From the NCBI GenBank assembly GCA_036258055.1, contig DATAEK010000013.1:1-41564 (forward strand): a stretch of DNA of 41,564 nt, in the 5' to 3' direction. This DNA comes from Vicinamibacterales bacterium (GTDB taxonomy: Bacteria > Acidobacteriota > Vicinamibacteria > Vicinamibacterales > 2-12-FULL-66-21). Below are positions 1-41,564 of the stretch, one piece after another. The first letter of the stretch is position 1, and each line of letters begins with the position of its first letter. The notes under the pieces are model-generated. The model worked only from the letters and a program-made list of their open reading frames with translations, searched no databases and was not told where the DNA came from. A program made the position numbers and the translations under genes.

Positions 1-109
1 ATGAGCGGAACGCCGAGAATACTCGGGGAACCGATCAAGTAATTCCCTTTCCGAACAGGAGATGCAGAGATCAGGAGCCCAGAATGCTCCTGATCTCCTG
101 ACCTCCTGC

Positions 110-871
110 TCAATGGGTCAAACCGTAGATCACGTAGTTGACGCCCAGCTTGTACGCCTCGTTCGATGCGTCGAACGGGAAGATCCCCTGGCCCGACCAC
201 TCCCAATACTCCGGGACGTCGTTGTCGTAGTTGGCGACGACCATCAGTCGCTTTGATGGATCGTTGTCCTCGAAGAGTCCGTAATAACTCGGACGAATGC
301 CGGACATCGGATGCACAATCGCGTCGATGTCGTTGATCCGAAAGAACGAATCGAAGATGCGCTGCGTGTGGTCGAGCTTGACGAACCGGGCTTCCGGGAG
401 CACACGGCGCATCTGTGCTTCGAAGTGGCTCCACTGTTGTGCACCGTCGAAGTCTTCGAACACGGCGAAGCCGCCCTTCAACAGGTAGGCACGAAACGAC
501 TCCGCTTCACGATCGGTGAGATTCCAGAAGCCGGGCTCCCACATGAACGCGATGGGGTAGTTGAACAGCTCGGGATCGTCGAGCGTGAGAACCAGGCTGG
601 CGTCAGCGCGGATGTCGAGGGCCGTCAGCTCTCTGAGGATCAGCGACAGGTGTTGTTCGGCGCGAGGATAGTCGTGATTCCAGGCCGAGCTGAAGCCCCC
701 GCGCCGGAACGAACCGCCGTCTGACGTCCACCGCAGCCGTACAAACGTGAAACGGCCGTCGTAGCTGAGATCGGTCCGATGCGGCTGGCCGAGCGCATCG
801 AACTGCGCGGTTGCCGCCATGGCCGCGCTGAACACGACGGCGAGAGCGATGTCCAGCCATCGACGACGCAC
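110..871 (-). CDS. DUF4159 domain-containing secreted protein
   Basis: 253-aa ORF with an N-terminal signal-like hydrophobic stretch (LDIALAVVFSAAMAATAQ). Overall sequence resembles the DUF4159 family as recalled; no catalytic motif recognised. Confidence 0.5.
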   Translation of the reverse strand: MRRRWLDIALAVVFSAAMAATAQFDALGQPHRTDLSYDGRFTFVRLRWTSDGGSFRRGGFSSAWNHDYPRAEQHLSLILRELTALDIRADASLVLTLDDPELFNYPIAFMWEPGFWNLTDREAESFRAYLLKGGFAVFEDFDGAQQWSHFEAQMRRVLPEARFVKLDHTQRIFDSFFRINDIDAIVHPMSGIRPSYYGLFEDNDPSKRLMVVANYDNDVPEYWEWSGQGIFPFDASNEAYKLGVNYVIYGLTH

Positions 872-878
872 GCGGCCA

Positions 879-1235
879 TTATCCTAGATTCTCTTTGATC
901 CGCGCCTTCACCAGTTTTCGCACGAGCGCCGCTGGCAGTGGGTGGTCTGGCTGAAAACGAATCGTTCCCTTGCTGGTGTCGTAGCCAGCGAGCTCGTTCT
1001 TGAAGGTTTGGACCGTCGTCGAGCTCAGGAGATAGAACGCACAGTGATTTCGCGTGGCACCGAAGCCGACCAGCATTCCGTTCTGGCGGAACGTGGGGAT
1101 CTGGTAGCTGATGCACTCTGTGGCCTTCGGCGCGGCCGCGTGAATTGTCTGTCGAAGCTTCTCGAGTGCGGCTCGCTTATCGTCGTCTCGCACGCGAGCG
1201 AGGTACTCGTCGATGGTCGTCGGCTTCGTGCCCAT
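879..1235 (-). CDS. DUF1801 (YdhG-like) domain protein
   Basis: 118-aa ORF with a typical DUF1801 N-terminus (TIDEYLARV...KRAALEKLR). Tightly spaced upstream of the DUF4159 gene on the same strand. Confidence 0.5.
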   Translation of the reverse strand: MGTKPTTIDEYLARVRDDDKRAALEKLRQTIHAAAPKATECISYQIPTFRQNGMLVGFGATRNHCAFYLLSSTTVQTFKNELAGYDTSKGTIRFQPDHPLPAALVRKLVKARIKENLG

Positions 1236-1282
1236 GGTGGTGTGGTCCAGCAGATTACGACGCAGCAGGATCCGCCACGGGA

Positions 1283-2215
1283 TCAGGCCGTCGAGCCCGG
1301 CTGACGACCGACGGCTTTCATCGCCAGCGCGATCATCGACCCGACGTCCGCGACGTTGGCCGGCAGGACGAGCGTGTTGCTCTCCTTGGCGAGCTCGCCG
1401 AACTGTCCGATGTACTGCTCGGCCACGCGGAGCTGCACGGCCTCGTAGCCGCCCGGCAGTTTGATCGCTTCCGCCACGCGGCGGATGCCTTCGGCCGTCG
1501 CAGTCGCAACCGCCATGATGGCCGAGGCCTGACCTTCCGCCTCGTTGATCTGCTGCTGCTTGCGCGCCTCGGACTGCTTGATGACTTCCTGCTTCGATCC
1601 TTCCGCCGTGTTGATGACCGCGTCGCGGGCGCCTTCCGACGTCAGGATGACGGCGCGCTTCTCGCGCTCGGCCCGCATCTGCTTTTCCATCGCAGCGAGG
1701 ACGTCGTGTGGCGGCGTGATGTTCTTGATCTCGTAGCGCAGCACTTTCACGCCCCAGGCCTCGGTGGCCTTGTCCAGTTCGCTCACGACCGCGGTGTTGA
1801 TGTGCACCCGCTCTTCGAACGTCTTGTCCAGATCGATCTTCCCCACCTCGCTCCGAAGTGTCGTCTGTGCGAGTTGGCTGATGGCGAACATATAGTCGGT
1901 GATGCCGTACGAGGCCCGCTCCGGATTCAGAACCTTGAGGTACAACACACCGTCGACGCCGACCTGCACGTTGTCGCGCGTGATGCAGACCTGCGCCGGG
2001 ATGTCGACGGCTATTTCTTTGAGCGAGTGCCGATAGCGGATAGTGTCCACGAACGGCAGCAGGATATGGAACCCGGCGCCCAGGGTGTTCGAGTAGCGGC
2101 CCAGCCGCTCGACGACGTAGGCGCTCTGCTGGGGGACGACAATGGCGGTCTTCGCGATGACAAGAATCACGAGCCCGAGGAAGATCAACGCGATCATCAA
2201 CAGCACGGGGTCCAT
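1283..2215 (-). CDS. SPFH/Band-7 (stomatin-like, QmcA/YbbK-type) membrane protein
   Basis: 310 aa. N-terminal TM helix followed by an SPFH core (VPQQSAYVVERLGRY...DIPAQ...TRDNV) and a coiled-coil rich in E/K/Q/A. Start overlaps the nfeD stop (ATGA at 2215). Confidence 0.85.
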   Translation of the reverse strand: MDPVLLMIALIFLGLVILVIAKTAIVVPQQSAYVVERLGRYSNTLGAGFHILLPFVDTIRYRHSLKEIAVDIPAQVCITRDNVQVGVDGVLYLKVLNPERASYGITDYMFAISQLAQTTLRSEVGKIDLDKTFEERVHINTAVVSELDKATEAWGVKVLRYEIKNITPPHDVLAAMEKQMRAEREKRAVILTSEGARDAVINTAEGSKQEVIKQSEARKQQQINEAEGQASAIMAVATATAEGIRRVAEAIKLPGGYEAVQLRVAEQYIGQFGELAKESNTLVLPANVADVGSMIALAMKAVGRQPGSTA

Positions 2216-2679
2216 CAGTGGGCTCCTTCGGGCTCGAGAAAGATCATCAGACGATCCACGCGTACGACGCGGCAGCGCTGTCCGCGCGTGATGGTCACAG
2301 CCGCGTTGTTGCGGGCGGACCAGACGGTGCCGCGCAGCTCCGCGCGGCCGACTTCACCAGCGGGAATGTCGTCGATCGGCACCGCAGTGTCGTTGAGCAG
2401 CGAATCGACGTCGGGCGCCGGCGTATCGAGCTTCATCCATCGCAGCAGCGGATTCCTGAAGAGGAGCAGCGATCCAATCGACAGCACCGCGAAGAGCAAC
2501 AGCTGCACCCATGCTGGGCCGGCGAGATTGACGAGCCGCAGGAGGCCGATCGTGATCGCGGCCACGCCGAAAAAAATGACGTAAAAGCCGCCCGCCGACG
2601 CCAGTTCGAGCGTGATCAGGATGAGCCCGAGCGCCAGCCACTGCCACCAGTGCAGGATCATGAGGGGAGGCGGCGCCAT
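2215..2679 (-). CDS. NfeD-family membrane protein (stomatin operon partner)
   Basis: 154 aa with 3 N-terminal TM helices and a C-terminal OB-like beta domain (GEVGRAELRGTVWSARN...). Classic nfeD-stomatin gene pair with a 1-nt overlap. Confidence 0.8.
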   Translation of the reverse strand: MAPPPLMILHWWQWLALGLILITLELASAGGFYVIFFGVAAITIGLLRLVNLAGPAWVQLLLFAVLSIGSLLLFRNPLLRWMKLDTPAPDVDSLLNDTAVPIDDIPAGEVGRAELRGTVWSARNNAAVTITRGQRCRVVRVDRLMIFLEPEGAH

Positions 2680-2728
2680 TGTAGCCCAAGCGCCCGCGGC
2701 TGCAGGACCAGAGTCACGTCGCGTCCGG

Positions 2729-2748
2729 CTTCAGCCGGACCCGCGGTC
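2729..2748. repeat. Short palindromic hairpin element GTCCGGC-TTCA-GCCGGAC, copy 1 of 3 related copies
   Basis: Perfect 7-bp stem with a 4-nt loop read directly from the sequence. A ~35-bp related sequence recurs at 29195-29232 and a similar hairpin at 30644-30663, all at 3' ends of genes. Confidence 0.5.
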
Positions 2749-2761
2749 CGCATGAAGGACG

Positions 2762-3412
2762 CTACTTACCCACTTCCACTCCCACCGGGCAGCTCACGCC
2801 CGTTCCACCAAGGCCGCAGTAGCCGTCCGGGTTCTTCGCCAGGTACTGCTGGTGGTAGTCCTCGGCGTAGTAGAACTCCGGCGCGGGAAGGATCTCAGTC
2901 GTGATCTTGCCGTAGCCGCGCCTGGACAGCTGTTCCTGGAAAACTTCGCGCGTTCGTTCCGCCGCCGCGCGCTGTTCGTCGTCGAAGTAGTAAATCCCCG
3001 AACGATACTGCGTGCCGAAATCGTTGCCCTGCCGCATGCCCTGCGTTGGATCGTGGTTTTCCCAGAACGTCTTCAGCAGAGAGTCGTAGGAAATCTTCGC
3101 GGGGTCGTAGACGACGAGCACGACCTCGTTGTGGCCGGTCATGCCCGTGCATACTTCGCGATACGTCGGGTTGGGCGTGAACCCCGCAGCGTAGCCGACC
3201 GCGGTCGTGAATACGCCAGGGAGCCCCCAGAACATTTTCTCTGCGCCCCAGAAACAGCCCATGCCGAAGATCGCCTGCTTCAGCCCGGCGCTGAACGGCC
3301 CTTCGAGCGGGGCGCCGTTGACGTAGTGCTGTGCCGGCACTTCCATACGCTCGGCGCGGCCCGGCAGAGCCTGATCCCTCACGGGCATCTTCATCTTCTT
3401 GTCGAGAAACAC
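2762..3412 (-). CDS. msrA: Peptide-methionine (S)-S-oxide reductase MsrA
   Basis: GCFWG active-site motif, plus the conserved FWENHDPTQ and [10 protein letters not shown] blocks. A GTG start at 3412 is preceded by a strong SD (AAGGGAGG, 6-nt spacer); the internal ATGs lack an SD. Confidence 0.9.
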
Positions 3413-3430
3413 ACTCGGCCTCCCTTCTTA

Positions 3431-3538
3431 TTGAGGATTGATGAGTGCTGATTGAGGATCGCTGGTTGTGGATTTCTGAATTGGGGATCCCAACAATCCA
3501 CAACCAGCGATCTTCAATCAGCCTTCATCAATCCTCAA
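3431..3538. repeat. Large near-perfect palindrome: 44-bp arms (41/44 matching) around a 20-bp central loop that is itself quasi-palindromic (TTGGGGATCCCAA)
   Basis: Left arm 3431-3474 is the reverse complement of right arm 3495-3538 with 3 mismatches. The region is conspicuously AT-richer than its surroundings. It lies between the stop of the GT-C gene and the start of msrA. Confidence 0.7.
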
Positions 3539-3547
3539 TCGACACCC

Positions 3548-5176
3548 TTATCGTCCCGTCGGGACGGGCAGGTCGTCAACGATCTTCAGCACCGCCGCCG
3601 ACAATGCGTCGCGGCTCCTGACCTGGAGCAGCACGGGCACGAGACTCCTGAGCGCCGGGTATTCACGGTCGGTGATTCGCGAGAGCGCGCCAGTGTCTCC
3701 ATCCCATCGCAAGACAATCACCGGCGCTCCTGTGTGCTGATCCTGCCATGTCTGCAGGATTCGGCGGGTATCGTCAACCCACTGATTGCGGCAGCAGTGG
3801 AGCAGCCACGGGGAAATCAGGAATACACGCGTGGTCAGATCGACCCTGGTGTAAGGCGGCTTCAGTGGAAACGGCATGGCCCATTCCCAGCTCAGCTTCG
3901 GTGCTCCGATGACGATCAGGCTCCCGGGCGGCGCCGACAGCGCCTCCGCACGAGTGTCGAGCAGCACCTTGCGCGACACTTTCGCCAGGGTGTTCCAGGT
4001 CGTGACCTCTTTGTAGAGCCCGGTGCTGTAGAAGATCACGACGGCTGACGCGACGGCAAGCACCGCCCGGCGCCGCGCCACGCCGATCGCGCCGGTCCAG
4101 GCCAGATCGAATACGACGCCGAGGACGATTGCCCACCCCGCGGACGCGAGATACACGTGGCGAGGCGATTCGTAACCGGCGACGGCAATCGGCAGCACGC
4201 CGATCGCCCACCACAAGGGACCGAAGAACAGCACCACGCGGGCGAGACGCCGCCGCTCGCCGGCGATGCGATGCCTCGCGAGCCACCAACCCAGCACGGT
4301 CGTCGCTGCGAGCACGCCCCAGGTGACCACCGCGCCGGCGTTCACGTTTCCGGTAACGACGCGCGCGAGGTGGCGCTCGATGAGCACGAAGAAGTAGTGC
4401 AGGCCCTCCGAGTTGAGTTGTCCTTCACGCGCCACCTGGCCGAAAAGCACGTAGCGGAGCCACATGTACGCCATCGTCATCAGCACGAACGGCACGTAGG
4501 GCCTGACCCAGCTCCAGGTCGGGCGCGCCGGCCGATTCGACAGCAGCACATCCCACGCCACAAGCGTCGCAACCATCGTGATCGTCGTTTGCTTGGTGAA
4601 AAGCGCGGCGAAAAACAGCGCGAGCGATCCAACGTACAACCGTGAATCGGTGGCGCCCTTCTCGCGCCACCTCGCGTATGCGACGAACGCGGCGATGTAG
4701 AACAGCGCCGGCATCGAGTCGACACGTCCCGTGATCCAGGCGACCGTCTCCGCCTGAACCGGCAACAGGACGAACACGGTCGCAGCAAAAACCGACGACG
4801 TGAGGCTGAGGCCGGCCAGCCATCGCGCCATCAGCAGCACGAGCAGCCCGGTGGCCGCGTGCAGCGCGACGTTCATGGCGTGGTGCAGGAACGGAGACGC
4901 CGCGCCGCCAAGTGCGGTGATCTGGTACGACACGGCCATGAACGGGCGCACCTCGTCGGCGATGTCGCCCCAGATCCGATCCGTCCACGGTGTGTAGAAC
5001 CAGCGCGGAAAATACGACGCCGGCTTGGACGCCAGGAGTTCGACGACCCCAAAGTCGTCGCGGACGAAGTAGTTGTTGAGCGTCGACGCGTACGGCAGGA
5101 GCGCCGCCAGGCAGACGACGAGCGCGGCCGCGAGCACTCGGCTGGACAGCGCGCCGCGGCGATCCATCGTGGTCAT
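3548..5176 (-). CDS. GT-C fold membrane glycosyltransferase (GT39/ArnT/PMT-like), polyprenyl-phosphate-sugar dependent
   Basis: About 543 aa from the ATG at 5176 (MTTMDRR). The longer ORF drawn to 5548 is rejected as read-through into the upstream gene. Many TM helices, an FVRDDFG acidic motif in the first loop, and a C-terminal soluble domain. Start overlaps the GT2 stop (ATGA). Confidence 0.5.
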   Translation of the reverse strand: MTTMDRRGALSSRVLAAALVVCLAALLPYASTLNNYFVRDDFGVVELLASKPASYFPRWFYTPWTDRIWGDIADEVRPFMAVSYQITALGGAASPFLHHAMNVALHAATGLLVLLMARWLAGLSLTSSVFAATVFVLLPVQAETVAWITGRVDSMPALFYIAAFVAYARWREKGATDSRLYVGSLALFFAALFTKQTTITMVATLVAWDVLLSNRPARPTWSWVRPYVPFVLMTMAYMWLRYVLFGQVAREGQLNSEGLHYFFVLIERHLARVVTGNVNAGAVVTWGVLAATTVLGWWLARHRIAGERRRLARVVLFFGPLWWAIGVLPIAVAGYESPRHVYLASAGWAIVLGVVFDLAWTGAIGVARRRAVLAVASAVVIFYSTGLYKEVTTWNTLAKVSRKVLLDTRAEALSAPPGSLIVIGAPKLSWEWAMPFPLKPPYTRVDLTTRVFLISPWLLHCCRNQWVDDTRRILQTWQDQHTGAPVIVLRWDGDTGALSRITDREYPALRSLVPVLLQVRSRDALSAAVLKIVDDLPVPTGR

Positions 5177-5874
5177 CCGAGGCGATACCTGAGGATGAGG
5201 GCGATCATCCTGAACCCGGTCGTCAACGTGCCCTTCAGGCTGCCGGTAATCTTCGACTCGCCGACGCGACCACGATAATTGACCGGCACCTCGATGATCT
5301 TCAGCTTTCGACGGAGGCCGAGGATCACCATCTCGGGCAGGAAATGCGAGCCGCCGACGGTGAGATCGCTGCGGATTCTTTCGAGCGGCGCGCGATGGAC
5401 CAGCCGCATCGTGCAGCCGCAATCGCTCAATGAGGGCCCGCCGTACAGAAACTGGATCAGCTTCGCGACCGTCCAGTTGCCAATCCGCAGGAACCACCCC
5501 ATGTTCGCCTGATCCCAGACGAGCTCGCGCGTGGTTCGCGTTCCGCACACCATGTCGAAGTCATCCGCGTAGGCCAGCAGCTTGTGGACGTCCCGTCCGA
5601 GGAACGTGCCGTCCGGTTCCGCCATGATGATGATGTCACCCGACGCATCCTGCAGGCCGCGGCGCAGCGCGTGCCCGTAGCCCTGCTGTGACTCGGACAC
5701 GACTCGCGCTGCCGTGGCCCGGGCTTCGACGGCGGTTCCGTCGTGCGAATTGTTGTCCACCACGAGCACCTCGTCCACGACGCCCGCGGCAAGAAAGTCC
5801 TCGACGGCGGCGCGGATGTACTTCTCCTCGTTGTAGGCGGGCAACACCACGCTGACGGTCTTCGAACCGTACAT
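5173..5874 (-). CDS. GT2 family glycosyltransferase (polyprenol-phosphate sugar synthase, DPM1/ArnC-like)
   Basis: 233 aa from the ATG at 5874. Motifs VSVVLPAYNEE, DNNSHDGT and EPDGT (DXD-like) with a C-terminal amphipathic/TM tail. The 421-aa ORF extending to 6438 overlaps the methyltransferase and is rejected. Confidence 0.8.
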   Translation of the reverse strand: MYGSKTVSVVLPAYNEEKYIRAAVEDFLAAGVVDEVLVVDNNSHDGTAVEARATAARVVSESQQGYGHALRRGLQDASGDIIIMAEPDGTFLGRDVHKLLAYADDFDMVCGTRTTRELVWDQANMGWFLRIGNWTVAKLIQFLYGGPSLSDCGCTMRLVHRAPLERIRSDLTVGGSHFLPEMVILGLRRKLKIIEVPVNYRGRVGESKITGSLKGTLTTGFRMIALILRYRLG

Positions 5875-5885
5875 GTCAGCTCGCG

Positions 5886-6554
5886 TCAGTCCTTCCGAGC
5901 GATCACGAGCATCTGGCCGGCGCGCGGTTTGATCGGAGAGTGCAGATACGCACGGACGAGCCACGGGGCAATCGGCCAGCGAGTCCCGCGCATCGAGTAG
6001 GGCAGAAAACGCGGCTCCACGCGATCGATTCGAAACCCACGCGACCGCAGCAGATTCGGCAGCGATACGTCGGTGAACACCGACCGATGCGTGTAGTCGT
6101 CGAAGTACTTCCGGTAAGCGTAGCGGAAGTTCGGTTGGATCACGAGCAGCCTGCCACCGCGTTTGAGCGCGGCCGCGACGCTGCCGACGAGCCCGGCGGC
6201 GGTGTCCGGGTCGAAGTGTTCGATCACGTTCGAGGCGAGCACCACGTCGAACGTGGCGGCGCCAAGCCGTCCGAGATCTCTCGACGCGTCGAGCTCCGTC
6301 GTTTCCACACCGCTCGCCGCATGCCCCCGGAACTCGGGCCAGGTGTCCACTGCGACGCGGCGCGCCGCGCGCACAGCATTGATCCAGCAGCAATAGCCTG
6401 CGCCGATCTCGAGCACGTGGCTTTGCGGGGGAATCCACTCCGACAGGTAATCCGCGATTACGCGCCAGACCACCGCGCGAGCGGGGTCCTCCGGCAGGTG
6501 CACCGCATGGTATCCGGTGCCGCGGACGTCACCCGCGGTCATGGCTGTTTCCAT
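5886..6554 (-). CDS. Class I SAM-dependent methyltransferase
   Basis: Motif I VLEIGAGYC and a post-I acidic residue, roughly 220 aa. The alternative ATG at 6542 would give an ATGA overlap with the epimerase stop. Confidence 0.7.
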   Translation of the reverse strand: METAMTAGDVRGTGYHAVHLPEDPARAVVWRVIADYLSEWIPPQSHVLEIGAGYCCWINAVRAARRVAVDTWPEFRGHAASGVETTELDASRDLGRLGAATFDVVLASNVIEHFDPDTAAGLVGSVAAALKRGGRLLVIQPNFRYAYRKYFDDYTHRSVFTDVSLPNLLRSRGFRIDRVEPRFLPYSMRGTRWPIAPWLVRAYLHSPIKPRAGQMLVIARKD

Positions 6555-7537
6555 GCTTCAGGCAGATTGCGCGTGATCTCGATCCCGTCGAAGGGTCGGG
6601 TGCTGCGCGCGCCCCGCTCCCGGACCCAGACGGCCATCTCGCGCAGGCCGTCCTCGAGTGGCGTCATCCGGCGATCACCAAACACGCGTCTGACCTTCTC
6701 GTGGCTCGAGTGCGCGTGAGCGACCTCGTGCCTCGCAGGAAGGTGCACGGCAGCGGGTCCGACATCCATCGCCTTCGCCACTGCACTCGCAAGCTCGTTC
6801 AGGGTGTAGGGTCTGTCTGCGCCGATGTTGAACACGTCATCCCACGCGGCCTCGACGTCGACCGCTTCCACAATCACCGGCGCCACGTCGTCGATGTAGC
6901 TGAACGCACGGGTTTGCGTGCCGTCGCCGAAGATCGTCATCGGCTTGTCCTGCAGAATCTGGTTCATGAAGATCCCGACGACGTTGCGGTAGCGGTCGCC
7001 GATGTTCTGCCGGGGCCCGAATACGTTGTGCGGGCGGAAGATCACGTACCTCAGGCCGAACATGTCGCGGCTCGCGCGCAGCTCCTGCTCGACGGCGTAC
7101 TTCGCGATGCCGTACGGATCCTCCGGTCGCGGCTGGGTCTCTTCCGTCATCGGCAGTTCAGGAGAACGACCGTACACCGCGATCGACGACGTGAAGACGA
7201 AGCACTTCACGCCGGTGTTGATCGACGCGTTGATCAGATTGACGCTGCCGATGACGTTGTTCATGTAGTTGAAACGCTTGATGAAGTGGCTCAGACCCTC
7301 CGCCGCGTAGGCCGCCAAGTGGTAGACGTAGTCGAAGCGCCCGCGCTCGAGCGTACGATCGACGAGAGCGGCGTCGGTGATGCTGCCCCGGACGAACGCC
7401 GCGGCCGGCGGGACGTTGTCCTCGAACCCGCCCGTCAGATCGTCGAGGACCGTCACGGAATGGCCGCGCGCGATGAGCGCGTCGGCCACGTGGGAGCCGA
7501 TGAAGCCCGCACCGCCGGTCACGAGGACGCGAGGCAT
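6539..7537 (-). CDS. NAD-dependent epimerase/dehydratase (SDR, UDP-sugar 4-epimerase/dehydratase family)
   Basis: VLVTGGAGFIGSH Rossmann motif and a YxxxK catalytic dyad (PYGIAKYAVE). First gene of the epimerase-MTase-GT2-GT-C operon. Confidence 0.85.
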   Translation of the reverse strand: MPRVLVTGGAGFIGSHVADALIARGHSVTVLDDLTGGFEDNVPPAAAFVRGSITDAALVDRTLERGRFDYVYHLAAYAAEGLSHFIKRFNYMNNVIGSVNLINASINTGVKCFVFTSSIAVYGRSPELPMTEETQPRPEDPYGIAKYAVEQELRASRDMFGLRYVIFRPHNVFGPRQNIGDRYRNVVGIFMNQILQDKPMTIFGDGTQTRAFSYIDDVAPVIVEAVDVEAAWDDVFNIGADRPYTLNELASAVAKAMDVGPAAVHLPARHEVAHAHSSHEKVRRVFGDRRMTPLEDGLREMAVWVRERGARSTRPFDGIEITRNLPEAWKQP

Positions 7538-7632
7538 TTATAAGAGCGTCTCCTCGAGCTGTTCAGCGGCGCGCTCCGTTGTCGCGCGCCGAAACATTGG
7601 CTCGAACGCGACTCGCCCAAAATCTGTTGGAA

Positions 7633-8724
7633 TCAATTCCCCTGGCTCCAGATGATGATGAGGAACACGATGATCGCGAGCAGTACCAGCAGCATGATCT
7701 TCCACACGCTCTTCGGATAGTCGCCCGCCATTCGGCCGGTGTACCCGTTCACGACGACCTGGTACAGCTTCTGCCCGAAGTTGTACGTCAAGAGCCACAC
7801 CGGCACGAGGATGTGCTTGAACGTCTGACCTGAGAAGACCGGATGGATCTGCAGGTTTCGATACGTGTCGCCCGGCACCTGACCGGCAGCCATCTGCTCC
7901 AAGGCGCCCGTCATCGCCGCGCGCGATCGCTCCGCGGCCTCGAACAGCACCACCTGATAGTGCTCGACGACGAACCCTGACAGGTAGGCCGTCTGATACG
8001 GTACGAGTTCCGTGGTCGGAAACGGCTCGACTTGCGTCAACAGCGCAGTCGACACGCCCTGCGTACCGGGGATCGGCTGGTCGTCGAAGAAGTGCTGCAC
8101 CTCGCCCGACGCTGGTTCCCAGCGCGTGTGCCGGACCTGCCGCGTGCGCGTCTGCCCACCCTCGCGATAGGTCTCGGTGGTGTAGTAGTAGTGTCCGGCC
8201 TCGGCCTCCCACGGGCACACCGCCTGTGCATCGAACGTCCAGTACGGAATGTAGATGCCGTGGACACGATCGACGAGCGCGCGGGTCTTGAGCGCGCCCG
8301 GGGCAAGCCATTTGCTGGCGTACCATCGTCGAATCTGCTCGCGGACCTGCGCTTCCGTGACCTTGAAGGCCAGCAGGCTCTGCGGGCGGATTGGGGCCTT
8401 GATTTCCTTGTAGTCGACCAGCGCCGGCGATCCGCAGAACTCGCAGTTCTGGCCGACGCGTTCGGGGTCGAAGACCGAGACGGCCTTGCAGCTCTGGCAC
8501 TGGACCGTGCGTTTCTCGGTCAGCCATCCGCGCTCGTCGTCGGGCAGCTCGCGGAGCGCCTTCGCGAGATCGAGCTCCTGAATCGCGCCGGTCGTCGCGT
8601 CGACCGTAAAGGGCGTGGAGCTGCCGCAGAACGGGCAGATCAGCAGCTGCTTTGCGGGGTTCCACTCAGCCTGCGCGCCGCACGCGGCGCAGGGGTACTT
8701 GTCGAGCGCTGAGATGTCGGGCAT
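7633..8724 (-). CDS. Zinc-ribbon membrane-anchored protein (two CxxC...CxxC ribbons, central domain of unknown function, C-terminal TM helix)
   Basis: N-terminal CAACG...CPFCG and CQSC...CEFCG motifs and a C-terminal hydrophobic anchor (IMLLVLLAIIVFLIIIW). Lies 30 bp downstream of, and co-oriented with, the SPFH-HTH gene. Confidence 0.55.
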   Translation of the reverse strand: MPDISALDKYPCAACGAQAEWNPAKQLLICPFCGSSTPFTVDATTGAIQELDLAKALRELPDDERGWLTEKRTVQCQSCKAVSVFDPERVGQNCEFCGSPALVDYKEIKAPIRPQSLLAFKVTEAQVREQIRRWYASKWLAPGALKTRALVDRVHGIYIPYWTFDAQAVCPWEAEAGHYYYTTETYREGGQTRTRQVRHTRWEPASGEVQHFFDDQPIPGTQGVSTALLTQVEPFPTTELVPYQTAYLSGFVVEHYQVVLFEAAERSRAAMTGALEQMAAGQVPGDTYRNLQIHPVFSGQTFKHILVPVWLLTYNFGQKLYQVVVNGYTGRMAGDYPKSVWKIMLLVLLAIIVFLIIIWSQGN

Positions 8725-8753
8725 GCGGCGTCAGCGGGGGACCGGGGCCGCGC

Positions 8754-9800
8754 TCACTTCGCCAGGTACTCGTCGAGCGAGGCCCGCCTGACGCGGTACG
8801 AGGTTCCGATCTTCTTCGCCGCGAGCTCTCCGGATTCGATGATCGTCATCACGTCGGACTCGGGCACCCCCAGCGCTTTCGCGACATCCGCCGGTGACAG
8901 CAGATCTGGCAGCGTGACCGCCGCCGAGGCCGCCGACGCCGCGGCTGCGCCGGGCATCCCCTGCTGCTGCATGATCTGCTGGGCGATCGACAGGCCGACA
9001 GCCAGCTCGGTCGCGGCGCCGCCCGAGCCTCCGCCCTTCTCCATTCCCTGGGCCATTTGGAACTTCACGTAGTCGTTCAGATTGCCCACGGCCGCCATGC
9101 TCGATCGTTTGTCGATCGCCGTCTCCACTTCGGGTGGCACCGAAACGTTCTCGACGATGAAGCTGGCGACCTCGAGACCGTACTTCGCGAGCACCACCGG
9201 GTTGATGATCGGCAGCAGCGCCTCGCCAAGCTCGGTGTAGCGGCTTGCGACGTCGAACACCGGGATGTGGGCGGACGCGAGCGCGTCGGCGAAGATGCTG
9301 ACGATGCGCGAGCGCATCGTGTCGGCGAACTCGTCGAGGCGGAAGTTCTGATCGGAGCCCGCGACTTCCTTCAGGAACAGCTTCGGTTCCTTGATATGGA
9401 AGTCGTAGGTGCCAAACGCGCGCACGCGCACGATCCCGAGATCGTTGTCCCGCACCATGATCGGGTTGGCGGTCCCCCACTTGTTCCCCGTGAACAGCCG
9501 GGTGTTGAGGTAGTAGACGTCCGCCTTGAAGGGCGAGTTGAAGCCGTACTTCCAGGACTTCAGCTTGGTGAGGACCGGGATGTTGTCGGTCGTCAGCGTG
9601 TGTTTGCCGGGACCGAACGTGTCGCCGAACTCGCCGAGGTAGATGAACTGGACCTGCTGCGATTCGCGCACGATCAGCTGCGCGCCGTTCTTGATCGCCT
9701 TGTCGTCGTCCGGGTAGCGAAAAGAGAGCGTGTCGCGCGAGTCGTCGGTCCACTCGATGACGTCGATCAGCTCGCCCTTGATGAAATCCATCAGACCCAT
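8754..9800 (-). CDS. SPFH-superfamily protein of the COG4260 type (YdjI-like) with a C-terminal excisionase/MerR-type helix-turn-helix
   Basis: The N-terminal ~250 aa match the COG4260/SPFH family as recalled (MGLMDFIKGELIDVIEW..., YYLNTR, FRVRAFGTYDF). The C-terminus (ADVAKALGVPESDVMTIIESGELAAKKIGTSYRVRRASLDEYL) fits the excisionase-family HTH consensus. Confidence 0.7.
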   Translation of the reverse strand: MGLMDFIKGELIDVIEWTDDSRDTLSFRYPDDDKAIKNGAQLIVRESQQVQFIYLGEFGDTFGPGKHTLTTDNIPVLTKLKSWKYGFNSPFKADVYYLNTRLFTGNKWGTANPIMVRDNDLGIVRVRAFGTYDFHIKEPKLFLKEVAGSDQNFRLDEFADTMRSRIVSIFADALASAHIPVFDVASRYTELGEALLPIINPVVLAKYGLEVASFIVENVSVPPEVETAIDKRSSMAAVGNLNDYVKFQMAQGMEKGGGSGGAATELAVGLSIAQQIMQQQGMPGAAAASAASAAVTLPDLLSPADVAKALGVPESDVMTIIESGELAAKKIGTSYRVRRASLDEYLAK

Positions 9801-9878
9801 CGGCGTTCCCTCTCCAGAAATTCTGATACTGTACCGCGCGGGCGTGAAATCAGCTCAGCGTATTGTAGTCTCTCGCCG

Positions 9879-10598
9879 ATGCCTGACGCTTCTTCTTTGC
9901 ACTGCCCGAACTGCGGGGCGGCCGCTGACCCTGAGGCGCCGCGGTGCCCGTACTGCCACGCGAGCCTCGCCACTGTCAGCTGTCCATCGTGCTTTGAGCA
10001 GATATTCGACGGGGCCCTCTACTGTCCGAAGTGCGGGGCCCGGCGCGAGCGGACTGAGAACGAGGAGGCGCCGGTCTTCTGTCCCGGGTGCGCGAGCCCG
10101 ATGCGTCGGGTGGACGTCGGCGCGACGCCCCTGCTCGAATGCGCGACCTGCGACGGCGTCTGGGTCGATGCGGACGTCTTCGAGCGTCTGTGCGCAGATC
10201 AGGAGAGCCGGGCGGCGGTCCTCCATCAGCTCGAGCCACGGAGCCGGACATCGTCACAAGGCAACGTCCGCTACCGGAAATGCGTGCGCTGCGGGAAGAT
10301 GATGAACCGCGTGAACTTCGGCCGGTTGTCAGGCACGGTCGTGGACGTGTGCCGCGGCCACGGGACGTTCCTGGATGGCGGAGAGCTTCACCAGATTGCG
10401 GCGTTCATCCAGGCCGGCGGTCTCGAGCGCGCCCGTCAGCGGTCAATCGACGATCTGCGCGAGGAAGAACACCGGCTTCGAGACCTGGAAGCCCGCCAGG
10501 CACGACACGCGGCGGACTCTCACGGCGAGATCCTGCACCGGAGCACCTGGAACACCTCTGACCTGCTGGATCTACTGCAACGGCTGCGACGGTCGTGA
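9879..10598 (+). CDS. Multi-zinc-ribbon protein (N-terminal double zinc ribbon plus two zf-TFIIB-type domains)
   Basis: ATG at 9879, in frame within the longer ORF beginning at 9057. CPNCG...CPYC, CPSC...CPKCG, then two repeats of C-P/V-x-C-x-x-x-M...C-x-x-C/H-G-x-W/F-L/V-D-x-x-E-L characteristic of zf-TFIIB (PF13453)-like domains. Divergent from the SPFH-HTH gene. Confidence 0.6.
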   Translation: MPDASSLHCPNCGAAADPEAPRCPYCHASLATVSCPSCFEQIFDGALYCPKCGARRERTENEEAPVFCPGCASPMRRVDVGATPLLECATCDGVWVDADVFERLCADQESRAAVLHQLEPRSRTSSQGNVRYRKCVRCGKMMNRVNFGRLSGTVVDVCRGHGTFLDGGELHQIAAFIQAGGLERARQRSIDDLREEEHRLRDLEARQARHAADSHGEILHRSTWNTSDLLDLLQRLRRS

Positions 10599-10658
10599 TT
10601 GAATCTGTCCGGCTGACGCCGTACGACACATCCGACCGAACGTGTTGTGCGGATCCCG

Positions 10659-10901
10659 CTACTGGCCGGGCGGCGTGTACTGCAGCGCCTTCTTGACTGC
10701 GGCATCCACCTCCTGCGGAGTCACGAGCACCGTCGTGGAAACGCGGACGGCTCCGGACGCGTTGGCCGCTAGCGCCAGAGCGCTCACGCTTGCGAGGTCG
10801 GGAGAATCGATGATCGTATACACGTCGTGCTCCCCGAGCGCGAAGTAGAAGGCGTCGAGCTTCGCCCCGACACTCTTCAATACTGTCTCGAGCGCCGCCA
10901 C
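10659..10901 (-). CDS. GYD domain protein
   Basis: 80-aa ORF whose size and composition (AFYFALGEHDVYTIIDSPD...) resemble GYD-family proteins as recalled. Confidence 0.4.
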   Translation of the reverse strand: MAALETVLKSVGAKLDAFYFALGEHDVYTIIDSPDLASVSALALAANASGAVRVSTTVLVTPQEVDAAVKKALQYTPPGQ

Positions 10902-10973
10902 TCGCTTGCTCCCGCCGCCAGGATCGAAGGGTAAGACCAGAGTGGGGGCTCGAACATCTAACCCTTAAGCGCC

Positions 10974-12371
10974 ATGAAGCCGGCGATGCCCGTTCTGTGC
11001 GTGCTCCTCACCGTCACGACCACCGCAGCCTGGCCGGCTGCCGGTGAGGACCCGGGGACGACGACGCGCCCGCGCGCCGCTTCTGCGCCGCGAGTTCGCG
11101 AAGTCCGGTTCGAGGGGGATCCTGCGCTCGAACCCGACACGCTGAAGAAGGTGCTGAAGGAGCTCGAGATCCGGCGCGTGATTCCCGGCATCTGGACGCG
11201 ACGGCCGCGGTACGAGGCTCGCGCCGTCGAAGCGGATCTCGTGCGGCTCCGCTCGTTCTATGTCTCGCATGGCTACTTCGACGCGCGGGTCGGCCTCGGC
11301 GGCGTAACAGTCGATCGAGGCGAGGCGATCCTGACACTCGAGGTGCAGTCGGGCCTCAAGTACTCGGTGCGCCGCGTCGAGATCGATGGGATCGACGGTG
11401 AGCACGTGAAAACAGCGAGTGACTCGAGCGGTGAATTCCCCGCTGACGCGCTCTGCGCGTGCCTTCTCGATGCCAGACGAATCGCTGAATCACGCGGCCG
11501 GCTTGATTTCGCGGCGGAACTGGAGGTCTCGCACACCGATGCCTCGGCGCCGTCCGATACCAGCAGGACGTGGGTGGACGTCACCGCCCGCGTGCCGACG
11601 GGATCCGCGTATATGGTCGGCCGTATCAACTTCACGGGCCACCACCGGGTCAGCGAATCCACACTGCGCCGGGCGATGGTTCTGCAGGAGCGCTCGCTGT
11701 TCGATGTCGGAAAGCTCCGGCGCAGCCTCGCAAGACTGAATCGGTCCGGCTTGTTCGAGCCGCTCACGCTGCATGACGTCGAGGTCCGGAGGAATCCCGA
11801 CACGCTCACCGCCGATCTGACGATCGCCGTCCGCGAGCAGCTTGGCAGGAGGTGGTTGGTGTCCGGCCCGCTTGGACCTGCGGCCTTCGGCGGATCGCTG
11901 CAGGCCGCCATCTCGTCACGCCTGCCCCCGTGGGGCCGCGGTCTCTTCGAAGCCTCGACGTATTACCTGACGTTCAGTCTGATAGGGTTTTCGGCTCCGC
12001 TGGTCCGTCTGCTGCCGATTGGTGTACGACCCACTCCGCCAGCGTTGCTCGTCCTGGAGCGCCCCTACCTTCCGGGTCAGGCGCTGTTCTCAGGCTTCGC
12101 GCTCTCGCCGCAGCTTTCCGCGCGCACACTGCTGGCGGACTACGGGCTGACACATCTCGATTCCGCAATGCGGGCGGCGCTGTTCGGAGAACCGCCTGAC
12201 TCCTCGAGCCTGCTGATTCCGATATTGGGGCCTCACTCGAGCGGGGTCGCCGGCGGATCAGAAGAGGCCCGGCTCCTCATGTGCAATCCGCCGCCGCCGC
12301 GCCACCCGCGGCTGCGACGTGGAGCCGCGATCGCGGTCGATCAGGCGCTCCGCGCGTTTCGCCCTTTTTGA
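10974..12371 (+). CDS. POTRA-domain protein (BamA/FtsQ-like POTRA repeats, no full beta-barrel)
   Basis: Signal peptide, then POTRA-like repeats (VREVRFEGDPALEPDTLKKVLKEL; YSVRRVEIDGIDG; YMVGRINFTGHHRVSESTLRRAMVLQERSLFD). Only ~160 aa follow the last repeat, too short for a 16-strand barrel. Confidence 0.5.
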   Translation: MKPAMPVLCVLLTVTTTAAWPAAGEDPGTTTRPRAASAPRVREVRFEGDPALEPDTLKKVLKELEIRRVIPGIWTRRPRYEARAVEADLVRLRSFYVSHGYFDARVGLGGVTVDRGEAILTLEVQSGLKYSVRRVEIDGIDGEHVKTASDSSGEFPADALCACLLDARRIAESRGRLDFAAELEVSHTDASAPSDTSRTWVDVTARVPTGSAYMVGRINFTGHHRVSESTLRRAMVLQERSLFDVGKLRRSLARLNRSGLFEPLTLHDVEVRRNPDTLTADLTIAVREQLGRRWLVSGPLGPAAFGGSLQAAISSRLPPWGRGLFEASTYYLTFSLIGFSAPLVRLLPIGVRPTPPALLVLERPYLPGQALFSGFALSPQLSARTLLADYGLTHLDSAMRAALFGEPPDSSSLLIPILGPHSSGVAGGSEEARLLMCNPPPPRHPRLRRGAAIAVDQALRAFRPF

Positions 12372-12378
12372 GGTCAAC

Positions 12379-12798
12379 CTACGCGGAAGGCTCGAACTTC
12401 AGCGCAACGCCATTGATGCAGTAGCGCAGGCCGGTGGGCGGCGGACCGTCCGGGAACACGTGCCCGAGATGTCCTCCGCACCGGCTGCAGTGAACCTCGG
12501 TGCGCGTCATGAAGAAGCTCCGATCGGTCGTCGTCCCGAGCGCACCGTCAAGCGGCGAGAAAAAGCTCGGCCATCCTGTGCCGCTCTCGAACTTCTTATC
12601 CGCGATGAAAAGCGGCTGCCCGCACGCAACGCACGCAAACGTGCCGGGACGATGTTCGTTCAGCAGCGCGCATGACCCCGGACGTTCCGTGCCGTGGCCG
12701 CGCATCACGTCGTACTGCTCGGGTGTCAGGATTTTCCGCCACTCTTCTTCCGATTTCACGACCTCGAACTGGGTTGCCTTGTCCGTCATGCCAGTCAA
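12379..12798 (-). CDS. msrB: Peptide-methionine (R)-S-oxide reductase MsrB
   Basis: Two CxxC zinc motifs (CVACG / CSRCGGHLGHVF) and the catalytic RYCINGVAL motif, in 139 aa. Confidence 0.9.
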   Translation of the reverse strand: MTGMTDKATQFEVVKSEEEWRKILTPEQYDVMRGHGTERPGSCALLNEHRPGTFACVACGQPLFIADKKFESGTGWPSFFSPLDGALGTTTDRSFFMTRTEVHCSRCGGHLGHVFPDGPPPTGLRYCINGVALKFEPSA

Positions 12799-12826
12799 AA
12801 CCCCTCGTGTCTAACCGTTGTTCCCG

Positions 12827-13633
12827 CTATTTCTCGGTCGTCTGCTTGGCGATTTCGAGCACGTCGGCGGCCGGCAGGATCACTGGCAGCAGGCCGAGCG
12901 CTTCGGTGCCGCCCATGAGGGCCATCATGCTGGACCGGCCGGCATCGATCTGCCGGAGCGTCAGGAGGCCAATGACCTTGCCGCTGAGCGTGAACGCGGG
13001 CGTCCCCATGCTGGCGCTGGTGCTCCCCAGGACGAAGAACGTCCGTGGCTTCTCGATGATCGCGCCGATCTCCTGAATCGATGCGCCGGCGGCCCACCCG
13101 CCGACGCGCCCGAGCCGCGAGAGCACGAGCACTTCATCGAGCAGTGCTGGTTTCGCGGCGTCGGCGAGATTGATCGCGACGAGCGGCGTCGACGGCGTCG
13201 TCGTCGGACTGATGAAGGCCAGGTCGAGATCTTCGTCGCGCAGCGTGATCTTCGCGGGCAGCTCCCGGCCGTCGGACAGGCGGATTTTCAGGTCCGTCGG
13301 CTCGCTCGTCACTTCCATCTTGTTCTCGCCGGTGCCGCCGGCGCCCATCATCCGGTTGATCATCGCGCCCGGGTTCAGCGCACCCAGCGACAACACGGTC
13401 AGACCGGACGGATCGATCACCGTGCCGACGGTGTCGACCGAGTCGTCGGAGGACTGCATCTCGCGGCCGCCAACAGCCATGCGCGTCTTCAACACCACCC
13501 GGACGTTGACGACCGCAGCCTGCCATTTCTTGACGATGTCGCGTGCAGCCGTGCGCGAGGCATCCTGATCCGCGGACGGACGAACCACCATGACGAGCGC
13601 GAGCGCGACGACTGCGAGCGAGCGAAAAGCCAT
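12827..13633 (-). CDS. Secreted trypsin-fold (S1C/HtrA-like) protein, apparently lacking the catalytic His (possible pseudo-protease)
   Basis: Start at the ATG at 13633, preceded by SD GAGGA with an 8-nt spacer. Signal peptide, then the HtrA-like beta-barrel pattern (VVNVRV..., DLDLAFI) but with no His in the expected TNxHV position. Sits immediately downstream of htrA. Confidence 0.4.
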   Translation of the reverse strand: MAFRSLAVVALALVMVVRPSADQDASRTAARDIVKKWQAAVVNVRVVLKTRMAVGGREMQSSDDSVDTVGTVIDPSGLTVLSLGALNPGAMINRMMGAGGTGENKMEVTSEPTDLKIRLSDGRELPAKITLRDEDLDLAFISPTTTPSTPLVAINLADAAKPALLDEVLVLSRLGRVGGWAAGASIQEIGAIIEKPRTFFVLGSTSASMGTPAFTLSGKVIGLLTLRQIDAGRSSMMALMGGTEALGLLPVILPAADVLEIAKQTTEK

Positions 13634-13644
13634 ACTGCGGTTCC

Positions 13645-15672
13645 TCATTCCTGTTGTTTCCAACCAGCCTGCATCTCGACGAAGAAGGTGCGAATGCCCC
13701 GCTTCACTCTGAACACGACGGTCGGCGGGTGTGCGGCGGCGATCTTCGTCATCTTCGCCTGAACGGCCGCAACATCCTGCACCGCCTCACCGTCTACCGC
13801 CAGCAGCAAATCGCCGACGGCCAGATGCGCCAGAGCGGCCCATCCGCCTTCGCGTACCGCGTCGACGAGCACCCCCGACTGATCGGGGTCGATCCCTTCT
13901 TCGAGGCGATCCGCGGCGGCGATGTCGCGGACCCGGAACTCGAAGTTGGGATCTTCGTACTTCTTCATCTCGCGCGGCAGCCGCGGAGAGGTTTCGAGCG
14001 CAACCTTGATCTTCTGCGGCGTCTTGCCGCGGATAATCGACAGCTCGACGTTCGTCCCGGTTTTGTATTGGCGGATCATGGTCGCGAACAGGTCCGCGTC
14101 GGACGGCTGCGACGCCTGCACGGGATCGCCATCCACGGCCGTGATGATGTCGCCGACTTGCAGGCCTGCCTTCGCTGCCGAGCCAGGCAGCACGCGCGTG
14201 ACCCTGACCCCGGAAGTGTCGGACAGCCCGAGCTTGTCGGCAAGTTCACGCGTCAGCACCTGCACGGAAATCGGGATCCACGCCTTCCGCGCCTCGAGAC
14301 CCGGATCTTCCAACCCCGGCCGTCCGATCTCGACGACGGTCAGCAGACGCTCGCCGGAGCGTTCGAACGAGACGAGCGCGTCAGCGTGACTGTTTCCGTT
14401 CTGGACGAGGTGGTCGAGCGCTGAGGTCAACCCTTCGAGCGTCTTCACCGGCGTGTCATCGACGCCGACGATGATGTCGTCTTCGCGCAGCGCGGGCTTG
14501 GCATCGTCCGCCGGGCCGCCGGACCGGACGCCGCGGACGCGCACGCCGTCGCGGGTCTTCCGATTGAGCTCCTTCGACGACCAGGCCGTCAGGTTCGATC
14601 CCGTGATGCCGAGCGTCGCAAGCTCGTGGATGGGCGCTTCGACGCTCTCGCGTTCAACCGGCGTGACCGTCAGCGTTTGCTCGACGCCGTTGCGGACCAC
14701 GGTTGCCGTCACGGGCTGTCGGAGCGGGAGCCGCATCACCATCTGGTTGAAGAGCGGGACCTCCTCGGCGAACCGGACGGTCACGTCGTGCGAACCGATC
14801 GACAGGAGGACGTCTCCGGACGCGAAGCCGGCTTTCTCGGCCGGCGACCCTTCGATCGTGCCGCCGACGAGACCGCCCTTCTCTCCTTTGTACGATTTCA
14901 GGAGTGGCTGCACCTCGAGTCCGATCCAACTGCGCTTGACGCGACCGTCCTTGATGATCGCCTCGGCTACCTCCCGAGCGAGGTCGGCAGGAATCGCACC
15001 CGCAAGGCCCAGGCTGATCTCGTTGACGCCCACGATCTCGCCTTGCATGTTCACGAGCGGACCGCCGGAGTTCCCTCCGAAGATCGGTGCGTCGTGGCCA
15101 ATCCAGCGGACGATCGAGCCGACGTCTTCTCCGTCGAGCGTCATGCGGTTGAAGGGCCAGAACATGCCGGGCATGATCATCTCGGTGTTGCTGACGATCC
15201 CCATCGTGACCGACTGCGAAAGGGCAAGCGGACTGCCGAGCGCGAGGACACGCTCACCCACTTTGAGCTTGCTCACGTCACCAAAGTGTGCCGCAGGGAA
15301 CGTCCGCGGGCTCGATGGCCGCAGCTTGAGGATCGCGATGTCCGACAGCGGATCGGTTCCGACGAGATCGGCGGGGACTTCCTCACGGCTCGCGAGGGTG
15401 CAGAAGATCGCCCGCGTCCGCCCGGCCACGTGATGATTCGTGAGGACGTGTCCCTCCGGCGTGATGATGGTGCCGCTGCCCGCTGCCTCGCGTTTGAGCT
15501 CGCGCCCTTCCTGCTGGTCCACCATCACCACGTGAATCCGGACGAGGGAGGGAGCAACCTTGGAGAGCGCGGCATCGACCGCGGCGGTCTGGCCGGGCGC
15601 CGTTCCCGGCTGCCCCGCCGCCACCACACCCACCGACAAGAGAATGAAAAGGACGGACGCTCTGACGTGCAT
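13645..15672 (-). CDS. HtrA/DegP-family periplasmic serine endoprotease with multiple PDZ domains
   Basis: Signal peptide and catalytic triad motifs (TNHHVAG, DIAILKL, GGNSGGPLVN), followed by about three PDZ-like domains (GLEVQPL..., GVRVRGV..., GVRVTRVLPGSAAKAGLQVGDII). Confidence 0.85.
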   Translation of the reverse strand: MHVRASVLFILLSVGVVAAGQPGTAPGQTAAVDAALSKVAPSLVRIHVVMVDQQEGRELKREAAGSGTIITPEGHVLTNHHVAGRTRAIFCTLASREEVPADLVGTDPLSDIAILKLRPSSPRTFPAAHFGDVSKLKVGERVLALGSPLALSQSVTMGIVSNTEMIMPGMFWPFNRMTLDGEDVGSIVRWIGHDAPIFGGNSGGPLVNMQGEIVGVNEISLGLAGAIPADLAREVAEAIIKDGRVKRSWIGLEVQPLLKSYKGEKGGLVGGTIEGSPAEKAGFASGDVLLSIGSHDVTVRFAEEVPLFNQMVMRLPLRQPVTATVVRNGVEQTLTVTPVERESVEAPIHELATLGITGSNLTAWSSKELNRKTRDGVRVRGVRSGGPADDAKPALREDDIIVGVDDTPVKTLEGLTSALDHLVQNGNSHADALVSFERSGERLLTVVEIGRPGLEDPGLEARKAWIPISVQVLTRELADKLGLSDTSGVRVTRVLPGSAAKAGLQVGDIITAVDGDPVQASQPSDADLFATMIRQYKTGTNVELSIIRGKTPQKIKVALETSPRLPREMKKYEDPNFEFRVRDIAAADRLEEGIDPDQSGVLVDAVREGGWAALAHLAVGDLLLAVDGEAVQDVAAVQAKMTKIAAAHPPTVVFRVKRGIRTFFVEMQAGWKQQE

Positions 15673-15681
15673 CCAACGATC

Positions 15682-16545
15682 TTACTGCAAGGTCTCGGAG
15701 AGGAACTCGTCGAGGAGGCGTCCGGCGACCTCACCTCGGTAGTGTGCGGTCGATCGCATGTCGTCGATCGGCGCGATATCGGAGGCGAGCGCCGCTCGGA
15801 CCGCCGGGACCGAGACGTCGCCAAGTGCGCGGCCTTCGAGTGCGCGCTCGGCATTCCGGGCGCGAATGACGGCGGGCGCGACGCTTCCAAAAGCGAGGCG
15901 GATCTGATGGATCGTGCCGTCGGTGACGTCGGCTGCGGCAGCGAAACAGACCTTCGAAATCGCCTGTGCGCGCCTGGTGCCCACTTTGCGGTAGGACTCG
16001 ATCCAGTTGCTCCGGCCACGCGGCAGCCGCACGGCGCGAATCAGCTCAGTCGGACCGAGATCCATCTTCTTGTATCCGGTGTGGAACCGATCGTAGGGAA
16101 CAGCCCGGGAGCCCGATGACGAAATCAGCTCGATCTCGGCGTCGTAGGCGAGGAGTGCGGGCGGCGTGTCGGCAGCGGGTGACGCATTCGCGATGTTGCC
16201 GCCGATCGTGCCCCGATTCTGGGTCGCGATCCCGCCTGTTTCGCGCGCGGCTTCGCAAAGGAGCGGAAACTCCGTCTGCAAGAGCGGATGCCGGAGCACC
16301 TCGGAGTAAGTGGTCAGCGCACCGACGGTGACGGTGTTGGCGTCAACGGTGATGCCGCGAAGATCGTCGAGATGCCACAGGCTGATGAACCGCTTGTCGG
16401 TCAGCTTCCCCGCTTCCAGGAGCACCATCAGATCGGTGCCGCCGGCGAACGGATGCCACACGCCGGGCTCGCGTGCGAGCAGCTCGAGTACCCCGGCGAG
16501 CGTCGCCGGGGCACGTAGGTCGAACGCGGGGAGGTACGCTCTCAT
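15682..16545 (-). CDS. Xanthine dehydrogenase-family FAD-binding subunit (CoxM/XdhB-like)
   Basis: FAD-binding PCMH motifs (PFAGGTDLMV, GTIGGNIANASPAAD) and the CO dehydrogenase flavoprotein C-terminal pattern. Confidence 0.8.
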   Translation of the reverse strand: MRAYLPAFDLRAPATLAGVLELLAREPGVWHPFAGGTDLMVLLEAGKLTDKRFISLWHLDDLRGITVDANTVTVGALTTYSEVLRHPLLQTEFPLLCEAARETGGIATQNRGTIGGNIANASPAADTPPALLAYDAEIELISSSGSRAVPYDRFHTGYKKMDLGPTELIRAVRLPRGRSNWIESYRKVGTRRAQAISKVCFAAAADVTDGTIHQIRLAFGSVAPAVIRARNAERALEGRALGDVSVPAVRAALASDIAPIDDMRSTAHYRGEVAGRLLDEFLSETLQ

Positions 16546-16547
16546 TT

Positions 16548-16748
16548 TTCAGTTTGCCGCGGGGCCCCACCCCCGCATCCTCAGTGCGCGTGTGGCCCCA
16601 CCCCCACGCGCGGCGCTCGGCGACTGCGCGCCTCGCGCCGGCCGCAGGCGCTCTGCCAGCGCTCGTCCTTCAGCGCGTCTGGGGTCCCACCCCCAGCTCG
16701 CGCGTTCGCGCTCACTGCGGCTCAAAGCTGTTTGCTCGCGCCGCGGGG
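16548..16748. repeat. ~200-bp non-coding repeat element, copy A, containing three GGGGYCCCACCCCC boxes
   Basis: About 90% identical to the reverse complement of 35972-36182 when aligned by eye (for example tcagtttgccgcggggccccacccccgcatcctcagtgcgcgt and ggctcaaagctgtttgctcgcgccgc). Lies between the S and M subunit genes of the molybdo-enzyme operon. Confidence 0.8.
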
Positions 16749-16763
16749 TTGGGGCGACGGCGT

Positions 16764-17246
16764 TCATTTGACAGGCAATTCGACCGCCGCCTGCAGGACG
16801 GCGTCGAAGATCCGCATGTAGCCCGTGCATCGGCACAGGTTGCCCGCGAGCGCGACCCTGACATCCGCCTCGGTTGGTTCGGGGTTGTTCGCGAGCAGGT
16901 TCACCGCGGCGAGCACCATGCCGGGGGTGCAGATGCCGCACTGAGCGCCGCCGTGCGCGATGAACGACTGCTGGACCGCGTGCAGCACGTCGCCGCCGGC
17001 CACACCTTCGATCGTCGTGATCGCGACGCCCTGCGCGTGCAGGAGCGGCACGAGACAACTGTTGACGAGCTGTCCGTCGATCAGCACCGAACAGGCGCCG
17101 CATTCACCTTCGCCGCAGCCTTCTTTTGTGCCGGTGAGGCGGAGGTCGTGACGAAGCACGTCGAGAAGGCGGGCCATCGGGTGCCCTTCGATCGTCGTGT
17201 CCGTGCCGTTGACGCGGCAGCGGATGGTGATCGTCGGGTCAGCCAT
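16764..17246 (-). CDS. (2Fe-2S)-binding small subunit of xanthine dehydrogenase-family enzyme (CoxS-like)
   Basis: Both [2Fe-2S] cysteine clusters are present (CGEGECGAC and CGICTPG...CRCTGY). The 8-nt start overlaps the end of the large subunit gene. Confidence 0.85.
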
Positions 17247-19461
17247 GCGCGGCCTCTGAGAGTGCCATCAGCGTTTCGGGTGTCAGCGGCAGCGTCGTTG
17301 GATTGAGTCCGGTGGCGTGCGCGACGGCGTTGAAGATCGCCGGCGCCGCGCCATCCATCGGCAGCTCGCCGATACCTTTCGCACCCGCAGGTCCGTACGG
17401 GTACGGCCGCTCCTCGAACGCCACACGAATCGGCGGGAGATCCATCGACGTGGGCATGATGTAGTTCGTCATCTGGCCGTTGATCATCCGCCCTTCGCGC
17501 CAGACGACCTGCTCGTACAGGGCCCAGCCGATCCCCTGCGCGACGCCCCCTTCGATCTGACCGATCGCCAGCACGGGGTTGATCACTTTGCCGACTTCCT
17601 GGACTGCGACGAAGTCATCCACCCGCGTCTCGAACGTGATCGCGTCGACGGTGACCTCCGCGACATACACCGCCCAGGCGTAGGTGCCGTAGGCATCTCC
17701 CTGGTACTTCTGATCGTCCCATCGACGCCCGGGCGGCGGCTGATAGCGAGCGGTCGCCTTGAGCGGCCCGACAGTCGCGATGTAGTCGCGGCACGCAGAC
17801 TGAAACTCGTCGCTCGAGTAGGCAGCACCGATGAGTCCCGCGTCGACGAGCGTGCGGCGGAGCCCGATCGCTGCTGTCTCGACGAGCTTGCCGACGACCA
17901 TGCAGGTCCGCGATGCGACTGTCGGTCCGCTGTTGGGCACGAGCGACGTATCGGGCTGGACGACGTCGATGGCGTCATGAGGGAGGGCGAGAGCGTCCCC
18001 GGCAATCTGCGCGAAGATGGTGTTGGTCCCCTGACCGATCTCCGTCGCCGAGGTCAGGACCCTGATGCGGCCGTCAGGCACCGCTTCCACCGCCACCACC
18101 GAGGCGAGGTGATCTTCACCCGATCCGGTGAAGCCAGCGCCGTGCATGAACGCCGCAAAGCCGATCCCGCGTTTGGATCGCGACCGTCGATTAGCCTCCG
18201 AGAATTGCTTCCGTTTGGCCGAGTAGCCGGACATCTCGAGAGCACGATCGAGCAGACCGGACATGTCCACGGGTTCGTCGATGACCTGTCCAACGGCGGT
18301 GGTCTGGCCGCGTTGAATGAAGTTGCGGCGGCGAAACTCTTCGGGTGTGAGTCCGACGGTCGCCGACACGCGATCCATTTGCCGCTCGAGCGCGAAGATG
18401 CTCTGCGGAGCGCCGAAGCCTCGGAACGCGCCATGCGGCGGCGCATTGGTGGCAACGGCGCGGCCGCGGATTCTGACGTTGGGGCAAGAGTACGGTCCCG
18501 CCGCGTGAATCGTTCCTCGGGAGAGGACGACCGGTGAGAGCGTGCAGTACGCGCCGCCGTCGATCACAAAGTCGATGTCCATCGCGAGGAGGCGCCCCTC
18601 CGCATCGACGGCCGTTCGATGCCGGGTCCGCGACGGATGGCGCTTCGTCGTCGCGACCATGTCCTCCCCGCGGTCGTAAATCAGCTTCACCGGCCGGTGC
18701 GCCTTCCACGCGAGCAGCGCCGCGTGACCGGCGATCACGGACGGGTATTCTTCCTTCCCACCGAACCCGCCGCCGGTTTCCGTCTGGACGATGCGGATCT
18801 TGTCTGCCGGAATGCCGAAGAGCACCGCCAGCGCCGTGTGGATGTAGTACGGGCACTGCATCGAGCCCCACACGGTGACGCCGTCGATCGGATCACCAGT
18901 GGCGATCATTCCATTCGGCTCGATGTAGAGCTGCTCCTGCGCACCCGTTTCGTACACGCCTTCCACGATGTGCGCCGCGGAGGCCATCGCCGTATCCACG
19001 TCGCCGCGCTGGACCAGATAGCGCTTGAACACGTTGTCGGCACCCCAGATCACATCACGCGCCGCGAGCGAATCATCGATCGTGAGCACGGGTGGCTCCG
19101 GATTGACGTCAATCGTGACGTGACGGCGCGCTTCCTCGAGCAGGAAGCGATCGGGATGCGCCAGCAGCACCACGGGTTCTTCGGGGTGATTGACCCGGCC
19201 GTCAGCGAGATACGGCTGATCGCGCTCGATGAGGGCGACGCAGTTGACGCCCGGGATGTCACCCGCAGTGACAATCGTGAACTCATCCCACGGAATGCCA
19301 GGCCCGTACTTGACGTCGCGGATCACGCCGCGCGCGACGGGGCTTCGAACCGTCGTGCCATACAACATCCCGGGCACGACCAGGTCGTCCACGTAACGCG
19401 CCTGACCCGTGACCTTGGCGCGTCCTTCACGGCGGTAGACGGGGGAACCAATGGAGGGCAT
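17239..19461 (-). CDS. Xanthine dehydrogenase-family molybdopterin-binding large subunit (aldehyde oxidase/XDH a/b hammerhead + MoCo domains); not a bona fide CO dehydrogenase
   Basis: 740 aa containing the GAFRGFGAPQ motif typical of XDH-family hydroxylases. Neither the AYXCSFR (form I) nor the AYRGAGR (form II) CODH active-site loop was found. Confidence 0.85.
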   Translation of the reverse strand: MPSIGSPVYRREGRAKVTGQARYVDDLVVPGMLYGTTVRSPVARGVIRDVKYGPGIPWDEFTIVTAGDIPGVNCVALIERDQPYLADGRVNHPEEPVVLLAHPDRFLLEEARRHVTIDVNPEPPVLTIDDSLAARDVIWGADNVFKRYLVQRGDVDTAMASAAHIVEGVYETGAQEQLYIEPNGMIATGDPIDGVTVWGSMQCPYYIHTALAVLFGIPADKIRIVQTETGGGFGGKEEYPSVIAGHAALLAWKAHRPVKLIYDRGEDMVATTKRHPSRTRHRTAVDAEGRLLAMDIDFVIDGGAYCTLSPVVLSRGTIHAAGPYSCPNVRIRGRAVATNAPPHGAFRGFGAPQSIFALERQMDRVSATVGLTPEEFRRRNFIQRGQTTAVGQVIDEPVDMSGLLDRALEMSGYSAKRKQFSEANRRSRSKRGIGFAAFMHGAGFTGSGEDHLASVVAVEAVPDGRIRVLTSATEIGQGTNTIFAQIAGDALALPHDAIDVVQPDTSLVPNSGPTVASRTCMVVGKLVETAAIGLRRTLVDAGLIGAAYSSDEFQSACRDYIATVGPLKATARYQPPPGRRWDDQKYQGDAYGTYAWAVYVAEVTVDAITFETRVDDFVAVQEVGKVINPVLAIGQIEGGVAQGIGWALYEQVVWREGRMINGQMTNYIMPTSMDLPPIRVAFEERPYPYGPAGAKGIGELPMDGAAPAIFNAVAHATGLNPTTLPLTPETLMALSEAAHG

Positions 19462-19483
19462 CGAGGGGCGATTATGACATCTG

Positions 19484-19562
19484 TCCGTGCCTGAGGTGCC
19501 TGGGTGCCTAAGGAGCCAGAGTGCCTCGGTGCGAAGGTGCCAAGGGCGCGAGGGTGCGCGCG
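19484..19562. repeat. Octamer-period tandem repeat tract (GGTGCNNN)n, copy 1
   Basis: gtgcctga/ggtgcctg/ggtgccta/aggagcca/gagtgcct/cggtgcga/aggtgcca/agggcgcg/agggtgcg. A second tract with the same unit lies at 41343-41408. It sits between the coxL-like start and the MEDS gene stop. Confidence 0.7.
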
Positions 19563-19563
19563 T

Positions 19564-20235
19564 TCAGATCTTGAGGCGCGCGTGGCGCAGCTCGGTAATC
19601 TTCCATTCAACCTTGTGCGGCTGCGCTGGTCTGCGCATGGCGATCCCGGGCGCTCTATAAAACGGATTCAACCGGTGATGTCCTTCGAGCAGAACGGATG
19701 AATGCGTCGTCAGTGCATGATCGAGCTGATGCGCGGGCACACGCCGGCGATCGTACTGGCACATCCCGGCGGCAGGAACCGACCGAAAGCGCTGATTCAG
19801 AAGTGCTTCGTACTCCACCAGCTGGGTTGATCCCGGGGGTCCCTCGACCAGCCACGACATGTCGCCACACGTGCGCAGGCCCAGGAATCCGCGATTCAAG
19901 GCCGATTCCACGGACTTGTTGAGGACACCGAGCACGCGGTCGGTATCAAAGCATCCATTGACCACGTACGTGTCGGCATGCGTCCTTTCGACCAGCGCCC
20001 CGTGACTGATCATTCGCTCGACGTCGATGCCGGCCGCGGTCAGAGCAGCGCGCAATTGTTCAAGCGCTGTCGGCGAGCGAGCACAGTAGACACATCGTTC
20101 GCCGCGACGCAATCCATCCGCCAGGTACTCGCTTGCCATGGCCCGCTGCTCTTCTTCGCTTTCGTACAACGCACAAACATGTTGATGCTGCCGGAAACGA
20201 TTCGACATCCCGCCATGCTGGGCGTGCGTCTCCAT
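19564..20235 (-). CDS. MEDS-domain protein (DcmR-like putative sensor domain)
   Basis: 223 aa. The N-terminal HVCALYESEEE block and overall pattern resemble the MEDS family as recalled. No DNA-binding or kinase domain is attached. Confidence 0.4.
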   Translation of the reverse strand: METHAQHGGMSNRFRQHQHVCALYESEEEQRAMASEYLADGLRRGERCVYCARSPTALEQLRAALTAAGIDVERMISHGALVERTHADTYVVNGCFDTDRVLGVLNKSVESALNRGFLGLRTCGDMSWLVEGPPGSTQLVEYEALLNQRFRSVPAAGMCQYDRRRVPAHQLDHALTTHSSVLLEGHHRLNPFYRAPGIAMRRPAQPHKVEWKITELRHARLKI

Positions 20236-20587
20236 GATTCCGTTGCCTCCGACGACCGGAAAGGAATTGGTCGAACCTGTCTACTACGACTGATAGTAGT
20301 CGTGTTGCCGAGTCAGTGCCAGCCGAATTCGCGCCTGCCACCGGAGCATCCAGGGGTTCGAGGGCATGGCATGGCAAATGGTGTATTTCGAAACCCACGT
20401 CCGAGAAATGGGCCGACTCGGGAGCTGTTTGGGCGTGCAGCTATCAGCTCGAGCCGATGGATCGAAGACGAACGAAGTTCGAGGAGTCAATGCAGCGGAT
20501 CGGAGGAAAAGGCAAAAGACGCCGCTGGAGCGCGAACGCCCCCAGCGGGGCGACGGCTGACCGCGAGAAGAGTTGCGGTTCGCGACG

Positions 20588-21457
20588 CTATGAACCACCG
20601 CCGAACGTGTTGCAGGCGTTCACGTCGCCGCTCTCGAGGCCGCGACGGAACCAGGTGACACGCTGTTCGGAGGATCCGTGCGTGAATCGATCGGGAGCCA
20701 CGCGCCCGGAGGACATGCGCTGCAGGCGATCGTCGCCGATGGATGCCGCCGCGTTGAGGCCCTCCTCGACGTCGCCGCGCTCGAGCTCGACCTTGCCCTG
20801 CACCGCGCGGCCGGACGCGGCCGCGTAGTGACCCCAGACGCCGGCGAAGCAATCCGCTTGCAGCTCGAGACGAACTGAGAGCGCGTTCTGTTGATCGGGT
20901 CGCGCAGATTGCGCGCGACGTACCTGCTCTTCGACCCCCAGCAGTCGCTGCACGTGATGACCCAGCTCGTGCGCGAGCACGTATGCCTGAGCAAAGTCGC
21001 CTGGCGCGCCAAGCTTGCTCTTGAGCTCGTCGAAGAATCCAAGATCAAGGTAGATCCGTTGATCGCCCGGACAGTAGAACGGGCCGGTGGCCGATTGCGC
21101 GAAACCGCACGCCGACTGGATCGCGTCGCGGAAGAGCACCGCGTGCGTGTCCTGGTACCGCGATCCCAGGACCTGCCGCCACGTCGCCTGGGCGTCGGTG
21201 AGGACAGCGTCGACCATGTCGACCATCCGCTCTTCACCAGGTGTTGCCGTCACGTTGCCCGAGGTCCCGACGGATGCCGACGGCGGCATGCTGCCGCCGT
21301 CAGTGCCGAGAAGGCTGAGAAAATCCACGCCGGTCGCCCAGCTCAGGACCAGCACGACGAGGAGCGCACCGATGCCCAGGCCGCCGGCGCGCATGCCCAT
21401 CCCCGACTGTCCCCGCATGTCCTCGATGTTGCCGCGATCGCCAGGCGTCCATTTCAT
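20588..21457 (-). CDS. YpfJ-family neutral zinc metallopeptidase (membrane-anchored)
   Basis: ATG at 21457 preceded by a strong SD (GGAGGAGGAG). N-terminal MKWTPGDRGNIEDMRG, a TM helix, and an HELGHH zinc motif, with FYCP and LELQADCFAGVW blocks typical of YpfJ proteins. Confidence 0.75.
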   Translation of the reverse strand: MKWTPGDRGNIEDMRGQSGMGMRAGGLGIGALLVVLVLSWATGVDFLSLLGTDGGSMPPSASVGTSGNVTATPGEERMVDMVDAVLTDAQATWRQVLGSRYQDTHAVLFRDAIQSACGFAQSATGPFYCPGDQRIYLDLGFFDELKSKLGAPGDFAQAYVLAHELGHHVQRLLGVEEQVRRAQSARPDQQNALSVRLELQADCFAGVWGHYAAASGRAVQGKVELERGDVEEGLNAAASIGDDRLQRMSSGRVAPDRFTHGSSEQRVTWFRRGLESGDVNACNTFGGGS

Positions 21458-21689
21458 GGCTAGCTCCTCCTCCTGGACCGGGGGGACTTCGTCCCCCGGA
21501 CCCCCTTTCGGCATCGCTCGCGGGGCCCCGTCGCCCCGCTCCCGCCTCCGCTGCGCTACGGAGGCTCGCCGAAGTGCCTGCGGTGCGAAGGCGGCCGCTC
21601 CGGCGGGGCGCGCCTGTGGCGCGCCTTGCCCTCATGCGGCCCGGCCAAACGGTACACAATTCTCGTTCCGAGCCGCATGACGGGTCAAT

Positions 21690-23168
21690 CTACTCCACCC
21701 GAATGGTGCGCCATTTACCCTGATGGAATCGCGCGGCGGACAGGACGCAGCGCGTGAGGTGGCCGAGCAGGATCGCTGTCCAGACCGTCTGCGGCTGAAG
21801 CCGTCCCATTGCTTGCATCGTGAACAGGATCCCGAGCGGCACGACAATCTGCGACGCGAGGGTGATGTAGAGCGGGCTTCGAGTGTCTCCGGTTCCCTGG
21901 AGCCCACCCGTGTAGGTCAGCGCGACGGTAATGAAGAGTCCTGACAGGCTGAGGAAACGAAGCAGCTGCGTGCCCAGTGCGACGACGGTGGGATCCTTCA
22001 GGCCGAAGATCGCGAGCAGATACTCAGGGACGATCAGGAACATCGCGCCGACAGTGGCCGCGACACAGAGACCGAACCGCGCGGCGATGTGCACGCCGCG
22101 CATGGCCCGCTCGGGTTTGCCCGCGCCGAGATTCTGGCCGGCGACGGCAGCCGCCGCACCCATGAGACCGACCGACGTCCAGGTGATCAGCGAGAAGAGC
22201 TCGGTGTAGCCCACCGCGTACGCGGCTTGCGCCTCCGCGCTGTGCTCGAGCGAACCGATGAACCGCAGGAGCAGCACGCCCGCGACGTTCATCGCCACAC
22301 CCTGAATCCCCGCAGGCAGGCCGAACCGGAACAGTGACCGGATGATCGTCCAGTCGGGCCGCCAGGCCATGCCCTTCGAGAAGTGCACGACGAGACGGCC
22401 GCGGAAGATCATCCACAGCGCGACCAAGGAGACGATGGTGCTCGCCGTAACCGTGCCGATTGCCGCACCGCGCGTGCCGAACCTCGGGATCGGTCCCCAA
22501 CCCGGAATGAGGATCACGTTGAAGCACATGTTGAGGATCGTCATCCAGATCCCGAGCCGCAGCGGCGTCCGCGCATCGCCGGCCGCACGCAGTGCGCCGC
22601 CGAGCATGAAGAAGAGCAGCATCCCGAGACTGAAGACGAACATCGTTCGCAGAAACGGGAGCGCTTCGGCACGGACGGCGGGTGTGGCGTGCACGAGCTC
22701 GAGCAGCCTCGGCGCCAGTACGTAACCAAGCGGTGCGAGGATGCCGACCGCAAGTACGACCGCCGTCAGGAACGCCTGATAGACCGTGCGGTTGACCTTC
22801 TCCGGCTGGTTGGCCCCCGCGAAACGCGCGACCAGGACACCCATTCCGGTGAAGAGCGAGCTGATGAAGACGATGACGACCAGAAAGATCTGCCAGCTCA
22901 CGCCGATGGCCGCATTGGCGGTGAAGCCGACGTAGTGGCCGACCATCGCGTGATCGATGATCCCCTGCAGTCCGCCAATGGCGTTCTGAAGGACCGTGGG
23001 CCACGCGATCTTCCAGACGGCGCGTGCGATCGGTCCCTCGACGATCGATCGATCCAGACGGCGGGCCGCGGCGCCGGACGCAGCCGCCGTCGCGGCAGGC
23101 GGAATGATCGTTCCCGCGGCTGGCGATGGATCCGCAGCGGGGGATATGGCTGCCGACGACTCGCTCAT
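21690..23168 (-). CDS. MATE-family efflux transporter
   Basis: About 492 aa from the ATG at 23168 (SD AAGGA). 12 predicted TM segments and a MATE-like N-terminus (IARAVWKIAWPTVLQNAIGGLQGIIDHAMVGH). The long 5' extension of the ORF to 23687 overlaps the VOC gene and is rejected. ATGA overlap with the VOC gene stop. Confidence 0.8.
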   Translation of the reverse strand: MSESSAAISPAADPSPAAGTIIPPAATAAASGAAARRLDRSIVEGPIARAVWKIAWPTVLQNAIGGLQGIIDHAMVGHYVGFTANAAIGVSWQIFLVVIVFISSLFTGMGVLVARFAGANQPEKVNRTVYQAFLTAVVLAVGILAPLGYVLAPRLLELVHATPAVRAEALPFLRTMFVFSLGMLLFFMLGGALRAAGDARTPLRLGIWMTILNMCFNVILIPGWGPIPRFGTRGAAIGTVTASTIVSLVALWMIFRGRLVVHFSKGMAWRPDWTIIRSLFRFGLPAGIQGVAMNVAGVLLLRFIGSLEHSAEAQAAYAVGYTELFSLITWTSVGLMGAAAAVAGQNLGAGKPERAMRGVHIAARFGLCVAATVGAMFLIVPEYLLAIFGLKDPTVVALGTQLLRFLSLSGLFITVALTYTGGLQGTGDTRSPLYITLASQIVVPLGILFTMQAMGRLQPQTVWTAILLGHLTRCVLSAARFHQGKWRTIRVE

Positions 23169-24091
23169 CGCAAATCCTTGAGGATGCGCCGCACGTCGGC
23201 ATGAGCGAGGACGACAGCTGGCTGGCGCTGCAGCGCTTCGAAGTAGCGGCGCGCGAACCCGTCGCCGGTCTCCGACGCGGTGAGGAGACGCTCGACCTGT
23301 TCCACGAGCGTTTGCGCATCGGCGGATGTGGCGGGTGCGTCCTGTTCGACGGCCTGATCGATCCGGACGATCAACTCCGAGAGCGCGTGCAGCCAGGCGA
23401 ACCAGGGATCGTTGATCACCAGCTGCAGCAGGCCCGCATTCGATCCGACGCGCCCTCGGTCCATCTCGTACGCCGCGCGCGCATCGTCGAGCAGCACCTT
23501 GTGCAGGTGGAGCAGCCGGCCCCTGAGCGCCCGCAGGCGCTCGCGCTCGGTCTCGGTCATCAGCGCGTAGGCTGGGACGGCCGTTGCAGAAGCTTCGGCC
23601 GGCACTGACGACGCTGCAGCACGGAGCGCATCCAGATCGAGCCGCACCGTCCCCATGTTGAGCGAACCATTCGCACTCCGCGGCCACTCGTCACGCGGAC
23701 GGTCGACGTACAGCTCGAGGCCGTTCTGGTCCGGATCGCGCAGATAGAGCGCTTCGCTGACGCCGTGATCGCTCGCTCCGTCGAGCTGGATCCCCGCGCT
23801 GTCCAATCGCAGCAACGCGTCAGCAAGGGCCGCGCGGTTCGGATAGCGGACTGCGAAGTGGTAGAGACCTGTCGTGCCCGGTGGCGGCGGCGACCCACCC
23901 TGGCTTTCCCAGGTGTTCAGTCCGATGTGATGGTGGTAGCCGCCGGCACTGAGAAAGGCCGCCGAGTTACCCATCCGCTGCATGACCTCGAAGCCCAGCA
24001 CGCCCGAGTAGAACGCGATCGCCCGGTCGAGGTCGGCGACCTTGAGATGCACGTGGCCGATATCCACGTGCGAATCGAGCGGCTTCTGCAT
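23165..24091 (-). CDS. VOC-family (glyoxalase/bleomycin-resistance/dioxygenase fold) protein fused to a C-terminal domain of unknown function
   Basis: The N-terminal ~135 aa carry VOC motifs (HVHLKVADLDRAIAFYSGVLGFEV, HHHIGL, LYLRDPDQNGLELY). The remaining ~170 aa have no recognisable domain. Confidence 0.6.
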   Translation of the reverse strand: MQKPLDSHVDIGHVHLKVADLDRAIAFYSGVLGFEVMQRMGNSAAFLSAGGYHHHIGLNTWESQGGSPPPPGTTGLYHFAVRYPNRAALADALLRLDSAGIQLDGASDHGVSEALYLRDPDQNGLELYVDRPRDEWPRSANGSLNMGTVRLDLDALRAAASSVPAEASATAVPAYALMTETERERLRALRGRLLHLHKVLLDDARAAYEMDRGRVGSNAGLLQLVINDPWFAWLHALSELIVRIDQAVEQDAPATSADAQTLVEQVERLLTASETGDGFARRYFEALQRQPAVVLAHADVRRILKDLR

Positions 24092-24188
24092 AGGCCATCA
24101 TCGCGCACGTTGTAGGGTGGAGATCAAGCGCACCTGCCGGCCTGCGAATGGTGGCGGTTTTGCAACCGCAATCCCCCGGGAGGGAAAG

Positions 24189-24743
24189 GTGGCTGAAGTC
24201 CTCGCGCAGTTCACGGATCCGTTAGTTGGGGAGGATGGCGCGATCTATCTCGCACGCGTCTGCGGCGTGCTCGCGTCCGACGGTTTGTGGCAGGGCTGGA
24301 TCGAGTTCGAACCGGTCGATGGCGGACCAACGCTGCGCTCCGGTCGCGAGACGACGCAACCGAATAGGCAGGACGCACTCTATTGGGCCAGCGGCCTCAC
24401 GCACGTGTACCTCGAAGGAGCGCTGCGACGAGCCTTGAAGCCGCTCGTCAGGCCGATTGAACCGGAGACACCCGTACCGGCGTTCGACGGTCCCGCACCC
24501 GACATCACGCTTCCGCCTCCGGTCGAAAGCGTGCTCAATCCATTCTCGGTCTACCGCAAGGGCGAGGCAGTCCTGCGCGCTCAACTGTCTGCGCTTTCCG
24601 CCTGGCACCTCGTGAATATCCTTCGAGCCTACAACTTGACCGATGTAGACAGCGCCACTTTGAACCACCTCGAAGATCGCGTGCTCGTTGAGATGATCAT
24701 CGCGGCCGTACGGGCGGAGGAGTCGTCGCGATTGCTTCGCTGA
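24189..24743 (+). CDS. Hypothetical protein
   Basis: 184 aa from an in-frame GTG at 24189, preceded by a strong SD (GGGAGGGAAAGG). No recognisable domain. The longer ATG-initiated ORF from 24042 overlaps the VOC gene's 5' end on the other strand. Confidence 0.35.
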   Translation: MAEVLAQFTDPLVGEDGAIYLARVCGVLASDGLWQGWIEFEPVDGGPTLRSGRETTQPNRQDALYWASGLTHVYLEGALRRALKPLVRPIEPETPVPAFDGPAPDITLPPPVESVLNPFSVYRKGEAVLRAQLSALSAWHLVNILRAYNLTDVDSATLNHLEDRVLVEMIIAAVRAEESSRLLR

Positions 24744-24777
24744 GGCCGCGCCATTCAGGGCCGTTCGCGGGAAGCTC

Positions 24778-25155
24778 CTACTCGTGCGAGGACTTGAACA
24801 GCAGCCTGCGAACCTCGCTGACGATCACGCCAGGGTCGCAGGGCTTCGCGAGAAAGACGTCGCAGCCGGCGCTCGCCGCTTCGGCTCGATCGGCGGGTAG
24901 AACGCACCCGGAAACCGCGACGATGGGAATGGTGCGGAGGCTGGGATCGGCGCGAATGCGGCGGGCCACTTCCCACCCGTTCATGCCGGGCAGCTGCAGG
25001 TCCAGGACGATGATGTCGGGTGGAGAGGCGGAGGCGAGCGCGTACAGCTCCTCCGCGCTACCGGCCGTCACTGCGGCGAGTCCACAGGCGCCAAGGTACT
25101 CCGCATAGCCCTCGCGCGTATCTTCGTGGTCGTCCACGATGATGCACAACGCCAT
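24778..25155 (-). CDS. Stand-alone response regulator receiver (CheY-like) protein
   Basis: 125 aa. The acidic pocket (IIVDDHED), the phospho-acceptor Asp in IIVLDLQLPGMNG, and a conserved C-terminal Lys (FLAKP) are all present. No output domain. Confidence 0.8.
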   Translation of the reverse strand: MALCIIVDDHEDTREGYAEYLGACGLAAVTAGSAEELYALASASPPDIIVLDLQLPGMNGWEVARRIRADPSLRTIPIVAVSGCVLPADRAEAASAGCDVFLAKPCDPGVIVSEVRRLLFKSSHE

Positions 25156-25465
25156 AGGTTAGCTCCGCAGAAACCCCAACCTTGTGCCCGTTATTCCCGC
25201 GCGTCCTCCCTTTTAGACACGCGATCGCGGGTTTTAGTTACTTGCCGGTGAACATGGTATCGGCGCAAAGCGTCGCTGGCGCGATGGATCGCGCCCGTCG
25301 CGCCGGGAGTGCAGGCCTGAAGCGAGTCCAGGCCTGTCGGCCTGTGCCGGATACGATCACCAGGAGCAGCGGGAAGGCGGTCGCCGCGGCACCTGCCGCG
25401 GCGTCTCCTCCAGCCAACCAAATCGTGCGGTGACCGCTGAACGGGCTGGGCGCCCGTGACGTGAA

Positions 25466-25813
25466 CTACGACGCCGTCGCCAACTTGACCTTCGCGCGCT
25501 CGGTTTCGAGGCGCCCGCGGAAGATCGCCCCTTCAGCCATGCCGACACGCGGCGCGGACATTTCTCCTTCGACCTCGGCGTTGTTGCGCAGCTCGATGCG
25601 CTCCTCCGCCACCAGGCTGCCCTTGAGGGTCCCGGACACGACGATGGCGCGCGCGACGATGTCCGCTGCGAGCTCCGCGCATCCCTCGACGATGACCAGG
25701 TGACCTTCGACATTGATCGTGCCCTCGATGTGGCCGGCGATGACCACGTCTTCCTTCGCGCTGAACTCGCCTTTGATCCGAATCGACGCCCCGAGCTGAG
25801 CCTTCTGTTCCAT
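25466..25813 (-). CDS. Bactofilin (DUF583 beta-helical cytoskeletal protein)
   Basis: ATG at 25813 preceded by SD GGGGAGG. About 115 aa of repetitive beta-helix pattern (IKGEFSAKEDVVIAGHIEGTINVEGHLVIVEGCAELAADIVARAIVVSGTLKGSL). The N-terminal extension in the ORF track is rejected. Confidence 0.7.
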   Translation of the reverse strand: MEQKAQLGASIRIKGEFSAKEDVVIAGHIEGTINVEGHLVIVEGCAELAADIVARAIVVSGTLKGSLVAEERIELRNNAEVEGEMSAPRVGMAEGAIFRGRLETERAKVKLATAS

Positions 25814-26039
25814 GCTGTGGCCTCCCCGACGACAGACAGATGCGCAGCGCATCTCGCAAGTCCCATTCCCGATGACGAAGCTGACAAGTTCACTCCGGAA
25901 ATTGCGCGACTTCACCCGGCTCCAGGAATCGGCGGTAAAAGGCGTGCAACTCCGCCCTGACGATTTCGTGGCTGGATCTCACGTCTGTAATCAACCTCGT
26001 CGCGGCGATATACTCTCGCCGTTCCGGAAGGATTTGGTC

Positions 26040-26870
26040 ATGCGCAGACTGCCCGCCGCCGCGCTCGCCGCGTTCGTCTCAGTTGCCGTGTGCGCGGTTG
26101 TGGCGCAGCAGCCTGCTCCGCCGCCGTCACAGACGACGGCGATTCCCTCAGACGCGGAGATCGAGCAGTTCCTCCGAACGGCGAAGGTCGTCAAGACGCG
26201 AGGGACGTCCAAGGGCATCACTGGATCGCTGCGCGCGACGCTCAGCGACGGCACGCGTACACACGACGCGCAGATCCAGAGGATCGACGAGCGCAAAGCG
26301 CAGTTCGAGGCTGGCAGTGCCACGGAGTTCAACTTCCGCGACAGCTGGGAGTACAACGTTGCGGCCTACCGCCTCGATCGCATGATCGGCCTGAACCTCG
26401 TACCGGTCAGCATCGCCCGGCGCTATGACCTGAAGCAGGCCGCGTTCACCTGGTGGATCGATGACGTGATGATGGACGAGGGGAAGCGGCTGAGCGACAA
26501 AATCCAGCCGCCGCGCCCGCAGGAGTGGAACGAGTACATGCAGCTCGTTCGCGTCTTCGATCAGCTCATTTACAACATGGATCGCAACACCGGCAACCTG
26601 CTCATCACCAAGGACTGGCATGTCTGGGCGATCGATCACACGCGCGCGTTCCGGACACATCCGACGCTGAAAACGCCCGCCAACGTCACTCGCTGCGACC
26701 GCCAGATGCTCGAGCGGATGAAAGAGCTCACCAAAGAGTCGCTGAAGAAGGAGCTGGGCGAGTACCTCACCGACTTCGAAATCGCGGGAGTCCTCGCACG
26801 TCGCGACCTGATCGTCGGGATCATCGAAAAGACAGGACCAGCAGGCGTCTTCGATCGCCGCGCTCGCTGA
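26040..26870 (+). CDS. Secreted protein with PI3K/PI4K-like atypical kinase catalytic-loop signature
   Basis: ATG at 26040 with SD GGAAGGA. Signal peptide present. YNMDRNTGNLLITKDWHVWAIDHTRAF aligns with the PI3/PI4-kinase catalytic loop and DFG-like loop (GDRHNDNIM...HIDFGH) at identical spacing, but with H replaced by N in the DRH triad. Confidence 0.35.
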   Translation: MRRLPAAALAAFVSVAVCAVVAQQPAPPPSQTTAIPSDAEIEQFLRTAKVVKTRGTSKGITGSLRATLSDGTRTHDAQIQRIDERKAQFEAGSATEFNFRDSWEYNVAAYRLDRMIGLNLVPVSIARRYDLKQAAFTWWIDDVMMDEGKRLSDKIQPPRPQEWNEYMQLVRVFDQLIYNMDRNTGNLLITKDWHVWAIDHTRAFRTHPTLKTPANVTRCDRQMLERMKELTKESLKKELGEYLTDFEIAGVLARRDLIVGIIEKTGPAGVFDRRAR

Positions 26871-26891
26871 CCTGTCAACGGAGCTTCCACC

Positions 26892-29177
26892 GTGTCCACC
26901 TTCGTTCGTACTGCCCTTCTGCTCGCCGTCAGCCTCGTTACCGTCGCCTGGCAAGCGGTTCAACTCGTTGACCTGTCACAGCGCGCGCTTGGACGGATGG
27001 ATGGCGAGGTCACCGTGCCGGGCCTGCGAGGGGACGTGCGGGTCCTGCGCGATCGTTGGGGCATCCCGCATATCTACGCGGCCTCGGCGGACGATCTGTT
27101 CTTCGCGCAAGGGTATGTGGCCGCACAGGATCGCCTCTGGCAGATGGAGATCTGGCGTCGCACCGGCGAAGGGCGGCTCGCCGAGATTCTCGGGCCGCAA
27201 GCCGTCGGCCGCGATCGCGTGGCCCGCCTGCTCAAGTATCGCGGCCCGATGGACCAGACGGAGCTCGCGAGTTATCACCCCGAGGGCCGCCGGTTGTTGA
27301 CCGCGTTCATGAACGGCGTCAATGCCTTCATTTCGACGCACGCGGACAACCTGCCGGTTGAATTCCTGTTGACCGGCGTCAAGCCCCAGCCGTGGACCCT
27401 CGAAACGCTGACGCTTCGACAGGTCACCTTCGGCGATGCCACGAGCGAACTGCAGCTCGCGCGAAGTGTCGCGGCGCTTGGCGCGGAGGAAGCCAACCGG
27501 CGGCGCAACCCCGATCCCTGGGACGCACTGCAGGTGCCTGCCGGACTCGACGTGTCGGCAATCACCGAGGAAGTCGTCGCGGCGACACGCGCGGAAACCG
27601 GGCGACTCCCTGTTCCGGAGATTCTGCCGACGTATCGATCGCTCGCCGCGAGGGCCATCGATCAGCGTTCGTCCATGACAGAGCGCGCGACGGCCGACCC
27701 CGAGGCAGTCTTCGAGCCCGGCAGCAACAACTGGGTCGTCAGCGGATCCATGTCCACGACCGGGAAGCCCGTCGTTGCCAACGATCCGCACCGCGAGGTC
27801 ACGCTTCCGTCACTGCGCTACATCTTTCACCTCATCGCACCCGGATGGAATGTGATCGGCGCGTCCGAGCCGCCGTTTGTCGGCATCGCGGTCGGCCACA
27901 ACGATCGGGTGGCATGGGGGCTCACGATCGTCGGAACGGACCAGCACGACGTCTACGTCGAGGAGATCAATCCGGCCGATGCAAATCAGGTTCGATGGCG
28001 AGGCGGTTGGGAACCCTTACGCATCGTCCGCGAACAAATTGCGGTGAAGGGCCAGGCGCCCCAGAGTGTCGAGCTGAAGTTCAGCCGTCACGGTCCGATC
28101 TTCTACGAGGACCGGGCCCGGCACCGCGCCTACGCCTTGCGGTCAGCGCTGCTCGAGCCGGGAACAGGCGCATATCTCGCGGGGCTGCGCCTAAGCCAGG
28201 CTCGCGACTGCCGGCAGTTCCTCGACTCTGCGATGTACTGGAAGTCGCCGTCGGAGAACCTGATTTGCGGTGACGTAGATGGCAACATCTCGTGGCAGGC
28301 CTCAGCGCTGACGCCAACGCGCAAGGGATGGGTCGGCCGGCTGCCGGTCCCGGGCGGCGGTGACTTCGAGTGGCAGGGCTTCCGGCAGGATCTGCCGCGG
28401 GAGATCAACCCGGATCGCGGATTCATCGCCACGGCCAATCACAACATCCAGCCCAAGGGCTACGCGCCGCCGATCATGTTCAAGAACGCGGATGTGCGGT
28501 TCGAAAGGATCACGCGACTGTTGCAGTTGCTGACGCCGGGGCGCAAGTACTCGCTGGAGGATCATCAGCGGATGCAGCACGACGCCTTCTCTCTGCGCGC
28601 CGCGGCGGACCTGCCGCGCTTCAAAGGCTGGACGGCGTCGGATCCCGACGTCGAACGGGGGCGGGCGATGCTCGCGAACTGGGACGGCGTGTATCAGCGC
28701 GACAGTGCGGCGGCGGCGCTGTATGAAACGTGGCGCCAGGTTACCGGACGTCGCGCTACCGATGACACGGCGAGCACAACAGACGGCCAAGCGAGTCCAG
28801 AGGACAGCTTGAGCCAGGCGGTCACACGGTTGAGGGGTAGCCAGGGACGCGATTGGAGCGCGTGGCGTTGGGGACGCATGCACACGCGAACGTTCCCTCA
28901 TCCGTTCGTGCGCGCGTTCGATCTTCCCACCGTCGAGCGTGCGGGCGGCGCGGGAACCGTCGCCGCCGACGGTGCGACGTATCGCGAGATTCTCGACGTG
29001 TCGAACTGGGATAACTCGCTCGGCTCGAACGTTCCGGGCCAATCGGGGCAACCCGGGAGTCCGTACTACGGCAATCTCCTGCCACTCTGGACGGACAACA
29101 AGTACTTCCCGCTCGCATTCTCGAAAGCGGCGGTCGATGGAAACGCCGAGCATCGGCTCACGCTGAAGAGTCGGTAG
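26892..29177 (+). CDS. Penicillin acylase family protein (Ntn-hydrolase, S45; family includes AHL acylases)
   Basis: 761 aa with a signal peptide. The conserved N-terminal blocks RDRWGIPHIYA, DLFFAQGYVAAQDRLWQME and NGVNAF, plus the SNNW nucleophile region (GSNNWVVSG), are all present. The start is a GTG at 26892. Confidence 0.85.
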   Translation: MSTFVRTALLLAVSLVTVAWQAVQLVDLSQRALGRMDGEVTVPGLRGDVRVLRDRWGIPHIYAASADDLFFAQGYVAAQDRLWQMEIWRRTGEGRLAEILGPQAVGRDRVARLLKYRGPMDQTELASYHPEGRRLLTAFMNGVNAFISTHADNLPVEFLLTGVKPQPWTLETLTLRQVTFGDATSELQLARSVAALGAEEANRRRNPDPWDALQVPAGLDVSAITEEVVAATRAETGRLPVPEILPTYRSLAARAIDQRSSMTERATADPEAVFEPGSNNWVVSGSMSTTGKPVVANDPHREVTLPSLRYIFHLIAPGWNVIGASEPPFVGIAVGHNDRVAWGLTIVGTDQHDVYVEEINPADANQVRWRGGWEPLRIVREQIAVKGQAPQSVELKFSRHGPIFYEDRARHRAYALRSALLEPGTGAYLAGLRLSQARDCRQFLDSAMYWKSPSENLICGDVDGNISWQASALTPTRKGWVGRLPVPGGGDFEWQGFRQDLPREINPDRGFIATANHNIQPKGYAPPIMFKNADVRFERITRLLQLLTPGRKYSLEDHQRMQHDAFSLRAAADLPRFKGWTASDPDVERGRAMLANWDGVYQRDSAAAALYETWRQVTGRRATDDTASTTDGQASPEDSLSQAVTRLRGSQGRDWSAWRWGRMHTRTFPHPFVRAFDLPTVERAGGAGTVAADGATYREILDVSNWDNSLGSNVPGQSGQPGSPYYGNLLPLWTDNKYFPLAFSKAAVDGNAEHRLTLKSR

Positions 29178-29194
29178 GAAGTCGGCAGTCGCGG

Positions 29195-29232
29195 TCACGT
29201 AGCGTTCGGCTTCAGCCGGACCGCGCCTTTCG
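29195..29232. repeat. Copy 2 of the GTCACGTNGCGTYCGGCTTCAGCCGGACC repeat/hairpin element
   Basis: Shares gtcacgt.gcgt.cggcttcagccggacc with 2717-2753. Lies immediately 3' of the acylase gene. Confidence 0.5.
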
Positions 29233-29269
29233 GACCGGTTGTTGCTTCTTTCGGCGCAGGAGGCAACAC

Positions 29270-29689
29270 ATGCCGGAGCAAGAAACGTTGAGGCGGGCTC
29301 GACAGGACAAGCGTGAGGGAAAATCTCCGTCCACGCAGGCTGGTGAATTCGTCCACGAGGAGATCGAACACATCCGTGAGGGCAAGCACGGTGCGCGCTC
29401 GACGAAGCAGGCCATCGCGATCGGGTTGTCGAAGGCGCGGCGAGCGGGAGTCAAGCTCCCTCCACCGGCCAAGGGACAGTCCTCGGCGGCCACGAGAAGG
29501 CGAGCGGCACAGGATCTGCGCGCCGGGCACTCGGGATCTCACAAGACGTCGTCACGCCGATCGCGAGCGACCATGAAGGCGCTGAAACGTGAGGGACATG
29601 GCGCAGCGTCACACTCGGCGCTCAGCCGTCAGGCTCGCACCGCCGCGCGGAAGCGGAGCACCACTCGCCGATCGATGAAGAAGCGCTAG
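29270..29689 (+). CDS. Small conserved basic protein (resembles DUF6496-type proteins as recalled)
   Basis: 139 aa. SD AGGAGG 7 nt upstream of the ATG. A highly basic Arg/Lys-rich C-terminal half with a conserved-looking N-terminus (GEFVHEEIEHIREGKHGARSTKQAIAIGLSKARRAGV). Confidence 0.4.
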   Translation: MPEQETLRRARQDKREGKSPSTQAGEFVHEEIEHIREGKHGARSTKQAIAIGLSKARRAGVKLPPPAKGQSSAATRRRAAQDLRAGHSGSHKTSSRRSRATMKALKREGHGAASHSALSRQARTAARKRSTTRRSMKKR

Positions 29690-29717
29690 CGAAGACCAGT
29701 CCGCTTGCGCCTCGGCG

Positions 29718-30620
29718 ATGCGCACGCGCACAATGCGGCGCATGACATTCCCGCTGCGCTCGCACGCCACGATCGCCATCGCCCTTCTGCTGACAGTGGG
29801 CGTCGTTCAGCCAGGCTCACGGATACGGGCGCAGACGTCCGAGAAGCCGCCGGTCTACGACGCGTTTGCCATCCGCTTCGGCATCCTGCCGGCGTTAGCG
29901 GTGTCCGGGCTGGTGGCCGGCACCGAGGCCGGACGCAGGCTCGACATCCCGGTCATGGTCTGGCTGCTCAAGGGTTCGAACGGGCGCAACGTGCTCGTGG
30001 ACTCCGGCTTCTACCGGCAGAAATTCGTCGAACGGTGGAAGGTCCGCGACTTCAGATCGCCTGCCGATGCGGTCGCCGCCGCGGGAGTACGGCCGGACGA
30101 GATTACCGACATCATCATCAGCCATGCGCACTGGGACCACGTCGACGGCGCGGATCTCTTCCCAAAGGCCACGATCTGGATCCAGCGCGACGAGTATCAG
30201 TACTACACCGGAGAAGCGTGGCATGCGCGCAACACGCACGGCGGGATCGACGACGAGGATATGGTGGCGCTGCTGAAGATCAACACGCAGGGGCGGCTGC
30301 GCTTCGTGAACGGCGACGATCAGGAACCGATTCCCGGCATCCGCTGCTACACGGGCGGCCGTCACACGTTTGCGTCGCAGTATGCGTCGGTGAAGCTGGC
30401 GGCGGGAACCGCGGTGTTCACGAGCGACAACGTCTACCTGTACGAGAACTTAGAGAAGCACGTGCCGATTGCCCAAACGTTCGACGCGGCGAGCAACCTG
30501 AAAGCCCAGGATCGGATCAGGTCGCTCGCCACGCAGCCCGCGCTCATCGTGCCCGGCCACGATCCAGCGGTGTTCGAACGGTTCACCAGGGTCGCGGACG
30601 GGATCGTGCACATCCCGTAG
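29718..30620 (+). CDS. Secreted MBL-fold metallo-hydrolase (N-acyl-homoserine-lactonase-like)
   Basis: Signal peptide. HAHWDH (HxHxDH) zinc motif plus downstream His/Asp (CYTGGRHTF, VPGHD). Size and motif spacing resemble AiiA/AidC-type lactonases. The exact start is uncertain (ATGs at 29718, 29733 and 29742). Confidence 0.7.
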   Translation: MRTRTMRRMTFPLRSHATIAIALLLTVGVVQPGSRIRAQTSEKPPVYDAFAIRFGILPALAVSGLVAGTEAGRRLDIPVMVWLLKGSNGRNVLVDSGFYRQKFVERWKVRDFRSPADAVAAAGVRPDEITDIIISHAHWDHVDGADLFPKATIWIQRDEYQYYTGEAWHARNTHGGIDDEDMVALLKINTQGRLRFVNGDDQEPIPGIRCYTGGRHTFASQYASVKLAAGTAVFTSDNVYLYENLEKHVPIAQTFDAASNLKAQDRIRSLATQPALIVPGHDPAVFERFTRVADGIVHIP

Positions 30621-30643
30621 AGTCTGCCGTCAGGCGGACCTAC

Positions 30644-30663
30644 GCGTCCGGCTAAATCCGGAC
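30644..30663. repeat. Hairpin GTCCGG-CTAAAT-CCGGAC between convergent genes (related to the 2729 and 29210 elements)
   Basis: Perfect 6-bp stem read from the sequence. It lies between the MBL gene stop (30620) and the flotillin stop (30678), and could act as a bidirectional terminator. Confidence 0.45.
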
Positions 30664-30677
30664 ACGACAACAGGGTG

Positions 30678-32492
30678 TTACGTCCGCGGTTCCGCATCCT
30701 TCTGCGGACCCGCCAGCATCTTCGCGATCATCGCGTTCACCAGCCCGCCACCGCCATCGCCGCTGACGGAGATCTCGGGCACGAGCTTCACGCGGTTCTC
30801 GCCCAGAATCGTCGCGAGCTGGATCGCGGTGTAGCCGGTACCACCCACAGCGTCGATACCGAGCTTGTAGGCCTCAGCCTTCGCCGCACCCACCGCACGA
30901 ACCGCGGCGGCTTCCGCCTCACCGTTCACGCGAACGGCCGCGGCCTGGCCCTCCGCCCTGAGCCGCAGCGCGTTGCCTTCACCGCGCGCCGATTCCGCCG
31001 TCGCCAGCGCGTTCTGCTGCGAAATCCGCACGGCCTGCTCGGACCGCACGACGTCGGCCTGCAGGTTGGCCACGGCCGTCTCACGCTCGAGCGCCTGACG
31101 CTTCACCTGCGCCTCACGCTGAACGTCGTAGGTGAGCTCGAGCTCCTGCGCGATCTTGCGGTCCGTCTGCGTCTTCATCAGCTCCGCCGGCGGCGCGATG
31201 TCGCCGATCAGCGTATCGATGCACTCGACGTCGTAAGACTCGATCGCCTTCTTGATGTTCTCGAATGCCTCTGTTTGCCGCTCCGACCGCGCGGTCAGGA
31301 ACTCCAACACCGTGACCTGCTGCGCCGAGTTGCGGAAGTAGTTGCCGACGGTCGGCTGCAGCACGTGATCGACGAGGTTCTGCATCGAGCCCACCCGCGA
31401 GATCACCCGCGGCGCGTTCTTCATACCGATGTGGATGATCTGCGACACGTCCATGCTGAACGAGAAGCCGTCCTTCGACCGCACGAGGATCGACGACAGC
31501 CGTTCATCGTAGTGATGCGCCTCGGTCCGCTGCGCCCAGTTCAGCACGATGTTGGTCGTCGGCACGAGCTCGACCTTCATGACGCGGGTGTTGACCGGAT
31601 GCTTACCGGGCAGGAGCGGCTCCACCCACACACCCTTGCGCCCGCGCTCCACGAGGTCACCATGCGTGAACGATTCGCCGGACACGTCGAGGTGCTCGCG
31701 TCCGACGTAGCTGACGACGACGCCTACGTAACCGATGGGGATCTCGGTCAGCGGCACCGGCTCGACTCGCACGAACCACGGGTTGAGGTTCCACGATCCC
31801 GACAACAAGACGTCCTCCTGCAGACCGCGGCAGCCCGAGGCCTCGATGAACGCCTGCCCGCGCTGGAAACTCTCGTGACCCTCGATGCTCGGGCCCGCGA
31901 GATCACCAGACGCGATCGGACGGCCGTCCAGCACCGTGACGATGCCGACGCGATCCGTGGGCATCTGATACACCTCCAGATCCTCTTCCGTCATGCCGTG
32001 CTCCTCGGCGGTTGCGGCCGTGACGATCTCGAAGAGCGACGGATTGATGCGGTAGGTACCCGCCGTCAGGAACGCGAGCTGTCGGCCCCGTTCCCCCCCG
32101 TCGCGCAGGAACGCCTCGGCATCCTGAAAGTTGTCGCACGCGACCTGACGTCCGAGCACACGCTCCGGCGGAATCGCCGCGCCGTCGGCGGCGACAACGA
32201 GCGCAATCTGCCCCGGCTCGACCACGACCACCGGTACCTTCACGATCCGATACCGCCCGCGCCAGTACCCGAAATGCCACCCGGGCGGCAGCATCCGCGC
32301 CTGGTAGCCCGCCTCTCCATTGACGGCGATGATCCGTCCCGACGCGAGCGGCGGACCGAACCGTTTCACGACCAGCCCCGATTGGTCCGCACGAATGATC
32401 CACATCCCCCACAGCGAAACGACCAGCGCGAGCGCCACGAGCGCGCCGATCGAGACCACGAGTAACCCACCCTCCAGGAGCGACATCGGCAT
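30678..32492 (-). CDS. Flotillin-family SPFH protein (long, YqiK/FloT-like)
   Basis: About 605 aa from the ATG at 32492 (MPMSLLEGG...). N-terminal TM helix, an SPFH core, and a very long Ala/Glu/Gln-rich coiled-coil C-terminal half (EA-repeat region) typical of flotillins. Confidence 0.8.
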   Translation of the reverse strand: MPMSLLEGGLLVVSIGALVALALVVSLWGMWIIRADQSGLVVKRFGPPLASGRIIAVNGEAGYQARMLPPGWHFGYWRGRYRIVKVPVVVVEPGQIALVVAADGAAIPPERVLGRQVACDNFQDAEAFLRDGGERGRQLAFLTAGTYRINPSLFEIVTAATAEEHGMTEEDLEVYQMPTDRVGIVTVLDGRPIASGDLAGPSIEGHESFQRGQAFIEASGCRGLQEDVLLSGSWNLNPWFVRVEPVPLTEIPIGYVGVVVSYVGREHLDVSGESFTHGDLVERGRKGVWVEPLLPGKHPVNTRVMKVELVPTTNIVLNWAQRTEAHHYDERLSSILVRSKDGFSFSMDVSQIIHIGMKNAPRVISRVGSMQNLVDHVLQPTVGNYFRNSAQQVTVLEFLTARSERQTEAFENIKKAIESYDVECIDTLIGDIAPPAELMKTQTDRKIAQELELTYDVQREAQVKRQALERETAVANLQADVVRSEQAVRISQQNALATAESARGEGNALRLRAEGQAAAVRVNGEAEAAAVRAVGAAKAEAYKLGIDAVGGTGYTAIQLATILGENRVKLVPEISVSGDGGGGLVNAMIAKMLAGPQKDAEPRT

Positions 32493-32660
32493 CTGCCTTT
32501 CTATGAAGGCCGCCCGGCTCTCGCACCGGCCTCCGGCGGCCGTTGGGGTGGTCGTGCATGGGCTGGACCAGCCAGATTGCTGAGAAAACGGCGCCATTTC
32601 GGCAACGACTGCGCTCTACCGTCATTTCATTCATGTTCGGGCGGTGATACATTCACGATC

Positions 32661-33998
32661 ATGGCAACGGTGGACTGGTCAGGCTTCCCGGCTCCGCCCC
32701 GGGTGAGATCGGGACTGCGCGAGCGTGGAATCGACATCGTCGTGCGTCGCGGGGTTTCAGACGGGCACGGGGCCATGGTGATCGGCTCGCGGGACGCGCG
32801 CCGGCCGCCGCGCGGACCGAGCGGCCGGCCGTGGATCTGGGCGTCGCTAGCCTCCATCCCGGATCGCCTCGCGACCGATGCGGTCATCCGCGGCGCGTAC
32901 GACGTCGTCTCTCTGAAAGGTGCGGAGGCGATTGGCACGCTCGCACAGCGAATCGGCGAGCTGCTGACGCAGGAACCGGATCCGCCGCACGCGAATACGC
33001 TGGTCACCGTCAGTGAGCGATCGCGCCGCATCATCGGCCAGGTCGCACGCGTGGCCGCCACGTCGATGCCAGTCCTGCTCACCGGGGAGACCGGCACGGG
33101 CAAGGAGGTCATGGCCCGGTTGATCCACACCTGGTCGTCGCGGCGAGACAAACGCTTCGTCCCGATCAACTGCGCGGCGATTCCGAACGAGCTCATGGAA
33201 GCGGAGCTCTTCGGCTACGCGCGCGGCGCCTTCTCTGGAGCCGTCCAGCGTTACGACGGCCAGCTGATGGCCGCCGAAGGCGGCACGGTCTTCCTCGACG
33301 AGATCGACGACACGCCGCTCGAGACGCAGATCAAACTGCTGCGGGTCCTCGAAGATCGCGTGGTCAGCAGACTGGGCGAGAACGTGTGGCACGAAGTGGA
33401 CTTCCGGATCCTCGCGGCGACCAATCGCGATCTGCGGCCGCTCGTCGACTCCGGCGCGTTCGGCATGGATCTCTACGAGCGACTGGCGATCGTCACCATC
33501 AGCCTGCCACCGCTGCGGGAGCGGATCGAGGATCTCGAACCGCTCTCGCGGTTCTTCATGGCGAGATTCGCACGTGAGCAGGGCCGCGCGCCGGTCGAAG
33601 CCATTCGCGCGGACGCCCTGCGGATGCTCAAGGCGTATTCATGGCCCGGCAACATCCGCGAGCTCCGAAACGTCATCTACGAGACGCTGGTCTACAAGCG
33701 GGCGGGGAACGAGATCATCCTGTCCGACCTGCCGCGTCGCGTGTTGCGTGCGGCAGCGAGCGCGCGGCTACGGGCGGTTGTGGACGCCGGACGCCTCGCC
33801 GAACGCATCGGCACCGGAGCGATGAACCTGCGCGACGAGGTCGCCGCGCTCGAGCGGGCCGCGCTGGAGGAAGCGCTGAAACGCACCGGAGGCAACGCCG
33901 CCCAGGCGGCGCGGCTTCTCGGAGCCGTCGGACGCGGTAGTTCGAAGGATCCCGGCGGGACAGTCCGCGCAATGATGCGCAGACTCGGACCGGCGTGA
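32661..33998 (+). CDS. Sigma-54-dependent transcriptional activator (bEBP, Fis-type HTH) with a degenerate N-terminal receiver-like domain
   Basis: AAA+ motifs are present: Walker A GETGTGKE, ESELFGY-like EAELFGYARGAFSGA (a GAFSGA variant of GAFTGA), Walker B TVFLDEID, and the arginine-finger region. A C-terminal Fis-type HTH (GNAAQAARLLG) follows. The N-terminal ~110 aa lack the receiver acidic pocket (IDIVVRRG). Confidence 0.85.
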   Translation: MATVDWSGFPAPPRVRSGLRERGIDIVVRRGVSDGHGAMVIGSRDARRPPRGPSGRPWIWASLASIPDRLATDAVIRGAYDVVSLKGAEAIGTLAQRIGELLTQEPDPPHANTLVTVSERSRRIIGQVARVAATSMPVLLTGETGTGKEVMARLIHTWSSRRDKRFVPINCAAIPNELMEAELFGYARGAFSGAVQRYDGQLMAAEGGTVFLDEIDDTPLETQIKLLRVLEDRVVSRLGENVWHEVDFRILAATNRDLRPLVDSGAFGMDLYERLAIVTISLPPLRERIEDLEPLSRFFMARFAREQGRAPVEAIRADALRMLKAYSWPGNIRELRNVIYETLVYKRAGNEIILSDLPRRVLRAAASARLRAVVDAGRLAERIGTGAMNLRDEVAALERAALEEALKRTGGNAAQAARLLGAVGRGSSKDPGGTVRAMMRRLGPA

Positions 33999-34054
33999 CG
34001 AACGCGGGGACGAGTGGCATCGGCCAGCTGGGCAGGCCGTGAGACACTACCTAG

Positions 34055-35950
34055 ATGACCCATTCGATCTCCGTCGGCATATTCAGCGTGGCCGCCGCGT
34101 GCGCATTCGCGGTGGTGCTGTCGGCAACGATCCAGCAGGAGCGCGATCGGGCCAAGATCCCGGACAAGTACAAATGGGATCTCACCAAGATCTATCCGAC
34201 GGACGACGCGTGGCGGCAGGCGAAGGAGAAGATCAAGACCGAGATTCCGAAGGTGCGCGAGTTCAAGGGCACGCTTGGCACCTCGGCGGCGCGTCTGGCC
34301 GACGCCCTCGACCTCGGCAACGAGCTGTCGAAAGAGCTCTCGCGGGCTTACGTCTACGCGAGCATGACGTCCGATCAGGACACGCGCGTCAGCACGTATC
34401 GGGGCATGCAGCAGGAGATGATCCAGATTGCCGCCTCACTCGGGGCCGAGACGGCGTTCCTCGAGCCTGAAGTCCTGAAAATCGAACCGGCGGTCATCGA
34501 CCGATTCATCGCGCAGGAGCCGCGCCTCAAGGTTTACACGGTCTACCTCAAGGACATCCAGCGCCGGCGTCCGCACACCCTCAGCGACGCAGAAGAGAAG
34601 CTGCTGGCGAGTTCTGCGGTGATGGCGAGCGGCCCGTCGAACATCTACGGCATCTTCTCCGACGCCGATTTTCCGTATCCGTCCGTGACGCTCAGCGACG
34701 GCAAGACGGCGAAACTCGACAGCGCGGCATTCAGCGTTCTTCGCGGCGTCCCGAATCGTGACGATCGTCAGAAGGTGATGTCGACGTTCTTCAACACGCT
34801 CGGCGCGTACGCGGGGACATTCGGCGCCACGATGAACGCGCAGGTGCAGTCCGACGTGTTCTACGCCCACGCGCGCAAGTACGGCAGCGCGCTCGAGTCT
34901 TCACTCGACGGCGCCAACATCCCGACCACCGTCTACATGCACCTCATCGACGGCGTGAACCGGAATCTGCCGGCGTTCCATCGGTATCTGAAGCTGCGGC
35001 AGTCGATGATGAAACTGCCGGAGCTGCACTACTACGATCTCTATGCGCCGCTCGTGAGCTCGGTGAACCTGGCGTATTCCGCTGAGGACGCCGAGAAACA
35101 CGTCATGACGGCACTGGCGCCGCTCGGTCCCGACTACGCGGCCGCAGCCAAGCGCGCCTTCTCGGAGCGCTGGATCGATTTCTACCCGAACGACGGCAAG
35201 CGCTCCGGCGCCTACTCGAATGGCGGCGCCTACGACGTCCATCCGTTCATGCTGCTGAACTACAACGGCAAGTACACTGACGTCAGCACCGTGGCGCACG
35301 AGCTCGGCCACACGATGCACAGCTACTACTCGAACAAGACGCAGCCGTACGCGACCGCGAACTACCCGATCTTCGTGGCCGAAGTGGCGTCGACCTTCAA
35401 CGAGGCGCTGCTCATCGATTACATGCTGAAGACGATTACCGACCCGGAAACCAAGCTGTCGCTCCTCGGCGACTACCTCGAAAGCATCAAGGGAACGGTG
35501 TTCCGCCAGACGCAGTTCGCGGAGTTCGAGCTGCGGGTTCACGAGATGGCGGAAAAGGGAGAGCCCATCACGGGCGAGACGCTCGACAAGCTGTACGCGG
35601 AGATCACCAGGAAGTACTACGGCCACGACAAGGGTGTCTGCACGGTCGACGACTACGTCGCGCACGAGTGGGCCTTCATCCCGCACTTCTACCGTAATTT
35701 CTACGTCTTCCAGTACGCGACCTCCTTCACCGCCTCGTCGGCGCTCTCCGAAAAGGTCAAGGCCGGCGATCCCGCGGCGACGAAGCGGTATCTGACATTT
35801 CTGTCATCCGGCGGCTCCAAGTACCCCATCGACCTCCTCAAGGACGCCGGCGTGGACATGACCACCGACGAGCCGCTTGAACTGACGGTCAAGAAGATGA
35901 ACCGCGTCATGGACGAAATGGAGAAGCTGATCGCGACACGAAAGAATTGA
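34055..35950 (+). CDS. pepF: Oligoendopeptidase F (M3B family), secreted
   Basis: 631 aa with a signal peptide and a HELGHTMH zinc-binding motif. Length and conserved blocks (YxxMQQE, FRQTQFAEFE) fit the M3B/PepF family. Confidence 0.85.
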   Translation: MTHSISVGIFSVAAACAFAVVLSATIQQERDRAKIPDKYKWDLTKIYPTDDAWRQAKEKIKTEIPKVREFKGTLGTSAARLADALDLGNELSKELSRAYVYASMTSDQDTRVSTYRGMQQEMIQIAASLGAETAFLEPEVLKIEPAVIDRFIAQEPRLKVYTVYLKDIQRRRPHTLSDAEEKLLASSAVMASGPSNIYGIFSDADFPYPSVTLSDGKTAKLDSAAFSVLRGVPNRDDRQKVMSTFFNTLGAYAGTFGATMNAQVQSDVFYAHARKYGSALESSLDGANIPTTVYMHLIDGVNRNLPAFHRYLKLRQSMMKLPELHYYDLYAPLVSSVNLAYSAEDAEKHVMTALAPLGPDYAAAAKRAFSERWIDFYPNDGKRSGAYSNGGAYDVHPFMLLNYNGKYTDVSTVAHELGHTMHSYYSNKTQPYATANYPIFVAEVASTFNEALLIDYMLKTITDPETKLSLLGDYLESIKGTVFRQTQFAEFELRVHEMAEKGEPITGETLDKLYAEITRKYYGHDKGVCTVDDYVAHEWAFIPHFYRNFYVFQYATSFTASSALSEKVKAGDPAATKRYLTFLSSGGSKYPIDLLKDAGVDMTTDEPLELTVKKMNRVMDEMEKLIATRKN

Positions 35951-35971
35951 GGCCGGGGGCCCCTCGTTTCT

Positions 35972-36182
35972 AGCCAGCGGCGCGAGCGAACAGCCTTGAG
36001 CCGCGGCGAGCGCGCAGGCGCGAGCTGCCCTGTTTGGGGGTGGGCCCCAGACAGTCTGAGAAGAAGAGCAGTCAAAGCGCCTGCGGCCGGCGCGAGGCTC
36101 GCAGTCGCCGGGCGCCGCGCGTGGGGGTGGGGCCCTACGCGCACTAAGGATGCGGGGGTGGGGCCCGCAGCAAACTGAGAAA
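35972..36182. repeat. ~200-bp non-coding repeat element, copy B (inverted relative to copy A at 16548-16748)
   Basis: The reverse complement aligns with copy A along its whole length (three GGGGGTGGGGCCC boxes: gtttgggggtgggcccc, gcgtgggggtggggccc, gcgggggtggggccc). Intergenic, between the pepF stop and the next gene. Confidence 0.8.
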
Positions 36183-36265
36183 TGCCGACGGGGCACCCCG
36201 GCTTGCGGACTCGATCGCTATATTGCGGAGCCGGAACTCGGTTACACTGTAGGCTCCTGACAGTC

Positions 36266-37351
36266 ATGAGGCGGACGGTCCTGCCGGCAGTCGCAGCGCT
36301 CCTGTTCGTGTCCCTGACGACCCCCGTCCGGGCGCAGACCCCCAGAACCTCGGCGATCACGACGCCGCCGTTCGAGTCGTTTCTCGAACAGCTCCGGCAG
36401 CAGGCAGGGATTCCGGGCCTGTCCGCGGCCATCGTGCAGAATGGCGAGATCGTCTGGGAGCGCGGTTTCGGCTTCCAGAATCAGGAGCTCCGGGCGCGGG
36501 CAACGCCCGACACGCCGTATCCGATTGGGGACCTGAGCGAGACCATCGCGGCGACCCTCCTCCTGCAATGCGTCGAGCAACGCATCCTGGATCTCGATGT
36601 GTCCGCCCGCCGCTACGGCCTGTCGATGCCGGAGGCGGATGCCACGCTGCGCAACGTTCTGAGCCACACATCGGCCGGGACTCCGGGCGACATCTTCCGC
36701 TACGACCCCGATCGCTTCGCGCAACTGGGAACGGCCGTCGAGTTCTGTGCGCCGCAGCCGTACAGGAAGAGTGTTGCGCATCGCATCCTCGATCGCCTCG
36801 CGATGAAGGACTCGGTCCCCGGGCGCGACATCCAGGGTCTGCAGAACACGCCGGACGGACTCTTCGACGCGGCGGCGCTCGAACGATACGCGCGCGTCCT
36901 CGAGCGGATCGCGGTACCGTACAAGTTGGACAAGAAGGGCCGCAGCGTCCGTTCCGACACGCCGATCGACGATCACCTCACCGCGTCGACCGGCGTCATC
37001 TCCACCGTGCGCGACCTCGCGCGGTTCGATGCCGCGCTGGACTCGACGGTGCTCCTCAACGACGACACGGTGGCGATGGCGTGGTCGAACGCCGTGACGC
37101 GCGATCGGACGACGGCGCTGCCGATGGGCCTCGGCTGGTTCGTGCAGCGCTATGGCGCCGACCCGGTGGTCTGGCACTTCGGCCTCGTGCCAAACGCCTA
37201 CTCGTCGCTCATCATCAAGCTCCCGGCCCGTCACCTGACGCTCGTTCTGCTCGCGAACAGCGACGGGCTGACCGCGCCATTCCAGATGCCTCAGGGGGAA
37301 GTCACGCGTTCGCTCTTCGCGGCGCTGTTCCTCCGCATGTTCGCCGGGTGA
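36266..37351 (+). CDS. Beta-lactamase-fold (class C/esterase-like) secreted protein, catalytic SxxK apparently not conserved
   Basis: Signal peptide and a beta-lactamase-family N-terminal block (GIPGLSAAIVQNGEIVWERGFG...YPIGDLSETIAATLL). In the position expected for G-S-x-S-K the sequence reads G-D-L-S-E, i.e. Ser->Asp and Lys->Glu. Confidence 0.55.
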   Translation: MRRTVLPAVAALLFVSLTTPVRAQTPRTSAITTPPFESFLEQLRQQAGIPGLSAAIVQNGEIVWERGFGFQNQELRARATPDTPYPIGDLSETIAATLLLQCVEQRILDLDVSARRYGLSMPEADATLRNVLSHTSAGTPGDIFRYDPDRFAQLGTAVEFCAPQPYRKSVAHRILDRLAMKDSVPGRDIQGLQNTPDGLFDAAALERYARVLERIAVPYKLDKKGRSVRSDTPIDDHLTASTGVISTVRDLARFDAALDSTVLLNDDTVAMAWSNAVTRDRTTALPMGLGWFVQRYGADPVVWHFGLVPNAYSSLIIKLPARHLTLVLLANSDGLTAPFQMPQGEVTRSLFAALFLRMFAG

Positions 37352-37361
37352 GGTCCCCTCG

Positions 37362-37976
37362 GTGGTGACCTGGCGCGCTTCGCTGGCCCTCTGCAGCCTG
37401 TTCATTCTGCTGTTCGGCGCGCCCGCGCGAGCCGAGTGGCAGTTCGCGCCCTTCATCGGCTTCACGTTCGGCGGCGACACCACCTTGCTGGACCTCGACG
37501 CCGGTGCAGACAAGAACCATTGGAACTTCGGCGGCACCGCGACGCTCCTCGGCAAAGGCCCGATCGGTGTCGAAGGTCTCTTCTCCTACACGCCTGGATT
37601 CTTCGAATCGGACGAGGCGGTCGCGCCGCCAAACACGTCACTCGTGACATCGAGTCACGTCTACGCGTTGATGGGCAACATCGTCCTCACCACGCCGGCG
37701 AGATGGAGCGAATACGGACTTCGGCCGTACGTCTCTGGCGGTGTCGGCCTGCTGCACGCCAGTCAGAGGCAGACGCAGAATGTGTTCCCGATCAGCAGCA
37801 ATCTCTTCGGATTCGACGTGGGCGGCGGCGCGGTCGGGTTCATCACGAATCGCACGGGCTTGCGGTTCGATCTCCGGTACTACAGCACCTTGCGCCGGGA
37901 CGAAGAAGCGTTCGCGTTCGGGCGCGTTCGACTCAGTTATTGGAATGCAGGCGTCGGTGTCGTCCTGAGGTATTGA
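37362..37976 (+). CDS. Outer-membrane beta-barrel protein (OmpA-like TM domain / OmpW-like)
   Basis: GTG start 11 nt after the upstream stop. Signal peptide. Alternating hydrophobic beta-strand pattern with Gly/aromatic girdle residues and a C-terminal aromatic (VGVVLRY). Confidence 0.45.
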   Translation: MVTWRASLALCSLFILLFGAPARAEWQFAPFIGFTFGGDTTLLDLDAGADKNHWNFGGTATLLGKGPIGVEGLFSYTPGFFESDEAVAPPNTSLVTSSHVYALMGNIVLTTPARWSEYGLRPYVSGGVGLLHASQRQTQNVFPISSNLFGFDVGGGAVGFITNRTGLRFDLRYYSTLRRDEEAFAFGRVRLSYWNAGVGVVLRY

Positions 37977-38022
37977 GCGCTGACGGGACGGAGGTTGTCA
38001 CGTCCTCCGTCCCTCACCGCAG

Positions 38023-38463
38023 CTACGGGCACACGCTGGCGATCATCCTCACCGACTTCACGCCGAGGTACGGCAGACCCTTCAGATCGCCCTTCACCTC
38101 AGACTTGCTTTCGGTCTTCGCTTTGTCTCCGTCTCCGACCTTGCTCTCGTTTTTCGTCTCGACCTTGATCTTCCCTTTGCCCTGATCGGCGGCCTTGCCG
38201 GTCACTTCGACCCGGTGGCCGACGTGCTTGTCGAGATCGTCGTCGTCTGCGGCAAGGAGGTAACTCCCGAGCGCACCGTCCTTGTTCGCGACGTTCGTCA
38301 ACATCAGTTCCCCGTCATTGCCGCGCTGAACGCAGCCCGTGACGGTGATGGTCTTACCGTCTTCCACGGACACTTTGGTCTGTGTCTTCTTCTCGAGATC
38401 CTGCGCGCTGGCAATCCCCAGCGCGAGGCACATAGCGCCTGCGAAACAGCCGAGCTTCTTCAT
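38023..38463 (-). CDS. Small secreted Lys/Asp-rich hypothetical protein
   Basis: ATG at 38463 preceded by a strong SD (GGAGGAGGG). Signal peptide MKKLGCFAGAMCLALGIASA. A low-complexity K/D/E/G-rich mature region; no known domain. Confidence 0.4.
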   Translation of the reverse strand: MKKLGCFAGAMCLALGIASAQDLEKKTQTKVSVEDGKTITVTGCVQRGNDGELMLTNVANKDGALGSYLLAADDDDLDKHVGHRVEVTGKAADQGKGKIKVETKNESKVGDGDKAKTESKSEVKGDLKGLPYLGVKSVRMIASVCP

Positions 38464-38526
38464 TCCTGCGCCCTCCTCCGCCCGATCAATGCAGCACACG
38501 GGCCAAGACGAGTGGAACGCAGAGCT

Positions 38527-39624
38527 TCAGCGTCGAGCTTGTTGTTTTCCCGCGAGCTGAGGAAGAGCTGCCGGTGGGGGTTCTCCACTCTCGAGACGCT
38601 CACGCAAACCAATGAGGATCCCTGGCGCCTCGTTCCGCAGTCGCCGCTGCAGAATCGATCGCACGAGACCGCCGAAGAATCCCCCGACGACGTCCACGTC
38701 CGAGCGATTGAGGTAGGTCAAGTATCGTTTCGACGGGCCATCGCGGACAATGGCCGTGATGCCGAGCGACGCGTCCATGTAATGTGTGGCGAAGATCTGC
38801 TTGCTCGCAATGACGACCTCGGGTAGTCCTTCACGATCGGGACGCACGATGCTGACCTGAGTGGCGGAGATGACCGTCTTGCGAGAGAACAGCTCCTTCG
38901 ACCAGTAGATGAACGACTCGATCGCGGGCGACTGCGAGGGGGGACGCCGGAGGTGATCGGCGAGTTGCGGAAGCTGCCGCGTCAGGAAATCGCTGCGCTG
39001 CAGGATGCCGGCGAAGGCATGCGCCGGCGAGTGCGCTGCCGACACGTCGCGCACCTCCGCAAAGCCATCGTGACCCTTTTCACCGTAGGTCTTGATGCGC
39101 TCGAAGACGATTTGACGGAACGCACGTTCAACCGCGGGCTTCCAGGCCGTACCGTGCTGTTGAATGACCGCCTGCAGACTTTCGATCTCGACGGCGGTCA
39201 GCTTGAGCGCGCACTTACCCGGCCGGCAGTTTCTGATGTCGTCGAGGTCGCCGGATTCGACGGTCAGGCTGTCGAAATCCTCGAGGCGGATGGGCGCCGA
39301 GACGCGACGGATCGCGAGCACGTACGAAGTCTTCTTCAGCGCTTCGATGCGCCGGATCCAGGCCACCAATCGATCCCCCCCGACATTCACCGGCACCGCC
39401 GCGAACACCGCGACGTCGTGTTCCTGCGCCGGCACGACTCGCGCGATGTTGCCGCCGCTGTCGAGACGCTTGCGCTCTTCGGCAGTGAGGGAAACCGCGG
39501 GTTCGAAAAACGCGAAGGGATCCGTGACCCGAGCGTGCAGCAGTGTGGCCTGGATCACCAGCAAGGCAAACAGGCCGCTCCGCATCGCCAGCCAAGATAC
39601 CTTAAGAAGCGGGTGACGGCCCAT
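38527..39624 (-). CDS. Secreted hypothetical protein
   Basis: About 365 aa from the ATG at 39624, or from 39585 with a clean signal peptide (MRSGLFALLVIQATLLHA). The 574-aa ORF extending to 40251 overlaps the neighbouring gene and is rejected. No recognised domain. Confidence 0.4.
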   Translation of the reverse strand: MGRHPLLKVSWLAMRSGLFALLVIQATLLHARVTDPFAFFEPAVSLTAEERKRLDSGGNIARVVPAQEHDVAVFAAVPVNVGGDRLVAWIRRIEALKKTSYVLAIRRVSAPIRLEDFDSLTVESGDLDDIRNCRPGKCALKLTAVEIESLQAVIQQHGTAWKPAVERAFRQIVFERIKTYGEKGHDGFAEVRDVSAAHSPAHAFAGILQRSDFLTRQLPQLADHLRRPPSQSPAIESFIYWSKELFSRKTVISATQVSIVRPDREGLPEVVIASKQIFATHYMDASLGITAIVRDGPSKRYLTYLNRSDVDVVGGFFGGLVRSILQRRLRNEAPGILIGLRERLESGEPPPAALPQLAGKQQARR

Positions 39625-39632
39625 GGCAACGG

Positions 39633-40697
39633 TTATTTGAGACGCCAGCTCAGCGCCGTCGCGGCGAGGATCCGATACGAGTACTCGTAGTAGTTCTCGA
39701 TGCGATGGAAACGCGCGGAGGCGGCGAGGATGACACCGGGAACAACCTTGAACGTGCGGGTCAGACCGACTTCGGCGTAGTCGCGTACGCCGCCGTATCG
39801 CGTGCCGTCGCGGCGGAGGGAGTGGTAGTTGCGGTCTCCCTCTTCCGTCACGAAGTCGTCCCCTCGCCACACGATAAGATGACCCCGGAAGCCGCTGTAC
39901 TCGACGGCTCCGCGCGCGAGAAACGCCGCGCCTCTCTGGGTCCTCGACGGCCGGCTGCGATCGGGCACGAATCGCGCGGCGAGACCGAACGCCTCGAGCG
40001 TCGTGATGACGCGGGCCCGCTCCTCGAAACGGATGCCGGCGGCACCGCTGAAGCTGTCCGCGACCGGGCCTGACGAGAAGAGCTGTCCACCCTGGTGGAC
40101 GATGAACAACTGGATCGGCAGCGTGAGATGCGATCCCAGCTTGAGGTCCCCGTTCATGCCCGCGTCGAACCGCTCGCGATGTTCCGGTGTGTTGACCTTC
40201 TGCCAGTCGAGCCAGATCTCGTGGCGCAGACGATTGCCTGAAAACGTCCACGCGAATCCCGCCTCGTAGGGGCGATCGAACGAGAGCGTCTCGCGCTGGA
40301 GCGGTGGCAGGAGGGCGTGGGGACCGTCGAGGTCAGGACCGCCGAGCGTGCCGGCTCGCGAAGGCGGCAGCGTCCCGAACACGAATCGCGATCGGTGGCC
40401 GCGAATCGTCAGCGCCACGATCGGCCTCACGAGCTCGAAGGCATCGTCGGATCCGAAGCGCTGATTGGCGAACACGCCGAGCTCGAGGGTGGCGCGATCG
40501 GCGATCGATGCCTCGACGCTGACGCGTGGCGCGGCGCCGAAGATTGTCTCCCCCTCACGAAACGGGTTGCGGAACTCGGTGTTGTCGCCGTAGAACAGGA
40601 TGTCGGTCCGGAGCGCCACATGATCTTGCGCCCGTATTTCCGTACTTCCGACGATTGCGATGAGAGCTGCGAGCAGCACGCCGGCGCGGCGACGCAT
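39633..40697 (-). CDS. Secreted/outer-membrane hypothetical protein (possible beta-barrel)
   Basis: 354 aa with a signal peptide (MRRRAGVLLAALIAIVGSTEIRAQD). Alternating beta-strand-like segments and a C-terminal aromatic-containing strand (ATALSWRLK). Confidence 0.4.
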   Translation of the reverse strand: MRRRAGVLLAALIAIVGSTEIRAQDHVALRTDILFYGDNTEFRNPFREGETIFGAAPRVSVEASIADRATLELGVFANQRFGSDDAFELVRPIVALTIRGHRSRFVFGTLPPSRAGTLGGPDLDGPHALLPPLQRETLSFDRPYEAGFAWTFSGNRLRHEIWLDWQKVNTPEHRERFDAGMNGDLKLGSHLTLPIQLFIVHQGGQLFSSGPVADSFSGAAGIRFEERARVITTLEAFGLAARFVPDRSRPSRTQRGAAFLARGAVEYSGFRGHLIVWRGDDFVTEEGDRNYHSLRRDGTRYGGVRDYAEVGLTRTFKVVPGVILAASARFHRIENYYEYSYRILAATALSWRLK

Positions 40698-41331
40698 GTG
40701 CCTAACGATATCGCACCGCCATTGCGCGGTCCTTCCACGCGTCGCGCTTCTTGCGGTGCTGGGGGTGAGTGTCTTCAGCTCGGTCGCGTCCGCTCAGGCG
40801 ACGACAACGCAGACACAGACTGCTCCGCCGTCGACGTCAGACGATCCGTTCGCCCGGCACGCCTGGCGCTTCGAGATCGATTCCGAAATTGCCAGCGAAG
40901 CGTGGAACTACAACGGATCGCGTGAAGAGATCTATGGCCTCGAGGCGGGCTTCGCCTACGGTCTTCACCGGGGCCTGATGCTCAGGACGACGTTTCCCGT
41001 TCGCTACATCTCGCAACGGGGGATTGACGCGCTTCAACTCAGCGCCACGTTCGGCTTCCGGGGGCGCGTCGTCGGGTCCGCCCGCGCCGCGCTGTTCTGG
41101 CAGTTCGACCTCGGCGTGTCATTCGCCGATACGCTGGCGCCCCGGCGCGGCACGAGATTCAACTACCTGGCGCTCGGCAGCGTCGGCGGAACATTCCGGC
41201 TTCGAGGCGATATCTACGGCGTGACCGCGCTCCGGCTGCTCCATCTCTCGAACGCCAGCCTCGCCGGCCCGAACAGAAATCCTGACATCGAAGCCATCGG
41301 TATCCAGGTCGGGGTGGGGTGGGGGTTCTAG
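40696..41331 (+). CDS. PagL-like lipid A 3-O-deacylase / acyloxyacyl hydrolase family outer-membrane protein
   Basis: Signal peptide followed by a small beta-barrel-like protein ending in a PagL-type catalytic motif (LHLSNASLAGPNRNPDIEAIGIQVGVGWGF, i.e. H-x-S-N). Its start codon overlaps the divergent gene's start by 2 nt. Confidence 0.5.
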   Translation: MCLTISHRHCAVLPRVALLAVLGVSVFSSVASAQATTTQTQTAPPSTSDDPFARHAWRFEIDSEIASEAWNYNGSREEIYGLEAGFAYGLHRGLMLRTTFPVRYISQRGIDALQLSATFGFRGRVVGSARAALFWQFDLGVSFADTLAPRRGTRFNYLALGSVGGTFRLRGDIYGVTALRLLHLSNASLAGPNRNPDIEAIGIQVGVGWGF

Positions 41332-41342
41332 CACCTCTTGTC

Positions 41343-41408
41343 GGTGCCTGGGTGCCTGGGTGCCAAGGGTGCGAGGGTGCGAAGGTGCTCGAGGTGCAAG
41401 GGTGCCTA
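41343..41408. repeat. Octamer-period tandem repeat tract (GGGTGCNN)n, copy 2
   Basis: tcggtgcc/tgggtgcc/tgggtgcc/aagggtgc/gagggtgc/gaaggtgc/tcgaggtgc/aagggtgc. Four GGG runs separated by 5-6 nt loops. Intergenic, between convergent genes. Confidence 0.7.
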
Positions 41409-41414
41409 AAAGGA

Positions 41415-41564
41415 TCACCCCTTGCCCTTCCTCGCCTTGAGATCCTGTTTGAATCCCTCCCTGACCTTGAACCCGTTCTTCTCTGCCAGCTTGACCTCGC
41501 GCTCGGCTTCGTCGAACCGGCCGGTCAGCATGCAGACGACGGCGAGGTTGTTGTGGACTTCACC
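41415..41564 (-). CDS. TPR-repeat protein, C-terminal fragment (gene continues beyond the window end)
   Basis: The reverse-strand translation ends ...GEVHNNLAVVCMLTGRFDEAEREVKLAEKNGFKVREGFKQDLKARKGKG*, a canonical TPR helix pair. The 5' part lies outside the window. Confidence 0.5.
   Translation of the reverse strand, partial: GEVHNNLAVVCMLTGRFDEAEREVKLAEKNGFKVREGFKQDLKARKGKG

Follow-up and report, generated by a model that had tools for sequence, protein, structure and literature searches.

A conserved SPFH protein gene and a divergent sigma-54 activator gene probably form a two-gene module

A gene for an SPFH (Band_7) membrane protein and a divergently transcribed gene for a sigma-54 enhancer-binding protein (bEBP) most likely work together as a self-contained sigma-54 module of two genes. 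In silico evidence supports the pairing of the genes, the promoter, a motif for activator-binding sites (UAS) that is linked to the SPFH promoter, a receiver-like fold in the N-terminal domain of the activator and the loss of that domain's catalytic residues. On this basis we infer that the activator binds these sites, that transcription depends on sigma-54 and that the activator is autoregulated, together with the kind of signal and a membrane-related role for the product. A literature search returned no published description of the SPFH-bEBP module and no experimental data on any member.

Results

A divergent gene pair conserved across phyla

The pair lies in a 41,564-nt contig from a Vicinamibacterales bacterium, all of which was analysed (the window). 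The initial annotation described a gene for a protein of about 605 residues and a bEBP gene diverging from a 168-bp intergenic region, and both reading frames and the length of the spacer (32493–32660) proved correct (Table 1). For the SPFH gene, a second ATG at 32486, giving a protein of 602 residues, is kept in close relatives and is better supported than the first at 32492.

The comparison set comprised 80 SPFH-anchored loci from Vicinamibacterales, Myxococcota, Methylomirabilota and Thermoanaerobaculia. A bEBP orthologue (50–73% identity) is encoded divergently upstream of the SPFH gene in 67 of these, spanning at least four phylum-level groups, and 51 of the 67 have no more than 300 nt between the two genes; in two more loci it lies downstream. 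Reciprocal look-up from the bEBP side recovered the pair in 3/3 loci, and the activator and the flotillin-like gene of the initial annotation are thus co-localised in relatives. Two loci have neither the promoter nor a nearby bEBP. No other conserved neighbour of the pair was found in the compared loci. The SPFH protein is approximately 80% identical across Vicinamibacterales, its Myxococcota orthologues show 66–74% identity, and the subfamily as a whole is 66–83% identical between Acidobacteriota and Myxococcota. Cultured carriers include Myxococcus eversor, M. dinghuensis, Corallococcus exercitus, Hyalangium versicolor, Vitiosangium and Citreicoccus.

Table 1 Features of the SPFH-bEBP locus. 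Positions are those of the window; residue numbers refer to the encoded protein.
Feature	Position	Strand	Details
SPFH open frame	30678–32597	-	
SPFH (Band_7) membrane protein gene, flotillin-like	30678..32492	-	604 aa from ATG 32492
A/E/R/Q-rich long helical region, flotillin-like tail	30798..31166	-	aa ~443–565; from composition
SPFH / Band_7 domain	31107..31742	-	aa 251–462; Pfam PF01145, E=1.6e-21, 77.6 bits
Beta-rich module between anchor and SPFH domain	31743..32405	-	aa 30–250
N-terminal hydrophobic helix, predicted membrane anchor	32406..32480	-	aa 5–29; read from sequence
Shine-Dalgarno sequence AAAGG of SPFH gene	32496..32500	-	GAAAGG(C/A) kept in relatives before start codon
Stem-loop GGCCGCC...GGCGGCC in predicted 5′ leader	32508..32541	-	
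Predicted sigma-54 type -24/-12 promoter, TGGTCCAGCCCATGCA	32555..32570	-	GG at 32569–32568, GC at 32557–32556
Promoter-proximal putative UAS, CATGAATGAAA	32625..32635	-	16.1 bits (UAS PWM)
Promoter-distal putative UAS, CGTGAATGTAT	32647..32657	-	12.3 bits (UAS PWM)
bEBP gene	32661..33998	+	445 aa; conserved ATG at 32661
Aspartate-less (pseudo-)receiver domain	32661..32972	+	aa 1–104
AAA+ sigma-54 interaction domain (Sigma54_activat)	33003..33500	+	aa 115–280; Pfam PF00158, E=2.4e-60
Walker A, GETGTGKE	33084–33107	+	aa 142–149
GAFSGA sigma-54 contact loop	33225..33242	+	aa 189–194; invariant in 35 orthologues
Walker B, FLDEIDD	33291–33311	+	aa 211–217
Fis-type HTH (HTH_8) and invariant GRG-x3-DPGGT-x-RAM-x-RRL segment	33843..33986	+	aa 395–421 and aa 424–442

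A predicted sigma-54 promoter and paired activator sites in the spacer

Upstream of the SPFH gene, the initial annotation had noted a weak -24/-12 element, TGGTCC-N5-ATGCA, and this is indeed present, about 64 nt from the first SPFH ATG, and is conserved in place and in its core. It has the GG-N10-GC spacing but departs from consensus in having T for C at position four and AT for TT before the GC, and it is weak alone, scoring 9.0 bits with a sigma-54 position weight matrix (PWM) whose literature-based weights are approximate. There are 14 sites as good or better in the window (both strands, 83 kb), so that a match within 168 nt has a roughly 3% chance. The site is convincing only because it is conserved in orthologous loci: the expression GG[CT]N8TGC[AT], which captures the GG-N10-GC/TGCA core, matches on the gene strand in 67/80 loci and on the opposite strand in 6/80, and when the 120 nt preceding the SPFH start are scanned with the PWM, the top site scores 9 bits or more in 66% of loci, compared with 1% for the opposite strand and 2.6% for random windows. 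In an alignment of close relatives, the GG and TGCA are invariant. No Sigma54 domain was found in the window, and neither rpoN nor an RpoN-box was found in 1.0 Mb of relatives' loci; we assume that the source genome has rpoN because the sigma-54 machinery is intact and a candidate promoter is present.

Two copies of the 11-mer C[G/A]TGA[T/A]T[C/T]AAA lie 55–90 nt upstream, about 22 bp apart. Only five sites in the entire window score 12 bits or more; the proximal copy is one of these and is conserved both in the alignment of close relatives and across loci. The distal copy, 22 bp from it, ends 3 nt from the bEBP ATG and is kept as CGT(G/C)AAT(G/C)TATCAC in loci L081–L083. At least one UAS PWM site occurs in 62/71 loci and in 32/2025 background windows, although this matrix was trained and scored on the same regions and only the k-mer enrichment is independent of training: the hexamer GATTCA/TGAATC is found in 44% of upstream regions and 3% of background windows. 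Favoured spacings between sites are 22 bp (direct) and 26–27 bp (inverted). The sites stay at the SPFH promoter where the bEBP gene lies 1.6–4.6 kb away (six loci), where it is downstream (two loci) and where it is not in the locus (three loci).

We also considered that the -24/-12 match arose by chance, the bEBP controlling other genes and the SPFH gene having an ordinary promoter. The score of 9.0 bits and the abundance of equal or better sites in the window would allow this, but retention of the element on one strand, co-conservation of the UAS motif with it and a pairing seen from both gene sides make it very improbable.

Transcription of the SPFH gene is predicted to start near 32545. The leader shows a folding signal in 17 Vicinamibacterales (mean z = -2.1, compared with +0.13 for coding controls), with differing stem sequences; the signal is gone when all clades are pooled. 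For the bEBP gene, no sigma-70 consensus promoter was found, so its own promoter must overlap the UAS region. An AT-rich element in the spacer could in part be that promoter.

An activator with a predicted aspartate-less receiver

The protein is classed as a bEBP on its AAA+ Walker motifs, a GAFTGA-type loop and a Fis-type HTH, together with a candidate -24/-12 promoter and UAS at its target. Both Walker motifs, the GAFSGA loop and the HTH are conserved, and an AAA_lid_14 domain is also present. The HTH_8 match (Pfam PF02954; 26.6 bits, cut-off 22) covers profile positions 3–29 of 42. The GAFSGA loop, highlighted in the initial annotation, is present and invariant in the family but is not remarkable, as this T-to-S change of GAFTGA is accepted as a functional variant in published regulon studies (PMC4641369, PMC6615313). 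The label “PspF-like” holds for the divergent layout but not for the protein, which scores 248.4 bits against a cut-off of 443.55 for TIGR02974 and 213.6 against 529 for NF008622, has an N-terminal domain absent from PspF and diverges from a Band_7 gene rather than PspA_IM30; we rejected PspF identity. None of the NCBIfam equivalogs reaches its cut-off.

The N-terminal domain is predicted to adopt a receiver-type fold without the conserved acidic pocket. Its elements run β1-α1-β2-β3-β4-α4-β5-α5, with α2 and α3 lost, and receiver positions, mapped from secondary structure rather than by residue-level superposition, indicate that the acidic pair, the phospho-acceptor Asp, the Thr/Ser and the Lys are all absent. 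W6-x-G8 stands at the end of β1 and T/S43 at the end of β3, no conserved Lys follows β5 among the orthologues, and D45 and K86 of the window's bEBP are not kept in them. Residues 1–114 gave no match in Pfam (E up to 10) or NCBIfam (E up to 1), Response_reg included. That the domain is receiver-like and has lost its acidic pocket was already proposed, but the supporting “VVRRG for VVDD” was mis-mapped: residues 27–31 end β2, not β1. Eleven residues are invariant (W6, G8, P50, W58, W60, A74, G78, A79, Y80, R97 and E100). The linker that follows is proline-rich (PEPxPP). In the compared loci, the genes around the pair include no conserved histidine kinase or other sensor; an orphan kinase elsewhere in the genome is possible.

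These features bear on whether the activator is regulated at all. With every phospho-acceptor residue absent, the pseudo-receiver could be purely structural or serve oligomerisation, the bEBP being always on and output being set by how much sigma-54 is available and by bEBP abundance, which the UAS overlapping the bEBP start would autoregulate. NtrC1 and DctD repress via a helical coiled-coil linker, and the PEPxPP linker is not of that kind; the position of the distal UAS next to the bEBP ATG and a bEBP promoter that must overlap the UAS region also agree with control by abundance. However, invariance of 11 N-terminal residues across phyla, including the surface-type R97, E100 and P50, exceeds what would be expected of a passive spacer, and we regard a constitutive activator as possible but doubtful.

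An SPFH protein with an additional repeat module

The SPFH domain does not directly follow the anchor, as some 220 residues intervene. This module has no Pfam match; a phmmer search of 1.84 billion representatives gave 1345 matches at E<=1e-3. Its copy number varies in relatives, some having up to 12 matched stretches, and Band_7 follows the repeat module in 6/7 relatives scanned. An AF2 monomer model, of low overall confidence (pLDDT 45) and unusable as a structure, has helices at aa 2–29 and, again with low confidence, at aa 443–548 in the tail. Positive charges after the anchor suggest that the bulk of the protein is cytoplasmic.

The initial annotation called the protein a flotillin with an EA-rich coiled coil. 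Band_7 and the A/E/R-rich helical tail support this in part; Pfam Flot has no match, and the repeat module is extra. A profile search against the PDB gives a single, marginal link, to flotillin-2 residues 235–361 (E=0.004). With no Flot match, only this marginal hit and the module preceding the SPFH domain, we rejected a canonical flotillin. Database labels vary, JGI using “YqiK” and NCBI “flotillin family protein” for some Myxococcus orthologues.

Proposed mechanism

In the two-gene module that we favour, the C-terminal HTH of the bEBP would bind the two 11-bp sites, whose 22-bp spacing corresponds to two helical turns and whose centres lie roughly 100–125 bp upstream of the predicted start of transcription. 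The protein would assemble into an AAA+ ring whose GAFSGA loop touches sigma-54 holoenzyme parked on the -24/-12 promoter. Powered by ATP, the activator would then open the divergent SPFH promoter, from which a monocistronic SPFH mRNA whose leader is about 55 nt long is expected. As the distal site abuts the bEBP start codon, its occupancy probably also dampens bEBP transcription, giving autoregulation. A stripped receiver cannot be phosphorylated, so the input is not expected to be a histidine kinase; it is more likely a protein partner or ligand acting on the N-terminal domain, or control of bEBP abundance.

One refinement of this module names the signal: by analogy with Psp, the SPFH protein in the membrane, or its state of assembly, might directly hold the bEBP inactive and release it on membrane perturbation, the receiver serving as a docking surface. 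The divergent layout with one dedicated target, which recalls pspF-pspA, and the lack of a kinase or other sensor conserved nearby would suit such feedback, as would an SPFH protein facing the cytoplasm. Loss of α2 and α3 together with invariant W6, W58 and W60 may mark a docking patch; the i, i+2 spacing of W58 and W60 on β4 should place them on one face of the sheet. The SPFH-bEBP contact is, however, a proposal only. PspA acts on the AAA+ domain of PspF, a protein that lacks an N-terminal domain; the analogy therefore extends to architecture alone, and we consider this feedback unlikely.

Discussion

The circuit logic of the SPFH-bEBP module is itself standard, and each part has known counterparts. 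Like E. coli PspF-PspA, it pairs a sigma-54 activator with a divergent, single membrane-associated target, places activator sites (here putative) in the shared spacer where they overlap the activator's own expression signals, and has no histidine kinase input. It differs in the aspartate-less receiver of its activator and in its target, an SPFH protein rather than the ESCRT-III-like PspA/IM30; feedback from target to activator is hypothetical here. FleQ-type bEBPs carry a non-phosphorylatable receiver-like N-terminal domain, and share with this activator the order of REC-like, AAA+ and HTH domains and a missing phospho-acceptor; in both, control must come from partners or ligands, not from a kinase. 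Unlike in FleQ-type proteins, α2 and α3 are deleted, there is one adjacent target in place of a flagellar or exopolysaccharide regulon, and no FleN-like partner is conserved near the pair; HMM comparison detected no N-terminal sequence similarity to them. NtrC, NtrC1 and DctD have the same three-domain order and a -24/-12 promoter with paired UAS some 100 bp upstream, but here the five receiver residues are absent, there is no cognate kinase at the locus, the linker is proline-rich and no equivalog cut-off is reached.

On the target side, FloT/YqiK and flotillin-1/2 likewise have a membrane anchor at the N terminus, an SPFH domain and, towards the C terminus, a long A/E-rich helical stretch (here predicted); the 220-residue beta-rich repeat module before the SPFH domain, the missing Pfam Flot match and the marginal flotillin-2 hit set the present protein apart. 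In B. subtilis, floT is controlled by the ECF sigma factor SigW, in contrast to the sigma-54 promoter predicted here. In its broadest form, the module might be a cross-phylum envelope-stress response, Psp-like but built from different parts, with the SPFH scaffold as both sensor and output, signalling membrane state via a W6/W58/W60 patch exposed by the loss of α2 and α3. We think this quite unlikely on present evidence.

To our knowledge, what SPFH and flotillin-like proteins do in bacterial physiology is poorly defined, and their inducers are little known. The module gives one large, strongly conserved SPFH subfamily a dedicated activator, a predicted promoter and putative binding sites, and its cultured carriers make the inducing signal of a bacterial flotillin-like gene directly testable. 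The bEBP is a further case of a receiver stripped to a non-phosphorylatable stub in a sigma-54 activator, and the SPFH gene is a predicted envelope-related sigma-54 target in Acidobacteriota, a phylum in which we know of almost no characterised regulation.

The SPFH/bEBP gene pair and its -24/-12 element

The contig derives from a Vicinamibacterales (Acidobacteriota) metagenome-assembled genome, in which a gene for a Band_7/SPFH protein lies divergent from one for a sigma-54 activator (bEBP), separated by a spacer of exactly 168 bp; the gene downstream of the SPFH gene is convergent. ORF, Pfam and motif checks confirmed that the initial annotation had described the genes, the spacer, the GAFSGA loop and a -24/-12 element accurately, and Walker A and Walker B are intact in the bEBP. 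The SPFH gene has two in-frame ATGs 6 nt apart. Because the second is kept in close relatives (the first ATG position is GAC in one of them, L083) and has the better Shine-Dalgarno spacing, a protein of 602 rather than 604 residues is more likely.

Features of the SPFH/bEBP region and of the sigma-54 scan
Feature	Position	Strand	Detail
SPFH ORF	32597 down to 30678	-	plausible starts 32492 (604 aa) and 32486 (602 aa)
Two in-frame SPFH ATGs	32484-32492	-	second at 32486
SPFH beta-rich module, unannotated	31743-32405	-	aa 30-250
Band_7/SPFH domain (Pfam, single)			aa 251-462
bEBP ORF	32661-33998	+	445 aa; conserved ATG at 32661
bEBP domains (Pfam)			Sigma54_activat aa 115-280, AAA_lid_14, HTH_8
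GAFSGA of bEBP			aa 189-194
GRG-x3-DPGGT-x-RAM-x-RRL of bEBP	33930-33986	+	aa 424-442
11-mer sites	32625-32635 and 32647-32657		22 bp apart
Terminator-like hairpin and T-run	32592-32604	-	between the 11-mers and the sigma-54 promoter
-24/-12-like element, TGGTCCAGCCCATGCA	32570->32555	-	reads on minus strand
Stem-loop in predicted SPFH 5' leader	32508-32541	-	just upstream of Shine-Dalgarno
Strongest sigma-54 match, TGGGACGGCCGTTGCA	23573-23588	+	15.9 bits; antisense inside ORF 23165-24091 (-)

The window element scores 9.0 bits on an approximate sigma-54 position weight matrix; 14 sites of at least 9 bits occur in 83 kb (both strands), and the element alone is barely above chance. For that reason we fetched 80 loci with relatives of the SPFH protein (L001-L080) from species-representative genomes, covering Vicinamibacterales, many Myxococcota including cultured strains, Methylomirabilota/Rokubacteria and Thermoanaerobaculia. 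Cultured carriers include Corallococcus exercitus AB043A and Myxococcus eversor AB053B, and L006 lies on a 3.0-Mb contig (CAVWRG010000003.1). In 66% of loci the 120 nt preceding the SPFH start contained a site of 9 bits or more; this was so for 1% of these regions when read on the other strand and for 2.6% of random windows. The weight-free pattern GG[CT]-N8-TGC[AT] was present on the gene strand of 67 of the 80 loci and on the other strand of six, so that the element first noted as weak proves to be conserved in both place and core. When the window was aligned with three relatives closer to it, 86-90% identical at the protein level, GG and TGCA stood out as invariant columns amid diverged DNA. 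The typical Myxococcota element is TGGCAG-N5-ATGCA, while several Archangium-like loci carry TGGTCC-N5-GTGCA, resembling that of the window.

Two Myxococcales loci with 6 kb of sequence upstream of the SPFH gene (L063 and L076) have neither a nearby bEBP nor a recognisable -24/-12 element, with best sigma-54 scores of 1.9 and 4.8 bits, respectively; these may be cases of rewired regulation. A scan of 30500-34200 found no sigma-70 promoter site. The strongest sigma-54 match in the window has no plus-strand gene close downstream; it probably arose by chance or is an intragenic site. One terminator-like match, on the SPFH strand, is within shuffle expectation (mean 1.2).

The two genes are linked across phyla

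Using tblastn with the window bEBP, we found an ortholog divergently upstream of the SPFH gene in 67 of 80 loci, 51 of them with a gap of at most 300 nt; the alignments show 50-73% identity and in many cases begin at residue 1. Two Polyangia loci have the ortholog downstream, and most of the remaining loci without one are truncated contigs. Searching from the bEBP side, the SPFH gene was divergent on all three contigs looked up, one of which is labelled Gemmatimonadales and has its SPFH gene fragmented by gene calling. The co-localisation seen in the window therefore extends to relatives, and a chance co-occurrence of element, bEBP and SPFH gene, for which the score of the window element left some room, is essentially excluded. 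We prefer the tblastn counts because an apparent 78-locus bEBP cluster from ORF clustering was inflated by antisense shadow ORFs.

The other window neighbours (penicillin amidase, DUF6496, MBL hydrolase, PepF and beta-lactamase) gave no tblastn match in L001-L080, and ORF clustering of the loci revealed no third shared gene; the close relative L083 retains Peptidase_M3 and penicillin amidase beside the pair. Since the bEBP is linked and no other neighbour is shared, the conserved unit, as judged from these comparisons, is exactly two genes plus the spacer. Between Acidobacteriota and Myxococcota in L001-L080, identity is 66-74% for the SPFH protein and 49-63% for the bEBP, unusually high for phyla so distant, which suggests that the module, promoter and binding sites included, has spread horizontally. 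In the search for an M. xanthus ortholog, the M. eversor protein proved to share its 90% cluster with other Myxococcus species only. Locus L010 (CAZOAZ010000001.1), a 296-kb contig titled 'uncultured Bifidobacterium sp.', carries a Vicinamibacterales-type pair (75-77% identity), and its bin label is probably wrong.

Predicted activator-binding sites

An AT-rich island (55% GC, compared with 69% for the loci overall) separates the bEBP start from the promoter. An unbiased hexamer count found GATTCA/TGAATC, AATCAC and ATTCAA in 31-44% of these regions and in 2-3% of background windows, and iterative refinement yielded the 11-mer C(G/A)TGA(T/A)T(C/T)AAA. Of 71 loci, 62 have one or more sites of at least 10 bits and 36 have two or more; among 2025 background windows these numbers are 32 and 4. 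As this matrix was trained on the regions it scored, it is the k-mer enrichment that provides independent evidence. Sites tend to lie 22 bp apart when direct and 26-27 bp apart when inverted, and single sites are often partial palindromes, such as GTGATTTAATCAC in L013. In 41.5 kb just five sites score 12 bits or more, and both window 11-mers are among them.

The element tracks the SPFH promoter rather than the bEBP gene, being kept where the bEBP is 1.6-4.6 kb off, downstream or absent from the locus (L027, L037, L038, L045, L046, L060, L062, L069, L024, L055 and L071). This persistence argues that the 11-mers, rather than being just a promoter of the bEBP gene, form a putative upstream activating sequence. 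Where the two genes sit close together, 3 nt separate the distal 11-mer from the ATG of the bEBP, and occupancy of that site probably restrains bEBP expression as well, on the model of PspF and NtrC.

The bEBP has a predicted aspartate-less receiver

Residues 1-114 of the bEBP have no HMM match in Pfam or NCBIfam. When the canonical catalytic positions are mapped onto the strands of the REC-like N-terminal domain (residues 1-104), W6-x-G8 falls at the place of the acidic pair and T/S43 at that of the phospho-acceptor Asp, and the conserved Lys after beta5 is missing. Because these positions are replaced, and orthologs do not keep D45 and K86 of the window protein, the domain is predicted to be an aspartate-less receiver. 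The loss of the acidic pocket had been recognised correctly, though on the basis of a 'VVRRG' stretch that belongs to the end of beta2, not beta1. Eleven residues are invariant family-wide (W6, G8, P50, W58, W60, A74, G78, A79, Y80, R97 and E100), and hence this stub receiver is under selection and probably forms an interaction surface. Among possible inputs to the bEBP, we rank first the action of a ligand or partner on this domain. Second comes a constitutively active bEBP controlled by its own abundance.

Third is a Psp-like feedback onto the bEBP from the SPFH protein itself. The description 'PspF-like' fits the divergent layout, but the protein itself falls short of both PspF models (248 bits against a cut-off of 443.55, and 214 against 529). 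No NCBIfam equivalog reaches its cut-off, and the bEBP is a distinct subfamily, not PspF. GAFSGA, singled out by the initial annotation, is indeed present, and invariant in 35 orthologs, but it is a documented functional variant reported in two regulon studies (PMC4641369, PMC6615313) and is unremarkable. The HTH_8 match ends before the expected recognition helix, and the invariant segment GRG-x3-DPGGT-x-RAM-x-RRL comes after it, suggesting that an unusually long turn is inserted in a Fis-type HTH. Membership of a defence system was discarded: PADLOC matches were confined to the generic AAA+/HTH portion of RtcR-like models, and the SPFH protein had none.

A flotillin-like SPFH protein of a distinct subfamily

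The SPFH protein comprises an N-terminal hydrophobic helix, about 220 residues without a Pfam match, Band_7 and a long A/E/R/Q-rich helical region. With helix, Band_7 and helical tail present, yet no Pfam Flot match and an additional 220-residue module, the accurate label is a flotillin-like SPFH protein of a distinct subfamily; 'flotillin' had captured the SPFH domain and A/E-rich tail of a protein that is not a canonical flotillin. JGI labels the family YqiK-like and NCBI calls some Myxococcus orthologs 'flotillin family protein'. Against the PDB, the family profile matched flotillin-2 alone (residues 235-361, marginal E=0.004); the sole match of a single-sequence search was a spurious TPR. 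The AlphaFold model (pLDDT 45; 17-sequence alignment, ~80% identical) was unusable.

The beta-rich module varies in copy number in relatives, with 1345 matches among 1.84 billion representatives, including proteins as long as 1802 aa and with as many as 12 matched stretches. Of seven relatives scanned, six have Band_7 after the module, and a C-terminal VWA domain or zinc ribbon is present in some. The window protein contains four copies of a 28-aa motif, G.rG....L.pG...iNP....v..vP, the final one where the Band_7 match begins. An internal duplication linking aa 30-248 and the Band_7 region was not demonstrated (hhalign probability <2%), as just a short 28-aa motif recurs.

A predicted leader structure within Vicinamibacterales

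The leader stem-loop is also found at L006, L008, L009, L010, L011, L014, L016, L052, L057, L081 and L084-L086, with stem sequences that differ between Vicinamibacterales loci. Seventeen Vicinamibacterales leaders have a mean folding z of -2.1, compared with +0.13 for coding controls (p about 5e-6). Because the mean z was just -0.39 when pooled over 62 loci, Myxococcota included, we dropped a universal structure; it holds only within Vicinamibacterales.

A model for sigma-54 control

The model with the best support is an enhancer-dependent circuit of the standard kind, in which the bEBP, bound at two phased sites ~100-125 bp upstream, would activate the sigma-54 promoter to give a monocistronic SPFH mRNA with a leader of ~55 nt. 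Evidence for the whole circuit is comparative or predictive. The conserved promoter and linked bEBP support the original interpretation that sigma-54 would control a flotillin-like gene. No sigma-54 gene (rpoN) was found in the window, which is the whole contig, or in 1.0 Mb of fetched loci. We presume that this genome has one, as Acidobacteriota and Myxococcota are known to encode sigma-54. In M. xanthus, sigma-54 deletion is reported to be lethal (PMC12316311).

A limited literature search found no paper in which an SPFH, flotillin or band-7 gene is tied to sigma-54/RpoN or to a bEBP, an absence that does not in itself prove novelty. The SPFH/bEBP pair is a new, widely distributed case of a familiar circuit type, and its interest lies mainly in offering an experimentally tractable entry into the regulation of bacterial SPFH proteins.
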